Part shown: piece by piece, positions 1 to 64,000 of the stretch
How the letters are laid out: every line of letters starts with the position of its first letter
Numbering within the stretch: the first letter of the stretch is position 1
DNA from: an uncultured Syntrophomonadaceae bacterium
GTDB lineage: Bacteria; Bacillota; Dethiobacteria; DTU022; PWGO01
Direction of reading: 5' to 3'
Length of the DNA: 64,000 nt
Assembly (NCBI GenBank): GCA_964636865.1
Contig: CAZWVJ010000006.1
Span: 24,882 to 88,881, forward strand
Notes under the pieces: model-generated
What the model saw: the letters and a program-made list of their open reading frames with translations, nothing else
Databases searched by the model: none
What the model was told of the DNA's origin: nothing
Translations under genes and position numbers: made by a program

Positions 1-370
1 CAGGCAAAGATAACAGGGTTTCTACTTCATGGTAATATAAAAAGGTGGGCAGGTTGCGAGGCTGCCTCGGTGTGGAAACATTTGCCCACTTACCTTCTTT
101 CATTACTCCCTCTCTTTGCAAATACCTAAAAAAAGAACGCACGGAAGAAAGTTTGCGGGCAATAGTCTTACGGTTGTAACCCTTATCCATAAGGTAAGCT
201 AAAAAATGTCGCAAGATCCACTGCCGTTCTACATAATCAGTACTTCCGTATCTCTCCTCCATAAATGCAAGCAGTTGCTCTACGTCCATACGGTAACTCT
301 TTATAGTCATGGATGAAAAGTTTTTTTCCATCTGCATATAATTTATAAAATCCCGAAGGTATTTGTACAC
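1..370 (-). CDS. xerC: Tyrosine recombinase XerC, N-terminal part; the gene continues beyond the window edge
   Basis: The minus-strand frame is open from a GTG at 370 to position 1. It translates to VYKYLRDFINYMQMEKNFSSMTIKSYRMDVEQLLAF..., which matches the XerC/XerD N-terminal core-binding domain. AGGAG lies 7 nt upstream of the GTG. The position fits the conserved xerC-trmFO-topA-dprA order. Confidence 0.7.
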   Translation of the reverse strand, partial: MYKYLRDFINYMQMEKNFSSMTIKSYRMDVEQLLAFMEERYGSTDYVERQWILRHFLAYLMDKGYNRKTIARKLSSVRSFFRYLQREGVMKEGKWANVSTPRQPRNLPTFLYYHEVETLLSLP

Positions 371-412
371 AATCCATCTCCTTTCTGTTAAATATTAGCA
401 TATTAAAAATTG

Positions 413-1732
413 TTATGCAAGCAAGCTTTGACAGACTATTCGAAATTTTTTCAGGGCATCAAGAGAACGATTTACCAGGTAATCACGCCGCTGCTTTTTG
501 GGAATACGCTCTCCGGGGGGTTGAAACATGCCAAAGTTTACATTCATGGGTTGAAAATGCCGCGGATCAGCAGTAGTAATGTATCGGCTCAGAGCACCGA
601 TAGCTGTTTCCGGCGGAAAATCTAAACAAGATTTACCACGGGCAGCAGCTACAGCATTAAGCCCGGCAACCAAACCGGAAGCAGTGGACTCCACATAACC
701 TTCCACTCCGCTTAATTGACCGGCAATGAAAACTTTTTCCGCCTGCTTTAATTCATAGGTGCTCTTCAGAAGGCGGGGGGCATTTAGAAAAGTATTGCGA
801 TGCATCATGCCATAGCGGGCAAATTCGGCCTCTTCAAGCCCCGGAATCATGCGAAATATACGTCTTTGCTCGGGCCATTTCAATTGTGTTTGGAATCCCA
901 CCATATTATAAAGGGTAGCTTCAAGATTATCCTGCCGCAATTGAACCACCGCATATGGCTGTTCTCCCGTTCGTGGATCCGTCAAACCTACCGGCTTCAT
1001 CGGGCCAAATAAAAGGGTATCTCTTCCTCTTACCGCCATTTCTTCCACGGGCATACACCCTTCAAAAAACTTTCTTTCTTCGGTTAGATGGGGGATATAC
1101 TTTTCCCCCGTTACCAGCGCCTCCCAAAAATCATCATACTCCTTTTTGCTCAAAGGGCAGTTAATATAATCCGTCACCTCTTTTTCATAGCGCGATGCTT
1201 GAAAGACGCGATCAAAATTGATGGAGTCCGCCGTTACTATGGGGGCAGCGGCATCATAGAAGTATAAATAATCTTCGCCGATTACAGCATAAAGTGAACG
1301 CGCCAAAGCTTCAGAAGTTAACGGTCCGGTAGCAATTATAAGGGGACGTTCAGAAGGAATAGAATGCACATGTTCCCGCACCACTTTGATATGGGGGTGC
1401 TCTTCTATCCACCGGGTAATAAGGTTGGCAAATGCCTGGCGATCTACCGCTAAAGCTCCTCCTGCAGGAACTTCCGTTTCCAACGCAGCTTTGATAATCA
1501 ATGAGTCCATGCGGCGCAGCTCTTCCTTTAAAAGCCCGGCGGCATTGTGCAAGGATCGCGCCCGTAAAGAATTGCTGCATACCAACTCCGCCAAATAATC
1601 TGTATAATGGGCGGATGTAAACTCCCGCGGCCTCATCTCGTAAAGAAGAATTGAAGCTCCTTTTTCTGCTGCCTGCCAAGCAGCTTCTGCGCCGGCTAAA
1701 CCGCCCCCGATTATGATTATATCAGGTGTCAT
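413..1732 (-). CDS. trmFO: Methylenetetrahydrofolate--tRNA-(uracil-5-)-methyltransferase TrmFO (Gid)
   Basis: 439 aa. N-terminal FAD motif IIIGGGLAGAEAAW, then YEMRP...ELVCSNSLR, which matches TrmFO along its whole length. Sits between topA and xerC as in Bacillus. Confidence 0.9.
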   Translation of the reverse strand: MTPDIIIIGGGLAGAEAAWQAAEKGASILLYEMRPREFTSAHYTDYLAELVCSNSLRARSLHNAAGLLKEELRRMDSLIIKAALETEVPAGGALAVDRQAFANLITRWIEEHPHIKVVREHVHSIPSERPLIIATGPLTSEALARSLYAVIGEDYLYFYDAAAPIVTADSINFDRVFQASRYEKEVTDYINCPLSKKEYDDFWEALVTGEKYIPHLTEERKFFEGCMPVEEMAVRGRDTLLFGPMKPVGLTDPRTGEQPYAVVQLRQDNLEATLYNMVGFQTQLKWPEQRRIFRMIPGLEEAEFARYGMMHRNTFLNAPRLLKSTYELKQAEKVFIAGQLSGVEGYVESTASGLVAGLNAVAAARGKSCLDFPPETAIGALSRYITTADPRHFQPMNVNFGMFQPPGERIPKKQRRDYLVNRSLDALKKFRIVCQSLLA

Positions 1733-1735
1733 ATT

Positions 1736-3820
1736 TTACTTTTCCACCTCGGTTTTATACTTAATATTACTTTCACACGAAGGATCACCGCAGGCTATAA
1801 CATTCTTGTTTTGCTGCACCATAAAATAACCACAGTGAGGACATTTTTGGGGCAGAGGCTTTTTCCATAAGGAGAAAGTGCAATCAGGATAATTATCACA
1901 GCCGTAAAAAGTACGACCCTTGCGGCTGCGTTTTAGTACTATTTCACCCCCGTCTACCGGGCATTTTACCCCGGTTTCCGCATCTACATTTCGGGTGAAT
2001 CGACATTCAGGAAAGCCGGGACAGGCTAAAAATCGTCCAAAACGGCCGTAACGATATACAAGATTACGTTCACATTTTGGACAGGTTTCTTCGCTGTACT
2101 CCGGTTCCAGTTCCACATTTTCCATCTGTTTTTCAGCTGCTTCTACCCTTTGCCGAAAAGGCTCATAAAATTCATTTAAAACATCCTGGCTGTTGAGCTC
2201 TCCCTCCTCAATATCATCGAGTTTATCTTCCATTTTGGCCGTGAACTCAACATCAATTATTTCCGGGAAATAATTCTGCAGTAAATCTATCACTACCTTG
2301 CCTAATTCGGTAGGGATAAACGCCTTATTTTCTATGATCACATAACCGCGGCTGCGTATGGTTTCAATAATGGGAGAATAAGTACTGGGGCGCCCAATTC
2401 CCTTTTCTTCAAGCATTTTTACCAGGGACGCTTCGTTATAGCGGGGCGGAGGTTGAGTAAAATGCTGCTCCGGCATGAGATTTTTTAATCCCAAATTTTC
2501 ACCTTCGGATAAAGAGGGTAATAACTTATCAACTTCTTCCTGGTCTTTATCCTTACGGTAGAGGTACAGATAACCGGAAAATATGATATTACTCCCATTG
2601 GCTCTAAATTTATATTCACCGGCGCTAATATCCACCCTTAACTTGTGTAAAAGGGCCGCCGCTGTTTGACTGGCTAAGAACCGGGTCCAAATTAATTTGT
2701 ATAATTTTAGCTGATCTTTGTTCAAATGCGCTTTTAATTGTTCCGGATCCCGGTTTACATCCGTAGGGCGTATGGATTCATGGGCTTCCTGGGCTTTTTT
2801 GGACGATTTGAACTTATGGGGTTGGGAGGGAACATAGTCAGAGCCCAGATGATATTTAATGTATTCCCGAGTTTGTTTGGCAGCCTCTTCAGAAACTTTT
2901 ACCGAATCAGTGCGGATATAAGTTACCAGGCCTGTCATTCCGCTTTCACCTGTATTCACCCCTTCATAAAGCTGCTGGGCCAATTGCATGGTTTTCCGCG
3001 TAGAAAATCCTAATTTTTGAGAAGCCTCTTGCTGCAAACTGCTGGTAGTAAAAGGAGGTGCAGGTTTTTTCTCCTCCTGGCGGGAAGTGATTTTTTCCAC
3101 CCGGAAGTTTTCGTTTTGTAAATCCTGCACTATTTTTTCTGCTTCCTCTTTATTGTCTATTTTAATTTTTTGTTTGCCCCGCCAACGAAGCTCCGCATTA
3201 AAAGGGGTGGAATCTTTACGCCCGGTCAGGACCGCCTCGATGGTCCAGTACTCTTCGGGAACAAAGGCTTCGATTTCTTTTTCCCTTTCACAAATAAGGT
3301 GAACAGCCACTGATTGGACCCGGCCGGCACTGAGGCCTTTTTTGACATTTTTCCAAAGTAAAGGGCTGATCTGATAGCCAACTAAACGGTCCAATATCCG
3401 GCGGGCTTGCTGTGCTTCCACCCGGTAATTATCAATAAAGCGAGGTTCTTTAAGCGCTTTTTTTACTGCTTCGTTGGTTATTTCGTTAAATTCCACCCGA
3501 TTAGGTTCTTCCGGGTCAAGGTCCAGAGCTCTACCCAGGTGCCAACATATAGCCTCTCCTTCACGGTCAGGGTCGGGGGCAAGCAAGACCCGGTCTACTT
3601 TTTTACTGGCAGATTTGAGTTTTTTCAGGATTTCTCCCCGCCCCCGGATAGTAATGTATTGAGGTTGAAAGTTATTTTCCACATCGATGCCTAATTTACT
3701 TTTGGGCAAATCAATCAAATGACCGTTAGATGCTTCTACCTTATAATTGGAACCTAAAAATTTTTTTATGGTTTTGGCTTTGGTCTGAGATTCTACGATT
3801 AAAAGTGTTTTTTTCTTCAA
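1736..3820 (-). CDS. topA: DNA topoisomerase I
   Basis: 694 aa. Toprim N-terminus LLIVESQTKAKTIKKFLG, DPDREGEAI, and the RRILDRLVGYQISPLLWKKV...SAGRVQSV region. C-terminal Cys4 zinc-ribbon repeats. Confidence 0.95.
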   Translation of the reverse strand: MKKKTLLIVESQTKAKTIKKFLGSNYKVEASNGHLIDLPKSKLGIDVENNFQPQYITIRGRGEILKKLKSASKKVDRVLLAPDPDREGEAICWHLGRALDLDPEEPNRVEFNEITNEAVKKALKEPRFIDNYRVEAQQARRILDRLVGYQISPLLWKNVKKGLSAGRVQSVAVHLICEREKEIEAFVPEEYWTIEAVLTGRKDSTPFNAELRWRGKQKIKIDNKEEAEKIVQDLQNENFRVEKITSRQEEKKPAPPFTTSSLQQEASQKLGFSTRKTMQLAQQLYEGVNTGESGMTGLVTYIRTDSVKVSEEAAKQTREYIKYHLGSDYVPSQPHKFKSSKKAQEAHESIRPTDVNRDPEQLKAHLNKDQLKLYKLIWTRFLASQTAAALLHKLRVDISAGEYKFRANGSNIIFSGYLYLYRKDKDQEEVDKLLPSLSEGENLGLKNLMPEQHFTQPPPRYNEASLVKMLEEKGIGRPSTYSPIIETIRSRGYVIIENKAFIPTELGKVVIDLLQNYFPEIIDVEFTAKMEDKLDDIEEGELNSQDVLNEFYEPFRQRVEAAEKQMENVELEPEYSEETCPKCERNLVYRYGRFGRFLACPGFPECRFTRNVDAETGVKCPVDGGEIVLKRSRKGRTFYGCDNYPDCTFSLWKKPLPQKCPHCGYFMVQQNKNVIACGDPSCESNIKYKTEVEK

Positions 3821-3981
3821 TATTTCCCTGCCTCCTCAAACATTAACCGGATTTAAGATTAAAACGTAATCCCACCCGGGAGTTCTAGAGCAATCTAATT
3901 CTCTTCCTTTAAATTACATTATTTAATATAACATAATATAATATAATATAATACATTAAATAATATTTATTCAAGCATATA

Positions 3982-5085
3982 CTAAATTCGCATAAAATAT
4001 TTTCCCGGCAACTGCCGCACAAAGCCCTTCATTTCCAAGTTCAAAATTAGCTCGCTGAATTTTGACGGCGAAAGATCACCCTCCCGAATTATTTCATCGG
4101 CATGGGTGGGTTGAAAAGATACCAGATTAAGCAAATCTTCTTCCTCTTTTTCTAAAAAGCTCATCTGCCCTGTTTCTTTATGTTCCCCATCTTCATTCTT
4201 GCTGCCCCCGCTTTCAGTTATGGCCAGCCCCACCTCTTCTAAAATATCATCCAAGGCATCCAAAACCTTGGCGCCCTGTTTAATTAAACGATTGCATCCC
4301 CGGCTGTATGGACTGTTGATATTGCCCGGCACGGCAAATACTTCTCTCCCCTGTTCAAGGGCAAAATCTGCCGTAATCAAAGCACCGCTTTTTTCCATGG
4401 CTTCTACTACCACTGTTCCCATAGATAAGCCACTGATAATGCGATTTCGACGGGGAAAATGCTGGGGGATAGGTTTAGTGCCAACGGGAAATTCACTAAT
4501 TACAGCTCCGCTTGTACCGATTTGGTGTTTCAAAAATCGATTTTGAGGAGGATAACACACATCCGCGCCCGAGCCCAACACCGCTATAGTCCGGCCACCA
4601 CCTTCCAGGGCCCCCTTGTGCGCCCAACTATCAATCCCCAAAGCCATTCCGCTTACTACGGTAACTCCTAAATATGCCAGTTCCCGGGCAAATTTCAAGG
4701 CAATTTCCTTACCATAAGCAGTTGCCTTGCGACTGCCCACTATGGCTATTGTTATTTCTCCATTCTTTAGTTCCCCTTCTCCGTAAATAAGCAGGGGCGG
4801 ATAAAATATTTCCTGCAGTAAATCCGGATACTGCGGATCTTCTTCCGTTAAAACCCATATTCCACTGTTTTGTAATTTGTCCCATTCATATTTAACATCG
4901 ATGCGGGACCTTTCCCCGGCAAATTTTTGGGCAAGGGAACCCCAACCATCAACTTTTTGAAGAAAGCTCACAGGAGCTTTCCAAGCCTCAGCAGGATCCG
5001 GTATATACCGCAGCAGGGACTTTATCCTCCGAGGACCCAAATAAGGCACCATGTTAAAAGCATTCAAATATGCTGTTTTCTCCAT
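3982..5085 (-). CDS. dprA: DNA processing protein DprA (Smf)
   Basis: 367 aa. Rossmann-like DprA core IVGSRKATAYGKEIALKFARELAYLGVTVVSGMALGIDSWAHKGALEGGGRTIAVLGSGADVCYPPQN. Lies upstream of topA as in Firmicutes. Confidence 0.9.
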   Translation of the reverse strand: MEKTAYLNAFNMVPYLGPRRIKSLLRYIPDPAEAWKAPVSFLQKVDGWGSLAQKFAGERSRIDVKYEWDKLQNSGIWVLTEEDPQYPDLLQEIFYPPLLIYGEGELKNGEITIAIVGSRKATAYGKEIALKFARELAYLGVTVVSGMALGIDSWAHKGALEGGGRTIAVLGSGADVCYPPQNRFLKHQIGTSGAVISEFPVGTKPIPQHFPRRNRIISGLSMGTVVVEAMEKSGALITADFALEQGREVFAVPGNINSPYSRGCNRLIKQGAKVLDALDDILEEVGLAITESGGSKNEDGEHKETGQMSFLEKEEEDLLNLVSFQPTHADEIIREGDLSPSKFSELILNLEMKGFVRQLPGKYFMRI

Positions 5086-5115
5086 TTATCCCTTCCGCTT
5101 ACTACTCTGTTTATT

Positions 5116-6360
5116 TTAATAGCGGTTTTTATATTCCATGATATGATTTTCCCATGTCCGCAAACATACTTTCTCATCATAAAAATTCACCAGATAATTA
5201 GGAAGTATGGGGGTTTTCCCATAACCTCCAGGACTGTTTAAAATATAAGTAGGAATAGCCAACCCGGAAGTATATCCCCGCAGTTGCTCCATGATTTCAA
5301 TTCCTTCTTCAACCCTGGTGCGGAAATGTGAAGTTCCCTTTACTTCTTTCGCATGAAATATATAATAAGGGCGGACCATTATCCGCAAAAGCTCCTGGTT
5401 CAGTTTGCGCATCACATAAGGATTATCATTTACCCCCCTCAGCAAAACAGCCTGGTTGCCCAGCGCAGCCCCTGCCCTGGTCATTTTCATACAAGCCTCT
5501 CCGGCATCGGGGGTAACCTCCAGAGGGTGGTTAAACTGGGTATTCACATAAAGAGGCATGTGCCGGGACAATATTTCACACAGCTCATCATCCACCCGAT
5601 AAGGAAGTGTAACCGGCGATCTTGTCCCCAATCGTTTAATCTCCACGTGAGGAATATTTTCCAACTCGGTAAGAAGCCAATCAATGGTATCGTTTTCCAG
5701 CATAAACGCATCACCGCCGGTTAGCAAAACATCCCGTATTTCTTCATTGTGGCGGATATAATCGAGGGCTGCTTTCAAAGTCTCTTCAGTTGCATTGGTA
5801 TCCGTCTCCCCAATATCACGCCTTCGCTGGCAGTGACGACAAAACATGGCACACTTGTTGGTTACATTTATGATTAACCGGTCGGGATATCTGCGGGTAA
5901 TTGCCGGAGCAGGAGAGGTATTTTCCTCATCCATGGGATCCATTTCACCAAGGGTATCATAATACTCCATGGCAGTGGGTATGGATTGGCGACGCACCGG
6001 ATCTGCCGGATCATCTTGATCAATAAGGCTCAAATAATACGGAGAGACAGCCCAACGATACCTGGAACCGGTGGTATTAATATCAACCGCCTCTTCCTCA
6101 TCAATATTCAGCAGTTCCCGCAATTTATCCGTATCAACGACTCTATTTGCCAGCTGCCACCTCCAATCAAACCACTCTGTAGAAGAGACACCAAAGGCGG
6201 ACTGTATTTCTGCCTGGTTCTTTTTTATTCGTTCCCAATCTTTATATCCGGAAGGTATCTCCTGCGAAACTTCCAGGTAGTCTTTTATGTTTTCTTTCAG
6301 TTGAGCCGCTCTTGCTAAAGACTTTTCCCTTCTTTGCTTTTCTTGATCTTGCGCCTCCAT
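5116..6360 (-). CDS. kamA: Lysine 2,3-aminomutase (radical SAM, KamA family)
   Basis: 414 aa. KamA-type N-terminal extension and radical-SAM cluster motif CAMFCRHCQRRR (CxxxCxxC). The length and layout are typical of clostridial KamA. Confidence 0.8.
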   Translation of the reverse strand: MEAQDQEKQRREKSLARAAQLKENIKDYLEVSQEIPSGYKDWERIKKNQAEIQSAFGVSSTEWFDWRWQLANRVVDTDKLRELLNIDEEEAVDINTTGSRYRWAVSPYYLSLIDQDDPADPVRRQSIPTAMEYYDTLGEMDPMDEENTSPAPAITRRYPDRLIINVTNKCAMFCRHCQRRRDIGETDTNATEETLKAALDYIRHNEEIRDVLLTGGDAFMLENDTIDWLLTELENIPHVEIKRLGTRSPVTLPYRVDDELCEILSRHMPLYVNTQFNHPLEVTPDAGEACMKMTRAGAALGNQAVLLRGVNDNPYVMRKLNQELLRIMVRPYYIFHAKEVKGTSHFRTRVEEGIEIMEQLRGYTSGLAIPTYILNSPGGYGKTPILPNYLVNFYDEKVCLRTWENHIMEYKNRY

Positions 6361-6848
6361 ATTAATACCTCCAAAATATATTATTTCTATGTATTAAGCA
6401 CAATCAAAAATTTAACTTGTTTATCCCTTAAAACCTGTGCATTGTGCATTAAGTTTTTTTAACACTCTTTTACCACCTAAACAAAGCGTACTCTCATTAG
6501 CTTTTCTAATCTCTGTCAGAATGAGAAGAGTGTAACATAAGCTTTCAAAGTTGTGAACCTTACCTTAGAATCTATGAAAGAAAAAGAAAATATAGCGACC
6601 CAAAATTTTTCAGAGTCTAAATCAATTGCCGTCTTAAATATTAATTAATAAATTATGTGCATATGTGTAAAAAAGAACATCTGATTAACAGCATTTCATC
6701 CCGTTGCAAATATTATTCTTCGGTGGTTTTTATTCTAACATTAAGTGCCTGAGCTTGTTGCAAAACTTCTCGTAAAAAAATATTATAAACAATTAAAATA
6801 ATATTTCCTTCCGGCACTACATGTAATTATAAAAACACCGTATTGGCA

Positions 6849-7235
6849 TTACAGAGAAAATTCGGTAAAAGCTGTTTCTTCCTTAATTTCTTTAATCCGG
6901 TTGAGATGATCAACAAAGACTACCCGCGGCTTGAAATTTTTTAACTCCTCACCTGTCATGCCCGCATAACTTATAATAATTACTTGATCACCGGGCTGAA
7001 CCAGGCGAGCTGCAGCTCCATTTAGGCAAACGTCTCCTTCGCCGGCTGGGCCGGCAATAACGTAAGTCTCTAACCGGGAGCCGTTATTATTGTTGACCAC
7101 CTGCACCTTTTCATAAGGTAAAATGTCTGCCGCTTCCATGAGGGAAGAATCAATTGTAATACTGCCCACATAGTTTAAATTAGCCCCTGTTACCGTGGCC
7201 ACGTGAATTTTTGATTTACACATGAACCTTAACAC
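6849..7235 (-). CDS. panD: Aspartate 1-decarboxylase
   Basis: 128 aa. [23 protein letters not shown]...[15 protein letters not shown]...CLNGAAARL matches the PanD pyruvoyl enzyme almost residue for residue. Confidence 0.95.
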
Positions 7236-7239
7236 TCCA

Positions 7240-8112
7240 TCACACCTCCACTAGTAAATTGTCAATAAGCCTGGCCTGACCAAATTTTACCGCCAACGCC
7301 AGCAAAACCGGCTCTTGAATTTGATCTACTTTTTGCAATTTCTTTTTATCCACTATTTCAACATAATCGGGAGCAGCTAACGGTTCTTGAGACAAGTTTT
7401 GCCACATAAACTTGCGTAGAACCTCGGCATTTCTTTCCCCGGCAATGATTTTTTCCCGGGCAGCAAGGAGAGTTGAATAAATAATCCGGGCAGCTTTCCT
7501 TTCTTCCGGATGCAAGTACTTATTGCGAGAACTCATAGCCACTCCATCATCTTCCCTTACTGTAGGGCAAACGACTATTTCTACATTCATATTAAGATCT
7601 TCAGTCATTTTTTTTATCACCAACGCCTGCTGGGCATCTTTCTGCCCAAAGTATGCTTTGTCGGGCTCAACCAGGTTAAACAGCTTGTTTACCACCGTGG
7701 TAACCCCCCTAAAATGAACGGGCCTGGAAGCGCCGCACAAAACTTCCGTAATTTCTTCTACATTAACATAGGTGAGATAATCCGGAGGGTACATAGCCCT
7801 CACCTCCGGATAAAAAATGAGATCGCACCCTTCCTCTGCCGCTTTTTTCCGGTCACCCTCTAAATCTTGCGGATAATCCTCATAATCTTCTCCCCGCCCA
7901 AATTGAATTGGGTTTACAAATATGCTCATTACCACATAATCTGTTTGTTTTCTCGCCTCCCGCAGGAGAGAAAGATGCCCTTCGTGTAAAAACCCCATAG
8001 TAGGGACTAAACCTATGCTTTGGCCTTCTGATTTTACCCCCTTTACTTCATTTTTTAGTTCTGTTAAATCCCGTATTAACTTCATCTCCACTATATCACC
8101 CAAAAATTTCAA
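7240..8112 (-). CDS. panC: Pantoate--beta-alanine ligase
   Basis: Motifs [17 protein letters not shown] and the HIGH-like nucleotidyltransferase fold. The start is uncertain: the track start at 8112 is a TTG. Alternatives are a GTG near 8092 and an ATG at 8086. Confidence 0.85.
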
Positions 8113-8135
8113 TTATCATATTTTGTGATGAAAAG

Positions 8136-8987
8136 CTATTCCTTCAGCGCTTCTTTAATTTTTTCAAAAATATCTTCCGGCATTTCAAAGCGGTGTTCTT
8201 CAGCCGGAAATTTGCCTTCTTTTACTTCTTGAATATAACTCTGAATTCCTTTTTCCATTTCCGCCCGGGCATTGGCATATTCCTTAACAAACTTCGGGCG
8301 TTTGCCGGTAGTCAAGCCCATCACATCATGATAAACTAAAACCTGCCCGTCACACTGTTCTCCTGCTCCGATGCCTATGGTGGGAATGCCGATAGAACGG
8401 GTAATCAACCCCGCCAACAACCAGGGGACACATTCCAATACAACTCCGAAAGCACCCGCTTCTTCCAGCTTCCTGGCGTCATCAACCATTTTTAAAGCCG
8501 TTTGAATGTCTTTTCCCTGAACCTTGAATCCCCCCATTTGCCCCACAGATTGGGGGGTCAATCCCAGATGTCCCAGCACGGGTATTCCGGCTTCGGTTAT
8601 TCCCCGGACCGCATCAATTATTTCCACACCACCTTCTAATTTGACAGCATCCGCGCCGGTCTCCTGGATTGCTTTTTTCACATTTTCCATTGCCTTTTCT
8701 CTGGTAATCTGGTAAGTCATAAAAGGCATATCAATAATGACCATGGCCTTCTCAACTCCACGCACTACAGCTCGTCCGTGATGAATCATATCTTCCAGGG
8801 TTACCGCCAATGTATTCTGGTAACCCAAAACTACCATGCCCAGCGAATCACCTACCAGAATTATATCTACATCCGCCTGATCAACCAGTTCGGCAGTGGG
8901 ATAATCATACGCCGTAAGCATGGTGATTTTTTCCCCGCTGCTTTTCTTCTCTTTGAGGTCTAAAATCGAAGTTTTACTTTCAGGCAT
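8136..8987 (-). CDS. panB: 3-methyl-2-oxobutanoate hydroxymethyltransferase
   Basis: 283 aa. KITMLTAYDYPTAELVDQADVDIILVGDSLGMVVLGY...TLEDMIHH is the canonical PanB sequence. Confidence 0.95.
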   Translation of the reverse strand: MPESKTSILDLKEKKSSGEKITMLTAYDYPTAELVDQADVDIILVGDSLGMVVLGYQNTLAVTLEDMIHHGRAVVRGVEKAMVIIDMPFMTYQITREKAMENVKKAIQETGADAVKLEGGVEIIDAVRGITEAGIPVLGHLGLTPQSVGQMGGFKVQGKDIQTALKMVDDARKLEEAGAFGVVLECVPWLLAGLITRSIGIPTIGIGAGEQCDGQVLVYHDVMGLTTGKRPKFVKEYANARAEMEKGIQSYIQEVKEGKFPAEEHRFEMPEDIFEKIKEALKE

Positions 8988-9020
8988 TTGGTTACCCTCC
9001 CCATTTAGGTTAAATAAATA

Positions 9021-9896
9021 CTACTCTGTTTCTAAAGCTTTCGTTATCTTATGCCTGCCTTCTGCCGATAAAGTTCCTTTTTCATTGGCCACTAAAGCTG
9101 TATAATTTCCCAACCGGCGATAAACTTCCAGTAATTGGGGCATTTCCTTTTTAATCCGTTCTATATGACTGCCAATTGTATCTGCATCTCCCCGGTCAAT
9201 AGGGCCGGTCAATGCCCGGGGCACTCCTACCCTTTTAACATTAGCAAGGGTTCCCTCGATAAGAGGCATTAACGCCGACAAAGCTTCATCGCGCGGCACC
9301 CCGGAAGTCTCCATCATTTTTAACCCCATATCCAGGAGAGCAACAAAATAATTACAAGACACACACGCTGCAGCATGATACAACGGCTTCATCTCCGTAG
9401 AAATAGTCAGGGCATTACCTTCAAGGGCAACCACAAGCTTTTGCCCCACCTGCAGGGCTTCTTCATCCCCTTCCATGGTAAAATATGTGCCGGGAAGGTT
9501 TTGTAAGCCCGTCTCTGCACTGGGAAATGTCTGTAAGGGATGCATGGAAAGGACATATGCCCCGGCTTCCCGGGCACTTTCCAAAAGGTGAGAGGTATGC
9601 GCCCCGCTGGTGTGTAAAACAACCTGTCCTTTGGAAAAGCCCTCCCTTGAAGCAATTTGTTGACAAACTTCCTCTATAAAACTGTCCGGGGTAGTAATAA
9701 ATATTATGTCTGCCCGGCGAGTAATTTCAACCGGATCAGTAAATTGCTCGGTGGCAAGTTTTGCAGCAGAATGTTGGGCAGATTCCTTAGTCCGACAGCA
9801 AAGGCCTGTGAGAGTATAACCATTGCGTTTCAGGGCCAGGGCCAAAGCCACCCCTACATTTCCCGCGCCTACAATACCAATACGCTCCATTACCAT
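9021..9896 (-). CDS. Rossmann-fold NAD(P)-binding oxidoreductase (DUF2520-like); predicted ketopantoate reductase, first gene of the pan operon
   Basis: 291 aa. N-terminal GxGxxG motif IGIVGAGNVGVALA. Operon context is immediately upstream of panBCD. This family is often annotated as a putative 2-dehydropantoate reductase in Clostridia. The function is inferred from context. Confidence 0.55.
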   Translation of the reverse strand: MVMERIGIVGAGNVGVALALALKRNGYTLTGLCCRTKESAQHSAAKLATEQFTDPVEITRRADIIFITTPDSFIEEVCQQIASREGFSKGQVVLHTSGAHTSHLLESAREAGAYVLSMHPLQTFPSAETGLQNLPGTYFTMEGDEEALQVGQKLVVALEGNALTISTEMKPLYHAAACVSCNYFVALLDMGLKMMETSGVPRDEALSALMPLIEGTLANVKRVGVPRALTGPIDRGDADTIGSHIERIKKEMPQLLEVYRRLGNYTALVANEKGTLSAEGRHKITKALETE

Positions 9897-10197
9897 GCGC
9901 CCAAACCTCTCTTCACAGCGGCGGCTCTTGCCGATTGCCCCTGTTGTTCCTTAAAGTAAAAATACCTTACCCCAGGGGCAAGGTACACTTTGTTAGAAAA
10001 AATAACTTTAATCATTTCAGTACCCTCCGTCCCGGTCCAAATATGGTTCCAAGCAGAGTAAGTTTTTTAAGTCTGTACTTGTTCAACGCTTACCAGCTGC
10101 CGACAGTAACATTTTAACTTAATTTTTCCACCCCCGTCAATAATTTTCATTTACTTTTTTTACCTAAATTTTATGAGCCGGAAAACATACTCCTCAT

Positions 10198-11205
10198 TTA
10201 CTGTCTCATTGAAGTCCATTCGGGGGAGAGACAAACTTTTTCCATAAGGTTCACACCATTCTCCACATCGCCGCCATCAACCATTTCAGAAGCTGTATGA
10301 ACATAACGGCAGGGGATGGACATTACTCCGGAAGGCACTCCTTCACGGCTTATGTGTATAGAACCGGCATCCGTACCGCCCCTTTCTAAAACTTCTAACT
10401 GGTAATCTATTTTATTCTTTTCCGCCGTTTCTATCATCAGACGCCGCACCCGGGGATGACAAATTACTGAAGAATCTTTTACTTTAACCGCAGGTCCTTT
10501 TCCTAAAGATACATCCATGCGCGGCGCTTCCGGCATATCCCCTACCCGGGTAACATCCACAGCCACAGCATAATGAGGAGCCAAACTGTAAGCTGCACTT
10601 TTGGCGCCTCTTAACCCCACTTCTTCTTGCACGGTGAAAACGAAAACCAGTTCCCGGGAAACTTTTTGCCCGTAGAGACGTTTTAACAATTCCACCAGGA
10701 CAACACATCCAATACGATTGTCCATGGCCTTGGCAAGGTATCTTTTACCCAGATCTACAAAGGAATGGTGAAAAACAGCCATATCACCCAGAGAAACTTT
10801 CGCCGCAGCTTCCTCTTTGCTGGAAGCTCCAATATCCAGGTATAGTTTTGACCAGGTTAACTCCTTAAAACTATCTACCTTCTCATGGTACACTGTTCCT
10901 ACAGTTCCGTTTGCAAATATAAATCGCTGGCCTATCAACTGATAAAAAGCTACGCCCCCTACCGAGGATATGCGCAAAAAACCTTTTTCATCAATATGGG
11001 TGATGATCAAACCAATTTCATCCATATGGGCTGCCAACATTAGGCGGGGATCTTTCCCTTTCCTTACTGCCACCAGGTTGCCTAATGGATCTGTAAATAC
11101 TTCATCGGCATAGTCTTTAACTTCTTCATAAATAACTCGGCGGATATCATCTTCAAGACCGGAAGGCCCAAAGGTTCCCGTAAATTTACTAATTAATTTT
11201 TGCAT
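10198..11205 (-). CDS. M42 family (TET/FrvX-type) aminopeptidase, paralogue 1
   Basis: LAAHMDEIGLIITHIDEKGFLRISSVGG and the downstream metal-ligand regions are typical of M42 glutamyl/leucyl aminopeptidases. The start is set at ATG 11205 (MQKLISKF...). The track start at 11229 is a TTG inside the ribosome-binding-like GGAAGGA. Confidence 0.8.
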   Translation of the reverse strand: MQKLISKFTGTFGPSGLEDDIRRVIYEEVKDYADEVFTDPLGNLVAVRKGKDPRLMLAAHMDEIGLIITHIDEKGFLRISSVGGVAFYQLIGQRFIFANGTVGTVYHEKVDSFKELTWSKLYLDIGASSKEEAAAKVSLGDMAVFHHSFVDLGKRYLAKAMDNRIGCVVLVELLKRLYGQKVSRELVFVFTVQEEVGLRGAKSAAYSLAPHYAVAVDVTRVGDMPEAPRMDVSLGKGPAVKVKDSSVICHPRVRRLMIETAEKNKIDYQLEVLERGGTDAGSIHISREGVPSGVMSIPCRYVHTASEMVDGGDVENGVNLMEKVCLSPEWTSMRQ

Positions 11206-11276
11206 GGCTAAGAAACAGACTCCTTCCAATTTATATTTTTAAGCCTATATTTTTTAAGCCAGCCACTTAGTTTCTT

Positions 11277-12311
11277 TCAAACTACGAAAGATTTGAGGAA
11301 TGCGCGGACGAGCTCCAGGGTATGCCGATAATCACTTTCTTTAAGAATAGAAAAGGGTGAATGAATATACCGGCAGGGAACTGATATCACGGCAGTGCGT
11401 GTTCCTTCCCGGGCTAAAGATATGGCCCCGGCATCGGTAAAACCACCGGTAAACCTGCGAAACTGAAAGGGAATTTTGTTTTGCTCCGCCGTCTTCACCA
11501 GTTTTTGCATAAGCTCTCGATCCACCATCACCGATTGATCCATGAAGGTGATAGCGGGACCCTGCCCTAAAGTAGTAGAATACTCGTGATCTTTTGATTC
11601 CGGCACATCGGAAGCCGCCGTTCCTTCAATTACAAGGGCTATTTCAGGGTTTAACGCATAAGCGGCTGTCCTGGCCCCCCGAAAGCCTACCTCTTCCTGC
11701 ACAGTGAAAGCCGCCTGAAAAGGGGGAAGGCCTTTCTGATGATCATGCAGCAGTTCCAACAGGATAGCACAACCCACCCGATCGTCAAAAGCTTTACCCA
11801 TGTAGCAATTATCGCCCAAACTTGTAAAAGCAGACTCGAAAGAAACATAATCCCCGATTTGTACCAATTTTTCCGCTTCTTCTTTTCCTTTGGCTCCGAT
11901 ATCTATAAAGAGGTTTTTAACTTCATAAGGTCGCTTGCGTTCATCCTCTCTCTGCAGATGAACAGCTTTAGCGCCGATAACACCCGGCACACGACCTTTT
12001 CCCACCAGGACGTTTTTGGCCACCAACACTCTATCATCAATACCCCCTACTTTTTTAAAGCGTAGATGCCCTGTTTTTTCTATGGAGCTGATCAAAAGTC
12101 CTACTTCATCCATATGAGCAGCCAGCATGATACGGGGGATTTTTGCAGGGGGAGCAGAACGATTTCCCTTGAAGCCCTTGCCTGCCAGCAAATTGCCCAT
12201 ATAGTCAGTATCTGCCTTAACTCGAGAAGGTAGAGCTTCCCGAATATATTTTCTAACCTCATTTTCATTACCGGAAACTCCGGGAATACCTGAAAGCTCT
12301 TCTAAAAACAT
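11277..12311 (-). CDS. M42 family aminopeptidase, paralogue 2
   Basis: 344 aa. MLAAHMDEVGLLISSIEKTGHLRFKKVGG, the same architecture as its neighbours. A GGGAGG ribosome-binding site lies upstream. Confidence 0.8.
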   Translation of the reverse strand: MFLEELSGIPGVSGNENEVRKYIREALPSRVKADTDYMGNLLAGKGFKGNRSAPPAKIPRIMLAAHMDEVGLLISSIEKTGHLRFKKVGGIDDRVLVAKNVLVGKGRVPGVIGAKAVHLQREDERKRPYEVKNLFIDIGAKGKEEAEKLVQIGDYVSFESAFTSLGDNCYMGKAFDDRVGCAILLELLHDHQKGLPPFQAAFTVQEEVGFRGARTAAYALNPEIALVIEGTAASDVPESKDHEYSTTLGQGPAITFMDQSVMVDRELMQKLVKTAEQNKIPFQFRRFTGGFTDAGAISLAREGTRTAVISVPCRYIHSPFSILKESDYRHTLELVRAFLKSFVV

Positions 12312-12438
12312 CTTACCTGGCCTCCCGATTATTCGATATAGCCACCGCCATATCTAAACAGATTTCTTTTCTGCAAGTGCTCTCCAACAAATAATAGGAA
12401 CATCCCTTACTTCCGCCACGCTTTTCCAAAGAAATTAA

Positions 12439-13509
12439 TCACTCATAACTGCAAACTTCCCCGAGGAAATTTTCATTAACTTCGGTAATAAAATAAGCCA
12501 GCAAGCTTCCCGCCAAATAAATATCTTGAGCATGCACCATTTCTACCGGCGTATGCATATATCGCAACGGAATAGAAAGCAGGGCGCAGGGAACGCCTTC
12601 CCTGCTTACCTGTATAGAACGGGCATCGGTAGGGGTAGCTCCGGGCGAGGGTTCCAAAACATAAGGAATACGAGATTCTTCGGCGAGTTTTTGTAATTTA
12701 TCACTCAATACCTGATGGATATTAGGGCCCACTGCAATAGCAGGGCCTTTACCTAATTCCGCAGTATCTTCCTGGTCTACGCCGGGCATGTTCCCATGGC
12801 AAACATCCACTGCCACCCCAATATCAGGCATAATTTCATAAGTTGAAGTAACTGCCCCCCTGGCTCCTACTTCTTCCTGCACCGTTCCCACAAAATAAAC
12901 ATCCGCCTGGTGGACAAGGCGTTGAAGTTCGCTGGCAGCATAAATTAAGCACATCACACCTGCCCGATCATCCAAAGCCTTACCGGTTAGACAAGAAGAA
13001 TCTTTCATCTGTCTCAAATTGCGGTGAATAGAAATAATATCGCCTACACGCACGATTTCTCGAGTTTGTTCCACCGGCAGTGCTACATCAACATGCATGT
13101 CTTCTATGCGCATTTCTTTTTGTATTTCTGTAGAAGTTACCAGGTGGGGTGATTTGGGTCCGATAACACCAATTAAATCTTTTTTCCCATGTACTATCAC
13201 CGTCTGCCCCCACAAAGTTCGCGGGTCAAATCCACCGATAGGGGTAAACCTTATAAACCCGTGTTCACTTATTTCATTTACCATGAGGCCGATTTCATCC
13301 AGGTGCGCAGAAACAAAAACTTTTTGCCTTTTACGGGATGAGCGGCGAGAAGCTCCTTTTTTATAGGCTACCAGGTTGCCTAACAAATCTCTTTTAATCT
13401 GGTGGACATAAGGTTCTATATGTTTCGCAGCCACCTCCGCCGCTGAGTTCTCTGCACCGGCAACTCCACTGGCTTCCGTCAACTCCTTGAGTATTGCATC
13501 CACTTCCAT
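12439..13509 (-). CDS. M42 family aminopeptidase, paralogue 3
   Basis: FVSAHLDEIGLMVNEISEHGFIRFTPIGG. The start is set at ATG 13509 (MEVDAILKELTEA...), with AAGGG 9 nt upstream. The track start is a GTG. Confidence 0.75.
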   Translation of the reverse strand: MEVDAILKELTEASGVAGAENSAAEVAAKHIEPYVHQIKRDLLGNLVAYKKGASRRSSRKRQKVFVSAHLDEIGLMVNEISEHGFIRFTPIGGFDPRTLWGQTVIVHGKKDLIGVIGPKSPHLVTSTEIQKEMRIEDMHVDVALPVEQTREIVRVGDIISIHRNLRQMKDSSCLTGKALDDRAGVMCLIYAASELQRLVHQADVYFVGTVQEEVGARGAVTSTYEIMPDIGVAVDVCHGNMPGVDQEDTAELGKGPAIAVGPNIHQVLSDKLQKLAEESRIPYVLEPSPGATPTDARSIQVSREGVPCALLSIPLRYMHTPVEMVHAQDIYLAGSLLAYFITEVNENFLGEVCSYE

Positions 13510-13540
13510 AGAAGTCACCCTTTCTCCCGTTTAACCGGAA

Positions 13541-14611
13541 TTACAGGTTTTGCTCTACCTCCCGCAACAAACGGTATACTTTCTCCGCCTGAGCTTCCGT
13601 AAGAGTACCCGCGCCGCAACTTGGCGTAACCATTAACTGCTCTTCCAACAACCGGCGCTCCACGCCATGCGAAACCAGTGTGTCTATGCCCTCTCTCAAT
13701 TTAGCCATAAGTGATTCCGCATTTTCTTCCTCAATTTCTTGCGAAGTAGGGACTATTCCCCAGGAAAGGATACCGCCTCTCTGCAGGAAATCTTTCAATT
13801 GATCAGTGTAGACAAGCATGGAAGAAAAATAGCCATAAGCGTCAAAATTAACCACATCCAAAGGCAAATCAAACAATAAAGACCAGTCTACTCCGGCACA
13901 GCAATGCACACCGGACACCCCCCCGGCATTTTTTATCCCGGTCACCATCTCCTGCACGCTTTGCTGGATAAATTCCCTGCTTAATCCTACATAAGTGGAA
14001 GTTCCATAGCCATAAATAGCAGGATCATCAATAAAAATAAGAACCGGCTTTTGAAAAGCAGCCAACTTCTGCAGTTGCCAGCAAGATTGGTAAGTAAGGG
14101 TTTTAACCAGTATTTCCCGCAGCTGATCATTATAAAAAGCGGCACTTCCGGCAGGGTCTGTTACCTGTAAGCCTATTACCAAAGGCCCGCTTACTTGCCC
14201 CTTAATTACTTCCACTTCCGAGGCTTCCCAGTTTTCCTGCAAAAAAGCATAAAAACCTTCCGCCGTATCAGCGGGAAAAGCAAACATTTCACCAACGTTT
14301 GACTCTGTAAAATTGTTTTCTTCCACCTCTACCAGCGTCTCATAATAATTAAGCACCCGTTCATCCCAGTCGGGGGCATCTGTACGAAAGTAAGGCTTCC
14401 CGTCATCTTCCTCTTCCGAAGTAACTAACCCTGCCTGGACAAGGGGAGCAAGATACTGCCTCACAATGCCCTCGCGAGGGTTTCTGCGGGGCAGTTGAGG
14501 CCAGTGGGGAATATACTGCAGATTTTCTTTAATTAAATTTATGCCTTCGTCTACAGATTGGTGGGGTAAACTTCCGATACCGGTTGCCCTGTGCATTAGT
14601 TTCGTGTGCAA
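13541..14611 (-). CDS. Cobalamin-independent methionine synthase (MetE C-terminal-like / URO-D-like) family protein
   Basis: 356 aa. N-terminal ATGIGSLPH resembles the MetE TTxIGSFP motif. A His-x-Cys motif (VHCCAG) and a C-terminal Cys (TPSCGAG) resemble the MetE zinc ligands. The substrate is not assignable. Confidence 0.5.
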   Translation of the reverse strand: MHTKLMHRATGIGSLPHQSVDEGINLIKENLQYIPHWPQLPRRNPREGIVRQYLAPLVQAGLVTSEEEDDGKPYFRTDAPDWDERVLNYYETLVEVEENNFTESNVGEMFAFPADTAEGFYAFLQENWEASEVEVIKGQVSGPLVIGLQVTDPAGSAAFYNDQLREILVKTLTYQSCWQLQKLAAFQKPVLIFIDDPAIYGYGTSTYVGLSREFIQQSVQEMVTGIKNAGGVSGVHCCAGVDWSLLFDLPLDVVNFDAYGYFSSMLVYTDQLKDFLQRGGILSWGIVPTSQEIEEENAESLMAKLREGIDTLVSHGVERRLLEEQLMVTPSCGAGTLTEAQAEKVYRLLREVEQNL

Positions 14612-14757
14612 AATAAGACCTCCCTATCCTAAACTAAAGTTAGTTCCTTTTGTTTCCTTAATTAACACCAATAGTTTTTTATTCTTTATATATTGGGGGT
14701 TCAAGTTTTATTCACTCCCAAATATTTCCAGATTATTTAGCACCTCTTTAATTTATT

Positions 14758-16386
14758 CTAAGATTCTTCTTTAATTAAATTTAGGATTTTGTTATTTTTA
14801 AAAACTGACGGCATTTCTTTACAAAGCAAACCATATTCAATACTGTCCACCAATGCCATCCAACTTGCTTCAATTATATTTGCGGAAACACCCACCGTAC
14901 TCCAGGCTATTTCATCGTTCTTAGACTCCAATAAAACTCTTACCTGAGCACCGGTGCCATCTCGCGCTTCCAAAACCCTTACTTTGTAGTCCACAAGTTT
15001 GATGTTCTTCATTTCCGGGTATACTTCCTCCATTGCTTTGCGCAGGGCATGGTCCAGAGCATTAACAGGCCCGTTGCCTTCGGCGGCAGTGTGAATTTTC
15101 TTATCACCCACAGAAACTTTGATGGTAGCTTCACAAAGAGCTTCCCCATCTCCGTTTTTCTCTACAATAACCCTAAAACCTTCCAAGTTAAACAAGCTCC
15201 GGTATGCATTCATAACCTTCCAGACCATAAGCTCAAAGGAACCTTCTGCTGCTTCAAATTGGTACCCCTGGTGCTCCATTTCCTTAATTCTCTCTACAAT
15301 CCTTTGGGTTTCCGGAGTTTCTTTCAAAAGCTCAATGTTATTTTGGCGTGCTTTGAAAAGAACATTACTTTTGCCCCCAAGCTCTGATACAAGTATACGC
15401 CGGCGGTTTCCAATTAATTCAGGCTTAAGGTGCTCATAAGTTTCAGGAGCTTTACTTACAGCGTCTACATGCACACCACCCTTGTGGGCAAAAGCATTAA
15501 AGCCCACATAAGGCTGGTCTTCAGAAGGTATCATGTTACATAATTCCGCCACATAATGAGAAATGTCGGTTAGTTTTTTGAGTTTGCTCTTGGAAAGCAC
15601 ATTCATTTTAAGCTTGAACTTCAGGGTAGGGATGATAGTGCATAAATTAGCATTGCCGCATCTTTCCCCATAGCCATTGATAGTACCCTGCACATGCCTT
15701 ATTCCCTCACGCACCGCCATGGTAGAATTAGCCACAGCCATTCCTCCGTCATTATGGACATGAATCCCCAAAGGGGAAGTGATTGTTTTTTTAACTTCCT
15801 TAACGATGCTCTGCATTTCCCAGGGCATGATTCCTCCATTGGTATCACACAGCACTATGAGGTCGGCTCCGTTTTCTGCAGCCACTTCAAGGGTTTTCAG
15901 GGCATATTCGGGATTTTGTTTGTAACCGTCAAAAAAATGTTCAGCATCAAATATTACCTGCTTATCCAGTCCCTTGAAATATTCTATGGTATCACCGATC
16001 ATCTCCAGGTTTTCATTCAGATCGGTTTCCAGGGCATTAGTAACCTGGAAATCCCAGCTCTTCCCAAAGATCGTCACTGTGGCTGTATCAGCTGCCGCGA
16101 TAGCAGCTATATTTTTATCTTCATCAACTTTAATGCCAGGTTTGCGGGTACTGCCAAAAGCAGTAATCCGGCAGTTTTCAAATTTCATTTCTTTTACCGC
16201 TTCAAAAAATTCTATATCCTTGGGATTGGAACCCGGCCAGCCCCCTTCAATATAATCGACCCCCAATTCATCAAGTTTTTCCGCAATTTTAAGCTTATCT
16301 TTAACTGAAAGGGATATACCTTCCCGTTGGGCACCATCCCGCAATGTGGTATCATACAACTCCACTTTTTTCCGTGCTGTAGCCAT
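14758..16386 (-). CDS. cimA: (R)-citramalate synthase / 2-isopropylmalate synthase family (CimA-type)
   Basis: N-terminus KKVELYDTTLRDGAQREGISLSVKDKLKIAEKLDELGVDYIEGGWPGSNPKDIEFF matches CimA closely. About 540 aa with a C-terminal LeuA-dimer regulatory domain. The start is ATG 16386, with AAGGAGG 8 nt upstream. Confidence 0.8.
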   Translation of the reverse strand: MATARKKVELYDTTLRDGAQREGISLSVKDKLKIAEKLDELGVDYIEGGWPGSNPKDIEFFEAVKEMKFENCRITAFGSTRKPGIKVDEDKNIAAIAAADTATVTIFGKSWDFQVTNALETDLNENLEMIGDTIEYFKGLDKQVIFDAEHFFDGYKQNPEYALKTLEVAAENGADLIVLCDTNGGIMPWEMQSIVKEVKKTITSPLGIHVHNDGGMAVANSTMAVREGIRHVQGTINGYGERCGNANLCTIIPTLKFKLKMNVLSKSKLKKLTDISHYVAELCNMIPSEDQPYVGFNAFAHKGGVHVDAVSKAPETYEHLKPELIGNRRRILVSELGGKSNVLFKARQNNIELLKETPETQRIVERIKEMEHQGYQFEAAEGSFELMVWKVMNAYRSLFNLEGFRVIVEKNGDGEALCEATIKVSVGDKKIHTAAEGNGPVNALDHALRKAMEEVYPEMKNIKLVDYKVRVLEARDGTGAQVRVLLESKNDEIAWSTVGVSANIIEASWMALVDSIEYGLLCKEMPSVFKNNKILNLIKEES

Positions 16387-16706
16387 AACTACACCTCCTT
16401 TACATCTCCATGGCATCTGCTATTTAAGCCATTTTTATATTTTTCTTTTTTATTTTTCAAGTCTTATCCCGGTTCGATTAGTTACTCTTTATTTTACTAA
16501 CATAATCAGTAGTATACCGTACTGCCTGTCTCTATACAAGGATATTGGAAAGTTTCCCTTTTTTTTCTTTCATTTTTGTATTTTCCTGATAATAACCAAC
16601 AAATTTTACCATGTTTCCCTAAATGGTTTGAAATTATTTATAGTTAATCCATAATGCAGTTATACTTTAGAGAAGCTCAAATTAATTTTTGACCACGCCT
16701 GAAATT

Positions 16707-17921
16707 TTACATTTTCTTACGCTTTAATTCCACAGCATTATGTGGGCAGACCTCCTGGCAACAATAACAGCGGATACACGAAGAATGATCTATAAATAAA
16801 AGTTCCTGCCCTGCATCGTTTCCATTTTTATTTGCCCTGTCTTTTAAATTTTTGGAATCTTCCATGCAGGTGGAAGCGGGTTGACTAATTATACACCCCA
16901 CGGGGCAATGATCCAGGCAGGTTTTACAATGAGTGCACCGACTGCCAATATGAGGCCAGGGGCGATACAATTCGCGTATTTCCCGCAGGCGGGCGGGCAT
17001 ATATCTCCACAGAAAAGACCAACCACGCCCGGAAGCGCCCTTATCAAAATCCTGCAAGCGCAGTTCCTGAAACGGGCCGGATATTTCTACATCAGAAAGA
17101 TCCTTCTTTAAATATCCCCGTTTTACTGCCGCTTCCAAAACCGAAACTTCACCCGGAACATAACCGACCATACGGGCACAAGCAGCATCAAGCGCCAGGG
17201 CATCCGGTGAAGCCAGAAGAGCACCTAAAGTACGAGGACGCCCGCTTCGCGGCCCTAAGCCTTCCATAGCCACCACTGCATCTACAAGGGAAAGGGAGGG
17301 TTTTATATTCAGGTATAAATCAAGGAGCATATGGCCAAAATCACCAACCCCGGGATGACGGAGATGATAATACCTCTTATAATTACCCGCAATCAGGCCA
17401 TAACAATTTTTCACTGCAGCTGTCAGCCCGGTGAGGGTGTGGGTCTTTAGTTTGGCTATATTGATAATAAGATCCATTTCCATGGCTTCCGCTGAAACGG
17501 CAAATGTAGGACAGGTATGCGCTCCTTCCCAGGTAAGGAATTTTTTTTCTATCAGAGGCATCATTTCAGCTCCCGTATTTTGAACTACCTCCGTTATACC
17601 GCTTACTTCTGCCACTTTTTGTAAACTGCCGTGCATAGAGCTATCGCCTATGTAAGCTTTTCCTCCTGCATTCTGCACAGCTTCAATTACTGCTTGTACC
17701 ACCGCCGGGTGAGTGGTCACAGCATCTGCAGAGGGAGCGGGAGCCAATAAGTTAGGCTTAATAAGAACCCGGGAACCAGGGCTTACATAATTTTCAATCC
17801 CTCCATAATAATGTAATGTTTCCTTTAAAGCCTCATCCACAGTATTTTGCTCATAATTTCTGCAATGTGATATGCTTGCATAGCGAGGTCCCGATTCAAG
17901 ATTTTCTTTTTCCTTGTTCAT
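16707..17921 (-). CDS. DUF362 domain protein with C-terminal 2x[4Fe-4S] ferredoxin domain
   Basis: 404 aa. DUF362-like core (VLIKPNLL...). C-terminal CTHCKTCLDHCPVGC and CIRCYCCQEVCP cysteine clusters. Confidence 0.6.
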   Translation of the reverse strand: MNKEKENLESGPRYASISHCRNYEQNTVDEALKETLHYYGGIENYVSPGSRVLIKPNLLAPAPSADAVTTHPAVVQAVIEAVQNAGGKAYIGDSSMHGSLQKVAEVSGITEVVQNTGAEMMPLIEKKFLTWEGAHTCPTFAVSAEAMEMDLIINIAKLKTHTLTGLTAAVKNCYGLIAGNYKRYYHLRHPGVGDFGHMLLDLYLNIKPSLSLVDAVVAMEGLGPRSGRPRTLGALLASPDALALDAACARMVGYVPGEVSVLEAAVKRGYLKKDLSDVEISGPFQELRLQDFDKGASGRGWSFLWRYMPARLREIRELYRPWPHIGSRCTHCKTCLDHCPVGCIISQPASTCMEDSKNLKDRANKNGNDAGQELLFIDHSSCIRCYCCQEVCPHNAVELKRKKM

Positions 17922-18211
17922 CCTGTTTTAAGCGAAGATACTCCCACTTTTAAGCGATAGCATAAGTGGAAGAGGAATCGCCACTCCTCCTTTCTTTCTA
18001 CCAAGCTTCTAAATTATGAATAAGTTAACAAGTTAACACACAGCGTACCATTAAATATAGCAGGATGGCATAGATTTGACAAAACTACCAATAAAAATTA
18101 AACTTAAGCTGAAATGAGCGGCTGTAATAATATGGAGGCTTAAGTCAAAAATTAATAAAAATTAATTTTTGGTTTTTTATATTTGGAAAGGACAAAAAAT
18201 ATGCCTCCAGG

Positions 18212-18523
18212 ATGGATGGTATATTAATGTTTACTGCAAAAAATGAACAGAAAGAATCTGAAAATCACCACAACAAAAACAGCGGCCGCTGTAACCACTG
18301 CGGAAAAGAATTAATAGAAACAGAAGCACATTCCAAAGTGGTTCGAGATGGCATTTCCACAGATTACATGGCATTACCTTTTATTTATCGCCGCAAGCAG
18401 CTGTGTGAAGTCTGTTTCAAATTTTTTAGCAAGAAAGAACGTTTGGATAGGGTTTTAGCTATTATTGGGCTTATCATAGTGATAACCCTGATTTTCTCGG
18501 TAATGCTTCCCGCATTTTTTTAA
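18212..18523 (+). CDS. Small zinc-ribbon-like tail-anchored membrane protein (hypothetical)
   Basis: 103 aa. CNHCGKE...CEVC pairs of cysteines and a C-terminal hydrophobic helix LAIIGLIIVITLIFSVMLPAFF. It is the lone plus-strand gene between two minus-strand operons. Confidence 0.4.
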   Translation: MDGILMFTAKNEQKESENHHNKNSGRCNHCGKELIETEAHSKVVRDGISTDYMALPFIYRRKQLCEVCFKFFSKKERLDRVLAIIGLIIVITLIFSVMLPAFF

Positions 18524-18634
18524 TAAAACGGTTGCCGGTAATTTGCCCGGTTCTATTACTTCCCTCTCTCATTTAGGAGTCTGCGCCAGAGTGCTTTATT
18601 TTTTTACCCTAAGTCAGCTTGTTTATCCCTTTAA

Positions 18635-20377
18635 TTAGAAATTAAACAAGGTAAAACCAGAGTTCAGCAGCGATTGGGTATAAGAGTGCTCGGGTTGATG
18701 AATTATCCTGGAAGGGGTAGTTTCTTCAACAATGCGGCCGGCCTGCATTACACCGACTCGATCTCCGGCTCTGGCGGCCAATGCCAGGTCATGAGTAATC
18801 AGGAAAAGGGCAAAACCTCTTTCGTTCTGCAGATGCAACAGAAGCTTAATCACTTTGGCCTGAACACTTGCATCCAGTGAAGCGCTGGGCTCATCAGCAA
18901 CGAGCAAGCGGGGCTCCAAAACCAAAGCCCGGGCTAATGCTACCCGCTGTAATTCTCCCCCACTCAGGTGATGGGGATATTCATTTAGAAAGTGGTCATT
19001 AGTAGGCAATTCCACCCATTCCAAAGAGCGGCAAACAGCTTCCCGCCGGCTTTGTTCATCTCCTATTTTTTGAATAATCAGGGGTTCAGCTACCAACTCT
19101 GATACCGTCAAACGGTGACTTAGAGCTTCGCCGGCATTCTGAAAGAGCATTTGCAAATCCCGGCTTAATTCTTTCTTTGCTCTGCCCTTGAAGCGCCGGA
19201 GTTCTGTCCCCTGAAAAAACACTTCCCCTCGAAAAGGGGGATCTACACCGGCCAGGATACGCCCCAGAGTACTTTTCCCAGATCCGCTTTCTCCCACCAG
19301 GGCATAAACTTCTCCTTCTCTTAAATTTATATTTACACCGCTCACCGCCTCCAGATAAGACGATCCGCCGCTTTCGGATACGCCGTTATAACCATTCAGG
19401 CTGTATCGCTGGATTAACCCCTTCCCGCGAAGAATCTCAATCACCCCTCCCCGGTGGCAAGACAGATACCACCCGGAATTAACTTCAGCAGGAGCAGGTT
19501 GAGGGTGTTCCCGAACACAAACTTCTAAAGACTGAGTACAGCGAGGATGAAAAGGGCATCCGCCCGGACGTTCGCTTAAAGAAGGAAATTCTCCGCGAAT
19601 ACCCTGCAATTCCCTGGGGCCATCAAGAGTCGGATAGGCACGCACCAGGGAACGGGTATAGGGATGAAGAGGGGTTTGCAAAAAAGAACTAGTAGGCGCT
19701 TGTTCCAGGATAGAACCGCAATAAAGGACCGCAGTCTGAGAAGCCAGCCTGGCCACAGCTGATAGATCATGAGAAATGACCAGCACTGTCCTTTCCTCGC
19801 TTAATTCTTCCAATAAATCGAGAATTTCCGACTTGGTAAGGGCATCCAGGGAGGATACGGGTTCGTCAAGAATAAGAAGTTCCGGATCCGTAACCAGGGC
19901 CATAGCCAACAAGGCTTTTTGTACTTCACCTCCGCTGAGGGTGAAGGGATATCGATAAAAGAATGATTCCCCCAACCCAACACGGCTTAAAAGCCGGGCA
20001 GCTCTCTGATAAGCTTCTTCTTTTTGGTGGGGAAGTTCTTTCAGGGAAGGTTCCATAACCTGATCAATCAGGGGAATCATAGGAGTGAGCATCTCTCCGG
20101 ACTGCTGCCTGACCATGGAAATGGAAGATCCCCGCACCTTTTCCCACTCCCGTGATGATTTATGCAATAACTCTTCACCCCTGAATTTAACCGAGCCTGT
20201 CACTCTGCCTGCAGACATTCCCATAACTGTAAGCGCCAGGGTGCTTTTTCCCGAACCGGATTCGCCCACTATCCCCCATCTCTCGCCTTTCTTCACGGAC
20301 AAGTTCACCCCGTTCAAAACAGGCAAGTTTCCATGAGAGGTGGGAACTTTTACGGTTAAGTCACTAATCTCCAGCAT
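18635..20377 (-). CDS. ABC transporter ATP-binding protein with two fused ATPase domains (DppD/DppF- or NikD/NikE-like)
   Basis: 580 aa. Two Walker A sites (GESGSGKST twice), two LSGG signature motifs, and oligopeptide/nickel-type C-terminal extensions. Confidence 0.85.
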   Translation of the reverse strand: MLEISDLTVKVPTSHGNLPVLNGVNLSVKKGERWGIVGESGSGKSTLALTVMGMSAGRVTGSVKFRGEELLHKSSREWEKVRGSSISMVRQQSGEMLTPMIPLIDQVMEPSLKELPHQKEEAYQRAARLLSRVGLGESFFYRYPFTLSGGEVQKALLAMALVTDPELLILDEPVSSLDALTKSEILDLLEELSEERTVLVISHDLSAVARLASQTAVLYCGSILEQAPTSSFLQTPLHPYTRSLVRAYPTLDGPRELQGIRGEFPSLSERPGGCPFHPRCTQSLEVCVREHPQPAPAEVNSGWYLSCHRGGVIEILRGKGLIQRYSLNGYNGVSESGGSSYLEAVSGVNINLREGEVYALVGESGSGKSTLGRILAGVDPPFRGEVFFQGTELRRFKGRAKKELSRDLQMLFQNAGEALSHRLTVSELVAEPLIIQKIGDEQSRREAVCRSLEWVELPTNDHFLNEYPHHLSGGELQRVALARALVLEPRLLVADEPSASLDASVQAKVIKLLLHLQNERGFALFLITHDLALAARAGDRVGVMQAGRIVEETTPSRIIHQPEHSYTQSLLNSGFTLFNF

Positions 20378-21215
20378 AAGTCGGCCTCCTCAAACGCGGA
20401 TCCAGAGCAGATTCCAAAGCGTAACCCACCAGGGCAAAAGCAATAATAGTAAAAGATATAGCCAGCGCCGGCGGTAGTAACCACCACAACCAGGCCTCGG
20501 TAAACATAAATTCCCGGGCATAATGCAACATCAGCCCCCAGCTTTTCTGAGTAGGATCAAATATACCCAAAAAAGCCATTCCGGCCTCCATAAATACAGC
20601 CCGGCGCACCATCTGGACAAAATTAACCGCCAAAAGGGGGTAAAGCTCGGGGACCAGGTGACGGGCAGCCACATAACTATTGCCGGCGCCAAAATGCCGG
20701 GCAGCGGCTATATGCCCCTGTCCTCTTAAAGTAAGAACCTGCGCCCATATTATGCGGGCACCCGGGGGCCAAAACAGGAGGGAAAACAATGCTACCAAGG
20801 TAAATTCCCCCGGTTGCACATACGCCGCCACCAAAAGCACTACCAGGAATATGGGAATTACCAGCATGACATCCACCAGGCGCAGGATCAAACGCTCTGC
20901 CCAGCCCCGGAAAATACCGGCTATTAACCCTATACAAAGACTGATCAGGGTAGCAAATAAAGCAGACAGGGTGCCCACCATTAAAGTGGTGCGAGCACCG
21001 TAAAGCAGTTCGCTAAAAATGTCCTGCCCTACTTCATTAGTGCCCAGCAAGTGAGATAAAGAGGGAGAACTCAACGGCTCAGCAACGTAAGCAAAAGGAT
21101 CATAGGGTGCCAGCCAGGCAGCACCAACAGCTGCTACTGCCAGCAAACCGATCATATAGAGGCCTTTGCGGCCCATGCAGTCTTTCTTAAGTTCGTTCCA
21201 ATAATTGACGTGCAT
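20364..21215 (-). CDS. ABC transporter permease (DppC/OppC/NikC family)
   Basis: 283 aa polytopic membrane protein with the binding-protein-dependent transport signature region. It overlaps its neighbours, which indicates translational coupling. The start may instead be the internal M near 21176. Confidence 0.8.
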   Translation of the reverse strand: MHVNYWNELKKDCMGRKGLYMIGLLAVAAVGAAWLAPYDPFAYVAEPLSSPSLSHLLGTNEVGQDIFSELLYGARTTLMVGTLSALFATLISLCIGLIAGIFRGWAERLILRLVDVMLVIPIFLVVLLVAAYVQPGEFTLVALFSLLFWPPGARIIWAQVLTLRGQGHIAAARHFGAGNSYVAARHLVPELYPLLAVNFVQMVRRAVFMEAGMAFLGIFDPTQKSWGLMLHYAREFMFTEAWLWWLLPPALAISFTIIAFALVGYALESALDPRLRRPTYAGD

Positions 21216-22173
21216 CTTTTTCCCTCAATCTGGGATCAATTTTTTGAGAACCCCAATCAGCCAAAAAGTTAAAAAGTAACACACAGACGGTGATCAAGAG
21301 CAAACAACCATGTATGGTAGGATAATCATGATACTGCACAGCCACGTAAAACAGGTGCCCTAATCCGGGATAAGCAAAAACAATTTCTACAAAGAGCACC
21401 CCGGTAAACAACAACCCCACACTCATTCCCAAACGGGTAATAACCGGAGACAAAGCCCCTCTAGCTGCATGCCTGTAGCGAACCAAGCGGTCTCTTAAGC
21501 CTTTGCTCCTGGCTGTAAAAACATAAGGTTTCCCTTTTACATTAATGAGGGCACTCCTCATAAGCAAAAAATTCCGCGGCAGCTGCCCCAGGGTTAAAGT
21601 TAAAGCAGGTAAAAAAAGGTGCCGGGAAATATCCGCCAGGCGGGCCAATCCGGTATAATCCATGTGCGGGGAAGCTCCCCCGGAGATAGGAAATAAAGGC
21701 AGAAAAAAACCCAATAATAGCAAGAGCAAAATGCCCAATACAAATCCCGGCATACCGTTTAGTAACATAACCAGCACCATGGAAACCCGATCAAATTTCA
21801 ATCCCCGCCTCCAGGCAGATTCCACTCCCCAAATGATGCCCAGCACCCCCGAAACTAAAAGGGAAGTAACAACCAGCATAAGCGTCCAGGGCAGAGCACC
21901 TAAGAGCACCTGGGAAACAGGAGCGCGGAAATAGTAGGAATAACCCAAATCTCCTTGGAAAAGGTTTGAAAAGTAAACCACAAATTGTTCCCCTATTGGC
22001 TTATCCAGGCCGTATCTTTCCAGCAGGTAAGATTCCATCTGCGGAGTCATCTCCACCAGCGCGCCTCCGTACATAGCCGAAAGGGGATCCCCGGGCATGA
22101 GACGGGGAATAATAAAGTTCAATATGAGTATAATTAGCAGAGCCAGGGCATAATCTCCGATACGTCTTCTCAA
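21187..22173 (-). CDS. ABC transporter permease (DppB/OppB/NikB family)
   Basis: 328 aa. Six predicted transmembrane helices and a DppB-like N-terminus. Confidence 0.8.
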   Translation of the reverse strand: MRRRIGDYALALLIILILNFIIPRLMPGDPLSAMYGGALVEMTPQMESYLLERYGLDKPIGEQFVVYFSNLFQGDLGYSYYFRAPVSQVLLGALPWTLMLVVTSLLVSGVLGIIWGVESAWRRGLKFDRVSMVLVMLLNGMPGFVLGILLLLLLGFFLPLFPISGGASPHMDYTGLARLADISRHLFLPALTLTLGQLPRNFLLMRSALINVKGKPYVFTARSKGLRDRLVRYRHAARGALSPVITRLGMSVGLLFTGVLFVEIVFAYPGLGHLFYVAVQYHDYPTIHGCLLLITVCVLLFNFLADWGSQKIDPRLREKDARQLLERT

Positions 22174-22257
22174 CTCCGCAAATCTCCTTTCTTCCGAGGT
22201 CTACCGGTTATTCAGCTTTTATTTATTTTTCCGGAATTTAACTGTAATTTAAAGCTT

Positions 22258-23847
22258 CTACCCCTCATCTACCAAAGCCATCTTATTCAAGGGGAGGGGG
22301 GTGCCCACACCTATTCCGTCCCTGGTAAAAAACCAATCCACCGTCTCGTCATAAGCAAAATACCAGGTAGGGTAATGTAAGGTGTAGGAAGGTATTTCTT
22401 CGGCAAAAATGCGCTGCATCTCTTCTGCAAGTTCTTTCCTTTTTGATAAATCCATCTCCCTGGCCTGGCTTTGCAGCGCTTCTTTAAGGGGAGGATAATC
22501 ATAACGGGTATTCAAATGGGGAGAAGCTTTCCCTAACATAAACCTCCAAAATATTTCCGGATCTCCTCCCAGGCCGCCATGAGCAGTAATAGCCATGTCA
22601 TAATTCCAATCCCTTATACGATTATCAACCACGTTTCTTTCGGCACTCCTGGTTTCTATCTTAAGCCCTAACTCTTCCAGTTGCCCGGCCACTATTTCGG
22701 CTTCCCGGGAATAATCCGCCGCAGTTAAAAGCTCCAAGGACAAGGGCTCTCCATCTTCATCTTCGAATTCTTCACCCCGGAAGGAATAGCCCATTTCTTC
22801 AATCATACGGCGAGCTTTTTCCATATTTTGCTCATAGTCCGGAAGAGCATCTTCACCGGCAAACCAATAGCTGTCAGGGGAAATCATGCCCGGGCTTCCG
22901 GGAATTCCGTGGCCACGCAAAGCTCTTTCCACCAGGTTCTCCAGGTCTATTGCCCGCGCTACCGCCTGTCGAAATTCTAATTGGTCAAAAGGCTCCCGGG
23001 TATGGTTAAACATAAGTTTCAGGTTAAAGTCGTGCTCCCCCTGGACCACTTCATAACCTGCATTTTCCAGAGTTTCTTTTGCTTCAGCTTCTACCATTGC
23101 ATAATTTACATCGCCCCGCTGCAATGCCAAATGAGGATCGCTTACTTTAATGAACATTAATTGCTCTACCAGAGGCTCACCCAGATAATACTCCGGATTT
23201 GCCTCGTAACGATAAAGTCCCTCTTCTCTCCGGTATTTTTCCAGTTCGTAGGGTCCTGTACCTATCGCTGCTTCCGCAGTAGTAAATTCTTCCGGTTCAT
23301 CCACTTCTTCCCATATATGGCGCGGCAGAATAGGCATTACTCCCGCCACATTATTCAAAAAAGGTGCATAAGGTTCTTCCAGGTATATTTTAACTGTGTG
23401 CTCATCCAATTTTTCAATATCTTTAATTTTCTCTATTTGCGCCCAATGCGAGGGATGCTTCTCATAATACTCGTAGGTAAAAACCACATCTGCGGCAGAA
23501 AAAGATTCCCCATCATGCCAATTTACTCCTTCCCTAAGACTAAAGGTATAGCTAAGTTCATCTTCCGCAAAAGACCAATCTTTGGCCAGGGCCTCAGTAA
23601 AACCCTCGCTGTCTTTCCATACCAGTGTATCAAATAGGTAAGACAGGCGAAGATATCCCGGACCCCGGGGATAAGAAGTATAAGGCGTAGGGTAACCCCA
23701 ATCACCGTCTTCATCGCCGATAATATAGGTTTCGGCAGAAGTATCTTCCGCAGGCGAACTTGAACAGGATATTCCTGTAACTGCCAGAACAACAATTAAT
23801 AATGTGGCCAGGCCGATTACAAGTTTGTTTTTCATTATAAACTTCAC
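22258..23847 (-). CDS. ABC transporter substrate-binding protein, SBP family 5 (peptide/nickel type), probable lipoprotein
   Basis: 529 aa. N-terminal signal peptide ending ...LAVTGISCSS. Family-5 solute-binding protein fold length. It is the first structural gene of the importer operon. Confidence 0.8.
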   Translation of the reverse strand: MKFIMKNKLVIGLATLLIVVLAVTGISCSSSPAEDTSAETYIIGDEDGDWGYPTPYTSYPRGPGYLRLSYLFDTLVWKDSEGFTEALAKDWSFAEDELSYTFSLREGVNWHDGESFSAADVVFTYEYYEKHPSHWAQIEKIKDIEKLDEHTVKIYLEEPYAPFLNNVAGVMPILPRHIWEEVDEPEEFTTAEAAIGTGPYELEKYRREEGLYRYEANPEYYLGEPLVEQLMFIKVSDPHLALQRGDVNYAMVEAEAKETLENAGYEVVQGEHDFNLKLMFNHTREPFDQLEFRQAVARAIDLENLVERALRGHGIPGSPGMISPDSYWFAGEDALPDYEQNMEKARRMIEEMGYSFRGEEFEDEDGEPLSLELLTAADYSREAEIVAGQLEELGLKIETRSAERNVVDNRIRDWNYDMAITAHGGLGGDPEIFWRFMLGKASPHLNTRYDYPPLKEALQSQAREMDLSKRKELAEEMQRIFAEEIPSYTLHYPTWYFAYDETVDWFFTRDGIGVGTPLPLNKMALVDEG

Positions 23848-23907
23848 TCCTTCATAGTTTGTTCAAGGGGATCCGGCAGCCTCAAAATCCCGGTAACTTA
23901 AAAAAAT

Positions 23908-24501
23908 CTAAATGCAGTCCGGGCAAGCAAATTTGCCCTGCTTAACCCTTGCCCTTGGTTCCATAACTCCTTCTCCACAAAAAGCACACTGAATAGTTTC
24001 AAAAATGCGTGCTTTGGGAGGTATATCCAGCGGAACTGTTTGCACTTCCATAATATTTTCCAGGGGTTCCTGAAGCATTTTATCAGTGAGCTGTTGGTGC
24101 AGTTCCTGAAACCGGCGTTTCTCTTCCGGTGAAACCTCCTCCGTAAAAACTATTTTCCTTAATTCCGCCCACTCCGGTGGCGCTAAATTATTAAGGGCAT
24201 CATACTTTAAAACACACCGTATCCCTTTATCCCGGCTTCTTACTCCAAAAGTAAAAGCTTGTTTTCCCAAGTCACGGTAAATAAAATTACCTTTGCCAAA
24301 AGTACAACCGGTGAGCACTTGCACAGCATCAGCACCGCAAGCATCAGTTTCTACTATGGCCACCAATTCCTCGTCTTCTGATCTTTCTTGGTCCAAGCGC
24401 TTAAGGGCTTCCTGGGCAGCTCGGTAACCCATGGCTAATCCCGGGCATGTGTGCCCATGAAAATCTACAACTTTTTCCCACGGAGACATTTCATTACACA
24501 A
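23908..24501 (-). CDS. FmdE-family protein (formylmethanofuran dehydrogenase subunit E-like domain) with C-terminal zinc ribbon
   Basis: Motif FHGHTCPGLAMGYRAA is the FmdE family hallmark. The C-terminus has CAFCGEG...CPDC. It sits after the fba terminator and 60 nt upstream of the ABC importer, so it is probably the operon leader. Confidence 0.7.
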   Translation of the reverse strand: MCNEMSPWEKVVDFHGHTCPGLAMGYRAAQEALKRLDQERSEDEELVAIVETDACGADAVQVLTGCTFGKGNFIYRDLGKQAFTFGVRSRDKGIRCVLKYDALNNLAPPEWAELRKIVFTEEVSPEEKRRFQELHQQLTDKMLQEPLENIMEVQTVPLDIPPKARIFETIQCAFCGEGVMEPRARVKQGKFACPDCI

Positions 24502-24675
24502 GTCGATTCCTCCTTATCAATTAACAATTGTTTAAGCAACTAATTAGTGTTACTTTTCTTTAATATCGTAACACATATTGAGCAAAAACAAAAGTTTTTT
24601 ATCATTTTTTTATTAACTTTTTTATTAACGAAAAAGATTTTGCTCACAGCGATATATTTTTCAGCACCAAACACA

Positions 24676-24712
24676 AAAATCCCCTTTATTAATACGTAAT
24701 AAAGGGGATTTT
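24676..24712 (-). terminator. Rho-independent terminator downstream of fba (potentially bidirectional)
   Basis: Perfect inverted repeat AAATCCCCTTTATT / AATAAAGGGGATTT with a 7-nt loop. It is flanked by A/T runs on both sides. It lies about 30 nt beyond the fba stop. Confidence 0.7.
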
Positions 24713-24743
24713 TGCACATTTTTTGCAAATATTATCCTAAATT

Positions 24744-25673
24744 TTAAGCCTTATTTTCGCAGCCTAAAACATTAATAATTTTATGTTTTACTACCTCACT
24801 AATAGCCTCTCGAGCGGGGCGAAGATACTTTCGCGGGTCAAAGTCGCCGGGATTTTCACCCATATGCTCTCTGATCTTGGCCGTAAATGCAAGCCGTAGA
24901 TCGGTATCAATATTTATTTTGCAAACAGCCATCTGCGACGCTTTTCTCAACATATCCTCCGGAACCCCTTGAGCGCCGGATATATTGCCGCCATATTTGT
25001 TTATCTTCTCCACATACTCAGGCATTACCGAAGAAGCGCCATGTAACACTATAGGGAAGCCCGGCACTCTTTTCTGAATTTCCTCCAGAATATCGAACCG
25101 AAGTGTTGGTTCTCCCTTAAATTTATAAGCCCCGTGACTGGTACCTATAGCTATGGCCAGGGAATCTACCCCGGTTCTTTCCACAAATTCTTGCACTTCA
25201 TCAGGGTCAGTAAATAAAGCATCTTCTTCAGAAACATTAACCGCATCTTCAATACCGGCCAGGCGCCCCAGCTCTCCTTCCACTACTACACCCCTTTCAT
25301 GGGCATAGTCTACTACCCTTTTGGTTATTTCAATATTTTCTTCAAACGAATAATGTGAACCATCGATCATGACAGAGGAAAAACCGCCATCAATAACCGC
25401 TTTGCATATCTCGAAACTTTCTCCGTGATCCAGATGTAAGCATACAGGCAAGTTCGTTTCTTCCAGGGCTGCTTCCACCAGCTTCATCAAATAAGTGTGG
25501 TTGGCATACTTCCTAGCTCCCGCCGAAACTTGCAAAATTAACGGCGCATTTAATTCCTTGGCCGACTCGGTGATACCCTGGATAATTTCCATGTTATTCA
25601 CATTAAATGCTCCAATAGCGTAACCACCATCATAAGCCTTTTTGAACATTTCTTCTGAATTAACAATGGGCAT
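24744..25673 (-). CDS. fba: Class II fructose-1,6-bisphosphate aldolase
   Basis: 309 aa. Matches class II FBA throughout (GAFNVNN...LDHG...HGASS...). Colinear with Bacillus FbaA. Confidence 0.9.
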   Translation of the reverse strand: MPIVNSEEMFKKAYDGGYAIGAFNVNNMEIIQGITESAKELNAPLILQVSAGARKYANHTYLMKLVEAALEETNLPVCLHLDHGESFEICKAVIDGGFSSVMIDGSHYSFEENIEITKRVVDYAHERGVVVEGELGRLAGIEDAVNVSEEDALFTDPDEVQEFVERTGVDSLAIAIGTSHGAYKFKGEPTLRFDILEEIQKRVPGFPIVLHGASSVMPEYVEKINKYGGNISGAQGVPEDMLRKASQMAVCKINIDTDLRLAFTAKIREHMGENPGDFDPRKYLRPAREAISEVVKHKIINVLGCENKA

Positions 25674-25940
25674 GATTATCAGCTCCTTTTAATATAATAT
25701 CTTCATATTCAAAACTATAATGTAAAATTTTGACCTCTTTTTCTTCTTTTCATACTTTAATCATAAGTACTGGCTGTTTAATTTTCAACCATTTCTCACA
25801 ATCTGTCCGTAAGCCTACAATTTATTAACCCTGACACTGCAATCGCTATTATATATTCCAATTTCAAAAGGAGAGGATTCCATGTTATATTTTTGATAAT
25901 TGGCCTTCTGAAATTAATATTAACTCATTTAAGTTAATCT

Positions 25941-26363
25941 TTAACGGTTTATATTTCTTTTAATATCTTTTACTTCATAGTAAATATAAAATAATAACAA
26001 GATAATTTCCAGGTATATTCTAAAAAGAATTATAACGATGAGAGCGCCAAGAGGAGCAAATATCAAGGCAGCAATAAAATTTCCCCAGTTGCCATAAGGG
26101 CCAAGGGCAGCACCCAGGGCACTTATAATTATAGCCAGAGCCGCAAGTCCAATGCCCACAACCCCCAGGATGAAAACCACCCGGATTACATTGGGGGTAA
26201 CCATTTCCTTTATGTCAAAATCAAACAAGGAAGTAAAAAATTTTTTGCTTCCCGGCTCTGAAGCCGAGAATTCACCCGGTTTACTATCAGAAACGCCGCA
26301 AGTCGGACAAAAAGTTTCATCCGGAAACTCTTCATTACATTTACTGCAGTAAGCCACTGTCAA
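25941..26363 (-). CDS. Zinc-ribbon + DUF4282-type membrane protein (hypothetical)
   Basis: 140 aa. N-terminal CSKCN...CPTCG zinc ribbon. DUF4282-like segment FFTSLFDFDIKEMVTPNVIRVVFILG followed by two hydrophobic helices. Confidence 0.5.
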   Translation of the reverse strand: MTVAYCSKCNEEFPDETFCPTCGVSDSKPGEFSASEPGSKKFFTSLFDFDIKEMVTPNVIRVVFILGVVGIGLAALAIIISALGAALGPYGNWGNFIAALIFAPLGALIVIILFRIYLEIILLLFYIYYEVKDIKRNINR

Positions 26364-26752
26364 ACCTCCCCTTAAATTCTATTATCGTTTCTTTTATTTC
26401 CCCGAGCAATTATAGTTATGAAAAAAATTATTTTTCCATCAGTTATAGATTTTTTAATATCTTATCAGTTGATTCCTCTTCTCTGTGTTATTATACAAAC
26501 CCTTTTTCTTCTAATAAATTAAGACATGAAAAATAACAATTATTACTATACTACTGGAAAAGCTGCCAGATGGATATTTATATGTCAAGACGACACCAAT
26601 GGGAAAATGAAGTAAAAGACTACCAAATACTAAAATACTATATGCTAACCCCGCATTTGAATCCATCATAGGGCTAAAAAAAGAAGAACTCGTGGACAAA
26701 AGTTTTTCGGAAATAATAGTAGAAGAACAACTACAAACAAATAAAATAAGTA

Positions 26753-26923
26753 TTAATGGAGAGGATAAAAAGGCATACCTTTGGTGTTTCCAAAATACTG
26801 GAACATTTTGGTACTTCCACAATCATTGCATACAACGTTTAGCCCTTTTTCTTTTTCTGCAACAGTCGCCCTTACCTCTTTTGTTTGGCGGCAATCCTCA
26901 CAAATAAAATCATAAACAGGCAT
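26753..26923 (-). CDS. FmdB-family zinc-ribbon protein (putative regulatory protein)
   Basis: 56 aa. MPVYDFICEDCRQTKEV...CNDCGS matches the FmdB signature MP-x-YE/DF-x-C-x-x-C...C-x-x-CG. AAGGAGG lies 7 nt upstream of ATG 26923. The 71-aa track ORF begins at an upstream alternative start. Confidence 0.65.
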   Translation of the reverse strand: MPVYDFICEDCRQTKEVRATVAEKEKGLNVVCNDCGSTKMFQYFGNTKGMPFYPLH

Positions 26924-26986
26924 ACAACAACCTCCTTTGATTTTAATAATTATCCACGAACCAAACATTTTAAAAAGCAGCGCTTG

Positions 26987-28534
26987 TTACTTCTCTTCCA
27001 TTTGCTTCATAATCTCTTCCCCTATAGCGTTTGCGCCACCAAATATAAATACATGGGGAAGTAAATCTGATGATAATGAATTCAGATAATCAACCACTGA
27101 CAGGGGCATATCTGTAGGTCCGGCAAGCAACATCGGAGCTTCAAGGGTAGCCGCATAGGCTCCACCGCTTAAAGCGTCGGGAAAATCTAAACCACTGGCA
27201 ATGGTAACATTAGAAGGCCCCTCAAAAAACCTTTCCGCTAAATTCACCGCAGTCTCCCACCGATTATTCCCCGCAATACGCTCACCGGCACCGGATTCTT
27301 CATATACTTCCTCACTGAGAACAGAGGCGCCTCCCACAACATAGACCTCCTCTAAATCATCCTTATAGCTTCTCAAAAATTCCTCCGTCTTTACATCCAA
27401 AGAGGAAGAAGGAGACAGCAAAGTTATACCTCCCCCGCTGGCAGCCACACTGGAGACAGCTAACGCATCAGGAAAATTCTCTCCCGTAGCCATAAAAACA
27501 GGAAAATTGCCTTCCTCCTTTTTCAAAAACTTTTTCCCTACCTTCACCGCAGTTTCATAACGATCGTTCCCGGCAAGCCTTTTCACTTCATAATCATAGT
27601 TTTCTTCTATCTCATATTGAACCTCCGCAGAAATAGCTGCATCACCGCCTAAAATATAAACAGTGCCATCAGACCGTAGTACACGTTCTATTTCTGCAGC
27701 AGTATCATCATGCAACCTATCCGCAGGGGTAAGCAAAAGAGGGCCATTGCTGTGATAAGCAAAGGGGCTCCCCGCCAAAGCATCGGAAAATTCATCTCCC
27801 CGTGCCAAAACCACCGCATCCGCCGATTGAGAATTGGGAAACGCTTCCCGGCTTATCTCCATCGCCGTCCGGTAGCGCGATTCTCCGAAAATACGATTCT
27901 TTGATTTAACAGATACAAGGACCTCCGTTCTTAATAACCCCCGGAGAAAATCATTAACAATACTTTCTCCATAAGTTGAAGACGGAGCCCATCTACCTCC
28001 GAGTTCTTCTACATATTTAATTGTCCCGGCCCAACTGGTAGTCAATACTACATAATATCTTCCATGGGGTTCACCCACAGGGTCAATATCTACATAAGCT
28101 CCAATATGATTAAAATGGCCACGGACGCCATCTTCCGGAGTGTCGAATTTTTCATGAGCGTCAGGGCAATCACAGGGCCCTCCCTCTGCTGTTTTGATGC
28201 CGGCCCAATTGTTAAAACAAGGCTCCACGACGCCGCCATATCTACCAAAAGCTGTTTCCTTGGCTGACTGCGCATAGAGAACTTCCGGCCTGATACCCAT
28301 TAACCTGCCATACTCCCAGTAAGTTGGCGCAATATCTATAAACCTCTGGTGAGCATCCCTGCTTTGAGCCCATTTTTGCGCTTGAGAAACAGAAATTTCC
28401 GGTTCACCTATTATAGGAGTTTTAGAAGAACAAACATTAATTTCTTCAGTCCATAAAACCTCATGCCCTAAAGCCAGGGAAAAAAATAGGGCTACCACAC
28501 AAATAATTAAAGTGTAACTTATTTTTTTTACCAT
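26987..28534 (-). CDS. Cell-wall hydrolase: N-terminal mannosyl-glycoprotein endo-beta-N-acetylglucosaminidase (GH73-like) domain + 3 CWB2 cell-wall-binding repeats
   Basis: 515 aa. Signal peptide. Glucosaminidase motif SAKETAFGRY...NNWAGIK. Three repeats of the ...NRYETAV...FPDALAGS...type (CWB2, as in clostridial Cwp proteins). Confidence 0.7.
   Translation of the reverse strand: MVKKISYTLIICVVALFFSLALGHEVLWTEEINVCSSKTPIIGEPEISVSQAQKWAQSRDAHQRFIDIAPTYWEYGRLMGIRPEVLYAQSAKETAFGRYGGVVEPCFNNWAGIKTAEGGPCDCPDAHEKFDTPEDGVRGHFNHIGAYVDIDPVGEPHGRYYVVLTTSWAGTIKYVEELGGRWAPSSTYGESIVNDFLRGLLRTEVLVSVKSKNRIFGESRYRTAMEISREAFPNSQSADAVVLARGDEFSDALAGSPFAYHSNGPLLLTPADRLHDDTAAEIERVLRSDGTVYILGGDAAISAEVQYEIEENYDYEVKRLAGNDRYETAVKVGKKFLKKEEGNFPVFMATGENFPDALAVSSVAASGGGITLLSPSSSLDVKTEEFLRSYKDDLEEVYVVGGASVLSEEVYEESGAGERIAGNNRWETAVNLAERFFEGPSNVTIASGLDFPDALSGGAYAATLEAPMLLAGPTDMPLSVVDYLNSLSSDLLPHVFIFGGANAIGEEIMKQMEEK
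26990..27890. repeat. Approximately 0.9-kb direct repeat, copy A (CWB2-repeat coding region of the glucosaminidase)
   Basis: Long runs of near-identical nucleotides shared with 28563-29480 (for example ccaccgcttaaagc[a/g]tcgggaaaatctaaaccactggcaa...). Antisense pseudo-ORFs 27710-27904 and 29298-29486 are also mirrored. Confidence 0.8.
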
Positions 28535-28559
28535 AAGAAAGCTCCTTGTATTTTGATTT

Positions 28560-30794
28560 TTAATACAATACTCTTACCAATTTAGCATAAATTATGTCTA
28601 AAACACTTTCCCTTATAGCATTTGAACCACCATATATATTTACTGCGGGTAAATTCGGATTTTTTGTTTCTAAATGAGCCATAACGGCTTCGGAAAGATT
28701 ATCAAGCCCGGTAAGCACCACCGGAGCTTCAAGAGTAGCCGCATGGGCTCCACCGCTTAAAGCATCGGGAAAATCTAAACCACTGGCAAAGGTAACATCG
28801 GAAGGTTCCTCAAAGAACCTTTCCGCCAACTTCACCGCAGTTTCCCACCGATTATTCCCCGCAATACGCTCACCGGCTCCGCATTGTTCATATACTCTCT
28901 CACTGAGGGCAGAGGTACCTCCCACAACATAGACCTCTTCTAAATCATCCTCATAGCTTACCAAAAATTCTGCTGCCTTCACCTCCAGTGACGAAGAAGA
29001 GGAAAGCAATATTATGCCCCCCCGACTGGCAGCAGCACTGGCCACAGCTAATGCATCAGGGAAATTCTCTCCCGTGGCCATAAAAACAGGAAAACTGCCT
29101 TCCTTATCTTCCAAAAACTTTTCCGCTATCTTAACAGCAGTTTCACAACGATCATCACCGGCAAGCCTTTTAACTTCATGATTAAAGTTTTCTTCTATCT
29201 CATCTTGAACTTCCGCAGAAATAGCAGCATCACCGCCTAAAATATAAACAGTACCATCAGACTGCAGAACACGTTCTATCTCATCAGCAGTATCATTATG
29301 CAATCTATCCTCAGGGGTAAGCAAAAGTGGGCCATTACTGTGATAAGCAAACGGACTACCCGCCAGAGCATCGGGAAAGTCATCTCCCCGCGCCAATACC
29401 ACCACCTCTGCCGATTGAGAATTAGAAAAAGCTTCCCGGCTTATTTCCACTGCAGTCCGGTAACGATTATCTCCATGAATACGTGAAACATCCGCAGTTT
29501 TAATAAAATGTTCCATTAAATGTTCCACACCATCTCTTATTTCAGAAAATTTATCATACAAATTATTCCCCGGGCAGCTTGTATTGCCTACATCTCTATG
29601 ACCGCATATGCGAGGAACATTATTTTTACCTCCTATGCTGGCTGAACCCAGTGGAGTTAGTGAATACTGGCTAAAACGCCAGGCAATTAATTTTTCCAGG
29701 CTGGACAAAGCCTCACCGGTGGGGTAGCCGGAATCAATCGCACTATAACCCGGTTGAAACTGCCCTATTAATGAAATCCCAACACTGGCCTGATTATTCC
29801 CCGAGCCGGCATGCGCTCCCTGCACATCCTGAAATTCCAGGTTATAATTTTCCCGGCCTTCATAAATGTTACCTTCATGGTCTATAAGAAAGTTATAACC
29901 GATATCCCACCAGTCTCTATTAATCGCATGATGATACCAAATATTTCTGACAACCTGCTCGGGGTTAGAAGGCTCGTTTTCAGTAGCAGTATGATGGATC
30001 ACAGCATGAGATACGTCTATAATGGGATATTCGGAAGGATCTCTGTAATTACCATCATCTTCATCTTTGCTTAAATCTCCTCCCCACTCTTCTCTCCTGA
30101 TAATATTAGGCATATTATTATAAGAAGTAGATAAGGGAAACAGCAAAGGCCTGATAGAACTCGCCAGAGTGGCATCATTCAAAGATAACTCTTCATCCTT
30201 TGTATTGCTTTTAGGTTTGTCATCTTTTTCTAAAGAGCCATCGGCTACTGAAACCTTTATATGATCAATTTCTTCATTTGCAGGAAGCTTAAACAATATT
30301 TCAAAAGAAGTATGAGGAGTATCTCCTTTTGTTAAATATAAATCAGACCAGCGCAAACCGGATGGGTTTTCCTCCGTCCGGCTATCCAAAACTAACTCAT
30401 GCCATTTTCCATACTGCCCGTTATTTTCTTTAGTGCGCACCTTGATCATATATTCTTCGAGGTTTAAAGATTCATCTACGGTGGAATCTGAGGAAGACTC
30501 CCCTCCTATTCCTATGCTTAAACCTGTAAAGGGAATCTCTGATTTACGTTCAAATCTATATGGCTTATCTTTCTCATATCCTTCCTGTAAAAACCATTTA
30601 AAATCCGCAGAAGGCATACCTGTTTTTTCTTCATTCAATTCAACCAAAGGATCACCGGCTTCTTGATATCCATCTGTATGCTTGCTAGCAGCTTCCACCG
30701 GTTCTATAATAATTATAATTAATAAAACTAAAGCTATACAATAACAAAACTTGAATTTTTTTAGGTAATTCAAGCCAAGCTCCTCCTTTTTCAT
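28560..30794 (-). CDS. Cell-wall hydrolase: N-acetylmuramoyl-L-alanine amidase (Amidase_2/PGRP) domain + 3 CWB2 repeats
   Basis: 744 aa. Signal peptide. Amidase_2 motifs (HHTATEN...GYNFLIDHEGNIYEGR...CGHRDVGNTSCPG). The C-terminal 300 aa are about 85-90% identical to the C-terminus of the adjacent glucosaminidase. Confidence 0.7.
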   Translation of the reverse strand: MKKEELGLNYLKKFKFCYCIALVLLIIIIIEPVEAASKHTDGYQEAGDPLVELNEEKTGMPSADFKWFLQEGYEKDKPYRFERKSEIPFTGLSIGIGGESSSDSTVDESLNLEEYMIKVRTKENNGQYGKWHELVLDSRTEENPSGLRWSDLYLTKGDTPHTSFEILFKLPANEEIDHIKVSVADGSLEKDDKPKSNTKDEELSLNDATLASSIRPLLFPLSTSYNNMPNIIRREEWGGDLSKDEDDGNYRDPSEYPIIDVSHAVIHHTATENEPSNPEQVVRNIWYHHAINRDWWDIGYNFLIDHEGNIYEGRENYNLEFQDVQGAHAGSGNNQASVGISLIGQFQPGYSAIDSGYPTGEALSSLEKLIAWRFSQYSLTPLGSASIGGKNNVPRICGHRDVGNTSCPGNNLYDKFSEIRDGVEHLMEHFIKTADVSRIHGDNRYRTAVEISREAFSNSQSAEVVVLARGDDFPDALAGSPFAYHSNGPLLLTPEDRLHNDTADEIERVLQSDGTVYILGGDAAISAEVQDEIEENFNHEVKRLAGDDRCETAVKIAEKFLEDKEGSFPVFMATGENFPDALAVASAAASRGGIILLSSSSSLEVKAAEFLVSYEDDLEEVYVVGGTSALSERVYEQCGAGERIAGNNRWETAVKLAERFFEEPSDVTFASGLDFPDALSGGAHAATLEAPVVLTGLDNLSEAVMAHLETKNPNLPAVNIYGGSNAIRESVLDIIYAKLVRVLY
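28563..29480. repeat. Approximately 0.9-kb direct repeat, copy B (CWB2-repeat coding region of the amidase)
   Basis: Paralogous copy of 26990-27890 at an estimated 85-90% nucleotide identity. Confidence 0.8.
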
Positions 30795-30920
30795 TAACCT
30801 TACTATAAATAAACTTCCTGACTATAGCTTAACCATGCATCTTTTACTTTCTTTCAAATAATCCAAATATATTCCCTCCGGGTGGAAACCCCTACATCAA
30901 TCACTTACAAATATACCATT

Positions 30921-30957
30921 TTAAAAAGCTGGAAGCTTAGCTATTAAAGCTTCCAGC
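30921..30957 (-). terminator. Rho-independent terminator immediately 3' of tRNA-Leu
   Basis: Inverted repeat AGCTGGAAGCTT / AAGCTTCCAGC with an 8-nt loop. On the minus strand it is followed by CTTTTT. It starts 2 nt after the tRNA CCA end. Confidence 0.6.
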
Positions 30958-30958
30958 C

Positions 30959-31045
30959 TGGTGCGAGCGAAGGGACTTGAACCCCCACGGGCGAATGCCC
31001 ACTAGGTCCTGAACCTAGCGCGTCTGCCGATTCCGCCACGCTCGC
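30959..31045 (-). tRNA. tRNA-Leu(CAG): tRNA-Leu (anticodon CAG), CCA encoded
   Basis: Reverse complement reads GCGAGCGUGGCGGAAUCGGCAGACGCGCUAGGUUCAGGACCUAGUGGGCAUUCGCCCGUGGGGGUUCAAGUCCCUUCGCUCGCACCA. The 7-bp acceptor stem is GCGAGCG/CGCUCGC. The anticodon stem CUAGG/CCUAG carries loop UUCAGGA, giving anticodon CAG. There is a long variable arm GGGC...GCCC and a T-loop GGUUCAAGUCC. Total length 87 nt. Confidence 0.9.
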
Positions 31046-31258
31046 CCAATGTTATTATATTCTATAGCTTAGCTTTTTCGTACAGTATACATCATACTTT
31101 CCATAAATGCAATAAACAGTCTTACTTCCTTCCCTAACCTAATATTATCATTTAAATAATTCACCTACAAATATTACACTCATAGATGGGTAATTAATCT
31201 ATCTTTTCCTGAGATAACCCCCTGGATAACAACACAATCAAACATTTTTTTAGTATTA

Positions 31259-32206
31259 TTATTTTGACATGCCCAGGTATTTATAAGGAAATTTTATATT
31301 ATACGGTGAAACTATTTTCAAAGCTTTTTCCATTACCTGAAATTTTAAAGGAAATTTTTCCATGTTTTTGGTTTCACCGTCAATTTGTACGGGCATGGTA
31401 TCATCTTCACAATTGATAACCAATTCTTTTGCCTTATCTAGATGAATGCCGTTCATCCAGGTAAATTTTCTGGCAAATGTTAGTACTCCCATAACAACTT
31501 TCCGCGGGTTGCTAATGGGATCTACAATTTCAAAGTCCAATAACCCATCATCAATTTTTGCCTGGGGGGCAATGCAAAGCTGCCCTCCATAAAAACGTCC
31601 GTTTGCCACTACCGTTAAAAAAGTTTCTTTGGTTTGCACTTCTCTATTGTCCAATCGATATGATACAGCCCGGGGAGGAAAATTAATGTGCTGGAAACAA
31701 GCAGAAACATAGCCCGGATAGCCCTTTAACCAATAATTATCGTCAGTGGCCGTTTGAGAGACCTGCGCATCAAAACCAACTCCAACCGCATTTAAAAATA
31801 TGTTGTCGTTAACCTTGCCCAGGTCCATCTCTATCACCGGCCAATAAAACAAGCCTTTCAAAGCAAGTATGGCATTATGAGGCACCCTCACCGAACGGCG
31901 GAAACCGTTTGCCGTCCCCCCTGCGATAAGTCCAAGGATATTTTTTTCCAGGTCTATGCCATTAACTGCTTCTTTCAAAGTGCCGTCTCCGCCAACGACT
32001 ACAATGAGTTCCGCTCCGTCTCTACTTGCCCGCGCTGCCGTTTTAGTTACATCTCCCTCATCATCACCGCTAAAATAAACTTCGTAGTTAACACCTTTTT
32101 CACGCAAGTAAGATTCTATAGTATTCCACGTCTTCCCACCTCTTCCTCCTCCGGAATGAGGGTTCACCACAAAAGAAGTCTTATATGGAAAACTTTTGGT
32201 TTTCAT
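31259..32206 (-). CDS. Diacylglycerol kinase catalytic domain lipid kinase (DagK/YegS/BmrU family)
   Basis: 315 aa. NPHSGGGRGG...IVVVGGDGTLKEAVNGI matches the DAGK_cat family. Confidence 0.75.
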   Translation of the reverse strand: MKTKSFPYKTSFVVNPHSGGGRGGKTWNTIESYLREKGVNYEVYFSGDDEGDVTKTAARASRDGAELIVVVGGDGTLKEAVNGIDLEKNILGLIAGGTANGFRRSVRVPHNAILALKGLFYWPVIEMDLGKVNDNIFLNAVGVGFDAQVSQTATDDNYWLKGYPGYVSACFQHINFPPRAVSYRLDNREVQTKETFLTVVANGRFYGGQLCIAPQAKIDDGLLDFEIVDPISNPRKVVMGVLTFARKFTWMNGIHLDKAKELVINCEDDTMPVQIDGETKNMEKFPLKFQVMEKALKIVSPYNIKFPYKYLGMSK

Positions 32207-32250
32207 TTTTCCCCTCCCTCCTATTCTTTGGCTCAGGAAAAAATTAACAA

Positions 32251-33108
32251 TTACCTTTCGTCTTCATCCGATTCTTCGTCCGATTCGATATTATTTTGAC
32301 TGCCGAGGTCTATGTTACCAAGATCTTCACTGCCTCCGTTCAAAATTTCACCAACTGAGCTACCCGGAGAAGATATTCCTCCCAATAAATGTTTAAACTC
32401 CATGGGCAGGGGAAAAGCAATTAAGTTTCCTTGCTGAGAAGCTACTTCCGGCAAAGACCGTAGTAAGCGGACAAACATACCCCCTTCTTGGGAAGAAAGT
32501 ATCTTAGCTGCTTCTGTTAATCTTTGCGAAGCTTGCTTTTCTCCCTCGGCTTGAATTACTATAGCCCGCCTTTCCCGTTCTGCAGAAGCTTGCCTGGAAA
32601 TGGCCTTTTGCAAGGCTTCCGGTATAACCACGTCTTTTATTTCCACTGCTGTAACTTTAATACCCCAATTGTCGGTGGCTTCGTCCAAAATCTGCTGGAT
32701 TTTCTGATTAAGTTTATCCCTTTCACTTAACAATTCATCTAATTCTGCCTGTCCAGCTACGCTCCGAAGCGTAGTTTGGGACATTTGGGCAGTAGCTACA
32801 CGAAATTCTTCTACATTAACTACGGACCTGTTAGGATCTACCACCCGATAATAAACTACTGCATTAACACTGCAAGTAACATTATCGCGGGTAATAACTT
32901 CCTGGGTAGGCACATCAAGGGTAACGATGCGTAGAGATACCCGGACTACCTTGTCTAATATGGGAATTACGATAACCACACCGGGACCTTTCTGCGCTAT
33001 GAGGTGACCCAGCCTAAAAATAACCAACCTTTCATACTCCTTCACAACTTTAATAGCTGATGCCAGAAACACAAGAATAATAATTACTACAATCAAACTG
33101 ACTTCCAT
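32251..33108 (-). CDS. SPFH/Band-7 (stomatin-like) membrane protein
   Basis: 285 aa. N-terminal transmembrane helix. SPFH core (TQEVITRDNVTCSVNAVVYYRVVDP...). Coiled-coil region and acidic tail. Confidence 0.8.
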   Translation of the reverse strand: MEVSLIVVIIILVFLASAIKVVKEYERLVIFRLGHLIAQKGPGVVIVIPILDKVVRVSLRIVTLDVPTQEVITRDNVTCSVNAVVYYRVVDPNRSVVNVEEFRVATAQMSQTTLRSVAGQAELDELLSERDKLNQKIQQILDEATDNWGIKVTAVEIKDVVIPEALQKAISRQASAERERRAIVIQAEGEKQASQRLTEAAKILSSQEGGMFVRLLRSLPEVASQQGNLIAFPLPMEFKHLLGGISSPGSSVGEILNGGSEDLGNIDLGSQNNIESDEESDEDER

Positions 33109-33230
33109 TAATAATCAACCTCCTTTTTGCCAGATATTTGACTTGCCCGACCTTTTTATAGAAGATTTCCAAGGCCCATTTTAAAGTAACATGAATTAGC
33201 TTTGATATTTTGACGCGCCGATTACAAATA

Positions 33231-34628
33231 TTACTGCTCAGAAACATTATCAGTAGAAGATTTAACCAGTAAAATTAATCCTTCTTTGCCAACTACCTCA
33301 ACTTCCTGGCCGCCGGGCAAACTCACTTCCCCCACATTCCGGGCGTTCCAAAGTTCCCCCTTAACTTTCACCATACCCGATTCTGAAGGGGGAATTTCAT
33401 CCACCACCTTGCCTTTTTCCGGGCCATAGAAAAATTTAGCTTCCTCGCGCCGATTTCTGCGCGAACTAATAACCCGCTGGACCACTACCAACATAATGAT
33501 GGAAATTCCGATTACAACTCCAATTACCGTTATTCGAAAAGCTTCCACCCAATCAGGAGCCATCAGGGGTTCCAGGGGAAGCAAAATGGATCCCACTAAA
33601 AGCGAAATAGCTCCTCCTATGCCCAATATACCAAAACCAGCAGTAAATATCTCTCCTACAATTAATCCCACTCCCAGGACCATAAGAACTATACCGGTGG
33701 TATTGGTATCAAAAAGCCCCATACCATAAATACCAATAACCAGCATTATTCCTCCCAAAATTTCCGGCACAAAAGTCCCCGGCATGCTAAGCCCGGTGTA
33801 AACACCCATAATGCCCAGCATAAGAAGAATAAAGGCTATCTGGGGATTACCTACCCAATCTTGAAAATTTTCCCTGGGATTCATACTGACATTACGGAGA
33901 GGGACTCCCTCTGTTTCCAGGGTTATAGTTTGGCCTCTTTTTTCCACTTCCATGCCTTCTAAATCTATCATAAGCTCCTGCAGAGATGCAGATACCAAAT
34001 CGGCTATTCCTTTCTCCACTGCTTCATCGTTATCCAATACCAGGTTCTCCGTAACAAATCTTTCCGCCACATCTTCGGGGCGACCGCTTTCCCTGGCAAT
34101 ACTGCGGATATGACCGGCTAAAAGCTGCGCAGTCTTATCATCTGCAGGCTCACCTTCTCCTTCGGGAGCCATGGAAACCGGCTCAGCTGCTCCCACAGTA
34201 GTTCCCGGTGACATGGCCGCCACATCACCGCTTAAAAGTAAAAATGCTCCGGCAGAAGCCGCAATGGCACCGGAAGGCGCCACATAAACTATTACCGGAA
34301 CATCTGTACCGCGCATAACTTTATTTAACTCCAGGGTAGCATCTACCAACCCACCGGGGGTATCCAAAACTATAATTACAGCATTTGCTCCTTCCCGGGC
34401 AGCTTCCTCAATTTGACGGCGCACGAATGAAGCAGTACCGGCAGTGATCATGGCGTGATCTTCTATAGGGATGACATAAACCACTTCTTCTCCAGGTTCA
34501 TTCGTATCAACAGTATCTGCGTATAGGGCATTGTCTCCCGGAATTGCCTGAAAAGCAATTAACGCAAGCATCAATACTACCCATGAAATGGCAAAAATTG
34601 CTCGCAGCCGCATAAAACCTACTCCCAT
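33231..34628 (-). CDS. NfeD-family membrane-bound serine protease (ClpP-class; stomatin operon partner)
   Basis: 465 aa. N-terminal transmembrane helix, ClpP-like protease domain, polytopic membrane segment and C-terminal OB-fold NfeD domain (VKGELWNARN...). The classic NfeD-SPFH gene pair. Confidence 0.75.
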   Translation of the reverse strand: MGVGFMRLRAIFAISWVVLMLALIAFQAIPGDNALYADTVDTNEPGEEVVYVIPIEDHAMITAGTASFVRRQIEEAAREGANAVIIVLDTPGGLVDATLELNKVMRGTDVPVIVYVAPSGAIAASAGAFLLLSGDVAAMSPGTTVGAAEPVSMAPEGEGEPADDKTAQLLAGHIRSIARESGRPEDVAERFVTENLVLDNDEAVEKGIADLVSASLQELMIDLEGMEVEKRGQTITLETEGVPLRNVSMNPRENFQDWVGNPQIAFILLMLGIMGVYTGLSMPGTFVPEILGGIMLVIGIYGMGLFDTNTTGIVLMVLGVGLIVGEIFTAGFGILGIGGAISLLVGSILLPLEPLMAPDWVEAFRITVIGVVIGISIIMLVVVQRVISSRRNRREEAKFFYGPEKGKVVDEIPPSESGMVKVKGELWNARNVGEVSLPGGQEVEVVGKEGLILLVKSSTDNVSEQ

Positions 34629-34752
34629 TCTTATACATATGAGTTTATATAGGTGCGCTTATAAACTCTATGTTGATTACCCCTCTCCTCTTAGGCCGGA
34701 TACAATCATTTTATTACTTTTTTTAATTTAAAACAACTACAATAAGCTTGCC

Positions 34753-35205
34753 TCAATAACCCAACCACTTAGCAGACATCTGCTCGTATTCATAAATTTC
34801 TTCCTGATGAAAGAAAAGGTCAAGTTCACGTTGAGCGCTCTCGGGGCTGTCAGAGCCATGCACCAGGTTATTGCTTACAAATAAAGCCAGGTCTCCTCGA
34901 ATTGTCCCCGGCGCCGCCTTTTGGGGGTCGGTTGGCCCCATTAGATTACGGACCCCGCTAATTACGTTTTCCCCCTGCCAGGCCATAGCCACCAGGGGCC
35001 CTGAAGTTATAAATTCTTCCAAGGAGGGATAAAAATCTTTATCGCGATGCTCTGCATAATGCCTTGCAGCCATATCTTCATCCATCCAGAGCATCTTTAA
35101 ACCTACCATCTGGAATCCTTTTTTTTCAAGCCTGGATATCACATCCCCAACCAATCCACGCTGTACCCCGTCCGGTTTAATTAATACCAGTGTCTTTTCC
35201 GTCAT
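34753..35205 (-). CDS. ndk: Nucleoside-diphosphate kinase
   Basis: 150 aa. LVLIKPDGVQRGLVGDVISRLEKKGF...NLVHGSDS with the catalytic His region. Confidence 0.9.
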   Translation of the reverse strand: MTEKTLVLIKPDGVQRGLVGDVISRLEKKGFQMVGLKMLWMDEDMAARHYAEHRDKDFYPSLEEFITSGPLVAMAWQGENVISGVRNLMGPTDPQKAAPGTIRGDLALFVSNNLVHGSDSPESAQRELDLFFHQEEIYEYEQMSAKWLGY

Positions 35206-35317
35206 TTATGCATATACCTCCTTTAGCTTTACATCCACATTCAATTAAAGAACATGAATTTTGATCCATCCATTAGTTAGCTATGAGTCAAATTGAGAAT
35301 CTACTTGTTTTTTTATT

Positions 35318-36232
35318 CTAATAAATTATAACCGGGTTATCATCTTCTATGATTCTATGTTCCTCTTCCAAGGCCCGCCGTATATTTTTAGGTATGGAAA
35401 ACATGCTCAGGTGAGTTTCCCCATCATAATATTTCAACTCTAATCCATTTTTTTCTAGATGCTTGTCAACTTCTGCCGGGACTACCTCACCGGGATCCCT
35501 ATCCTGCGAGGCCAAGATGAACCCCCAGGAAGAATCAAATGAAGGAATAAAAGTATGATAGGTATGTACAAAATTAAAACAACATTCCAGGGTATTTTTT
35601 ACTGCTGCATGGGAACTCAAAAGGGGCAAACTTAAAGAACCGGATTGCAAGGACAATGCTCCTCCCGGATTTAACCTTTTAATTAGTATGTTATAAAATT
35701 CTCGGGTAAAAAGAAGATAAGAAGGCCCTTCGTCAACCGGCTCTGTTAAGTCACTTATAATAACATCAAAGCAGCGATCATTTTCCTCAAGGTATTGACG
35801 GGCGTCCATGTGTAGCAGTTCCACTCTTTTATCGCTAAAACTGTTTTCATGCCAGGCGGGAAGATTTTCACGGCAGATATCTACTACTTCTTTATCTAGA
35901 TCCACCATTACAATGCTTTCGATAGAAGGATACTTTAACAATTCACGCAAAACAGCCCCCTCGCCACCTCCCATAATCAAAGCTTCCTTTGGAAGTGTAG
36001 GGTGTATTAGTATAGCAGGATGAACCAAAATTTCGTGATAAACATATTCATCCAATTCCGATGATTGAATCTTTCCATCCAAAACAAGACATCTGCCAAA
36101 TGCATAAGTGTCTACTATATCTACTCTCTGAAAAGCAGTACTGCCACTGTAAATATGTTGTTTGACTCCATACATATACCCGTGATATGGACTGGCATAA
36201 TCTATGAGCCAATTCCATTCCGGTATTCCCAC
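35318..36232 (-). CDS. speE: Spermidine synthase (polyamine aminopropyltransferase)
   Basis: 304 aa. LVLDGKIQSSELDEYVYHEILVHP...IMGGGEGAVLRELLKY...VDLD... is the canonical SpeE sequence. Confidence 0.85.
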   Translation of the reverse strand: MGIPEWNWLIDYASPYHGYMYGVKQHIYSGSTAFQRVDIVDTYAFGRCLVLDGKIQSSELDEYVYHEILVHPAILIHPTLPKEALIMGGGEGAVLRELLKYPSIESIVMVDLDKEVVDICRENLPAWHENSFSDKRVELLHMDARQYLEENDRCFDVIISDLTEPVDEGPSYLLFTREFYNILIKRLNPGGALSLQSGSLSLPLLSSHAAVKNTLECCFNFVHTYHTFIPSFDSSWGFILASQDRDPGEVVPAEVDKHLEKNGLELKYYDGETHLSMFSIPKNIRRALEEEHRIIEDDNPVIIY

Positions 36233-36551
36233 ATCCCAACCCCCTTGTTTAGCAGCTGATAAAAAAATATATTTAATATAAATAAAAATGATACTACTTT
36301 AATATCATTTTTATTTAGTCATGACCACTGATTTTCTTCATTAATTATACTTAATTATATCTATATTAGGAATTATAAGCAACCATTACAATTTCTTCCT
36401 TCAATTGGAAGCACGTAAAAAATTTTCTTTTTTTAGTATAAAAAAATGGCTTTTCCCCTGGTAAATACCTTCCATGCTAGCAAACTGCAAAGCAAGAAAT
36501 TACCCCTGTGTATAAGATAGCGGCCATAACTGACCACTAGGCAGCCTTCAA

Positions 36552-36935
36552 TCAATAACCTGCCGCAGTTTTATGTTCTACATTATAATCAAAAATGCCG
36601 CGCTTAATTTCCCTGGCCGTCATATTTTCAGCGGAAAACCGATGTTTGAGGTAATTACAAGAAACCCAGGGATCCACAGTTTCGCCGCAGGTAAATATAT
36701 CTACGGCTGCATAACCGAGCTCCGGCCAGGTATGAATGGTAAGATGGGATTCCGATATAACAACTACGCCGCTTAATCCCTGGGGCGAAAATTCATGAAA
36801 CACAGCCTCACGAACTTCTGCGCCGGCTTCTTTTGCAGCCCGCACCATATTATTCTTGACACCGGCTACATCATCCAGCACATTTTCGGGGCATCCATAA
36901 AATTCTACCAAAACATGACGGCCCAAAGCGCTCAT
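36552..36935 (-). CDS. speH: S-adenosylmethionine decarboxylase proenzyme (small class-1a form)
   Basis: 127 aa. [11 protein letters not shown]...[27 protein letters not shown] contains the ES/H self-processing site. Matches Bacillus SpeH/SpeD closely. Confidence 0.85.
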
Positions 36936-37275
36936 TTTAATACCTCCTTTATGAGAAATTTAACTTTAAACGAAGATGCAAATTTTAGGAAGCAACAATC
37001 TATATTTTAACAAACTCAACCAAAAATTCAATAATCTGCAAAAAGACAGTTTAAAAATATCATCTTTCATCTTTTCAAAGATATTTTGGCAATAATTAGG
37101 CTTTGGGAAAAGATTTGCAAAGAAAAACTGGACAAAATAAAAGAATAGCTGTATAAATGCAAGTAATTTCACGGTATGGTAAAATGTATTGCAAAACATT
37201 AAAAAAAATCTTGAAAGGCAATAATCAGTATCCCGGGAATGAACACAAAACGGCCTTTTAATTGGAGTGATTGAA

Positions 37276-39423
37276 ATGTTTCCCAAAGAAAAAACAAATG
37301 TCCATTCCTTTTTTTCTTTCTCGTTAGCCGGGTGCGATTTTCCCGGCTGGAACCCCGGTTTATTCAATACAGTTGCAGCGATAATAAGGGTAACAACTAT
37401 AGCAATAGTAATTATTGCCGTATTAACAGCTATTAGCAGCAATTCTATCTCACGGGCTATAGCCTCTGAGCCGGAAGATAAACAAATACACTTTAGCATT
37501 TTACACACTAATGACGAACATTCGGCATTAATCCCTCACGGAACGGCTATCGACCATCACCCGGAAAAAGAAAATCCTGCCAGGGGAGGCATGGCGCGCC
37601 TGGCTTATAAAGTCAACCGGATCAAAGAAGAAAAAGAAGCCATAGATGAAGAAGTTATGCTGGTTAATGCCGGTGACTTTATGGGAGGAACTATTTACAA
37701 CTGGCTCGTCTTTGATGGCTATGCTCCTGAACTGGATTTGTTGCAGCAGATAGGTTTTGACCTCGTAGCCATTGGCAACCACGAATTTGATCACGGGCCG
37801 GACTTGCTGGCAGATTACCTCAAAACCGCCGGCCACCCCGATGCGGGGGAAAATACTACCTTGCTTGCCACTAACACCGTCATACCCGATGATCACCCCC
37901 TGGAGAATGTAGGCATAGAAAAAACACACGTAAAAAAACTTGACCCGGGACCTAAGATAGGTTTTTTCAGTTTGATGGGCTATGATGCCATGAGGGTAAT
38001 AGTGGAATCAGGACCGGTAGATTTTATGGATCCGCATAAATCCGCGCGGGAAGCTATTTCCTTTTTAAGGGAAGAAAAAGAAGTTGACCTGGTAGTAGCC
38101 GTTAATCATTCAGGCATAACAGAAGATCGGGAACTGGCAGAAGACGTATCTGGAATTGATATTATAGTAGGCGGCCACAGCCATACCGCTATGGAAAAAC
38201 CCGAAATTATAGAAGATACCCTAATTGTGCAAGCCGGAGCACATCTGGAATATCTGGGAATTTTGGAGCTTACCTATAATCCGGAAAGTGGGGAAGTAAG
38301 ACCTCGTAATGAGGTCACGGGAACACCTTACTTGATCCCTCTAGATCATACGGTACCGCAGGATCCGGAAATAGCCTCTTCTGTGGATAAGTTTACAGAA
38401 AAATTAGAACGGATGATTTACGAACTTACCGGCGGAAACTTCAAAGACATACTTGAACCTTTTGCTACATCGGAATTTAAACTGCCCAACCAGCCTTATA
38501 ACTCTGAAAATCAACTCGGTAACCTTGTTACCGATGCAATGCGCCTGGTAGTGGAAGAAAAAACAGGCGAGGAAGTAGATTTTGCTTTTCAGGGCAGCGG
38601 CATTATTCGCAGTGAATTAGTTCCCGGCTCTGCCGATCACTCTCGGGACCTTATTTCTATTTATGACGTTACAGAGGCTGTAGCTATAGGAAGCGGGCCG
38701 GCAGGAACTCCCGGATTTCCTTTGGCCTCAGCCTATCTTACGGGGGAAGAAATTAAAGATATCCTGGAAATCTCACCCCTTGCCAGTCAATATATGGGGG
38801 ATAACTATTTCCTCCAGGTTTCGGGTTTGCGCTACGCTTATTACCCCGAGCGATTAATCCTTTTTCATATTCCCGGCATCGATTTGCCTTTTCCTTCATT
38901 TCAAGCCGTTAGTAATGTGGAAAAATACACCGAAGAAGGGCCTCAAACCGCCAAAGATGAGGATTTTGCCTCCCTGGAAATAGATGATGAAAAGTTGTAT
39001 CACATTGTCACTGATTACATCCTTTTGGAAAGAGCCGTTCCGGAAGCCAATTCCCTAATACCGTGGCTTTCCATAGAACCAAAAGACAGCGATGGCAAAC
39101 CCATAGAAAACTTTGAAGATTGCATTGTCCGGGTAGACGGAGAAGATTTTAAAGTTTGGGAAACTGTGCTGGAATACATAGACGCCCAACCTCAAACGGA
39201 TAATTCTTCCGAATTACCGCAGATAGATCCTTATTATGAAGAGACCATGGGGCGCATAAATACCGAGAGCAACACCGGTCCGCTAACATGGATAGGGGTT
39301 TATCTGGCAACTTTGTACACAATTTCCCCCTGGTTATACTTACTCCCTGCTGCTATCATTTTCGGCATTGTATTTAAATTAACACGACGGCGTATCCGCA
39401 AACAAAGCCATAAAAACAATTAA
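37276..39423 (+). CDS. Membrane-anchored bifunctional metallophosphatase/5'-nucleotidase (UshA/YfkN-like)
   Basis: Calcineurin-like motifs HTNDEH, NAGDFMGG and GNHEFDHG, plus a 5'-nucleotidase C-terminal domain. There are N-terminal and C-terminal hydrophobic anchors. The start is ATG 37276, with GGAG 8 nt upstream. The track start at 37267 is a GTG. Confidence 0.75.
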   Translation: MFPKEKTNVHSFFSFSLAGCDFPGWNPGLFNTVAAIIRVTTIAIVIIAVLTAISSNSISRAIASEPEDKQIHFSILHTNDEHSALIPHGTAIDHHPEKENPARGGMARLAYKVNRIKEEKEAIDEEVMLVNAGDFMGGTIYNWLVFDGYAPELDLLQQIGFDLVAIGNHEFDHGPDLLADYLKTAGHPDAGENTTLLATNTVIPDDHPLENVGIEKTHVKKLDPGPKIGFFSLMGYDAMRVIVESGPVDFMDPHKSAREAISFLREEKEVDLVVAVNHSGITEDRELAEDVSGIDIIVGGHSHTAMEKPEIIEDTLIVQAGAHLEYLGILELTYNPESGEVRPRNEVTGTPYLIPLDHTVPQDPEIASSVDKFTEKLERMIYELTGGNFKDILEPFATSEFKLPNQPYNSENQLGNLVTDAMRLVVEEKTGEEVDFAFQGSGIIRSELVPGSADHSRDLISIYDVTEAVAIGSGPAGTPGFPLASAYLTGEEIKDILEISPLASQYMGDNYFLQVSGLRYAYYPERLILFHIPGIDLPFPSFQAVSNVEKYTEEGPQTAKDEDFASLEIDDEKLYHIVTDYILLERAVPEANSLIPWLSIEPKDSDGKPIENFEDCIVRVDGEDFKVWETVLEYIDAQPQTDNSSELPQIDPYYEETMGRINTESNTGPLTWIGVYLATLYTISPWLYLLPAAIIFGIVFKLTRRRIRKQSHKNN

Positions 39424-39472
39424 TAATACCGGAAGAAGTTTGGTAGGAGCTTATTAATCCAAATTTAACTAT

Positions 39473-40402
39473 TTATTTCAGAGAAGCCACCTGGCGCCGG
39501 AGCCCATACCGCAAATCCACCCGGGGATCAAACCCCAGTAACTTCCGGGCAGAGGAAGTATCAGCAAAAGTGTGGCGAGGATCGCCTTTTTGGGGTTGTT
39601 GGAATTCAACCCTGGCCTTTCGTTCCGTGAGCTCTTCCAGTATGGCAATAACTTGATTCACCGTTACCTGAGATCCTCCACCAACATTAAAAATTTTACC
39701 TTCTACACCTGTAACATCAGCCGCCGCAAGGTTGGCATCTACTGCGTCGTCAATATATGTAAAATCGCGGGTCTGCTCCCCATCACCGTAAACATAAAGG
39801 GGACGATTTTCCAAAAGGGAGCGAATAAATATATTAAAAGCCATATCAGGCCTCTGGCCGGGCCCGTATACTGTAAAATAACGCAGCGACACAACAGGAA
39901 CATTATAATTGTAATAATAGAGGTTTCCCAAGTGCTCACCGGCTAACTTGGAAACACCATAAGGAGACACCGGTTGAGGATATGCGTTTTCCGAAACCGG
40001 AAGTTCCGCCACTTCCCCATAAATCGAGGAAGAGGAAGCATATACAAACTTTTCTAACGGAATGAACCTGCATACTTCCAACAGCTTCTGCGTAGCCAGA
40101 ATATTATTATGAGTGTAAGCATCAAAACTTTTTCCCCAGCTTTTCCTTACTCCTGCCTGGGCTGCCTGGTGAAAAACAACCCCTACCCCTTCCAATTCTC
40201 TTTCGGAAAGCTCAGCAACATCCATATCTAAAAGGGTAAAATTACTGTAATTCCGTAAATCCTTAATATTGGCCTCCTTCAATCTACGGTCATAATAGTC
40301 GGTAAAATTATCTACGCCGATAACCCGGCTTTCCCCGTGCAAAAGAGCCCTGGCCAGATGAGAACCAATAAAGCCAGCTGCGCCGGTAACCAAGTATTTC
40401 AC
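39473..40402 (-). CDS. NAD-dependent nucleotide-sugar epimerase/dehydratase (UDP-glucuronate/UDP-glucose 4-epimerase-like)
   Basis: 309 aa. N-terminal VTGAAGFIGSHL and the short-chain dehydrogenase YxxxK region. Confidence 0.75.
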   Translation of the reverse strand: MKYLVTGAAGFIGSHLARALLHGESRVIGVDNFTDYYDRRLKEANIKDLRNYSNFTLLDMDVAELSERELEGVGVVFHQAAQAGVRKSWGKSFDAYTHNNILATQKLLEVCRFIPLEKFVYASSSSIYGEVAELPVSENAYPQPVSPYGVSKLAGEHLGNLYYYNYNVPVVSLRYFTVYGPGQRPDMAFNIFIRSLLENRPLYVYGDGEQTRDFTYIDDAVDANLAAADVTGVEGKIFNVGGGSQVTVNQVIAILEELTERKARVEFQQPQKGDPRHTFADTSSARKLLGFDPRVDLRYGLRRQVASLK

Positions 40403-40445
40403 TATTCGTCCTCCCTTAAAAAGCAGTTATTTCCCTCGTTTTTAT

Positions 40446-40994
40446 TCACAGATAAAGAACTTCCCCCTTAAGAACTCCATTTTCTTGCCAAAGGCGCCCA
40501 CAAGAGGGATAATTCCTGCCCCGCGGTTGTACCGGAGAACCGGGATTAAACAATAAAACTCCTTTTAAGTATTCATGAATAGGGAAATGAGTATGACCAA
40601 AGATAACGCCGCTTAACGGGTAATGTGCAGATGCAAATGCCTCATAAGCTTGTTTGGAGGCCTCTCTACTTCTGCCCCGACCGTGCATCAACCCTATGTA
40701 TATACCGCCTGCCGAAACAATTTTCATATTTCCCAGTTTTTGGTACAAACGCATAGAATCCATATTACCGGCAACCGCTTCCACCGGAGCAATAGCCTTT
40801 AATTCATCTATAATCTTTTCCTCTTCCAGATCACCCGCATGTAAAATAAAGTCGGCTCCCTCCAAAAGGCGAAAAATCTTTGGGGGCAAAGAACGGGCAC
40901 GAGCGGGCACGTGAGTATCGGAAATTACGCCAATCCATCCTCCCGCAGATAAGGTGTGTTCCACTACCACAAAATCTTCCATACCGGCTATCAC
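40446..40994 (-). CDS. Metallophosphoesterase (YfcE/MJ0936 family)
   Basis: 182 aa. GVISDTHVP...HAGDL...GHTH motifs. Confidence 0.7.
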   Translation of the reverse strand: MIAGMEDFVVVEHTLSAGGWIGVISDTHVPARARSLPPKIFRLLEGADFILHAGDLEEEKIIDELKAIAPVEAVAGNMDSMRLYQKLGNMKIVSAGGIYIGLMHGRGRSREASKQAYEAFASAHYPLSGVIFGHTHFPIHEYLKGVLLFNPGSPVQPRGRNYPSCGRLWQENGVLKGEVLYL

Positions 40995-41086
40995 CCTTTA
41001 AACAGATAATAAAAACTCACTCAATAGAAGGAGACCTCTTCATAGTTATAAAGAACCATAAAGATTCAAAAATTTGGTCGCTCTGT

Positions 41087-41626
41087 TTAAAAATAAGGTT
41101 TTTCCCACTCATCAAGGTAAACCATCTCTTCAAGTTCCATGCGAGGGCGGGGCTGTGGTTCCTTAGCGGGAAAGCCCACCGGCGTCATAGCTACAACTTT
41201 ATATTCCGGAGGAACATTACAGGCACTTCGAGCTGTGCCCTCATCAAACATAGCCACCCAACAGGTCCCGAGGCCGTGCGCATGTGCAGCCAACATTAAC
41301 TGCTGCATAGCCAGACCGGTGTCCAGTAAATAATATTCTTTACCATCAAGCTTTCCGGAAGCATCGGGATCACCGCAAACCACTATCGCCACCGGAGCAT
41401 CTACCAAAGCTTTCACCGCCGGATTACCCTCATATAAAGATTCCGCCAATTTCTTTTTCTTTTCCGAATCACGCACTACGATAAAGCGCCAGCACTGCAG
41501 ATTTTTCCACGAAGGCGCCTGACGTGCTGCTTCAAGCAGATCATTTATAAGATCCGATGAAACCTCCTTGTTAGTATCATACTTACGTACACTCCGCCTA
41601 TTTTCCAGAGCCGTCCGAATATCCAT
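41087..41626 (-). CDS. Nitroreductase family protein
   Basis: ALENRRSVRKY...APSWKNLQCWRFIVV matches the nitroreductase fold. The start is ATG 41626 (MDIRTALEN...), with AGGAGG upstream. The longer track ORF begins at an upstream alternative start. Confidence 0.7.
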   Translation of the reverse strand: MDIRTALENRRSVRKYDTNKEVSSDLINDLLEAARQAPSWKNLQCWRFIVVRDSEKKKKLAESLYEGNPAVKALVDAPVAIVVCGDPDASGKLDGKEYYLLDTGLAMQQLMLAAHAHGLGTCWVAMFDEGTARSACNVPPEYKVVAMTPVGFPAKEPQPRPRMELEEMVYLDEWEKPYF

Positions 41627-42035
41627 ACTTACCCCTCCTGTCTCCTGTTTTCTTAAATCACAGCGGCAAATAAACTTCCTTAATTTAGCCGGAAAGTGAA
41701 ATACTTTCTTAACAAACATACTAATACATTAAGCCCTACCCGTAAAGTAATAAAGAAATATTGCTGTTAACTGCCATCCTAAGCTAATTTATAAAGCAAG
41801 AAGTTGAACATTTTGAAGAAATTATAAAAAAAATTTGCTATATATGTAGAAATATTGATCAAATTATGTTAAAATCTATAAACAATTTAATATCTAAAAA
41901 AATTCTTTATATAATCCAAATACATAGTAACACATAGTAGCAAATTAAAAGCACTGTCAGAAAAAATTCCGGCATGTTTTGCAATCGTTAATCTTGGCAA
42001 AACTCTTTTTTAAAAAGGAGGAGAGCTTAGAAAAA

Positions 42036-44276
42036 ATGATAAAGAAGAAGCAAATACCTTTAAATTTTGCCATTCTTGTTTATGTTTTTTTGATTTTAGC
42101 TTTCCTGTTTATCCTTGGTCATAATGAGATTATAGGGAATAAAATAGCAAGCACCGCATCCACAGCAAATATACACACTGAAATTCAGGAGAAGCTGGAT
42201 AAAGGCAAAGATTCAGTAGAGGCTATAATATTACTCGAAGAAAAAGCCAATACCGCAAAAGTATCGCAAGCAGTAAGGGAGCATGTCCGCCCCTTTGCCA
42301 GTGGAGAACAAATTAAAACCATGAGTTGCCGGGCAGTAGTAACTTCTCTTCAAAACACCGCAAAGAAAACCCAAGAACCCCTTTTGGATTACTTGCAAAG
42401 TGAAAAGGAAGAAAATAAGGTAGATAAAATTAAAGAGTTTTTTATAGTAAACGCCATTTATGTGAAAGCCGATTCTACAGTAATAGAAGCACTTTCCCAT
42501 GATTCGGCAGTAGATAAAATTATACCCAACTTAACTTTTAAGCTTCAGCAGGAAGAAATCTCGACAGATAAAACTTCTCCCACTGACGTCCAACCTTCCG
42601 AAGATAACCTGGAATGGGGTATTGAAAGAATAAATGCCCACCGGGTTTGGAATGAATTTGATATAGACGGGGAAGGAATCGTGATAGGTATTTTGGATAC
42701 AGGGGTGAATTGGGAACACGAAGCCTTGAAAGAGAAATGGCGGGGATATTGCCCTGACGGCAACCATGATCCAACATACAGCTGGTATGATGCCAAATAT
42801 GGTAAAAATATGCCGGTAGATGTAAGTGAGCACGGTACCCACGTTGCGGGCACTGCCGTAGGTGCTGATCCGGATGGCAAAAATAAAATTGGTGTGGCAC
42901 CCGGCTCACAGTGGATAGCGGCAAATGCTTTTAATAACAATGAGAGTGCTGAGTACAGTGACCTCATAGAAGCTGGAGAGTACCTTCTTGCTCCAGATGG
43001 CAACCCGGATAAGTCTCCGGATATCATTACCAATGCCTGGGGAGGACCTTGGCGTGACAACCCGATTTTCAGGGAAGTGATCCAGAGATGGCGGGATGCC
43101 GGGATTTTCCCGGTAGTAGCTGCCGGTAACACCCGCAATGGAGCACACAAAGGCTCCATCTTACTTCCGGGTATTTACCCGGAAAGTATAACCGTGGGGG
43201 CCACTAACAGCAATGATCGGCGAGCGGATTGGTCCAACCGGGGTCCGGCAAAGTATTATCCCGAAGAATTAAAACCCAACATTTCCGCCCCGGGGAATAA
43301 TATTCGTTCAGCAACAAAAGGCATCGCCGGCTACGATTATAAAAGCGGCACTTCAATGGCTACCCCTCATGTTGCGGGAGCAGCAGCCTTGTTACTTTCC
43401 TACGACCAAGGCTTATCTGTGGAAAAAGTAGAAGAAACTCTCTTCTCTACCGCTACTCCCCGGACAGATGAGGATTACGATGACTATCCCAATTACGGCT
43501 ATGGGTACGGCATTGTTAACGCTGCAGCAGCAATAGATTCCTTGCACTACGAAGTCACTATCGAGGATGATGGACTGGAAGAAGTTATACGCCAAAAGTT
43601 GGACAAAGAAAACAATGAAGACTATCTGGAATACGTTTTAACCAGAATAGACATGGAGCAGTTGGAAGAACTGGACCTCAGCGGAAAAACTATTGAAAGC
43701 CTGGCAGGGCTGGAATATGCTATAAACTTGGAAAATCTTTACCTGGGGAAAGATAAACCTGTTCCTGTCATAATGACCTACTTAGAAATTGCTTCTAATA
43801 ATATATTTGTCAGTACCAATGAAACCGACAAAGAAGAAATAATTAAACTCAATGTAATTCCCGGCAACGCTGACATACATGATATTACGTGGACATCAAA
43901 TGATCCTTTTATGGCCGAAGTTGCAAATTTTGAAGAAGATAATAAATCTACAATTTATCCTCGGGCAACAGGCTCTACGGAAATTATTAATAAAGTTAAA
44001 AGTGTAACCCTTGAGGGAAAAGAAAGTATTCATGAAACTACCTGCAAAATAGAAGTTATTAAGTATGGAGATGTAACTGGAGACGGTAACATAAAAGTAG
44101 CTGATTCCATTAATATTTTAAGACATGTTGTAGAAATTAAAAAACTTGAGGGGTGTTATAAAGAAGCCGCTCTGGTAGCAGATAATAACAATGAGAATGT
44201 CTCCTCTAAAGATGCTTTAACTATCTTGCGATACCTCGTTGGACGTCAGGAAGAACTTCCGGTTGGGGTAAATTAA
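42036..44276 (+). CDS. Secreted S8 subtilisin-like serine peptidase with I9 propeptide, LRR segment, Ig-like region and C-terminal type-I dockerin
   Basis: Catalytic triad regions GILDTGV (Asp), HGTHVAGT (His) and GTSMATPHVAGAAALL (Ser). The N-terminus has a signal/transmembrane anchor. LRR-like LEELDLSGKTIESLAGLEYAINLENLYLG. C-terminal duplicated dockerin segments GDVTGDGNIKVADSINILRHVV and ADNNNENVSSKDALTILRYLVG. The start is ATG 42036. Confidence 0.8.
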   Translation: MIKKKQIPLNFAILVYVFLILAFLFILGHNEIIGNKIASTASTANIHTEIQEKLDKGKDSVEAIILLEEKANTAKVSQAVREHVRPFASGEQIKTMSCRAVVTSLQNTAKKTQEPLLDYLQSEKEENKVDKIKEFFIVNAIYVKADSTVIEALSHDSAVDKIIPNLTFKLQQEEISTDKTSPTDVQPSEDNLEWGIERINAHRVWNEFDIDGEGIVIGILDTGVNWEHEALKEKWRGYCPDGNHDPTYSWYDAKYGKNMPVDVSEHGTHVAGTAVGADPDGKNKIGVAPGSQWIAANAFNNNESAEYSDLIEAGEYLLAPDGNPDKSPDIITNAWGGPWRDNPIFREVIQRWRDAGIFPVVAAGNTRNGAHKGSILLPGIYPESITVGATNSNDRRADWSNRGPAKYYPEELKPNISAPGNNIRSATKGIAGYDYKSGTSMATPHVAGAAALLLSYDQGLSVEKVEETLFSTATPRTDEDYDDYPNYGYGYGIVNAAAAIDSLHYEVTIEDDGLEEVIRQKLDKENNEDYLEYVLTRIDMEQLEELDLSGKTIESLAGLEYAINLENLYLGKDKPVPVIMTYLEIASNNIFVSTNETDKEEIIKLNVIPGNADIHDITWTSNDPFMAEVANFEEDNKSTIYPRATGSTEIINKVKSVTLEGKESIHETTCKIEVIKYGDVTGDGNIKVADSINILRHVVEIKKLEGCYKEAALVADNNNENVSSKDALTILRYLVGRQEELPVGVN

Positions 44277-44308
44277 AAAATCAGTATCAAAATAATCTAT
44301 GTGGAAAC

Positions 44309-45604
44309 TTACTCTTCTTCATTTTCTTCCTCATCTTCTACTTGGTCATCTTTTTCCGAAGCATCCTCTTCCTCGTCTCCATAACCATTCTCACTGCCAT
44401 TTTCGGCATCATCTTCTTCTGCTTCTTCACCTTCAAATTCTTCATCCACCGAATTGTTTTCGTTTTCTTCTACCTCTAATTCTCCTTCCGGCTCAGGTTC
44501 CGGTTCAGGCGGGGGATCATACTCAACTTCAGGTTCACTCTCTTCTTCTACCGGTGGAACTTCTTCTTGCGGTGTAACTCTTTGACCGGGGAGAGGTTTC
44601 TGCGGTCTCTTCTCTACTGCTACCCCAAAAACATCTTCAATCAATTCTACTCTTTTTTCTTCATCCACTACCAGGTACCAAATACCGCGTGCATCATGCT
44701 GACCACTTCCTTCAAAAGTGTAGGCATCAATTTCGGAAGTATCTATTTCCATCCCATACAGCGCTAACGCCCCCATCTGGGAAACCGAAAGGTTTGTGTC
44801 CACATGTTCCTGCAAAGATCTATATATCTCGGGAACTTGTTTTAGCTTGCCCCTATCTTTCATTTGTTCAAAAGCTTCTATCATTATATTTTGCTGTCTC
44901 TCCATTCTGGCAAAGTCATGATCCATATGTCGGGCCCGAAGATACTCCATAAATTTATCTCCGTCCAATTTCTGAAATCCCTCGTGGACGACTATCTCGC
45001 CCCGGCCGGCATGAGAGCGCACCGTAACATCAACATCATAATATATGCCGCCCACGGTATCGATAATTTCTACCACACCATCCATATCCAGAACTACATA
45101 ATAATGCATGGGCACTCCACCCAGGAAATTTTGGATGGTTCTCACAGTGGTTTTAATCCCGTTTAAATGAGGATCTTGAGCTCCCGGGTTCCGATAGCCG
45201 TACCCATACGCATGGTTAATTTTGTCATGTCCATCTTGACCATAAATTTCCACATAAGTATCTCGCTGAATACTAATTATAGAAACATCTTTAGTTTCAA
45301 AATTAATAGAGAGCACCATGATAGTGTCCGGACGATAAGCTCCATTTCCGTACTCATCATCACGGGAAGCTTTCCGGTCAAAACCCAAAAGGGCAAAATT
45401 AATAATATTTTTGTCAAAGTTACGGGCAACTTCGCTTTCCCAATCTACCATGGAATCTCCATTTTCCTGAGGTTGTAAAATCCTGAGTGTATCCTGCATG
45501 TGGTTATAAACCGTAGCCCCGGCTAGTATAAGAACCACTGCACAAGCCACTACAATTAAAATAATTCTTATTATTTTCTGTTTCCGAGTTCTTTTTCGTT
45601 TCAT
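44309..45604 (-). CDS. LytR-CpsA-Psr (LCP) family cell-wall glycopolymer phosphotransferase with long acidic C-terminal tail
   Basis: 431 aa. N-terminal transmembrane helix, LCP core (...RPDTIMVLSIN...IISIQRDTYVEI...). The last approximately 120 aa are Glu/Asp/Pro-rich low complexity. Confidence 0.75.
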   Translation of the reverse strand: MKRKRTRKQKIIRIILIVVACAVVLILAGATVYNHMQDTLRILQPQENGDSMVDWESEVARNFDKNIINFALLGFDRKASRDDEYGNGAYRPDTIMVLSINFETKDVSIISIQRDTYVEIYGQDGHDKINHAYGYGYRNPGAQDPHLNGIKTTVRTIQNFLGGVPMHYYVVLDMDGVVEIIDTVGGIYYDVDVTVRSHAGRGEIVVHEGFQKLDGDKFMEYLRARHMDHDFARMERQQNIMIEAFEQMKDRGKLKQVPEIYRSLQEHVDTNLSVSQMGALALYGMEIDTSEIDAYTFEGSGQHDARGIWYLVVDEEKRVELIEDVFGVAVEKRPQKPLPGQRVTPQEEVPPVEEESEPEVEYDPPPEPEPEPEGELEVEENENNSVDEEFEGEEAEEDDAENGSENGYGDEEEDASEKDDQVEDEEENEEE

Positions 45605-46049
45605 TTACTTCTGCCCCCCATCTTTGCCTATTAAATCATAAGTCTGGCAATGTAAGGTTGATAGGGCCATTATGTAACAAATAGGTAATATAAAATTATA
45701 GCTATTATCATTATTCTTGTTTTTCATATTATCTTCCCTTACTCTTAAACAAAATAATTATTAACTAAATACTTCCCCAATAGATATTACGGAAATTTTT
45801 ATTATTTTCTTTTTACTTAAAGACTTTAAAGGCTTATAATCCTCACTTAACTCTTTCTTAATTTGTTCCTTATGATTAAAAATATCATTAAAAAAATCTT
45901 ATCTTCAAATAAAAAGGTTAATATATAATGTTATATAGTTTAATCTACAATATGGATTAATCCTGCATATTTCATCTTAAAATATCATAACATATAAACC
46001 TATATCTACACTTATATGTTAAAAAAGTTTAATGCTGGCAGCTTATTCT

Positions 46050-47429
46050 TTAGCAGCCTATGCCCAGGTAAGTAAATCCGCAATTCTGCATCTCTTCGCC
46101 GGAAAGATAATTACGCCCATCAATAAATATCGCCTGGCGCATAGTTTCCGCCAGATCCTGCCAGGGCACATGCAAAAAATGCTCCCAGTCAGTTAAAAGA
46201 ACCAATGCATCACTTTCCCGAGCTGTTTCTTCCACCGTGGAAGCATAAGTTATATCTTGATGGGGAAAATTCTGACGGTAGTTTTCCAATGCTACCGGAT
46301 CATAAACCTTAATACTGGCACCCATCTCCAATAATTCAGCAATAATTTCAATAGCCGGGGATTCCCGAATATCATCGGTATTGGGTTTGAAAGCCAGGCC
46401 TAAAATACCTATAGTACTGCCGCGAATTACCTTTAAAGAAGCCTGTAGTTTCTCTACAATCCTTTTGCGCTGTTTATGATTTATCTCTACAGCCGCTGAA
46501 GTAATAGGCATATCCACTCCATACTGTTTACCGGTAAAGAGAATTGACCGCGTATCCTTGGGAAAACAACTACCACCCCAACCTACACCGGCATTTAAAA
46601 ACCCCGACCCAATCCGCTTATCCAGGCCTATCCCTTTGGCCACTTCTCGAATATCCGCTCCCACACGCTCGGCAATGCCGGAAAATTCATTGATAAATGA
46701 AATCTTCATGGCTAAAAAGGCATTGGAAGCATATTTAATGAGTTCCGCGCTGGTAGGTGCTGTAGTGACAAAAGCAGGCATTCCGTAGCTTTCCGGGCGA
46801 GGAACTAGCCGGGGCGGCGTAAAAGTTTGCTCCAATATGGGAGCATACATCTGGCGTAGCACATTTACCGCTTGCAGCTCATCTGCTCCTATCACAATCC
46901 GATCCGGATAAAAAGTATCATGCAGAGCCGCGCCTTCACGCAAAAATTCAGGATTGGAAGCTACACTGTAATTACCTTCAAGCCCTCTCTTCCTTAGCTC
47001 TTCTTTGATTACCGTATCTACACGGCTGGCCGTGCCAATGGGAACCGTAGACTTGTTTACCACCACCAGGAATTTTTCCGGCGCTATAGTGTCTCCTATT
47101 TCCCTGGCTACATTTTCTACATAAGTAAGGTCGGTATCTCCGTTATACTTGGCAGGAGTACCCACTGCAATAACCACTACATCAGAATCCGGCAAACTAT
47201 CCGGCAGGTTTCCGGAAAAAGATAAATTTGCAGCAGCTTCGACTAAAAGCTCTTCCACACCCGGCTCATAAATAGTAGCTGTACCATTTTTTAGTTTTTC
47301 AACCACTTCCGGATTTTTATCTACACAGGTAACACGGTGCCCCAAATAAGCAAGCGCCACGCCGGTAGTTAGGCCCACATACCCGGTGCCCACAATGGTT
47401 ATGGCAAGTTTTTCGCTTTTCATAGTCAT
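46050..47429 (-). CDS. ugd: UDP-glucose 6-dehydrogenase / nucleotide-sugar dehydrogenase
   Basis: 459 aa. N-terminal IVGTGYVGLTTGVALA NAD-binding motif and catalytic Cys region (GGSCFPKD). Confidence 0.85.
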   Translation of the reverse strand: MTMKSEKLAITIVGTGYVGLTTGVALAYLGHRVTCVDKNPEVVEKLKNGTATIYEPGVEELLVEAAANLSFSGNLPDSLPDSDVVVIAVGTPAKYNGDTDLTYVENVAREIGDTIAPEKFLVVVNKSTVPIGTASRVDTVIKEELRKRGLEGNYSVASNPEFLREGAALHDTFYPDRIVIGADELQAVNVLRQMYAPILEQTFTPPRLVPRPESYGMPAFVTTAPTSAELIKYASNAFLAMKISFINEFSGIAERVGADIREVAKGIGLDKRIGSGFLNAGVGWGGSCFPKDTRSILFTGKQYGVDMPITSAAVEINHKQRKRIVEKLQASLKVIRGSTIGILGLAFKPNTDDIRESPAIEIIAELLEMGASIKVYDPVALENYRQNFPHQDITYASTVEETARESDALVLLTDWEHFLHVPWQDLAETMRQAIFIDGRNYLSGEEMQNCGFTYLGIGC

Positions 47430-47632
47430 GGAATATTAATACTCCTTTCCAAAAATTCTAAATTTCTGTATTCTATTATAATTTCCGTAATGATTATTTA
47501 CAACCTCCTGCCTTTCTGCGAGAAATACGGCTTAAATATCTGCCTGAGTTCATTTTTTATTTCTTGCCTTAAGTTTACCTAATAAAATTACCCACTTCTT
47601 TTTTTACCCAAAGGAAACTGTATCTTTTTTAT

Positions 47633-48457
47633 CTATCGCAAACGCCGGTACCCCCATTCTTTAACAAAAAAAGGCATGAGTCGGAAAGCTAAGGTAGAAA
47701 ATTTAAGCACATTTAAGCGAGGTGACCATGTATTGTACTTATAACGAGCCCTCAGCTGACGTATTAAATTATCTTTTTCTGAAGATCGACTGACAGTTTC
47801 GCCGGTACGAAAATATTGCAGAGGTTCGGTAAGATTGTTGATAACCACATTTTCCCGCAATGCCCGCGCCCAGAGTTCTATATCCTGCTGGGTAAAAAAA
47901 TGCACATTATATAAACCAATACGAGCAAAGACAGAGCGGCGAAATATTACAGAAGAATGCACCAGGGGGCTGCGATAATGAAAAAAAGCTTCTATGTGGG
48001 GTTTATCTGCAGGCATTTTGCGCAAAAAACAATTCTCATTCGAAGGGTCTTTTTTGAATTCCCAGGCAGAGGTACCCAAAATATCTACTTCCGGATGCTT
48101 TTCCATAAATGTTAATTGCTTCTCAAGCCTTTCAGGATGCGCAATATCATCAGCATCCATCCTGGCATAATAAGGAGTTGTCGTATAAAGGATTGAGTAG
48201 TTAAGCGCATAAGGAAGCCCTTCATTTTGGGGAATTCTCAAAAGCTGAATATTTTCATTACCCCGCACATAACTTTCGACCAGGCGGGCAAGATTATCAC
48301 TAATGGGGCCGTCCTGGATAAGATGGATACTTTCAGGCAACAAAGTTTGCTTGAGAATAGAATCTACAGCTTCCTGAAATTGCTCGGTATTGCTTCCCCT
48401 ATAAAAAGGTATCCCTACCGTTATTCCCGAGCGATTAACGGCAAAATTTCTCTTCAT
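47633..48457 (-). CDS. Family 2 glycosyltransferase
   Basis: 274 aa. GT-A fold motifs (ITVGIPFYRG...DAD). Sits in a cell-wall polysaccharide context. Confidence 0.7.
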   Translation of the reverse strand: MKRNFAVNRSGITVGIPFYRGSNTEQFQEAVDSILKQTLLPESIHLIQDGPISDNLARLVESYVRGNENIQLLRIPQNEGLPYALNYSILYTTTPYYARMDADDIAHPERLEKQLTFMEKHPEVDILGTSAWEFKKDPSNENCFLRKMPADKPHIEAFFHYRSPLVHSSVIFRRSVFARIGLYNVHFFTQQDIELWARALRENVVINNLTEPLQYFRTGETVSRSSEKDNLIRQLRARYKYNTWSPRLNVLKFSTLAFRLMPFFVKEWGYRRLR

Positions 48458-48836
48458 AAACTACCTCTCTTTCCCATTCCGCCAACTTAATTTAACTAAA
48501 ATTTAAGTAAGAATTCTCTCACCTCTAAGCAGAACTTAGTTAGGAGATGAATTGCCAGTTGTTAACTAATTTTTTTACTCTCCATCTTCCCCGTCAAATA
48601 TCCTACATCATCTACAAGAGCTATTTCTATAACGACAGCCAAAACCCTCTTAATAAGACACTTCTTAATTTTTTACTCCCGTATTATTTTGCAAGGAAGC
48701 TTTTGGATCGTTATATTAGGCAAAGCATTTAGAAAGCTTTTGCCGATTGACTTATAATGCTAATTTATGCTATTATTTTAGGGGTTTAAATGAGTTATAT
48801 TAAAAAAAGAAAAAATTAAAATAAAAGGAGGAAAAT

Positions 48837-50654
48837 ATGAGTCAGTATAAAGAAAACTCAATTGCAGCGGTTTTTCAGAACAATGCTCAAAAGCTTAAAG
48901 GCAAAACTTATGCTTCTTATCGTAAAAACGGAGAGTACACGGATATTTCCTGGAACGAAATGAACAAAATGGTTAAAAATCTTTCTTATTACCTTATTTC
49001 CAAAGGCATTGCCAAAGGGGATAAGGTTTCTATTTTTGCGGCCAACCGTTACGAATGGCATATGGCAGCTCTTGCTATAACCTCCATAGGCGCAGTGGAT
49101 GTCCCTATTTACTCTACCAATTCCTCAGAAGAAGCAGAATATGTGCTTGAACATTCAGACGCCAAGATGTGTTTGGTGGGCAATAACGATCAATTGGAAC
49201 GAGTCCTTAAAGTTAGGGACAACCTTCCATTGGTGGAAGAATATATTGTATTTGATGAATATAAAGGCAGTGCGGAAGGTGTGAAAACGCTGGGTCAGGT
49301 TTTAAAAGAAGGTGAAGCCAACCCGGCTGAAGAAGAGTTTGATTCCAGGTTAAAATCCATCGAGCCCAACGATCTTTCTACCCTCATTTACACTTCGGGA
49401 ACTACAGGAAAACCCAAAGGAGTTATGCTTACACACAATAATCTTTATTCCAATGTGGCAAACACATTCTACGAAATGAGAGACCGCAATACCGGCGAAT
49501 ATCTAATTACCGAAAACGACGTTTTTCTTTCTTTTCTGCCCCTTTCTCACTCATTGGAAAGAACAGCAGGTTTTCACGGGGCGGTATATGCCGGCGCTAA
49601 AACAGCTTTTGCCTGGGATATAAACACAATTATGGATGACCTGGCAGAAGTAAGACCTACTATCATTATTTGCGTGCCCCGCATTTATGAGAAAATCCAC
49701 GCCGGCATTTACGCGAAGCTGGATGACGCCTCGAACTTGAAGAAAAAAATGTTTACTTTCGCATCCGGACAAGCCAAAAAGAATCTCGAGAAAGTATGCC
49801 GCAACCAGGAAATAACCAGCTTTAGATACAAGCTTGCCGATAAATTGGTGTTTAGCAAATTAAAGGAAACCCTGGGCATGGATCGCTTAAGATATGCCAT
49901 TTCCGGCGGTGCTCCTCTTGCGCCTAGTGACGCAGAATTTTTTATCGGGATGGGACTCAAAATTCTTGAAGGATTCGGGCTTACCGAGACTTCTCCTATC
50001 CTCACTTTCAATCGTCCGTGGTATATAAAGGTTGGCACTGTGGGACAGCCAATTAAAGATACCGAAATTAAAATCGGCGATGACGGGGAAGTCATGGCAA
50101 GGGGACCACAAATTATGGCCGGCTACTATAAAAACGAGGCTGCCACAAAAGAAGCAATAACACCCGAAGGTTTTTATTGCACCGGCGATGTTGGAGCCAT
50201 TGATGAAGAAGGCTTTTTGAAAATCACCGGCCGCATAAAAGATATTATTGTCACTGCCGGCGGAAAAAATATCTCCCCGCAAAATATTGAAAACAATATC
50301 AAAGAATCTCGTTATGTAGAGCAACTAGCCATCATCGGAGATAAGCGCAAGTTCCTCTCTGCTCTCATAGTGCCGGCTTTCCCTGAACTTGAGTCCTGGG
50401 CCAAGCAACAAGGAATCTCTTACTCGAACACGAATGAACTGCTACAAAACCCACAGGTTCAAGATCTATACCGAAAAGAAATTGATGAAAAGACAAAAGA
50501 ATTTGCCCGGGTAGAGCAGATACGTAAATTTACCCTGATCAATGCCGAGTGGACGCAGGAAACGGGAGAACTTACTCCTACCCAGAAGGTGAAAAGAAAA
50601 GTCATCCAGGAAAAATACCACGACTTGATCGAGAAAATGTACGCCGAAGAATAA
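48837..50654 (+). CDS. Long-chain fatty-acid--CoA ligase (AMP-binding enzyme family)
   Basis: 605 aa. AMP-binding signature YTSGTTGKPKGVMLTHNNL. The C-terminal region is typical of LC-FACS-like ligases. Confidence 0.8.
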   Translation: MSQYKENSIAAVFQNNAQKLKGKTYASYRKNGEYTDISWNEMNKMVKNLSYYLISKGIAKGDKVSIFAANRYEWHMAALAITSIGAVDVPIYSTNSSEEAEYVLEHSDAKMCLVGNNDQLERVLKVRDNLPLVEEYIVFDEYKGSAEGVKTLGQVLKEGEANPAEEEFDSRLKSIEPNDLSTLIYTSGTTGKPKGVMLTHNNLYSNVANTFYEMRDRNTGEYLITENDVFLSFLPLSHSLERTAGFHGAVYAGAKTAFAWDINTIMDDLAEVRPTIIICVPRIYEKIHAGIYAKLDDASNLKKKMFTFASGQAKKNLEKVCRNQEITSFRYKLADKLVFSKLKETLGMDRLRYAISGGAPLAPSDAEFFIGMGLKILEGFGLTETSPILTFNRPWYIKVGTVGQPIKDTEIKIGDDGEVMARGPQIMAGYYKNEAATKEAITPEGFYCTGDVGAIDEEGFLKITGRIKDIIVTAGGKNISPQNIENNIKESRYVEQLAIIGDKRKFLSALIVPAFPELESWAKQQGISYSNTNELLQNPQVQDLYRKEIDEKTKEFARVEQIRKFTLINAEWTQETGELTPTQKVKRKVIQEKYHDLIEKMYAEE

Positions 50655-50678
50655 TCAAGCTTCACTCATATAAAAAAA

Positions 50679-50717
50679 GGTGTTAAAGGGGACGGTTCCT
50701 TTTGACACCTTTTTTTT
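50679..50717 (+). terminator. Rho-independent terminator after the acyl-CoA ligase; copy 1 of a recurring palindromic element
   Basis: GGTGTTAAAGG-ggacggtt-CCTTTTGACACC followed by T8. It begins 25 nt after the stop codon. Confidence 0.65.
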
Positions 50718-50779
50718 GGGTTCTTTCGGGATGAGAGTGACAGTGGGGACGGGGCAATTTTGTCACAAAGTTGCTCTCT

Positions 50780-50813
50780 GCCAAAGGGAACGGTTCCTTT
50801 TGGCAGCTTTTTT
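50780..50813 (+). terminator. Second hairpin + T-tract (copy 2 of the same element family)
   Basis: GCCAAAGG-gaacggtt-CCTTTTGGC, then agc and T6. It shares the core GGAACGGTTCCTTTTG with copy 1. Confidence 0.45.
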
Positions 50814-50845
50814 GGGGTACCAAATGCAACCGCCCCCTTTGCTGC

Positions 50846-51340
50846 CTATTTTTTCTTATTCTTATTTTTACTCTTTTTCTTATTCTTATTACCGGAGTTG
50901 TTTTTTGATTTCGCTTTTTGCTGAGAGTTATTATTGGAAGTGCCGGAGCTATTTTTCATAGTATTGCTGTTGTTCTGTTTCTGCTTTTTCTTCTGCTGGT
51001 TTTCCAAGGCCCTCTTCTGCTGTCTGGTGAGATTTTTCTCCTTGGTACGGTTGTTATAAACCTTGTAGCCGGCAGCTCCAACGGCCAGTCCCCCTGCTAA
51101 CACCAAAAAGGGCCAAGCAGCCATCATATCCGTTTCTGCTTCTGTCTCATATTGGGGTTCATCTGGCTCAGGAGTTTCTGTGTCTTCGGATTCTTCCACA
51201 GTCCCCGGATCAGGTATTATTCCATCCTCACCTTCTTCTAAGCATGCCGCACAAGCCATTAATACTCCCGCAGCGAAAATTAAAGCCACCGTAATGAGGC
51301 AACGTTCCCAGATTTTCAACTTTCGAGGATTTTCTTTCAT
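50846..51340 (-). CDS. Small membrane protein with acidic ectodomain and Lys/Asn-rich C-terminal tail (hypothetical)
   Basis: 164 aa. Two hydrophobic helices flank an E/D/T/P-rich loop. The C-terminal 50 aa are K/N/Q/S low complexity. A GGAGGA ribosome-binding site lies upstream. It is the last gene of the His-rich ABC module. Confidence 0.45.
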   Translation of the reverse strand: MKENPRKLKIWERCLITVALIFAAGVLMACAACLEEGEDGIIPDPGTVEESEDTETPEPDEPQYETEAETDMMAAWPFLVLAGGLAVGAAGYKVYNNRTKEKNLTRQQKRALENQQKKKQKQNNSNTMKNSSGTSNNNSQQKAKSKNNSGNKNKKKSKNKNKKK

Positions 51341-51410
51341 TATTACTTATCCTCCAGTTCAAAGAAATAATATAGACCTCGAAAACCTTCTACAAGTAAT
51401 CTCTTTGAAA

Positions 51411-52208
51411 TTAATCCATTCTGGCCATCTCATTGGACCACTCAAAATACTCATCCCAAAGAGCTATTACATCTTCCCTGTATGCAGAAAGGTTTTCTTC
51501 TTCTCCTTCCTCCATGAGTTCATTGATTTCTTCTGCCAGTTCTTTTACTTCTTTTAATATCCCCAAAAGAGGCTCAAAAGAATCTACTCCATACCCTTCC
51601 ACTTGATTGATAAGGGCTTCTATTTCACCTATGTCTATCTGTTCCATCTCCTCTTCGGGCGTTTCCTCGGCGGTATAGGCTTGCATTTCGTTCATGACTC
51701 CCAGAAATTCCATCCCCACTCCATCTGCAGTGAGCATAGCATATTCCTGCAGCGACTGGGGCATTTCATCTTTATCCGCAACCTTCAGGTCATTCACATG
51801 TATACGGAAAGGGGTAGTGTAACCGAATTCATCGGTTTTTTCCTCTACTTCCAACTCGCCGCTAACAGTCACCGGTTCTTCGGTAAATTCAATAGAATCA
51901 CCCGCCGGAGCCATGGCAGGTATGGCAGAAACCGGAATGTCGGTACCAGGTATGCAGTAAGGACACTCTACCATGGGAGCGTTGGTCAAGTAAATAAAAC
52001 TACCGTCCAGCGGTGACTGCATAGCCATAAAACCGGTCATGGATACATTATCTCCATCCAGTTCCTTTACCCTCTGTGAAATGTTAAAGTCTTCATCCCA
52101 CAGCTCGGCAAATTGGAGGTGGGCGCTCTCCCCCGGTTCTCCCTCACATCCTGCTGCAAGCAATAAAACAATTGTAGTGAGAATTATCAGTATTTTTTTC
52201 ATATTCAA
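51411..52208 (-). CDS. Lipoprotein of unknown function (CxxC-containing, acidic C-terminal half)
   Basis: 265 aa. Lipobox LLLAAGC. The mature domain contains ECPYCIPG. The C-terminus is Glu-rich. Its start is 3 nt after the upstream FtsX permease stop. Confidence 0.5.
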   Translation of the reverse strand: MNMKKILIILTTIVLLLAAGCEGEPGESAHLQFAELWDEDFNISQRVKELDGDNVSMTGFMAMQSPLDGSFIYLTNAPMVECPYCIPGTDIPVSAIPAMAPAGDSIEFTEEPVTVSGELEVEEKTDEFGYTTPFRIHVNDLKVADKDEMPQSLQEYAMLTADGVGMEFLGVMNEMQAYTAEETPEEEMEQIDIGEIEALINQVEGYGVDSFEPLLGILKEVKELAEEINELMEEGEEENLSAYREDVIALWDEYFEWSNEMARMD

Positions 52209-52210
52209 CT

Positions 52211-53656
52211 CTATTCTACCTCCAAGGGGTCATGTTTGTAAACAGGAAAAATAGAAATTATCGCTGAAATTACAATAATCGCAAAAACAAGGAGCACCAG
52301 GATAAATTCTCCCGGGTAATGTTTAGCCGGGTCTATCATTATGCCCATTCTGTCTGCCGTAAAATTATTGATCAAGTAAAGCCCTCCGTAGCTTATCAAA
52401 AACGAGATGACGATACTCACCACGGAAATAATTACCGTCTGCAGGACAAACAGGGAAAAAATGGTTTTCCTTTTTATGCCCAGCAAGCGCATGATCAAAA
52501 TATCTTTTTTGCTGTCCTCCACAAATGAGGCCGTGGTCACGTAAATTACTACTGCTGCCATAAACACTATAATAGCGGCTAGAGCAATCAATACATCCCG
52601 CCCCAGGTTAAGGTTGTCCATTAGATCCCTTAAAACAGTGGTCGGATTGACCGCTTGCACGCCGGGCTTTTCATCAAACTGAGACTTCAGCTCCATATGA
52701 GCAGCAAGCCCTTCTGTGTTCACAATTACCGATACCAGGTCGCCGGTAACTTTTTCATCGTGGTCGTGGTTATGAGCGTGGTCATCATCATGGCTGTGAT
52801 CATCATGGTCATTGTGGTCATGGCCGTGCTCATCATCGTGGGTATGTTCGTCTGCATCGTTGTGGTCATCATCGTGATCATGGTCGTGTCCGTTGTGGTA
52901 ATGGTCATCGTGGTCATGGTGATCATCATGGTCATGATCGTTGTGTTCATCGTCGTGTTCGTGGTCTTCATGCTCGTGTTCGTCATGCTCTTCATGGTCG
53001 TGGTCATGATCGTCATGCTCATGTTCGTGGTCGTCATTACAATCGTCGTGGTCATGGTCGTGAATTACCCAAACGCTTTCGGCAGTCGTAAAGATAACAT
53101 TGTCCGAAGCCGTCCCGCTCCGGTCAAGAATCCCTACTACTTCGTATTCAAACTCGTCATGAACATGTCCGTTTTCTCCAAAACCATGCACTCCTACAAA
53201 AATTTCGCCTATCTCTAAAACTCCCGCATCAGCCACATTGTAGCCGATTACAGCTTCTTCGGTCTCCTCAAACATTTCGCCTGCCTTCAACCCATAATCC
53301 TGCAGGTATCCCGGGACTGTGCCAATAATGGGAATCCCCTGATAGGAATCTCCGGCAGCCATGGGATAGGCTTCCCTTACTGAGGGATTGGCTTTTAGTT
53401 CTTCATAGTATTTGTAAGGAATCGTCCCCAGCGGACTTTCCGTGAAAAACATGCTGGAAAAAACTAGTTCCAAGGGGCTACCTTCGGGACCCACAATGGT
53501 ATCATAGTATCCCGCCGTTGAAATAATGCCTTCCTCTACTTGATGAGCAGTATTATAAGTGATCAACGCAATGGTGGTACACAATATAACCGCTATGCAA
53601 GCAAGCAATGCCCGGGTGAACCTGGTCCGAAGATTTTTTAGCGCAAATTTAATCAT
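52211..53656 (-). CDS. FtsX/MacB-family ABC transporter permease with approximately 100-aa His/Asp/Glu-rich insert in the extracytoplasmic domain
   Basis: 481 aa. N-terminal transmembrane helix, large extracytoplasmic (MacB_PCD-like) domain and C-terminal FtsX four-helix bundle. The insert HDHDHDDCNDDHEHEHDDHDHDHEEHDEHEHEDHEHDDEHNDHDHDDHHDHDDHYHNGHDHDHDDDHNDADEHTHDDEHGHDHNDHDDHSHDDDHAHNHDHDEK lies between the periplasmic domain halves. Confidence 0.8.
   Translation of the reverse strand: MIKFALKNLRTRFTRALLACIAVILCTTIALITYNTAHQVEEGIISTAGYYDTIVGPEGSPLELVFSSMFFTESPLGTIPYKYYEELKANPSVREAYPMAAGDSYQGIPIIGTVPGYLQDYGLKAGEMFEETEEAVIGYNVADAGVLEIGEIFVGVHGFGENGHVHDEFEYEVVGILDRSGTASDNVIFTTAESVWVIHDHDHDDCNDDHEHEHDDHDHDHEEHDEHEHEDHEHDDEHNDHDHDDHHDHDDHYHNGHDHDHDDDHNDADEHTHDDEHGHDHNDHDDHSHDDDHAHNHDHDEKVTGDLVSVIVNTEGLAAHMELKSQFDEKPGVQAVNPTTVLRDLMDNLNLGRDVLIALAAIIVFMAAVVIYVTTASFVEDSKKDILIMRLLGIKRKTIFSLFVLQTVIISVVSIVISFLISYGGLYLINNFTADRMGIMIDPAKHYPGEFILVLLVFAIIVISAIISIFPVYKHDPLEVE
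52726..53055. repeat. Low-complexity (CAY/GAY)n codon repeat that encodes the His/Asp tract
   Basis: The plus strand reads GTGGTCRTGRTCATCATG... for about 330 bp. It generates spurious long ORFs on both strands (52655-53218 plus and 52726-53055 minus). Confidence 0.85.
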
Positions 53657-54309
53657 TATTTCCCCACCTCGCTTAATTCAGCATTCAGTTCCGACATCTC
53701 TATAAAGACGTCAAAATGATCTTTCATATCATAATCATGGGAAACGGTTATTACCGGTATATCAAATTTCTGCGCGTAACCTGCCGTCAAGGACATGATC
53801 TCATCGGCTATCTTCTTATTCAGGTTACCGGTGGGTTCATCCGCCAGTAATACAAGGGGATCTTTGATGAGAGCCCTGGCAATAGCCACACGCTGTTTTT
53901 CTCCCACCGAAAGGGTGGTAACTTTCTTTTTCTTTTTAGGCAAAATCCCCATGATTTCAAGCATTTTATCAATATCCAGTGTTTTCCTTAATTCCAATTC
54001 CAGAAGCTTCAAGTTATCTTCTACGGTCATCTGGTCAAGCAGACGGAAGTCCTGGAAAACGTACCCCACGGAACTCAGGCGGTACTCATCCCGCTTTACG
54101 GGCGTCCACCCGGTAATATCTCTCCCATTGACCACAACTTCCCCGGCATCAGCAGGAATCACGCCGGCAATAATGTTTAGCAGGGTAGATTTTCCACATC
54201 CCGAAGGACCAAAAACGAGGTAGCTTACCCCCTTTTCAAATGTGTATTCGGGAATGTCAATAATTTTTTCATTGTCATAGCTTTTTTGCAGGTTTTTGAT
54301 ATAGATCAT
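53656..54309 (-). CDS. ABC transporter ATP-binding protein (MacB/LolD-type, partner of the FtsX permease)
   Basis: 217 aa. Walker A GPSGCGKST, signature LSVGEKQRV and Walker B LLADEPT. The stop overlaps the permease start (ATGA). Confidence 0.85.
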   Translation of the reverse strand: MIYIKNLQKSYDNEKIIDIPEYTFEKGVSYLVFGPSGCGKSTLLNIIAGVIPADAGEVVVNGRDITGWTPVKRDEYRLSSVGYVFQDFRLLDQMTVEDNLKLLELELRKTLDIDKMLEIMGILPKKKKKVTTLSVGEKQRVAIARALIKDPLVLLADEPTGNLNKKIADEIMSLTAGYAQKFDIPVITVSHDYDMKDHFDVFIEMSELNAELSEVGK

Positions 54310-54469
54310 GATTTACCCCCTTTTTTACCTTCCTAAAGTTATTTGTTGCAACTCTTAAAAGGAAAGAATCAAATAGAACATTGCTCAACATTGATCACGT
54401 TTCTTACCTTTAGAGCCTTCTTTTACTTACGTCTTAACTTTTCTTATTTTTCTTCCAAATAATAACAAA

Positions 54470-54506
54470 AGGTGTCAAAAGGAACCGTCCCCTCGGTACC
54501 TTTTGG
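54470..54506 (-). terminator. Hairpin + T-rich tract immediately after znuA (copy 3, inverted, of the recurring element)
   Basis: CAAAAGGAACC-gtcccctc-GGTACCTTTTG. On the minus strand it is followed by ACACCTTTTGTTATTATTT. It contains the reverse complement of the copy-1 core (GGTGTCAAAAGGAACCGTCCCC). Confidence 0.5.
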
Positions 54507-54516
54507 GGTAATGAAA

Positions 54517-55491
54517 TTAGCCAAGGGCTTCCTCCAATTTCATGGTGTTATATAAAAGAAGTTCTATATAGGAATTTCTATTTTCCAGGTCTTCTCCGCC
54601 TAAAGGATCAAGGTAAGCGACCTCGCCCCCGATTTCTTCCGCCAACTGCTTAGCTACTGCCGGGTTAAGCTGGGGTTCGCAAAAAATCACGCAGGCGCCG
54701 ATTTCCTCTGCGACACCAACCAGTTCAGCCATCCAGGCGGCAGAAGGCTCCTGGCCAGGATAAGGCGCTATAACCGCTGCCTCCTCCAGGCCATACCGGT
54801 CCGCAAAATACTTCCAGGCAGAGTGATAGGTAATAAATTGATTGCTATAAAAGTCGGAAACTTTTTTTTCAATCTCGGCATGGGCCTGCGTCAACTGCTG
54901 CGTATAAAGCTCCCGCTGATCGCTGAAATAATCTTCCTTCGCCGGTTCTGCTTCCGCAAGGACTTTTTCGAGCTTGGGCAAGACTTCATCCCTGACCAGT
55001 AGAGGATCCAACCAAATATGGGGATCACCCCCTTCCTTTTTACACGTGGAGGAATGGTCGGAATTGGCAGTTTCCTCATAGAATTTAGATGGAGAAGACG
55101 CTTCCTTGAGCTGAACTCCCTCGGTTAACTCTACTACTTCCAGATCAGAGGGGGCGGCCTCTATCACCTCAGCAGCCCAATCGTCAAGTCCTCCTCCCAC
55201 GTGAACAAATACGTCCGCTCCGGACATCTTTTTCATTTGCTCCACTGTAGGATCAAAAGTGTGAGGACTGGCACCGGAAGGAAGAAGGTAACTCACTTCT
55301 ACTTCTTTCCCACCGATATTCCGGACGATGTCGGCAAGGGGGAAAATTGTGGTAACTACTTTAACACTCTCTTGCTCATTAACACCCCGGGTATTCTCAT
55401 CACAACCGCATACCCAGAAATTAAGGGAAAATAAAGCAACTAATATTATTAATACTGCCGGTTGAAACTTGCGCATTTTTATCACTCTCAA
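54517..55491 (-). CDS. znuA: Metal (zinc-type) ABC transporter substrate-binding lipoprotein, ZnuA/TroA family
   Basis: 324 aa. Lipobox ...LNFWVCGC. Cluster-9 solute-binding protein fold with DPHIWLDP and a flexible acidic/His loop. Context with znuB, znuC and a Fur-family regulator. Confidence 0.8.
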   Translation of the reverse strand: MRVIKMRKFQPAVLIILVALFSLNFWVCGCDENTRGVNEQESVKVVTTIFPLADIVRNIGGKEVEVSYLLPSGASPHTFDPTVEQMKKMSGADVFVHVGGGLDDWAAEVIEAAPSDLEVVELTEGVQLKEASSPSKFYEETANSDHSSTCKKEGGDPHIWLDPLLVRDEVLPKLEKVLAEAEPAKEDYFSDQRELYTQQLTQAHAEIEKKVSDFYSNQFITYHSAWKYFADRYGLEEAAVIAPYPGQEPSAAWMAELVGVAEEIGACVIFCEPQLNPAVAKQLAEEIGGEVAYLDPLGGEDLENRNSYIELLLYNTMKLEEALG

Positions 55492-55508
55492 TTTTTATTG
55501 AAATTTAT

Positions 55509-55525
55509 TTTCAATTTTTCTCATT
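55509..55525. promoter_or_regulatory. 17-bp AT-rich near-palindrome just upstream of znuA (candidate Fur-family/Zur operator)
   Basis: TTGAAATTTATTTTCAA has one mismatch from perfect dyad symmetry. It is 18 nt upstream of the znuA start codon. Confidence 0.3.
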
Positions 55526-55696
55526 TTATAATATTAGCTTCTCTTATGTCAATGCCTTTGAAGTAAATATTAAATGATAATAATTATCAATAATTATAAA
55601 AAAACACCTATAACCTATATCTCTTAGCCATTCTCATTTAAAATATTAAATTATATAGGTCCGGGCATAATATAGCTGCAAGTATGATAGCTTAAC

Positions 55697-56149
55697 TTAA
55701 CTGGAAGCGGAACAATGGGGGCAAAGCCCGTAGGCCACCGTAGAATGGGAGTAAATCTTAAACCTGGTGGACGATTCAATATCTTCCACCAGATGTTTGA
55801 AATTGCAGTTGCCAAACTCTACAATACGCTTGCATTCCATGCACACCAGGTGATGGTGATGGTCTTCGGGAAGGATTATTTCATAACGTTGGCGGCCCTC
55901 GGGAAGTTCCAGGGTGTTAACTATATTCAACTGACGAAGCAGATCCATGGTTCGATAAACCGTAGCCACTCCTATACCGGGGTAATCTTTACTCACCTCA
56001 GAATACAGATCATCAATATCCGGATGCCCTTCGGTATGGATCAAAAATTCAATAATGGCCAGGCGGGGTCCTGTTATTTTATAACCATGGTTCTTAATTT
56101 CATTCTTTATTTTTTCCAACAAAGGCCTAAGCCGTGAATTATTTGCCAT
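55697..56149 (-). CDS. zur: Fur-family metalloregulator (probable Zur)
   Basis: 150 aa. Winged-helix N-terminus, HHHH motif, CxxC pairs (CMEC, CPHC). Embedded in the znu locus. Confidence 0.75.
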   Translation of the reverse strand: MANNSRLRPLLEKIKNEIKNHGYKITGPRLAIIEFLIHTEGHPDIDDLYSEVSKDYPGIGVATVYRTMDLLRQLNIVNTLELPEGRQRYEIILPEDHHHHLVCMECKRIVEFGNCNFKHLVEDIESSTRFKIYSHSTVAYGLCPHCSASS

Positions 56150-56268
56150 TTTTTCCCTTTACTTTCCTTATTTGAATAAAGTAATTGCTATGCTAACCAA
56201 TATTAATATACAACAGAATTAGGCTTAATTAAAGGGTAAAATTAACAATACTTCCAGCTGTCGTTTTT

Positions 56269-57072
56269 TTACCTTTTGTACAACCACGAAAGGCCAAACA
56301 AAACGGTCATGGTAAGCACAATTGAAGCTCCCGAAGGAACATTGAGATAATATGAAATTACCAATCCCCCCAGGCAACCCATCATACCAACCACTACCGC
56401 AATAACAAGCAAAGAGCGGTAATGCCGGGAAAGTCGGTAACCTGTGGCAGCGGGAATGACCAGCAAAGCTGCAGCCAGTACTATACCCACCACCTGCACA
56501 GAAACCATTATGGTAACACCCACAGCTGCCATTAAAGCAAGATAAAGCGGAGTTACAGGCAGGCCACCAGCCACAGCCGCCTCTTCATCAAAACAAATGG
56601 CCAGCAACTCTCTAAAAAATAAAAGGAGGAAAGCCAGCACTACTACCATGGCTACAGCCAGAATAACGAGATCTTGCCGAGACACCGCCAGAATGTTTCC
56701 GAAAAGCAGGGAAAAAAGTTCAGGATAATACCCCCGGGCATAGCTGATAATCCCAATGCCCAAAGCCATACCGGAAGAAAAGAATATCCCGATGATGGTG
56801 TCTTCATTGATACGGGTACTACGGCTAATCTGACCGGTAATTACGGCTACAGCCACCGCAAAAATGCTGCCGGTAAAAACAGGACTTACACCCGAAACCA
56901 GCCCTATGGCAATGCCCCCCAGGGCAGAATGGGATACCCCTACCCCCAGAAAAGAAAGCCGCTTCATTACCACAAAAAAAGAAACTAAAGAACACAACAG
57001 CCCGATCATAATCGCAGCCAGCAAAGCATGTTGCATAAAAGTAAAAGAAAACATCTCAATCATGGTGTTCAT
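56269..57072 (-). CDS. znuB: Metal ABC transporter permease (ABC-3/ZnuB family)
   Basis: 267 aa polytopic membrane protein typical of ZnuB/MntB permeases. It overlaps the upstream ATPase gene by 17 nt. Confidence 0.8.
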   Translation of the reverse strand: MNTMIEMFSFTFMQHALLAAIMIGLLCSLVSFFVVMKRLSFLGVGVSHSALGGIAIGLVSGVSPVFTGSIFAVAVAVITGQISRSTRINEDTIIGIFFSSGMALGIGIISYARGYYPELFSLLFGNILAVSRQDLVILAVAMVVVLAFLLLFFRELLAICFDEEAAVAGGLPVTPLYLALMAAVGVTIMVSVQVVGIVLAAALLVIPAATGYRLSRHYRSLLVIAVVVGMMGCLGGLVISYYLNVPSGASIVLTMTVLFGLSWLYKR

Positions 57073-57805
57073 CTCCCGCCCTTAAATAGTCAAATTGGCA
57101 TTGATACGCATCCTCCAGTTGGGAGCTATGCAAAACATCCGCCGGGTTGCCGTGAATATGCATATACCTGTTAATACATATTAACGAAGTGGCATAAGGG
57201 ATTATGCCGGTGAGTTCATGATAGATAAGCAAAACGGTCATTTGACGTTCTCGCTTCAAGCGGTCCAACAGCTCCATGAAAGATTGTTTGGCCGGAAAAT
57301 CCAGGCCGGCTACCGGTTCATCCAGGAAAAGAATGCGAGGCTGATGAACCATGGCTCTGGCCAAAAGGACCCGCTGCTGCTCTCCTCCGGAAAGTTCCGG
57401 GAAAGGACGGTTGATATAGTTTTCCATCCCCACATCCCTTAACACTTCTTTAACCTTAAGTTCAAGGTTTTTAGACCTCTGTAAAATAGCAGGCGTTTTC
57501 AGGGAAAGAAGTCCCATGGAGACCACATCTCTCACCGAAACGGGGAAACGCTGCTCGTAAGTATGACGCTGGGGCAAGTAACCGATAATATTTTTTGTTT
57601 TCCCAAGTTGATGGGCCGGTTTACCCAGTATCAAAACCCTGCCACTGCGTGTTGGTATTAAACCCAGTAACATCCGCAAAAGAGTGGTCTTCCCTGCTCC
57701 ATTAGGGCCGATTATACCTACTACATCTCCTTGATTGACCTGAAAATTAATATCACTTAAGACCTCTTTCTTGTTTAATTCTACATAGGCGTTTTCTACT
57801 GAAAT
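57056..57805 (-). CDS. znuC: Metal ABC transporter ATP-binding protein (ZnuC-like); the start codon is unresolved
   Basis: Walker A GPNGAGKTTL, signature LSGGEQQRV and Walker B LFLDEP. The reading frame is open upstream to a stop at 57884-57886. The only ATG/GTG/TTG in that stretch is the TTG at 57679 chosen by the track, and it lies inside the Walker A motif. The upper coordinate given here is a provisional ATT codon (encoding LISVENAYVEL...). Confidence 0.55.
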   Translation of the reverse strand: MSVENAYVELNKKEVLSDINFQVNQGDVVGIIGPNGAGKTTLLRMLLGLIPTRSGRVLILGKPAHQLGKTKNIIGYLPQRHTYEQRFPVSVRDVVSMGLLSLKTPAILQRSKNLELKVKEVLRDVGMENYINRPFPELSGGEQQRVLLARAMVHQPRILFLDEPVAGLDFPAKQSFMELLDRLKRERQMTVLLIYHELTGIIPYATSLICINRYMHIHGNPADVLHSSQLEDAYQCQFDYLRAGDEHHD

Positions 57806-58165
57806 GAGCGGGGTATAATCTTTGTCTTTAGGTATCTTAAAAGCAGCGATAAAAAACTCCCCTCTCCAAATATAATCATGATTTCACAACCAGCCGTTCA
57901 TCCATTTAATATTAACAATTCTAACTATTAAAAGCAAAGGAACCGATTATGCTGGGAGTGCGGTTAATATAGCTGCCAAAGGGTTCTTTTTATTTATTAT
58001 TCCCATTTATCTACTAAAATTATACACACCCAATATGCGCCCACTCAGCACCTTCCTAATAATGAAAACTTCCATTGTTACCATAGGGATATTTCAAGTG
58101 GGGATAGAGATTATCTCATCAATTTTCCAGGCCTGATTTCAATGCCCTTTGCATTTGCAATAGGA

Positions 58166-59149
58166 TCACCCGGGAAGAAGTCGATACATCGCTGCAGCTG
58201 CTCTCCGGATAACCTCCACCTTTCGCGAACGTAGAGGCATCCGGGGGTATGCGCCGGAAACTACTTCCAACCACTTTTCCGGATTAGATGCATTAAGTAT
58301 TCCTTCCAGGCTAAATATAGCAATGTCTTGGACGCCTGCTTCCAGGGCAGCTTCAATATCCGGAAGCATTTCTTCCGGATATTGATAATAAGGCTCATTT
58401 CCCAATTTTCCGGTGGAAGTCAGCCCCACCGAAACAGCAGCCCGTTTTCCCAATACAGCCTTTATATTCAAGCAAAGCAAATAAAGATACCAGCGCGCAT
58501 CTCCGAGGCTAATAAATTCCCGGGACATCCCCGTAATCAAAGTATTGTACTGCATAAAAGAAATAACATCCCAATTTACAGGGCTTAAAGGGGTTTCCAG
58601 GTAATCCTGTAATTTCACCGATCCTTTCATAATATCGATTTCCAGCAGAGGAATGGCGGGGACAATAGTTTGGCACCCTTGCATCATAATATAATCTTGC
58701 AAATCTCGATATGTTTCAACTGCCCGATTAAAGCGCTCCCGGTTTCTGTTAGAATTGAAAATTTGCCACATCTTGCCGGCTTTTTGTAACCCCTCAGCAC
58801 TGCTGATCTCTGTGTGTTGATAATAAGGGGGTTCCAAATCTACTGCCAGCCAAGGAATTTTCACCCCTTCTTTATCCGCCCATTTAAAAATCTCTTTTAC
58901 ATAAGACGCAAACTCTTCGCAGTTTCTTTCGTTGGGCCAGTAACCTTGCTCATCGCTCATAGTCGGCCATAAGGCAGGTTCAAGTCCTGCGTCCCTATAT
59001 TTTCTCATAAGCTTTGCATAATCTTTCCCCAAATTACCGCGGGAAACAGCAATGCAGGGATTTACTCCATAATGCTGCAGTAGATATACTACTTCCGACT
59101 TGATTAACTCACCCGGGGGAAGAAATTCCGCCCACGCCCTCAAGATCAT
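58166..59149 (-). CDS. Hypothetical protein (possibly glycoside-hydrolase-like TIM barrel)
   Basis: 327 aa. No recognisable signature motif. Alternating beta/alpha character. Function unknown. Confidence 0.35.
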   Translation of the reverse strand: MILRAWAEFLPPGELIKSEVVYLLQHYGVNPCIAVSRGNLGKDYAKLMRKYRDAGLEPALWPTMSDEQGYWPNERNCEEFASYVKEIFKWADKEGVKIPWLAVDLEPPYYQHTEISSAEGLQKAGKMWQIFNSNRNRERFNRAVETYRDLQDYIMMQGCQTIVPAIPLLEIDIMKGSVKLQDYLETPLSPVNWDVISFMQYNTLITGMSREFISLGDARWYLYLLCLNIKAVLGKRAAVSVGLTSTGKLGNEPYYQYPEEMLPDIEAALEAGVQDIAIFSLEGILNASNPEKWLEVVSGAYPRMPLRSRKVEVIRRAAAAMYRLLPG

Positions 59150-59584
59150 GCTTCATTTTCTCCATTCCTACTAGGATAAGTTTTAATAAGTTTTAATTTT
59201 TTGTATTTGATTATTATATTTGAATATTAACGCAATATTTTTACATAATATTTATTGGAAAACCGGGATTTATAAATCATTTTAAAGTAATTCGAGTAAT
59301 TGCAAATAATATCCTGCCGGGCTTACTCGCATAACTTTAACCAGGTTTTCCCCTTTAACCGGATTCAAGTAGGGAAAAAGTGCTCAAAAAAAGCATTAAA
59401 AAGTCATTAATAATACATAATATTTGGGTGTGTATAATTTTAATCAATAAACAGGAATAGTAAATGAAAAGAGATCTCCGGCGGCTATTTAAACCGTACT
59501 CCCCGTAAAAAGCCTGAAGAGGGCTCAAAAGTTTCTTCAAGCACTACGGATAGTCCTGCTATTACTGCAGGAATTTTGACTTAA

Positions 59585-59613
59585 TTGACAACACCGGTTT
59601 TTAATTTTAAAAT
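59585..59613 (+). promoter_or_regulatory. Sigma-70-like promoter for the GerMN lipoprotein gene
   Basis: -35 TTGACA at 59585-59590, a 17-nt spacer and -10 TAAAAT at 59608-59613. It lies about 100 nt upstream of ATG 59717. Confidence 0.4.
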
Positions 59614-59716
59614 ATAGTGGCACCGATAATTAGAAGTAAGAATATGTAAGCTTTTACTTATAAATCTAAAACAGAAATAAGAAAATTTACACTCTACTCT
59701 AAAGGAAGTGAAGGAA

Positions 59717-60349
59717 ATGTATCTTAAGAAATGTACGAAAACAAAATTATTCTTTATTTCTTTAATTACCGTCTTTTTTCTTTTTACCGTATGCACCGGC
59801 TGTGATGAGAATGATATAAGTGATGAATTTGCTCACGATAGTAATGAATTTACCCATGATACCGAAGATGAAGAACCTATTATTCAGTTTGATGAAGAAG
59901 ATGAGTTAACTTTAACTGTAAAGGTTTTTTTCGGAGATAAAGAAGCAATAGAAGCAGACAAACCGGATGAATATGAATATGTGAGCCCGGTTTACCGCCG
60001 CATACCTTTTACTCCCGATATCGACAAAGCCATGCACAAAACCGTAGAAAGCCTCATTGAAGGCCCAAAATCGGAAGAAGAGAACAAAGTAGCTATAATA
60101 TCCGACAAAGCAAAAGTTCTTGACATTAAGCGAGAAGATAATACCGTTATTATTAATTTTTCTGAAGAAGTTTTAACAGATGCCCCTACCGATAACAGTC
60201 AAAGAGGCACTACTTTTCAGGAATCCATAGTATTCACCTTAACCCAATTTCCCACTGTTGATAATGTACTTGTAGAAGTGGAAGGTGAACCCTGGAATCA
60301 AGAGGGACGTTCAGTATGGGAAGATCCTCTTAGTCGAGATAGTTTCTAG
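59717..60349 (+). CDS. GerMN-domain lipoprotein (sporulation/germination-associated family)
   Basis: Lipobox FTVCTGC. The acidic N-terminal linker is followed by GerMN-like segments (...TVESLIEGPKSEEENK...VLDIKREDNTVIINFSEEV...VDNVLVEVEGEPW). The start is ATG 59717, with AAAGGAAG 8 nt upstream. The track start is a GTG. Confidence 0.55.
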   Translation: MYLKKCTKTKLFFISLITVFFLFTVCTGCDENDISDEFAHDSNEFTHDTEDEEPIIQFDEEDELTLTVKVFFGDKEAIEADKPDEYEYVSPVYRRIPFTPDIDKAMHKTVESLIEGPKSEEENKVAIISDKAKVLDIKREDNTVIINFSEEVLTDAPTDNSQRGTTFQESIVFTLTQFPTVDNVLVEVEGEPWNQEGRSVWEDPLSRDSF

Positions 60350-60481
60350 ATTTCATAATAATTATAGATCGTCATTCATTTTTGTTTGATGCCATGTAAC
60401 ATTTTTTATAAGTTATTTTTCACGAAAAAATATTTACATAATAGCAAGCCAGCGGGATAGATACCGGGAGTTTTCCGAAAG

Positions 60482-61231
60482 TTAATATACCTCCCCTCCA
60501 GGTGAATAATCCGGCCAATTTACCATTTGGTCGGGTTTTTGGTGTACCACAGCTCCGTCTTCCCGCCAAAAGTCCCAGTTTTCTTGAGAAATTTTCCAAT
60601 TACCATAACGAAACTGCAAGTATTCATCCCATTTCTCAGGAATAAATACCTCAAAATTTTCATCATAAATAATATGATCAAAAAAATGCGCTGGTATCCA
60701 CCAGGTAGCCACCACGCGCCGTACATTCCAAGGCCACCTGCTAATATCTGTAGTGACAAGCTTATTACGAACCCTCCGGCGTACACCGTTAAACAAAAAG
60801 TATATATACTGACTTCCCCGAAAAGAAAAAGGATTGCCAATTGCTTTACTGGCAGGGCACCAGGCCCAATCTCCATACCTCCGAAAAAACATTATATGCA
60901 CAGGTATTTTATGCGGATGTAAAAAACGGTATTGATAAACCAATCCTTTGTAACACCAAATTGTAACATTATACCCTTCAGATTTAAAAACAGGTAAAAT
61001 GTCATATAATATTTTTTCATTCTCAATCCACATTTGAATATCTATATCTTTTTCATTGTCAAATAATTTTCCTTCCCGCATCAATGCCAAAAGAACTCCA
61101 CTATCTATACTATAAGGAACCTCATAATTATTTAATATTTGGGTAAATGAAAGATATTCAACGTTTTTTTTCTGTTTGTTCCTGTTCATAAGCAGCTTAT
61201 TCATAAAAGAGGTAACTCCTAACTCTTTCAA
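60482..61231 (-). CDS. LicD-family nucleotidyltransferase-fold protein (phosphocholine/phosphoalditol transferase-like)
   Basis: 249 aa. ...GVLLALMREGKLFDNEKDIDIQMW... matches the LicD motif GxLLGxxRHxGFIPWDDDIDI. Confidence 0.55.
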   Translation of the reverse strand: MKELGVTSFMNKLLMNRNKQKKNVEYLSFTQILNNYEVPYSIDSGVLLALMREGKLFDNEKDIDIQMWIENEKILYDILPVFKSEGYNVTIWCYKGLVYQYRFLHPHKIPVHIMFFRRYGDWAWCPASKAIGNPFSFRGSQYIYFLFNGVRRRVRNKLVTTDISRWPWNVRRVVATWWIPAHFFDHIIYDENFEVFIPEKWDEYLQFRYGNWKISQENWDFWREDGAVVHQKPDQMVNWPDYSPGGEVY

Positions 61232-61543
61232 AATTTAATTATGATATTTTAAACAAAAGAAGTTTAAAATTGACTCATCTATATATTATAATAAATTATA
61301 ACTATTAGTAAAAATTAATTTAGTTATTTGGCAACTGAACATTTTGTATCCGGACAAAGTTAATCACAATCTGCAACATATTTCAATATTGAGTAATATA
61401 ATGATTTAAGGAAAAATAGACATGATAGGGTAAGTTTTAGGAGAACATTGGCAAGCTAAAATATTCCGTAATTCTTAAAATAACGGAGATAATTAAATAT
61501 ATTTTTCAAAAAAATGGGATAGGAGGGCTAACTAAACACCCAA

Positions 61544-63967
61544 ATGAAAGAAATAAAAAAAGCGGAAAAAAGAATCAATTCCCTGCAGTATAAATTAATG
61601 AATTTGGGATTTACCTCCCGTGCTCCTTCAGATCTAAAAAAAATAATTGAAAACACTTACAGTCAATATGAAAAAAGGTTAGCTGCAAGATTGCTCACCC
61701 TATGGTACAGCGGCCTACGCTCAGAAGAAGGAGCCAGGAAATGCCTGGAAATTCTTCCTCTGGCATTAGATGGAGAAACCGATTCTGAAATTAGGTGGAA
61801 AACAGCAATCATGGAGGCCGAATGCCTGGAAGTGCTAAAAAATACCGATCAGGCTAAAATGGTTATTAGCCGGGAGCTTGCCACCCATGAAAACGCTAAC
61901 TTGTACCTGGCCGCTGCAAACCTTGAACCTTCCATATTCAAGCGCATAGAGTGGATAAACAAAGCCCTGGCCCTTTATGAACTCTCTCCTATTACCTGTA
62001 AACCTTCTAAAGAAATAGATGCTTTTGATTGTTTACACCCAGAGTACTTTCAAACAAATATGCCTAAAATAAAAATGGATGAAACCACACCCAAAGTATC
62101 AGTAATTCTCCCTGTTTATAATGCGCAAAGAATAATAAAAACTGCATTAAACTCCCTGCTTTCTCAAACCTGGGGCAATTTAGAAATTCTGGTGGTAGAT
62201 GATGGCAGTGATGATGCCACTTCCCAAATAGTAGAAGATCATTCTAACCATGACTCCAGAATAAATTTAATAGAAAATAAAGAAAACAAAGGACCATATG
62301 TGGCAAGAAACACTGCTCTTAGTTTAGCCACGGGTGATTTGGTTTGCTGCCATGATGCCGATGATTGGTCTCATCCCCAAATGATAGAAAAACAAGTTTT
62401 GCATTTGATGCAAAATCCTGATGTTATGGCCAATACTTCTCAACAAGCGCGAGTAAGCCCTGAATTAAAATTTCATAGGCGTTATAGATATGGTTATTAC
62501 GTGCTTAATAATTTACCTTCATTTATGTTCCGGCGCAAACCAATAATGGAAGCCCTCGGATACTGGGACAGTATTCGATTTAGCGCTGATTCAGAACTCA
62601 TGCGCCGCATTAAAAAAGTATTTGGCAAAAATACGGTAGTAAATTTGCATACAGGGCCTCTTTGTTTCCAACGCCAGCACGAAAGTTCTCTCACAGGTAA
62701 TAAATATTTTGGAGCAGAATATTACTACTTTGGGGCAAGAAAGGAATATTACGAAGCTCAGCTTTATCATCACAAGCATGCGCCTTCACTTAATTATGAG
62801 TTTCCCCAGTTTGAACGCCCCTTTCCCGTCCCCGAACCCATGTGGCCAATCCGCGAAATAAGCAATTCTAAAAAACGGCATTTTGATATAGTTTACGCAG
62901 CTGACTTTCGTGTTTCCGATAGTAATACCAGAAGTATAGAAGAAGAAATTAAAGCCCAGAAAAACAAAGGCCTGCGGACCGGCCTGATTCAAATGGCCCG
63001 TTACCACATTAAACCCCAAAAACATATTGCCCCTTTAATAAGAGAATTGATTGACGGGGATAAGGTACAGATCCTGGTTTACGGTGAAGAAATTACCTGC
63101 GAACTATTATTTATATACGGACCAACCGTTCTTCAGGAATGGCAGAAATATATACCCCGGATAGAAGCAAAAAAAATCCACGTTATTGCAGACAAACCTC
63201 CGGCAGCATCAAAAAACAACTTAAACAAACCGGTTAAAACAGGTTATATTTTTAACCACTGCCAACAGCAGCTACAAGACTATTTTAGCAATAATGGCAT
63301 CTGGCACCCAATAAGTCCTTTAATAAGAAAAGCTTTACTTAAAAAACCTGAGGATTTTAATTCGGCAAGTTTAAGTGATAAAGATTGGCTGCCCGTTATT
63401 GATGTAAACCGGTGGCAGCGCGAATCCACTAAATGGCGCGGGGAAAAAATAATTATTGGCAGGTATTCCCAAAATCAAAAAAACAAATGGCCTGCTGACC
63501 CGGAAACTTTGCTTAAAGTTTATCCTGAAGACGACCAGTATGAAATCCATATTCTGGGAGGAGTTAAGGTGCCCAGGCGCATCCTGGGAGGTAAATTACC
63601 TGCAAACTGGCATGTTTTTAAATCAGGGAAAATATTGCCTGAAGATTTTTTGGCCAACCTGGATATTTTTGTATATTATCCTCATCCCCAAAAGGCCTTT
63701 ACCACGGGAAGGGCTATTTTAGAAGCCATGGCTTCAGGTGTGCCTGTGATATGCCCGCCGCTTTTTTGTGAGTTATTTGGTGATGCCCCCATTTACGCAG
63801 AACCTTCAGAAGTCAAAATGTATATTGATTGGCTGTCAAACGATAGCTCAGCCTATGAAGCTAGAACAGCCAGGGCAAAACAATTTGTGCAAGATCATTT
63901 TAACCCGAACAAACATCTTTCAAGATTACACTGCCTGCAAAAGGGTAATTCTTTATTTCATAAATAA
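61544..63967 (+). CDS. Large multidomain glycosyltransferase: helical N-terminal region + GT2 (GT-A) domain + C-terminal GT4-like (GT-B) domain
   Basis: 807 aa. GT2 motifs VSVILPVYNAQRII...ILVVDDGSDDAT...HDADD. The C-terminus has ...TTGRAILEAMASGVPVICPP, typical of group-1 glycosyltransferases. Confidence 0.7.
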   Translation: MKEIKKAEKRINSLQYKLMNLGFTSRAPSDLKKIIENTYSQYEKRLAARLLTLWYSGLRSEEGARKCLEILPLALDGETDSEIRWKTAIMEAECLEVLKNTDQAKMVISRELATHENANLYLAAANLEPSIFKRIEWINKALALYELSPITCKPSKEIDAFDCLHPEYFQTNMPKIKMDETTPKVSVILPVYNAQRIIKTALNSLLSQTWGNLEILVVDDGSDDATSQIVEDHSNHDSRINLIENKENKGPYVARNTALSLATGDLVCCHDADDWSHPQMIEKQVLHLMQNPDVMANTSQQARVSPELKFHRRYRYGYYVLNNLPSFMFRRKPIMEALGYWDSIRFSADSELMRRIKKVFGKNTVVNLHTGPLCFQRQHESSLTGNKYFGAEYYYFGARKEYYEAQLYHHKHAPSLNYEFPQFERPFPVPEPMWPIREISNSKKRHFDIVYAADFRVSDSNTRSIEEEIKAQKNKGLRTGLIQMARYHIKPQKHIAPLIRELIDGDKVQILVYGEEITCELLFIYGPTVLQEWQKYIPRIEAKKIHVIADKPPAASKNNLNKPVKTGYIFNHCQQQLQDYFSNNGIWHPISPLIRKALLKKPEDFNSASLSDKDWLPVIDVNRWQRESTKWRGEKIIIGRYSQNQKNKWPADPETLLKVYPEDDQYEIHILGGVKVPRRILGGKLPANWHVFKSGKILPEDFLANLDIFVYYPHPQKAFTTGRAILEAMASGVPVICPPLFCELFGDAPIYAEPSEVKMYIDWLSNDSSAYEARTARAKQFVQDHFNPNKHLSRLHCLQKGNSLFHK

Positions 63968-64000
63968 ACCAAAAATAATTATATTTCTTTTATTTACAAT

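Follow-up and report, generated by a model that had tools for sequence, protein, structure and literature searches.

MacB-like ABC systems that are under Zur control and work with a DUF3299 partner have been described in Vibrio (ZrgABCDE) and in Pseudomonas aeruginosa (PA4063-PA4066) (PMC9820375, PMC9817125, PMC11481552). The zrgABCDE genes are repressed by Zur and aid growth under zinc limitation (PMC9820375, PMC9817125), and PA4063-66 is repressed by zinc (PMC11481552). The module described here lies in a 64-kb stretch of DNA (the window) of a soda-lake Firmicute, a Gram-positive host with neither periplasm nor outer membrane. It consists of four minus-strand genes, for an ABC ATPase, a permease, a lipoprotein and a small membrane protein, which follow znuC-znuB-fur-znuA (Table 1). 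An earlier note on this DNA had suggested an uncharacterised machine; the system does have precedents, as the permease groups with those of the studied, Zur-regulated ZrgABCDE and PA4063-PA4066. The module is thus a Gram-positive relative, not described before, of the poorly understood Zrg zinc system, with a His-rich 'antenna' built into the membrane subunit.

Table 1. Features of the module and its surroundings (positions in the window)
Feature	Position	Strand	Remarks
znuC-like ABC ATPase, cluster A-I metal importer	57056..57850	-	Pfam/NCBIfam
znuB-like permease, ABC-3 family	56269..57072	-	PF00950, 1e-72; AztB/ZnuB-like
Fur-family regulator, Zur-like by context	55697..56149	-	FUR 1e-32
Perfect Fur-type 7-1-7 box TGATAATAATTATCA	55575..55589		upstream of znuA -35 element
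znuA sigma-70-like promoter	55523..55552	-	TTGACA-18-TAAAAT, 11/12
Second palindromic box TGAAATTTATTTTCA	55499..55513		between znuA -10 and start codon; 1 mismatch to TGAAAATNATTTTCA
znuA, cluster A-I zinc-type substrate-binding lipoprotein	54517..55491	-	PF01297, 1e-70
Palindromic hairpin with U-rich tail, znuA-module gap	54460..54505	-	palindrome 54476-54505
Module ABC ATPase	53656-54309	-	217 aa; ZrgC/PA4064 counterpart; Pfam/NCBIfam
Module permease	52211-53656	-	481 aa; type VII (MacB/FtsX-fold), Zrg-like clade, 4 TM helices
His/Asp tract	52745-53059	-	permease residues 200-304, 105 aa; 37 His, 51 Asp/Glu
Module lipoprotein	51411-52208	-	265 aa; CPYC, remote DUF3299/ZrgE/PA4066 relative
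Small membrane protein	50846-51340	-	164 aa; Lys/Asn-rich tail
Two palindromic terminator-like hairpins	50672-50716, 50778-50806		common with convergent acyl-CoA synthetase gene

The four ORFs and their position directly downstream of znuA and the Fur-family regulator are as the earlier note had given them. Its junctions of 0 to 3 nt are found between the ATPase and permease genes, which overlap by 1 nt (TAATG), and between the permease and lipoprotein genes, which are 2 nt apart, but not before the small gene, which begins 70 nt further on and has its own ribosome-binding site (GGAGGA). HMM searches (Pfam, NCBIfam) agree with its naming of a MacB/LolD-type ATPase and an FtsX-family permease. 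The ATPase matches ABC_tran (E 4e-33, Pfam), and its top NCBIfam matches are of the FtsE/LolD/DevA type, every one under the family cut-off; the highest is a lactococcin-972-type bacteriocin export family (171 bits against a cut-off of 255). The ATPase, permease and lipoprotein are kept together, as a triad, in every related locus.

The permease contains MacB_PCD (residues 21-195) and FtsX (residues 358-475) domains (Pfam) and has four TM helices, the first two of which enclose a large domain. Its best Foldseek matches are MacB, LolCDE, Spr0694-5, YtrEF and HrtB. The massive His/Asp tract seen by the earlier note is real: the identical 481-aa permease was assembled independently in three sequencing runs and is therefore not an assembly artefact. 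The tract is coded by degenerate repeats of 9, 12, 15 and 21 nt, is disordered in the AF2 model and, because it lies between TM1 and TM2, is extracytoplasmic. A His/Asp/Glu tract of 10-167 aa occupies the same site in all 61 Firmicute homologues (61/61). In the outside domain of these homologues H157, H166 and D185 are invariant and D103 and H199 nearly so (95-98%), and H157, H199, D103 and D185 are all shared by the Zrg and PhoA-linked permeases (6/6). The family-wide tracts and the invariant His and Asp residues suggest direct metal contact. Disordered His/Asp/Glu-rich extracytoplasmic segments of variable length are also found as loops of ZnuA, AdcA, ZinT and ZrgA (PMC9820375, PMC8561739), but here the segment is inside the permease and far longer (105 aa, and as much as 167 aa in one relative).

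A permease profile built from 55 homologues scores 236-248 bits against the permeases of canonical Fur-ZrgA-ATPase-permease-DUF3299 operons and 160-244 bits against the PhoA-linked group, versus only 31-36 bits against ordinary MacB_PCD/FtsX paralogues. Judged from its sequence, the permease belongs to the ZrgABCDE/PA4063-PA4066 clade. With the systems of V. cholerae, V. parahaemolyticus and P. aeruginosa the module also shares a separate ATPase, a permease of four TM helices whose outside domain is large, a DUF3299-fold partner and linkage to a Fur-family regulator. It differs in its Gram-positive host and in having no ZrgA: nowhere in the window is a His-rich periplasmic protein of the ZrgA/DUF2796 type encoded, and it is the permease that contains a His/Asp tract.

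The lipoprotein, with its CxxC motif, is likewise as first described: its lipobox reads LAAGC, and its CPYC (C82/C85) is invariant. The CPYC is in an N-terminal OB-like domain (approximately residues 30-145), which is followed by a C-terminal helical bundle (approximately residues 150-261). In a remote-homology search, HHalign aligned it with DUF3299 over 102 columns (E 1.6e-4), placing C82 on the invariant DUF3299 Cys. The protein itself has no Pfam match to DUF3299, falling under threshold, and structure 4hsp was not recovered in a profile search by sequence, while the partner proteins of more distant triads match PF11736 (E 9e-4 to 0.016). The lipoprotein thus appears to be DUF3299-like, the homology being remote. 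Unlike the Zrg partner, it is a lipoprotein, has CPYC in place of the GAC-H-PPPP motif and carries the extra helical bundle.

Outside the Firmicutes, the closest permeases (29-33% identity, E 1e-28) are those of uncharacterised OB-protein/ATPase/FtsX cassettes linked to PhoA in Deinococcus radiodurans MP1, Thermus, Paracoccus and Ensifer. Their 152-aa partner, which has a CPFC motif, is clearly homologous to the N-terminal domain of the lipoprotein (HHalign probability 99.4%, E 6e-22; tblastn E 6e-16). In these cassettes, however, the partner gene comes first, the permease has no His tract, the partner has no C-terminal helical domain, and a gene for alkaline phosphatase, not znuA and fur, lies alongside. 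Among better known type VII systems, MacAB-TolC, LolCDE, FtsEX, HrtBA, BceAB and YtrEF share the overall fold and topology and the FtsE/LolD-type ATPase. The module nevertheless scores far under every family cut-off of the characterised systems, has no membrane-fusion adaptor, EnvC/PcsB-type hydrolase activator or two-component partner, and has a His/Asp site and His tract which suggest a metal substrate.

The closest solved relatives of ZnuA are zinc binders, namely B. subtilis YcdH, Synechocystis ZnuA, Lmb and AdcA. The regulator, which the earlier note called zur, is of the Fur family by sequence, but among solved proteins Fur/PerR are nearer to it than Zur is, and the name 'Zur' comes from context. 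The canonical-start ORF of znuC opens at 57679, with Walker A upstream of that position; there is no ATG, GTG or TTG before 57679, an in-frame stop lies at 57886, and the L027 homologue has 250 aa. The start is probably a non-canonical ATC at 57850.

The box TGATAATAATTATCA is the sole perfect Fur-type match within the 64 kb. The znuA promoter probably also drives the module. Over the 207 nt between znuA and the ATPase gene neither a sigma-70-like promoter (minus strand, 54310-54516) nor a Fur-type box is found, and the hairpin there (-18.7 kcal/mol) has a z-score of only -1.56; it is possibly a leaky terminator or an attenuator. Because of this gap and the hairpin after znuA, co-regulation of the module in the window rests on assumed read-through. 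Palindromic elements do bracket the module, as had been reported, with two on the far side (z-scores -4.3 and -4.2, in the order of Table 1). The palindrome core occurs in four copies in 64 kb, against 0.08 expected.

The proposed tie to zinc homeostasis extends beyond one adjacency. The eight-gene order recurs in the sister lineage L027, where the znuA promoter likewise has a palindromic box. In another relative, L024, an orthologue of the regulator (66% identical) is directly upstream of the triad, and two Fur-type boxes flank the triad promoter, TTGACA-17-TAGAAT (three matches versus 0.12 expected). In L026 a different Fur-family gene precedes the triad. The earlier note would have counted against itself homologous modules conserved away from metal-related genes and having a non-metal substrate; most homologous triads elsewhere are indeed without metal-related neighbours, but a non-metal substrate is known for no member. 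The Dethiobacter CROMO homologue is divergent from an ArsR/SmtB-family HTH_5 regulator, a type commoner for efflux, and is near an RND/MFP-type system.

The reading to which a somewhat better than even chance is given is that the module is a ZrgA-less, Gram-positive, Zrg-type type VII (MacB-fold) ABC system, belonging to the regulon of the neighbouring Fur-family (Zur-type) repressor, that helps to obtain scarce zinc as an auxiliary machine for its acquisition or hand-over; we infer both the direction of transport and the substrate. When zinc is sufficient, the regulator would occupy the Fur-type boxes of the znuA promoter, and when it is limited, znuA would be expressed, as would the four module genes via read-through past the weak hairpin. 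The 105-residue tract may be a low-affinity, high-capacity zinc antenna, taking the role of the His-rich loops of the separate ZrgA in Gram-negatives. Zinc would pass to a putative conserved site of H157, H166, H199, D103 and D185 within the same domain and/or to the CPYC of the docked lipoprotein, and ATP hydrolysis by the ATPase dimer would, by MacB-style mechanotransmission, release the metal across the membrane or to ZnuA for import. Of the zinc (or nickel/cobalt) handling, storage or efflux suggested originally, the tie to zinc homeostasis is upheld, but storage and efflux are less likely than acquisition under zinc limitation, because the regulators are of the Fur-family repressor type and the boxes are on uptake-gene promoters. 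The need to assume read-through, the Fur/PerR resemblance of the regulator, the remoteness of the DUF3299 homology, the many triads without metal neighbours and the Dethiobacter arrangement run against the acquisition reading. We know of no import pathway for MacB-fold transporters, and a reinterpretation of the P. aeruginosa homologue makes it a pyochelin-cobalt exporter (PMC11481552).

Instead of moving metal across the membrane, the machine might be an ATP-driven extracytoplasmic zinc chaperone or 'insertase' that loads client proteins with zinc caught on the outer side, these being ZnuA here and PhoA-type alkaline phosphatase in the Deinococcus, Thermus, Paracoccus and Ensifer relatives. 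MacB-fold systems, to which Foldseek assigns the permease, act on extracytoplasmic substrates by mechanotransmission (PMC9820375, PMC11481552), and the conserved His/Asp residues are all within the outside domain. Moreover, the module is directly downstream of znuA, as the OB-protein/ATPase/permease set is of an alkaline phosphatase (PF00245), which is a Zn2Mg enzyme, on four unrelated plasmids or chromids. Such a role is nonetheless unlikely: Vibrio zrg supports growth without znuA, which implies autonomous uptake in that branch (PMC9820375), and the L024 and L026 triads have a Fur-family gene and no adjacent client. Expulsion or sequestration of excess Zn, Co or Ni from the membrane surface by the tract and ATPase would suit a fold family dominated by exporters and extractors, the Dethiobacter locus and the limitation of cobalt accumulation by the P. 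aeruginosa homologue (PMC11481552). Detoxification of this kind is made quite improbable by the Fur-family repressors and uptake-promoter boxes linked to the module in three lineages, by the adjacent zinc importer in place of czc, cad or zntA-type genes, and by the missing adaptor gene.

The pyochelin-cobalt export proposed for PA4064-PA4065 (PMC11481552) and the sub-threshold lactococcin-972-type match of the ATPase would fit an exporter of a metallophore, small molecule or peptide under metal limitation, or a bacteriocin or antimicrobial-peptide immunity system near znu by coincidence. This is very doubtful, since genes for the biosynthesis of metallophores or bacteriocins and NRPS genes are absent from the flanks of the module and of its counterparts in about 15 related loci, and the His tracts and invariant residues suggest direct metal contact. 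Lastly, the metal for which the same machine is specific might be nickel or cobalt. Ni-handling proteins such as HypB, UreE and Hpn typically have long His-rich tracts as well, and Ni sensors are among the Fur-family members. Dethiobacter-like organisms rely on Ni enzymes (hydrogenase, CODH/ACS) (PMC6146748), and the P. aeruginosa system affects cobalt (PMC11481552). However, the co-located binding protein is zinc-type by its nearest solved relatives, Zur regulates the Zrg homologues (PMC9817125), and no NiCo riboswitch was detected, Rfam giving no match; this specificity has very little chance of being correct.

The small protein, the Lys-tailed membrane protein of the earlier note, has a lipobox-like N-terminus with CxxC, an ectodomain that is acidic, a further TM helix and a cytoplasmic tail rich in Lys and Asn. 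A small membrane protein is also present in the zrg operon (ZrgD, 101 aa, single TM; PMC9820375), but Pfam does not place that of the module in DUF2607, and it differs in its two hydrophobic segments and its Lys tail. It is confined to the znu-linked lineage, where it may be a lineage-specific accessory, and is 45% identical in L027. Compared with L004, its gene has 24 synonymous and 23 non-synonymous codon differences.

The four-gene module that follows znuC-znuB-fur-znuA is a Gram-positive relative of the known Zrg systems, i.e., the Zur-regulated ZrgABCDE of Vibrio and PA4063-PA4066 of Pseudomonas aeruginosa. In this sense it is no categorical surprise, though no earlier description of it was found: the literature search returned no paper on a His-rich FtsX protein associated with Zur, or on such Gram-positive systems. 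The four minus-strand ORFs claimed by the earlier note are present and are listed in the table. The ATPase and permease genes overlap by 1 base (TAATG) and are translationally coupled, the permease and lipoprotein genes are separated by 2 bases, and the small gene, preceded by a GGAGGA ribosome-binding site of its own, lies 70 nt beyond the lipoprotein gene. Upstream of the module, also on the minus strand, Pfam and NCBIfam identify genes for a ZnuC-like ATPase, an ABC-3 ZnuB, a Fur-family regulator, and a ZnuA-fold lipoprotein.

Genes of the module, with coordinates in the window
Feature	Position	Strand	Length	Pfam domains
ABC ATPase	53656-54309	-	217 aa	ABC_tran
FtsX-type permease	52211-53656	-	481 aa	MacB_PCD, FtsX
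Lipoprotein	51411-52208	-	265 aa	
Small protein	50846-51340	-	164 aa	

The Pfam search of the permease suggested in the earlier note placed MacB_PCD at residues 21-195 and FtsX at 358-475. The AF2 model (pLDDT 79.5) has four TM helices, at 2-47, 338-381, 396-436, and 448-474, and a large, beta-rich extracytoplasmic domain between TM1 and TM2. When the model is compared with the PDB by Foldseek, MacB (5gko) is the first match (E 1e-13), followed by LolCDE, Spr0694-5 (5xu1), YtrEF, and HrtB, with 49 matches at E <= 1e-3. These matches identify the protein as a permease of the type VII ABC systems.

Membership in the familiar systems of this fold was tried and rejected. The permease scores far below every curated FtsX and LolCE cut-off in NCBIfam, and the best NCBIfam matches of the ATPase are of the FtsE, LolD, and DevA types. 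FtsEX fails for both components (FtsX_actino, 48.6 bits versus a cut-off of 250; FtsE, 149 versus 265), as does LolCDE (lolCE, 26.8 bits versus 362; LolD, 130 versus 308). MacAB and bacteriocin-export memberships are ruled out by the curated cut-offs and by missing partners; in contrast to MacAB-TolC and YknXYZ, no module protein contains an MFP/HlyD-type (MacA/YknX) adaptor domain.

The most conspicuous feature of the permease is a His/Asp tract spanning residues 200-304, in which 37 positions are His and 51 are Asp/Glu; it is disordered in the AF2 model and, because it falls within the TM1-TM2 loop, is placed outside the cell. The tract is not an assembly artefact, because three independent runs each yielded the same protein on assembly. 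A His/Asp/Glu tract of 10 to 167 aa occurs at exactly the same site in all 61 of the 61 Firmicute permease homologues, which include proteins of human-gut Clostridia. In addition, H157, H166, and D185 are invariant in the Firmicute set, and D103 and H199 are kept in 95-98% of it; H157, H199, D103, and D185 are also common to six of six permeases from Zrg and PhoA-linked loci.

The length of the tract is hypervariable among close relatives, being 44 aa in the 79%-identical homologues P0288-P0290 as against 105 aa in the window permease. It reaches 111 aa in P0287 and 167 aa with 64 His in P0298 (543 aa), and in P0292 and P0345 many Cys residues are mixed in. The nearest genome match is the 'Syntrophomonadaceae bacterium' MAG B1Sed10_75, with Dethiobacter MAGs further off. 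MAGs of this kind come from hypersaline soda-lake sediments (PMC6146748), and we infer a soda-lake origin for the window DNA. The extreme expansion of the tract in soda-lake organisms may be due to the scarcity of free zinc in alkaline, sulfidic brines. At the DNA level the tract is built of degenerate 9-, 12-, 15-, and 21-nt repeats, and these give rise to spurious off-frame ORFs. Two such ORFs, at 52655-53218 (plus strand; 187 aa, V/I/M-rich) and 52726-53055 (minus strand; 109 aa, T/M-rich), were dismissed as by-products of the CAT/GAT-type repeats, and a weak Rfam match to the miRNA family MIR7724 (52764-52944) on the same repeats is meaningless.

With the tract removed, the permease was used as a query against annotated plasmids, and the relatives found were of two kinds only: canonical Zrg operons and an unnamed PhoA-linked cassette. 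The Zrg operon of Phaeobacter has the order Fur-family regulator, ZrgA (PF10986), ATPase, permease, and DUF3299, and that of Catenovulum has DUF3299, ATPase, and permease. The cassette, found in Deinococcus radiodurans MP1, Thermus, Paracoccus, and Ensifer, consists of genes for a hypothetical protein of about 150 aa, an ATPase, and a permease after a PhoA-type alkaline phosphatase. In four cassette loci (L015, 1695-6188; L016, 2075-6182; L017, 2035-6269; L020, 1292-5203), the zinc-dependent PhoA-type phosphatase (PF00245) is always directly upstream.

A permease profile built from 55 Firmicute homologues gives 236-248 bits with the Zrg permeases, which were taken from operons also encoding Pfam ZrgA and DUF3299, and 160-244 bits with the cassette permeases, versus 31-36 bits with ordinary MacB_PCD/FtsX paralogues of related genomes. 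The gap between the Zrg permeases and the ordinary paralogues therefore assigns the window permease specifically to the Zrg-like clade, that of ZrgB and PA4065.

The lipoprotein itself has no useful Pfam or NCBIfam match at E values up to 10, and ten distant representatives of its family likewise have none in Pfam (0 of 10). The family comprises 16 proteins by word-indexed search and 411 cluster representatives by exhaustive profile search. In the remote-homology search proposed in the earlier note, searching PDB sequences with 16- and 135-sequence profiles did not find 4hsp and returned only helical-bundle noise, but in HHalign the 135-sequence profile matched DUF3299 over 102 columns (E 1.6e-4, probability 51%), with the invariant Cys of both families aligned. 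The DUF3299 alignment used was shallow, because the homologue search gave only close Rhodobacterales relatives. A 152-aa Deinococcus protein is an unambiguous homologue of the lipoprotein (HHalign probability 99.4%, E 6e-22), and the partners in more distant triads (ATPase, permease, and partner genes) match PF11736 with E values of 9e-4 to 0.016, below the cut-off. A CPYC or CPFC motif is invariant in the partner proteins. In the AF2 model (pLDDT 81.7), the N-terminal domain is made of beta structure and the C-terminal part forms a helical bundle. On the basis of sequence and conserved neighbourhood, the lipoprotein is tentatively taken to be a remote member of the DUF3299 superfamily, though it falls under the strict family thresholds.

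The small protein is the product of a real gene, with 24 synonymous and 23 non-synonymous codon differences from the homologous locus L004, and it occurs in the znu-linked lineage only. Its homologue in the sister lineage L027 is 45% identical and has the same layout: a lipobox with CxxC, an acidic ectodomain, a TM helix, and a Lys/Asn tail. The CxxC at the lipobox-like site is CAAC in the window (51238-51340) and CPAC in L027 (8322-8400), and a very acidic stretch comes next; it may form a second extracytoplasmic thiol or metal site of the module.

The module is a Zrg/PA4063-66-like system which has the common core but is without two defining features, ZrgA and DUF2607. ZrgA/PA4063 (DUF2796) is missing, as PF10986 is absent from the four module proteins and from their four neighbours, and a tblastn search of the whole window with a Pfam-confirmed ZrgA gave a best E of 0.34. 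The small protein resembles ZrgD (DUF2607) only in being a small membrane protein; a Pfam match to DUF2607 was not found even at E <= 10. Further differences from Zrg are the partner motif, an extra domain of the partner, and the tract embedded in the permease. The conserved core, consisting of the permease with its His/Asp site, the ATPase, and a putative DUF3299-superfamily OB protein with a Cys motif, is distributed in Firmicutes, Deinococcota, and Proteobacteria.

The neighbouring genes have the features of a cluster A-I ZnuABC-type importer, namely a ZnuA-fold protein (PF01297, 1e-70), an ABC-3 permease (PF00950, 1e-72; ZnuB), and an ATPase. The nearest solved relatives of the ZnuA protein (YcdH, ZnuA, Lmb, and AdcA) are all zinc binders, and the assignment of these genes to zinc rather than manganese is by nearest relatives only, because all NCBIfam equivalog cut-offs were missed.

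In L027, whose permease is 79% identical, the whole order znuC-znuB-fur-znuA-ATPase-permease-lipoprotein-small gene is kept. In L024, a 66%-identical orthologue of the window regulator is directly upstream of the triad, and in L026 a different Fur-family gene is in this place. The architecture of the module and its conservation are matters of observation. Several points count against the metal link: most other triads have unrelated neighbours, one faces an ArsR-type regulator, and the window regulator is by its sequence like Fur or PerR rather than Zur.

Fur-type palindromic boxes were found at different places in these loci. In L024, TGATAATGCTTATCA and TGATAATTGTTATCA flank the triad promoter (TTGACA-17-TAGAAT). 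In the window, the znuA promoter has TGATAATAATTATCA, the one perfect box, on one side and a second palindrome on the other, and in L027 TGATAAATTTTATCA is situated downstream of the -10 element of znuA, ahead of the start codon. Neither a Fur-type or Zur-type box nor a promoter was found in the 207-nt znuA-ATPase gap of the window, and the triad upstream regions of 12 other loci have no box except for weak matches. The window and L027 do not share the sequence of this gap, so that no common operator is definable. Downstream of znuA there is a hairpin plus U-rich tail (-18.7 kcal/mol), with a z-score of only -1.56; the lack of a box or promoter, this hairpin, and the divergence of the gap also count against the metal link. 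Rfam finds no riboswitch in 50400-58400. The simplest reconciliation would be that the boxes always head the unit, be it znuA plus module or module alone, and that the window module is read through from the znuA promoter.

The palindromic hairpins described in the earlier note as bracketing the module are confirmed, with the core occurring four times in 64 kb versus 0.08 expected. The four copies of this element, CAAAAGGAACCGTCCCCT, occur only around the module (50672-50838 and 54476-54505). The znuA-ATPase gap of L027 (5320-5375) contains three tandem copies of a unit of about 17 nt (TTGACCCTTTACCGGTA) instead; the intergenic DNA between znuA and the ATPase gene therefore turns over quickly.

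To our knowledge, the MacB fold is known only for export and mechanotransmission. A zinc dependence of the module is suggested by the literature on its homologues, in that zrgABCDE is repressed by Zur and helps cells to grow when zinc is limiting (PMC9820375, PMC9817125). The module is proposed to be an acquisition machine induced by zinc limitation. The His/Asp tract would gather zinc, as is done in Gram-negative bacteria by the His-rich loops of ZrgA, a protein absent from the window. The zinc would then be handed to the conserved putative His/Asp site and/or to the Cys site of the DUF3299-like lipoprotein, and ATP-driven mechanotransmission would release it either inward or to ZnuA. The rival readings weighed were an extracytoplasmic chaperone, efflux, export of a metallophore, and specificity for Ni/Co; PA4064-65 has been reinterpreted as a pyochelin-cobalt exporter (PMC11481552).

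It is noteworthy that the PhoA linkage of the cassettes points to a possible role of the family in the metallation of exported zinc enzymes. The core could be an ATP-powered extracytoplasmic metallochaperone and no transporter, forcing zinc onto ZnuA in the window and onto the PhoA-type phosphatase in Deinococcus, Thermus, and Paracoccus. This is considered rather unlikely. If true, it would add a new functional class to the mechanotransmission machines, and would explain why a fold that lacks an import pathway acts, in genetic terms, like a system for zinc acquisition.

How a MacB-fold ABC system can serve zinc acquisition is a question that arose from the work on Zrg in Vibrio and Pseudomonas. 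The Gram-positive variant narrows this question by bringing out the conserved core: an ATPase, a permease in which four outside His/Asp residues are invariant or nearly so, and a DUF3299-like partner. It also indicates that ZrgA, the proposed binding protein, is dispensable or replaceable by a His tract embedded in the permease, and, having no outer membrane to cope with, it offers a simpler system for biochemistry and structure. The family now reaches into Deinococcota and into Firmicutes, human-gut Clostridia among them, and its more than 400 sequence clusters, unannotated so far, gain a function that can be tested.

Some loci show peculiarities next to the triad. In MAGs of human-gut Clostridia, a conserved protein of some 97 aa is encoded ahead of the triad (L008, 1194-1487; L009, 5487-5801; L010, 3435-3728; L011, 4831-5124); it has a membrane segment, an H-E-C-I-G-x-x-C-T-I-C motif, and no Pfam match. 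Between its gene and that of the ATPase lies the conserved palindrome ACAAAAATATTTTTTGT in L008 and L011 and a related palindrome in L009, with none in L010. In the Dethiobacter CROMO MAG (L012, 7101-7854), the triad and an ArsR/SmtB-family (HTH_5) regulator point away from each other, the regulator has a truncated ABC_tran fragment after it, and a separate efflux-type system (MFP, ATPase, and two FtsX proteins) lies 600 nt downstream.

The ZnuC-like gene of the window has no canonical start codon upstream of Walker A (57680-57886). An in-frame stop is located at 57886, and the first ATG, GTG, or TTG after it is TTG 57679, beyond GPNGAGKTT. A ribosome-binding site, GGAGAGGGGAG, precedes the in-frame ATC 57850, which suggests a non-canonical start or a T-run frameshift. 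The homologue in L027 is a normal protein of 250 aa.

Follow-up and report, generated by a model that had tools for sequence, protein, structure and literature searches.

The window analysed here, a 64,000-nucleotide stretch of a contig from an uncultured Syntrophomonadaceae bacterium, encodes on its minus strand a 481-residue FtsX/MacB-type (type VII ABC) permease (52211..53656), which was recognised from its open reading frame, Pfam matches, an AlphaFold2 model and Foldseek comparisons. The start of the permease gene is overlapped by the stop of the gene for a 217-residue ABC ATPase subunit (53656..54309, minus strand; Pfam ABC_tran, E 4e-33), the closest NCBIfam models of which are partners of type VII permeases (lactococcin-972 ABC, FtsE, LolD and DevA). 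A gene for a 265-residue lipoprotein with the lipobox LLAAGC follows (51411..52208, minus strand), so that the module has the order ATPase, permease, DUF3299-like lipoprotein. It lies beside znuA, a Fur-family regulator gene and znuBC, all on the minus strand: a ZnuA/AztC-type cluster A-I metal-binding lipoprotein (54517..55491; Pfam ZnuA, E 1e-70; best NCBIfam match AztC, E 3e-45, which is under the curated cut-off) without a long His-rich loop, a Fur-family regulator of 150 residues between znuB and znuA (55697..56149; Pfam FUR, E 1e-32), the ZnuB-type (ABC-3) permease of a classical metal importer (56269..57072; Pfam ABC-3, E 1e-72) and a ZnuC-type ATPase (57056..57850; AztA-/ZnuC-like NCBIfam matches to the open reading frame 57056..57679). 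The ZnuC Walker A motif (...GPNGAGKTT...) is encoded in frame upstream of the TTG at 57679, and the reading frame contains no ATG, GTG or TTG between the preceding TGA stop and this TTG. Downstream of the lipoprotein, a co-oriented open reading frame encodes a membrane-anchored low-complexity protein of 164 residues (50846..51340, minus strand) that is acidic in its middle part and rich in Lys and Asn in its tail; its gene is also found 3' of the lipoprotein gene in both other assemblies considered below, it had no significant family match in Pfam or NCBIfam, and its membership in the module is uncertain.

Both Pfam domains of the permease, MacB_PCD (residues 21-195, E 4e-9) and FtsX (residues 358-475, E 3e-15), scored above their gathering thresholds. 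The protein is laid out as TM1, a Porter/Sabre extracytoplasmic domain that is interrupted by a His/Asp/Glu-rich tract, and TM2-4; this four-TM arrangement, the FtsX module and the adjacent ATPase gene assign it to the type VII permeases. In the AlphaFold2 model (mean pLDDT 84, pTM 0.77) pLDDT falls below 50 only at residues 209-298 and exceeds 90 on both flanks, where a helix (192-207) and a strand (309-314) border the low-confidence segment. Foldseek returned MacB (5gko), LolCDE and Spr0694/5 (5xu1) as the best PDB matches, and the matches to MacB, LolCDE, Spr0694/5, HrtB and BceB all had a probability of 1.00. As the preliminary description had proposed from the letters of the DNA, the model places the insert in the extracytoplasmic part of a MacB-type fold, between TM1 and TM2; the tract is predicted to be disordered and to emerge at the junction of the Sabre subdomain and the second half of the Porter subdomain.

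The tract comprises permease residues 199-302 (HDHDHDDCNDDHEHEH...HAHNHDHDEK; 52751..53062, minus strand), as delimited by its composition, by pLDDT and by a start at His199, which is invariant in the family. Its 104 residues include 38 His, 39 Asp and 12 Glu, i.e., 89 of 104 (86%), while the rest of the permease contains 1.9% His, 4.5% Asp and 7.1% Glu, and 36 of the 38 His have an acidic residue as neighbour; the enrichment is real and well past chance expectation. The insert of about 100 residues in the preliminary description is confirmed in this form, and so is its in-frame CAY/GAY codon repeat (77 of the 104 codons). The coordinates given there, 52726-53055, overlap the tract almost completely but belong to an out-of-frame open reading frame on the minus strand (MTTTIVMTTT...), which we rejected as a gene, together with a plus-strand one at 52655..53218, because the codon repeat itself gives rise to both. 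Synonymous codons are used evenly (CAC 21, CAT 17, GAC 21, GAT 18, GAA 8, GAG 4), which suggests selection on the amino acids. The tract DNA is no clean microsatellite: Tandem Repeats Finder detected only imperfect periods of 6-21 nt with 59-91% match, and exact direct repeats do not exceed 17 nt, a length reached by two copies that lie in frame, 123 nt from each other.

To determine how widespread the tract is, we used the N-terminal 198 residues (TM1, first Porter half and Sabre subdomain; 53063..53656, minus strand) as a His-free query that ends before the tract, and searched the representative library. A search with the full protein is biased toward His-rich proteins, since candidates are collected by shared words, and the presence of a tract in all 120 of its 120 homologues was given no weight. 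With the His-free query, a tract was found at the same point in 93 of the 119 full-length representatives (78%), with lengths of 12-149 residues (median 32), so that the tract in the window is above the 90th percentile of the family. About one fifth of the representatives lack a tract by the criterion used, many of them with short His/acidic motifs at that position. The composition of His and acidic residues is kept across Firmicutes, Bacteroidota, Proteobacteria, Planctomycetota and Gemmatimonadota, but sequence and length are not. Because 78% of the representatives carry a tract, the insert is a hallmark of the family, present here in a long version, and not an anomaly of one gene; the earlier statement that such runs are not normal in MacB-type periplasmic domains holds for the solved MacB, LolCDE, FtsX, HrtB and BceB but not within the permease's own subfamily, where the tract is the norm. 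Relatives occurred in at least 598 species genomes in a scan with a 39-sequence subset of the alignment, which covers only relatives with a GAKGSPLQ motif, mostly Bacteroidota and Proteobacteria. The matches listed in a homologue search with the Pectobacterium permease, which was saturated by Pectobacterium, were Pectobacteriaceae and a few others. Among 141 aligned relatives, H199, at the start of the tract, and D103 are invariant, and H157 (140/141), H166 (138/141), D185 (140/141) and W196 (130/141) are conserved. We found no description of the permease loop in the open-access literature searched.

Tract length is hypervariable among the related sequences. Two relatives, P0002 and P0001, have tracts of 43 and 110 residues, respectively, in proteins that are otherwise 99.8% identical, and the Pectobacterium tracts range from 45 to 99 residues with 27 distinct lengths. 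The length polymorphism expected in the preliminary description is thus real in relatives; slippage, which had been offered as its mechanism, fits the DNA loosely, and because the repeats are short and imperfect, recombination or slippage between repeats of at most 17 nt is the more likely source of insertions and deletions. That the tract, or its length, is a mis-assembled repeat seems hardly credible. The contig of a third short-read assembly (SRR16248214) does stop within the tract, and the difference between 43 and 110 residues could reflect a collapsed repeat, but independent assemblies of samples SRR16248206 and SRR16248215 yielded the identical 481-residue permease, the reading frame of the tract is intact and complete genomes of Pectobacterium, Taylorella and Paracoccus isolates also encode homologous tracts; the tract is hard to assemble, yet the artefact that had been considered was not borne out. 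We also think it very unlikely that the tract is a neutral low-complexity spacer, which grows and shrinks by replication errors and has no role in metal handling. Such a spacer would be in line with the rapid changes of length, in the near-identical pair as in Pectobacterium, and with the representatives that have no tract. It is harder to reconcile with the same composition at the same position in several phyla, with a tract start that is always at the invariant His, with the short His/acidic motifs in many of the tract-less sequences and with the metal-related genes in the neighbourhood.

The downstream lipoprotein had no significant match in direct sequence searches against PDB and Pfam, and it took profiles built from the neighbours at distant loci, and a fold search, to reveal its relationship. 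A profile of the lipoprotein family was compared by hhalign with a profile of the downstream neighbours of 52 distant loci, which had been built with the window protein excluded, and the two matched with a probability of 99.0% (E 4e-18). The latter profile matches PDB 4hsp (PA4066; E 1.7e-4), Pfam DUF3299 was matched by 25 of 61 neighbours, and 4hsp is also the best Foldseek PDB match of the lipoprotein model (E 2e-5). On these profile and fold comparisons the lipoprotein is a DUF3299/PA4066/ZrgE homologue, with an N-terminal OB-fold domain of the DUF3299/PA4066/ZrgE type that carries an invariant CPYC motif (C82 and C85 invariant) and a clade-specific helical C-terminal domain of about 120 residues. 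PDB searches with the neighbour proteins from Pectobacterium and Croceivirga gave no matches. The neighbourhoods of the distant loci contain other genes related to metals: Fur-family genes close to the module at about 15 of the 79 loci, cobW/COG0523 genes at position -2 in 5 of 75 loci, ZIP genes, and MerC genes in 12 loci.

The 150-residue Fur-family regulator is probably Zur. A perfect Fur-family operator-like 7-1-7 palindrome, TGATAATAATTATCA (55575..55589), lies directly upstream of the -35 element of the znuA promoter (promoter-like site TTGACA-18-TAAAAT, 11/12, at 55552..55523, minus strand) and is the sole zero-mismatch Fur-type match within the window. Directly upstream of the ATPase gene, no Fur-type box was found in the window or in the loci L004, L090 and L092; only L091 has boxes, two with one mismatch each, which flank the promoter of the orthologous ATPase-permease operon, and the regulator encoded directly upstream of the L091 ATPase-permease-DUF3299 operon is 66% identical to that of the window. 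Between znuA and the ATPase gene lies a hairpin-forming repeat element (54471..54515, minus strand), a possible partial terminator, the 22-nt core of which (GGGGACGGTTCCTTTTGACACC) occurs again at 50688..50709 and as a variant at 50786..50807 (0 expected by chance). As no box precedes the ATPase gene and the hairpin separates it from znuA, zinc regulation of the module in the window rests on read-through or on analogy.

The closest parallels are the Zur-regulated MacB-type ABC systems ZrgABCDE (V. cholerae and V. parahaemolyticus) and PA4063-PA4066 (P. aeruginosa). Like the module in the window, they combine a separate ATPase with a four-TM permease that has a large MacB-like extracytoplasmic domain, an adjacent gene for a DUF3299 partner (ZrgE/PA4066), ties to a Fur-family regulator and znu genes, and a His-rich disordered sequence, for which metal binding is putative in our case (PMC9820375, PMC9817125, PMC8561739, PMC11481552). 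ZrgE itself is a DUF3299 protein and a member of the Zur regulon (PMC9817125). The main difference is that the His-rich sequence is part of the permease in the window, whereas in the Zrg/PA4063-66 systems it resides in a separate DUF2796 protein (ZrgA/PA4063). We found no DUF2796 match, i.e., no separate ZrgA/PA4063-type protein, and no DUF2607 gene among the window genes scanned. Around 79 related loci, neither of the two ranked within the top 25 Pfam families of the neighbours, below which rare cases are possible. The DUF3299 protein of the window further differs from ZrgE/PA4066 in being a lipoprotein and in its extra C-terminal helical domain, and the host of the module is probably a Dethiobacter-like Firmicute. 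We relate the permease tentatively to ZrgB/PA4065, through the shared gene order and the DUF3299 partner.

The tract also resembles the His-rich loops of the binding proteins ZnuA, AdcA and ZrgA, which are likewise flexible, acidic, variable in length, disordered and extracytoplasmic, and which bind extra Zn2+ at low affinity, a property that is putative for the tract. It is at least twice as long as these loops (12-50 residues in ZnuA; PMC4542158) and belongs to a membrane permease, whereas those loops belong to binding proteins that are soluble or anchored by a lipid. The His stretches of Hpn, HypB, SlyD, UreE and COG0523 proteins are also rich in His and acidic residues, of low complexity and variable in length, and bind several metal ions per chain; they are cytoplasmic and serve mostly in nickel enzyme maturation, whereas the tract has an extracytoplasmic position and is encoded among genes for zinc uptake. 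MacB, LolCDE, FtsEX, HrtBA, BceAB, YtrEF and YbbAP have the same overall fold and topology, namely TM1, a Porter/Sabre extracytoplasmic domain, TM2-4 and an NBD that is either separate or fused. In sequence, the subfamily matches the solved type VII proteins only in the transmembrane segments, and the conserved His/Asp set and the tract are defined within the subfamily, the extracytoplasmic domains of the solved proteins having failed to align. The known substrates of the solved type VII systems are macrolides, peptides, lipoproteins, haem and partner hydrolases, not metal ions.

Taken together, we lean towards the view that the tract is a disordered metal-binding loop on the outer face of the membrane, in a type VII ABC module of the Zrg/PA4064-PA4066 type that is linked to zinc starvation. 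Composition and setting (znuA, the Fur-family regulator, znuBC and the DUF3299/PA4066-like partner) point to metal binding, as had been proposed from the composition, and to zinc as the most likely metal, and the most likely function is that of a built-in antenna for the capture of zinc; the interpretation in the preliminary description is, as a whole, supported in part. What we infer is that the loop binds metal and that this metal is zinc, and also by which route it is handed on and in which direction transport runs. The loop, rooted at the invariant His where it emerges from the Sabre/Porter junction, would gather Zn2+ at the cell surface with high capacity and low affinity and would pass it to a fixed site of the same domain (H157, H166 and H199, possibly with D103 and D185); ATP-driven motion of the extracytoplasmic domain could then carry the metal across the membrane or deliver it to ZnuA or the DUF3299 lipoprotein. 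In this lineage the loop within the permease would do what elsewhere is done by separate His-rich proteins or loops (ZrgA/PA4063, the ZnuA loop). As a precedent, V. cholerae ZrgA gains 4-5 Zn sites in vitro from its His-rich loop of 60 residues (PMC9820375). Against the antenna speak the exporter-type fold, the pyochelin-cobalt export proposed for PA4064/65 and the lack of a Fur-type box before the ATPase gene in the window. To our knowledge, the characterised type VII ABC systems, which work by mechanotransmission, are all exporters or extractors with no importer among them, and we know of no MacB-fold transporter that imports anything.

It is worth weighing whether the module is an exporter or an extracytoplasmic metallation machine, in which the loop would be a transient holding site for outgoing metal; we consider this unlikely, though it deserves serious attention. 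Such a machine might expel excess metal or a metal chelate, or it might load zinc onto secreted metalloenzymes. Fold and ATPase type match the exporters and extractors MacB, LolCDE, HrtBA and BceAB. For PA4064/65, export of pyochelin-cobalt has been proposed instead of zinc import (PMC11481552). Alkaline phosphatase is a zinc enzyme, the gene of which lies directly 5' of the module in Pectobacterium, Paracoccus and Azospirillum, with PhoX or PhoD genes near the module at other loci. An ArsR/SmtB-type regulator adjoins the Dethiobacter copy (L004) and, together with the frequent MerC neighbours, could point to detoxification. However, most carriers of the permease family are not known to produce pyochelin. 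Furthermore, Fur/Zur-type regulators, znuA, cobW/COG0523 and ZIP neighbours mark zinc-limitation regulons, in which the export of zinc would be counter-productive, and V. cholerae zrgABC aids growth under zinc limitation (PMC9820375). A regulatory or sensor loop, which would bind zinc only when it is plentiful outside and then inhibit or switch the transporter, appears quite unlikely to us. A role of this kind has been proposed for PA4063 and, in Synechocystis ZnuA, for a His-rich loop that is described as inhibitory once saturated with zinc (PMC8561739); poly-His sites of low affinity would stay empty until zinc reached micromolar levels, and the ZrgA loop is dispensable for growth under limitation (PMC9820375). 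But the spread of lengths, from 12 to 149 residues in the family and from 45 to 99 in a single genus, suits an element of capacity better than a switch of fixed geometry, and the invariant His at the root of the loop makes delivery to a site seem likelier than occlusion.

Judged from the related sequences, the loop appears to be no one-off oddity but what typically marks, at variable length, a large transporter family that is linked to zinc starvation and has been studied little. Systems of the Zrg/PA4063-66 type are part of the zinc-starvation response in pathogens such as V. cholerae, V. parahaemolyticus and P. aeruginosa, and their mechanism is disputed between zinc import, in which ZrgA would bind the metal, and pyochelin-cobalt export. 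A loop rooted at an invariant His, with further conserved His, in thousands of relatives from several phyla argues that the permease domain itself may contact the metal. H157, H166, H199 and the loop, which can be deleted, are concrete targets for experiments, and loop length, which varies greatly even inside single species and genera, offers a natural series for relating the capacity of zinc capture to habitat. More tentatively, a widespread branch of the MacB fold may handle naked metal ions directly, by an invariant His/Asp site in the Sabre/Porter domain that is fed by a poly-His antenna in place of ZrgA, a possibility we put forward with some reserve. If true, this would be the first ABC machine of the mechanotransmission type for metal acquisition or for the hand-off of metal at the cell surface, and the permease loop would be direct sequence evidence in the import-versus-export dispute over ZrgBC/PA4064-65.

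The permease is encoded by an ORF at 52211..53656 on the minus strand, and residues 199-302 of its 481-aa product, HDHDHDDCNDDHEHEHDDHDHDHEEHDEHEHEDHEHDDEHNDHDHDDHHDHDDHYHNGHDHDHDDDHNDADEHTHDDEHGHDHNDHDDHSHDDDHAHNHDHDEK, form a tract of 104 residues with 38 His, 39 Asp and 12 Glu (His makes up 1.9% of the permease residues outside it). The exact coordinates of the tract are 52751..53062; the interval 52726..53055, in which the preliminary description had placed it, is an out-of-frame ORF arising from the tract's own repeat. That description was right about the underlying CAY/GAY codon repeat (CAC 21, CAT 17, GAC 21, GAT 18, GAA 8, GAG 4), but, with synonymous codons intermixed, the repeat is imperfect at the DNA level (59-91% matches by Tandem Repeats Finder; longest exact repeat 17 nt). 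The presence of a His/Asp/Glu-rich insert in the permease was confirmed by the ORF, by its composition and by an identical 481-aa permease in two further independent assemblies, and a third contig breaks off within the tract, which is thus real, though hard to assemble. The long ORFs across the tract at 52655-53218 (+) and 52726-53055 (-) were rejected as by-products of the repeat; such ORFs, rich in Val/Ile/Met or in Thr/Met and read in a different frame or from the opposite strand, could mislead gene callers. A single Cys (Cys206, 53039-53041) lies near the start of the tract, and a Cys there is kept in the closest relatives (P0001-P0008, as HDHDHDDC, HDHDHDEC, HGHGEC or HDYCG), the tract of P0007 having seven scattered Cys; judging from these residues, thiolate ligands or disulfides may contribute.

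In a first homologue search, all of the 120 listed proteins had a His/Asp/Glu tract near residue 200, a frequency that we did not rely on because that search gathers candidates by shared words and so favours His-rich proteins. The tract-free N-terminal 198 residues were therefore used as an unbiased query against 1.84 billion representative proteins without a word index, giving 2235 proteins at E ≤ 1e-3. Among the best 150 of these matches, 119 were full length, and 93 of the 119 (78%) had a His-rich acidic tract directly behind a conserved S-V-W-x-x-H motif (median length 32 aa, 90th percentile 68 aa, maximum 149 aa); several of the tract-negative sequences still had short His/acidic motifs at this position. 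In an alignment of 141 sequences, D103, G138 and H199, the latter being the first residue of the tract, were invariant, H157 (140/141), H166 (138/141) and D185 (140/141) nearly so, and W196 was kept in 130. A genome scan found close-motif relatives in at least 598 species-level genomes, mainly of Bacteroidota and Proteobacteria (carriers include Pectobacterium, Taylorella, Thalassospira, Croceivirga, Pedobacter, Algoriphagus, Paracoccus, Rhizobium and Deinococcus, among others). The tract is thus a hallmark of the permease subfamily, and the window holds a long version of it. The earlier reading of a metal-binding, length-polymorphic loop probably stands, but not the view that such a loop is abnormal for a permease of this kind, since it is normal for the subfamily.

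The predicted length polymorphism was borne out for the family. In the window's own clade (flanks 59-87% identical) tract lengths span 18-166 aa, and two relatives, P0001 and P0002, are 99.8% identical outside a 67-aa in-frame indel in the tract (110 vs 43 aa), a difference that may reflect repeat collapse in one of the assemblies. In Pectobacterium (76 cluster representatives, mostly isolate genomes) the flanks always comprise 378 aa with 94.7-100% identity to the reference, and tracts of 45 to 99 aa occur in 27 distinct lengths. The three assemblies of the window's organism are mutually consistent.

Pfam assigned residues 21-195 of the permease to MacB_PCD and residues 358-475 to FtsX. The AlphaFold2 model, built with 141 relatives (mean pLDDT 84, pTM 0.77), has pLDDT above 90 nearly throughout and below 50 for residues 209-298, and the tract is predicted to be disordered. 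Two beta-alpha-beta units, at 53-70 and 309-336, enclose first a mixed subdomain, with helix 192-207 at its end, and then the tract; TM1 (helix 13-47) precedes the first unit and TM2 (338-381) follows the second. With the Porter and Sabre subdomains assigned after the published MacB architecture, this order of elements would place the insert at the junction of Sabre and the second half of Porter. Foldseek matched the model to MacB (5gko), LolCDE, Spr0694/5 (5xu1), YtrEF, HrtBA, YbbAP and BceAB in the PDB; solved structures, among which the permease's own subfamily has none, align to its sequence in the transmembrane parts only.

On the minus strand, a znuC-like ATPase gene, znuB (ABC-3), a Fur-family regulator (55697..56149) and a znuA/AztC-like lipoprotein gene (54517..55491) are followed by the module, i.e., an ABC ATPase (53656..54309), the His-loop permease and a 265-aa lipoprotein (51411..52208), and then by a 164-aa membrane protein. 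The 265-aa lipoprotein had no direct match in Pfam or PDB. Its family profile matched the profile of post-permease genes of 52 distant loci, which excludes the window (hhalign probability 99.0%, E 4e-18); that neighbour profile in turn matched PDB 4hsp (PA4066, E 1.7e-4), 25 of 61 neighbours matched Pfam DUF3299, and 4hsp was also the best PDB fold match of the AlphaFold2 model of the lipoprotein (pLDDT 82). By these three independent routes, on profile and model evidence, its N-terminal domain is assigned to DUF3299 (PA4066/ZrgE family). The lipoprotein has an invariant CPYC motif at residues 82-85 (CFFC in the wider family). Its C-terminal part (about residues 145-265) is predicted with confidence to form a helical domain of about 120 aa, which is confined to the Dethiobacter-like clade, represented by 16 homologues of 49% identity or more. 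The co-oriented 164-aa protein directly 3' of the module (50846-51340, minus strand) had no family match; an acidic middle rich in Glu, Asp, Thr and Pro separates its two hydrophobic segments, the first of which is N-terminal, and its tail is very rich in Lys, Asn and Ser. In the znuC-like gene, the Walker A motif (GPNGAGKTT) is coded 5' of the first canonical start, TTG at 57679, and no ATG, GTG or TTG lies between the in-frame TGA (57886-57884) and this TTG; the upstream stretch has a ribosome-binding-like site GGAGAGGGGAG, then TTTTTTATC, which suggests a non-canonical start (ATC or ATT) or a sequencing or annotation problem. Gene callers in other assemblies likewise shorten this ATPase to 207 aa.

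Most of 79 distant loci encode, in this order, an ATPase (about 210 aa), the permease and a DUF3299-size protein (about 145-160 aa), sometimes with a Fur-family gene or another DUF3299 gene next. Their neighbours include Fur-family regulators (about 15 of the 79 loci), cobW/COG0523 (5), ZIP (2), TonB-dependent receptors and His-rich COG0523 proteins, and four neighbour scans found MerC(-like) genes beside the module at 12 loci. His-rich COG0523 (cobW) proteins and a TonB-dependent receptor with His-rich stretches occur at loci including L006, L010 and L020. The ATPase gene of Pectobacterium, Paracoccus and Azospirillum has, on its 5' side, genes for an alkaline phosphatase (about 580 aa) and a small hypothetical protein (loci L003, 3066-7350; L088, 2004-6308; L089, 1915-6263), and this arrangement in three genera suggests that the module is connected with a secreted metalloenzyme. 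The small Pectobacterium protein showed a weak DUF1980_C match.

The 7-1-7 palindrome TGATAATNATTATCA has one perfect match in the window (55575..55589), which places it a short way 5' of the best candidate promoter of znuA (TTGACA-18-TAAAAT). No Fur-type box was found ahead of the window's ATPase gene, and the 207-nt gap before it holds a hairpin-forming repeat element, so we can only infer that zinc controls the module, whether through transcripts running on from the znuA promoter or in some other way. Such control is supported by a related contig (L091), where the orthologous ATPase-permease-lipoprotein operon directly follows the gene of a regulator that shares 66% identity with that of the window, and a TTGACA...TAGAAT promoter is flanked by two one-mismatch boxes. 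A Fur-family gene is also directly upstream in L092. Regulation is not uniform in the clade, because L004 has a divergent ArsR/SmtB-type regulator gene and L090 has, in place of a Fur-type box, the perfect palindrome AAATGCAAATTAATTGCATTT before the ATPase gene (5300-5345). The 22-nt element GGGGACGGTTCCTTTTGACACC lies within longer hairpins in the gap after znuA (54471-54492, minus strand) and between the converging genes for an AMP-ligase-like and the 164-aa protein (50688-50709 and 50786-50807, plus strand); with two exact copies and one with 3 mismatches (0 expected by chance), it looks like a REP/terminator-type repeat.

The module resembles zrgABCDE of V. cholerae and V. parahaemolyticus, in which the periplasmic, zinc-binding ZrgA (DUF2796) is rich in His, ZrgB is a 4-TM permease whose periplasmic domain resembles that of MacB, ZrgC is the ATPase, ZrgD is DUF2607 and ZrgE is DUF3299, all under Zur and supporting growth in zinc limitation (PMC9820375, PMC9817125), as well as the homologous, Zur-regulated operon PA4063-PA4066 of P. 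aeruginosa (PMC4542158, PMC8561739). It shares with them a split ATPase and permease, a DUF3299 partner and the Fur-family/znu association; in contrast to them, it carries its His-rich sequence within the permease, its DUF3299 partner takes the form of a lipoprotein with an additional helical domain, and genes for DUF2796 and DUF2607 were not detected. We found no mention of a His-rich loop in the permease in the searchable literature. The 60-residue His-rich loop of ZrgA provides four or five extra zinc sites in vitro and is dispensable in vivo (PMC9820375), and PA4064/65 was modelled in a 2024 study as an exporter of the MacB type, with pyochelin-cobalt as the proposed cargo (PMC11481552).

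The analysis shows the tract itself, where it lies, that it is predicted to be disordered, how it is conserved in the family and which genes surround it; that it binds metal, which metal this is and which way the metal moves are inferred. With modest confidence we favour a disordered multivalent Zn2+ antenna on the outer face of the membrane. Rooted at the invariant His199 beside the conserved H157 and H166, it would gather scarce zinc for a fixed site in the permease domain; the zinc would then go on to ZnuA or the DUF3299 lipoprotein, or cross the membrane, powered by the ATP-dependent motions typical of type VII ABC systems. The main rival, to which we give a minor but appreciable chance, keeps the metal binding but has the module export a metal or chelate, or load metal onto secreted enzymes, alkaline phosphatase for example; the exporter-type fold of the permease and some of the gene neighbourhoods fit it. 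A sensor or autoinhibitory loop is unlikely, a neutral low-complexity expansion more unlikely still, and an assembly artefact scarcely credible.

The permease belongs to a very large family, and that family is related to a type of system already known. Its embedded loop and conserved His set, apparently undiscussed in the searchable literature, bear on an open mechanistic dispute.

Follow-up and report, generated by a model that had tools for sequence, protein, structure and literature searches.

In Escherichia coli, infC and pcnB start at AUU, and infC is autoregulated through IF3. Near-cognate AUH start codons (AUC, AUA and AUU) are discriminated against by IF3. What is conserved in infC is the non-AUG character of the start, with the exact codon being either AUU or AUA. 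Measured against AUG in E. coli, the codons AUA, AUC and AUU yield 1–2% of the output (10.1101/063800). In Staphylococcus aureus, AUU and AUA starts preceded by an extended Shine-Dalgarno (SD) sequence occur in infC, cvfC1, ccpN and citZ, and give ~10% of AUG output (PMC13009471). N-terminal proteomics has validated an AUC start in Deinococcus dnaA (PMC2830850), and Enterococcus faecalis ebpA begins at ATT, the annotated downstream canonical codon having been shown not to be the start (PMC4447247).

The gene of interest here, a znuC-like ATPase gene, lies in a 64-kb stretch of DNA from an uncultured Syntrophomonadaceae bacterium (64,000 nucleotides, hereafter the window; positions are counted from its first letter). 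We consider it likely, from sequence analysis, that translation of this gene begins at a near-cognate AUC codon (57850–57848) whose use is set by a strong SD sequence. At the sequence level, the gene displays the features of the near-cognate AUH class: (i) there is no canonical start, (ii) the SD sequence is suitably spaced, and (iii) the arrangement is conserved in orthologues. In the literature on znuC-type genes, a report of a non-canonical start was not found.

Results

The znuC-like reading frame and its missing canonical start

Downstream of a TGA codon at 57886–57884, the znuC-like frame of the minus strand is open; translation of positions 57056–57886 gives a stop followed by NHDYIWRGEFFIAAFKIPKDKDYTPLISVENAYVELNKKEVLSDINFQVNQGDVVGIIGPNGAGKTTLLRM... 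The features of the leader and reading frame are as follows.

57056–57850, minus strand: proposed full-length znuC-like ATPase coding sequence, from ATC 57850–57848 to TGA 57058–57056 (264 codons plus stop)
57884–57886, minus strand: TGA that closes the frame upstream, in frame; also present in the closest relative, L002
57877–57879, minus strand: ATG outside the znuC frame, from which an overlapping ORF of 27 codons runs (MIIFGEGSFLSLLLRYLKTKIIPRSFQ, then a stop), the basis of a frameshift alternative discussed below
57857–57867, minus strand: SD sequence GGAGAGGGGAG, −12.8 kcal/mol; kept as GGAAGGGGGAG in L002
57851–57856, minus strand: T6 spacer between the SD sequence and ATC; the same in the assemblies L001 and L097, TTTTCT in L002
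57848–57850, minus strand: ATC, proposed near-cognate initiation codon, with the best anti-SD duplex energy of the leader (−12.8 kcal/mol)
57686–57709, minus strand: Walker A P-loop, GPNGAGKT, invariant in the clade alignment
57677–57679, minus strand: TTG, the earliest canonical codon in this frame and the start taken in the mechanical ORF list; SD energy −5.6 kcal/mol, judged not to be the real start

A codon-by-codon listing revealed no in-frame ATG, GTG, TTG or CTG between TGA 57886–57884 and TTG 57679–57677. This confirms the first-pass annotation of the window, which had identified TTG 57679 as the sole in-frame ATG, GTG or TTG of the stretch. The mechanical ORF list begins the znuC-like ORF at this codon, giving a protein of 207 aa. 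TTG 57679 sits 3' of Walker A, and hence a start at this codon would remove the P-loop; the same point had been made in the first-pass annotation, and the position of the P-loop (57709–57686, upstream of the TTG) bears it out. The non-canonical candidates listed there are also all present in the sequence: ATT at 57805–57803, ATC at 57850–57848, and GGAGAGGGGAG at 57867–57857 followed by six T. The out-of-frame ATG at 57879–57877 had been overlooked.

Sequence identity and purifying selection upstream of TTG 57679

Two Logan assemblies match the window in this region. The first, L001 (run SRR9330143), is identical to the window over 600 nt, and the second, L097 (run SRR16248206), is identical across the promoter, the leader and the P-loop region; the T6 run is included in both. 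The two runs have unrelated accession numbers, and the window record may itself derive from either.

In a genome-contig search, the single close relative came as two contigs (L002 and L003), and the six other loci returned are distant. L002 (PUKQ01000167, a Syntrophomonadaceae MAG, isolate B1Sed10_75) represents a different species: its protein shares 89% amino-acid identity with that of the window. From the TGA through the P-loop, the two sequences are separated by zero indels and share both the TGA and the frame, and in L002 a canonical codon upstream of PLISVEN was not found. The T-run of L002 is interrupted (TTTTCT, versus T6 in the window). Since the run is interrupted and yet no indel has occurred, neither a homopolymer error nor a private frameshift can explain the layout.

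The substitution pattern points in the same direction. Over the 44 codons that begin with PLI and stop just short of TTG 57679, the window differs from L002 by nine synonymous and three non-synonymous substitutions (dN/dS 0.08). Extending the comparison from PLI as far as the L002 contig reaches gives a dN/dS of 0.14, and the C-terminal 99 codons, compared with L003, give 0.08. PF00005 (ABC_tran) matches residues 42–192 of the open frame (E 2.8e-32), and the clade alignment, which is full-length with relatives, shows the complete set of ABC motifs (Walker A, the Q-loop, the signature LSGGEQQR, Walker B and the H-loop histidine). A 44-codon segment under constraint, in a protein with intact motifs, means that the truncated-protein and pseudogene readings fail. 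Judging from these comparisons, the segment that a TTG start would remove is translated and constrained, and the znuC-like gene is intact and its sequence genuine: it is neither a pseudogene nor the product of a sequencing or assembly error. The first-pass annotation had offered a frameshift, sequencing error or pseudogene as one of two branches, without deciding between them; this branch falls on the two identical assemblies, the indel-free second species and the purifying selection upstream of the TTG. The orthologue alignment suggested there as a check shows no indel that restores an ATG or GTG.

A Shine-Dalgarno sequence positioned for ATC 57850–57848

In a scan of every in-frame codon of the leader, ATC 57850 has by far the strongest predicted pairing with the 3' end of 16S rRNA: −12.8 kcal/mol, as compared with −7.2 for ATT 57871, −1.1 for ATA 57835 and −2.4 for ATT 57805. 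The corresponding values for the downstream canonical codons are −5.6 (TTG 57679) and −4.4 (ATG 57673). Strong SD sequences are usual in this genome: at the clear gene starts in the window, pairing with the 16S 3' end ranges from about −9 to −16.6 kcal/mol, and the pairing of GGAGAGGGGAG is only slightly stronger than that of a typical one. The spacer between SD sequence and ATC measures 6 nt if the whole purine run is counted as SD sequence, or 7 nt from the GGAGG-equivalent core; functional spacing is about 5–9 nt. Of the non-canonical starts proposed in the first-pass annotation, the ATC lying 6 nt after GGAGAGGGGAG therefore holds up, having the best pairing and a position relative to the SD sequence that three related lineages keep as ATA or ATT. 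The ATT at 57805 does not: it has no SD sequence (−2.4 kcal/mol), and a start there would drop conserved residues.

Initiation at the ATC would give a 13-residue N-terminal tail before PLI, comparable to the tails of relatives. Over these 13 codons, from the ATC to PLI, eight non-synonymous substitutions and one synonymous substitution separate the window from L002, and coding constraint is not seen. Over the 11 codons from the TGA to the ATC, substitutions are distributed 1, 3 and 3 over the three codon positions. With a tail lacking coding constraint and substitutions spread in this way, conservation cannot pinpoint the start codon in this leader.

Folding of the leader against shuffled sequences gave no stable structure (z = +1.1). 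A search of positions 57500–58300 for Rfam families likewise gave none, the sole match being a spurious, sub-threshold lncRNA.

The same layout in relatives

Comparable SD contexts are found in the relatives. In L002 the arrangement is GGAAGGGGGAG-TTTTCT-ATA (−14.2 kcal/mol; downstream GTG, −0.3). In L010 and its near-identical ENA counterpart, L093, it is AAAGGAGG-CCTTTTT-ATT (−12.1; downstream TTG, −0.8), and in L011 it is AAGGGGTG-TTTTT-ATT (−11.1; downstream TTG, −1.7). A fourth arrangement, AGGGGGG...ATG (−10.2), occurs in L012, where the ATG itself is the start. The SD sequence of the window aligns with AAAGGAGG (L010/L093), AAGGGGTG (L011) and AGGGGGG (L012), and in the window and the L002, L010/L093 and L011 representatives the peak of anti-SD energy falls exactly on the AUH codon. 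The downstream GTG and TTG codons of L002, L010/L093 and L011, two of which are used by gene callers, have essentially no SD sequence (−0.3 to −1.7); the downstream TTG of L010/L093 is the codon for the conserved Leu of PLI. Public gene calls reflect these choices: P0001 (205 aa) and P0250 (207 aa) are truncated and lack the P-loop, while P0002 and P0003, in relatives, begin at TTG codons with no SD sequence.

The feature is limited to three independent lineages, L012 having ATG, and all of the relatives are uncultured metagenome sequences. A ZnuB-based search and cluster look-ups led to more contigs, of which L094, L095, L096, L098 and L099 begin within znuC and are uninformative on the start. 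The AUH codon varies among AUC, AUA and AUU, and AUG has been reached in one of four lineages, though a single third-base step suffices. Synonymous divergence from L093 is saturated, which leaves ample time for a change from AUH to AUG.

The control set was provided by loci from genome-contig and metagenome-contig searches, 70 in all and mostly distant relatives; the metagenome-contig search with the clade alignment picked up generic motifs (IGPNGAGK and SGGEQQRV), so its relatives, at ≤39% identity, went into this set. All 72 ABC ATPase genes in the 70 fetched loci have a canonical start, located 28–75 codons before Walker A. Among the fetched loci, an SD-backed AUH codon combined with the lack of an SD-backed canonical start is seen only in L002, L010, L093 and L011, and within the 64-kb window the znuC-like gene is the only long ORF with this signature. 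The bare motif—an SD-like 5-mer plus ATH in an open frame—is found in 34 cases in the window and is common within genes, and ~4.5% of random 75-nt windows contain a fixed-frame ATH with an SD energy of −11 or better. Since the bare motif is common by chance, the argument rests on position and conservation, rather than on the motif alone.

Alternative explanations

The unconstrained N-terminal tail leaves the exact start unfixed by conservation, and translation could, hypothetically, begin at another near-cognate codon of the leader: ATT 57871–57869, ATA 57835–57833 or ATT 57805–57803. The first of these is kept in L002 (ATT at position 2835 of that contig), with weak pairing in both sequences (−7.2 in the window and −8.6 in L002); however, ribosomes starting at ATT 57871 would translate through the strongest SD sequence of the region. 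ATA 57835 (−1.1) and ATT 57805 (−2.4) are essentially without an SD sequence, and ATA 57835 is ACA in L002. Furthermore, L010, L093 and L011 have one SD-backed AUH codon each, and it lies at the position equivalent to the ATC. We regard a start at one of these three codons as unlikely.

A different possibility is a programmed −1 frameshift that would carry ribosomes from a start at ATG 57879 into the znuC frame. The classical −1 frameshift heptamer has the form X_XXY_YYZ, and the T6 spacer together with A57850 forms just such a heptamer, T_TTT_TTA (57856–57850), in the frame of ATG 57879; the 27-codon ORF opened by this ATG spans the site, and L002 carries a TTG at the position of the ATG. Several observations argue against this route. 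With T_TTT_CTA at this place, L002 lacks a heptamer that can slip in the A site; L010, L093 and L011 have neither an equivalent of the ATG nor an upstream overlapping ORF; and ATG 57879 itself lacks a good SD sequence. In dnaX −1 shifting, the SD-like stimulator needs to lie about 10–14 nt upstream, whereas here the SD-like run ends right at the heptamer, leaving a distance of 0 nt. Finally, a stable downstream structure is not predicted (z = +1.1). Programmed frameshifting is, on these grounds, very improbable.

The T6 run raises the question of a single-base error, or of a recent frameshift mutation that would have turned the gene into a pseudogene: one added T brings ATG 57879 into the znuC frame, and homopolymers are typical sites of indel error. 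Such an explanation is barely plausible when two runs whose accession numbers are unrelated assemble to the identical sequence, when L002 keeps the frame relationship with its T-run interrupted and no indel, and when purifying selection is strong and all motifs are intact.

It is also hardly credible that the existing annotation is right, and that a truncated protein lacking Walker A is made from TTG 57679 or ATG 57673. Gene callers have settled on these codons (P0001, 205 aa; P0250, 207 aa), and there are no other canonical ones, but the SD sequences of both are weak (−5.6 and −4.4, respectively) and the 44 codons upstream, P-loop included, have a dN/dS of 0.08. To our knowledge, an ABC ATPase lacking the P-loop cannot bind ATP.

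Read-through or recoding of TGA 57886, with a start at the in-frame ATG 57901 (the sequence ATG AAC GGC TGG TTG TGA lies directly upstream, in frame), can be dismissed almost entirely, because L002 has no equivalent of this ATG (ATG-TGA only), TGA is a working stop in the genome (for example, at the end of znuC, where homologues also end), and ATG 57901 coincides with or precedes the inferred transcription start. An alternative genetic code was also considered, and was rejected because TGA terminates znuC itself, in line with the ends of homologues.

Operon, promoter and family assignment

The ATPase gene shares its operon with genes for an ABC-3 permease, a Fur-family regulator and a ZnuA-family binding protein. 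The features of the operon beyond the ATPase gene are listed below.

56269–57063, minus strand: ABC-3 family permease (znuB-like), overlapping the end of znuC by 8 nt (ATGATTGA)
55697–56149, minus strand: Fur-family regulator; best matches PerR and Fur, below curated cut-offs; PF01475 in the gene calls of relatives
54517–55491, minus strand: ZnuA/AztC-family substrate-binding protein; PF01297 recorded in relatives
57909–57937, minus strand: candidate sigma-70-type promoter, with TTGCTT at 57937–57932, a 17-nt spacer and TGt-TAATAT (−10 box at 57914–57909); from consensus only
57905–57932, no strand assigned: 28-bp imperfect palindrome with 14-nt arms, 79% complementary, no gap; conserved in L002

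An overlap between znuC and znuB had been reported in the first-pass annotation, with a length of 17 nt. The overlap stands, while its length does not: ATG 57063, which gives 8 nt, is preferred to ATG 57072. The SD sequence of ATG 57063 is the better of the two, and in L001, L010 and L012 the two genes are likewise called with an 8-nt overlap; ATG 57063 is more likely than 57072 to be the permease start. The genes for the Fur-family regulator and the binding protein each have an SD sequence of their own.

The block containing the candidate promoter is nearly identical in L002. A promoter scan of the minus strand reported nothing, since the −35 hexamer of the candidate matches consensus at only three of six positions. 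A TATAAT occurs further upstream, at 58024–58019. The palindrome, a possible operator for the operon's Fur-family regulator, spans the promoter spacer and the −10 box; together, promoter and palindrome would suggest repression by that protein.

With regard to family, the protein misses the NCBIfam equivalog cut-offs for both ZnuC (NF007090; 135.7 versus 306) and AztA (NF040873; 151 versus 220), and the regulator of the operon resembles PerR/Fur more than Zur. The description that suits the protein best is Zn/Mn-type metal ABC ATPase, and the name ZnuC, like zinc specificity, is provisional.

Discussion

The work above favours initiation of the znuC-like gene at AUC 57850–57848. In the mechanism that we propose, the strong SD sequence GGAGAGGGGAG would set the 30S subunit such that AUC occupies the P site, and the initiator tRNA would read AUC with a third-position mismatch, giving the protein fMet-AAFKIPKDKDYTPLISVEN... 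Low, IF3-sensitive synthesis of the ATPase would be expected from such a start. With an 8-nt overlap between the ATPase stop and the permease start, the two genes may be translationally coupled and hence throttled together; the AUC start probably throttles both ZnuC and the coupled permease. The regulator and the binding protein, with their own SD sequences, would escape this limit, allowing the binding protein to be produced in excess over the transporter from one operon.

Whether the weak AUH start is actively kept by selection, as opposed to merely tolerated, is a separate matter, and we find active maintenance doubtful. If it were true, synthesis of the importer core (the ATPase and the coupled permease) would depend on the level of IF3 or on the state of the ribosome, adding post-transcriptional control to repression by the Fur-family regulator. 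Such an arrangement could keep the transporter scarce relative to the binding protein, both being made from a single transcript, or could tie metal uptake to translational capacity. The znuC-like operon offers a simple test case for differential translation of this kind, with the ATPase and permease expected to be low and the binding protein high. There is also a consequence for annotation: with such gene calls, a working metal importer would be recorded as defective or be wrongly modelled.

How does the znuC-like start compare with those already described? In setting it resembles the S. aureus cases. Both concern Bacillota, and in both a near-cognate AUH codon lies at optimal spacing after a strong SD sequence and its non-canonical character is conserved among relatives; the znuC-like gene is, like one of the S. 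aureus genes, the first of its operon, and attenuated translation would be expected. The two differ in that the codon in the window is AUC, and in that the gene encodes the ATPase of a metal ABC importer rather than a regulator or IF3. In addition, the start in the window is a prediction from sequence, and its SD sequence is only slightly above the typical. Deinococcus dnaA provides a parallel for the codon itself: an ATC start in a conserved, housekeeping-type gene, with conservation across species and mis-placed starts in automatic annotation. Phylum and gene are different, however, and dnaA has mass-spectrometry proof where the znuC-like start is predicted from the DNA.

With infC, pcnB and ebpA, the znuC-like gene would have in common a weak start codon that acts as a limit on expression. 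Autoregulation through IF3 belongs to infC, and no such feedback is known for a metal importer. Among ATPases, the closest described proteins are the cluster A-I ZnuC, AztA and MntA ATPases, the ATPases of metal ABC importers, which the product resembles in its ABC_tran domain, its motifs, and an operon that also encodes an ABC-3 permease, a Fur-family regulator and a binding protein of the ZnuA family. It differs from ZnuC and AztA in falling short of the equivalog cut-offs, and, in its start, from the ABC ATPase genes of the other fetched loci, mostly distant relatives, where 72 of 72 have a canonical one.

Taken together, these comparisons indicate that the znuC-like start is most likely of the same kind as the near-cognate starts of infC, pcnB, ebpA, ccpN and Deinococcus dnaA. 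The short list of non-canonical starts retained in bacteria has so far consisted mostly of regulators and of translation or replication factors; an AUC/AUA/AUU start that uncultured Bacillota conserve in a transporter operon would join that list, and would support the idea that the strong SD sequences of Bacillota license weak start codons to tune expression.

Gene starts and public gene calls

Across this clade, public calls of the znuC-like gene family carry systematic errors, both in the assemblies whose leader is identical to that of the window (L001, L097) and in related lineages with a proposed ATT start (L010, L011). Part of these calls are shortened to 205–207 aa and lack the P-loop (P0001 and P0250); others (P0002 and P0003, in relatives) begin at a TTG without a Shine-Dalgarno sequence, downstream of an ATT that has one.

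The permease gene probably starts at ATG 57063, giving an 8-nt overlap with the ATPase gene (ATGATTGA), rather than at ATG 57072 (17-nt overlap). Within region 57056–57072, the Shine-Dalgarno sequence is better at ATG 57063 than at ATG 57072, and the 8-nt overlap is also present in the gene calls of relatives.

Variation was also observed within ZnuC itself. The H-loop region (residues LLIYHELTG, 57200–57215) reads YHE in the window and in the lineage of L003 (a contig of the second Syntrophomonadaceae species), but SHD in the other clade members; the YHE version retains the switch histidine.

Upstream region and flanking genes

Two elements upstream of the ATPase gene were compared with L002, another contig of the second species:

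57905–57932: imperfect 28-bp palindrome, read on the minus strand as TTTAATAGTTAGAA followed by TTGTTAATATTAAA
58010–58050, minus strand: second L002-conserved block, containing a perfect TATAAT at 58024–58019

The palindrome covers part of the inferred operon promoter (the -10 box and spacer), and its L002 counterpart is nearly identical. It may serve as an operator for the operon's own Fur-family regulator. The TATAAT of the second block precedes the proposed ATC start by about 170 nt and has no convincing -35 hexamer, and the block matched no Rfam family; it could be a second promoter with a long leader, or some other element.

In both species, a canonical start codon stands immediately 5' of the in-frame TGA that closes the znuC frame upstream: TTG-TGA in the window (57884–57889) and ATG-TGA in L002 (about 2817–2822). 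This minimal start-stop pair is close to the inferred transcript 5' end. Its occurrence in both may be due to chance.

The metal-uptake operon is flanked by:

52211–54309, minus strand: MacB/FtsX-type ABC exporter pair (ATPase, 217 aa; permease, 481 aa), following the operon
58166–59149, minus strand: ORF of 327 aa, directly upstream of the operon

The position of the exporter pair is retained in three related contigs (L093, L095, L097). The 327-aa ORF gave no match in an NCBIfam search, and its counterpart is likewise upstream in L002 and L097.

Metal specificity

Azt, Mnt and Znu models are all represented among the best matches of the ATPase, permease and binding protein (operon 54517–57850), each scoring below the curated cut-off. 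For the operon's regulator, PerR or Fur models are a closer fit than Zur.
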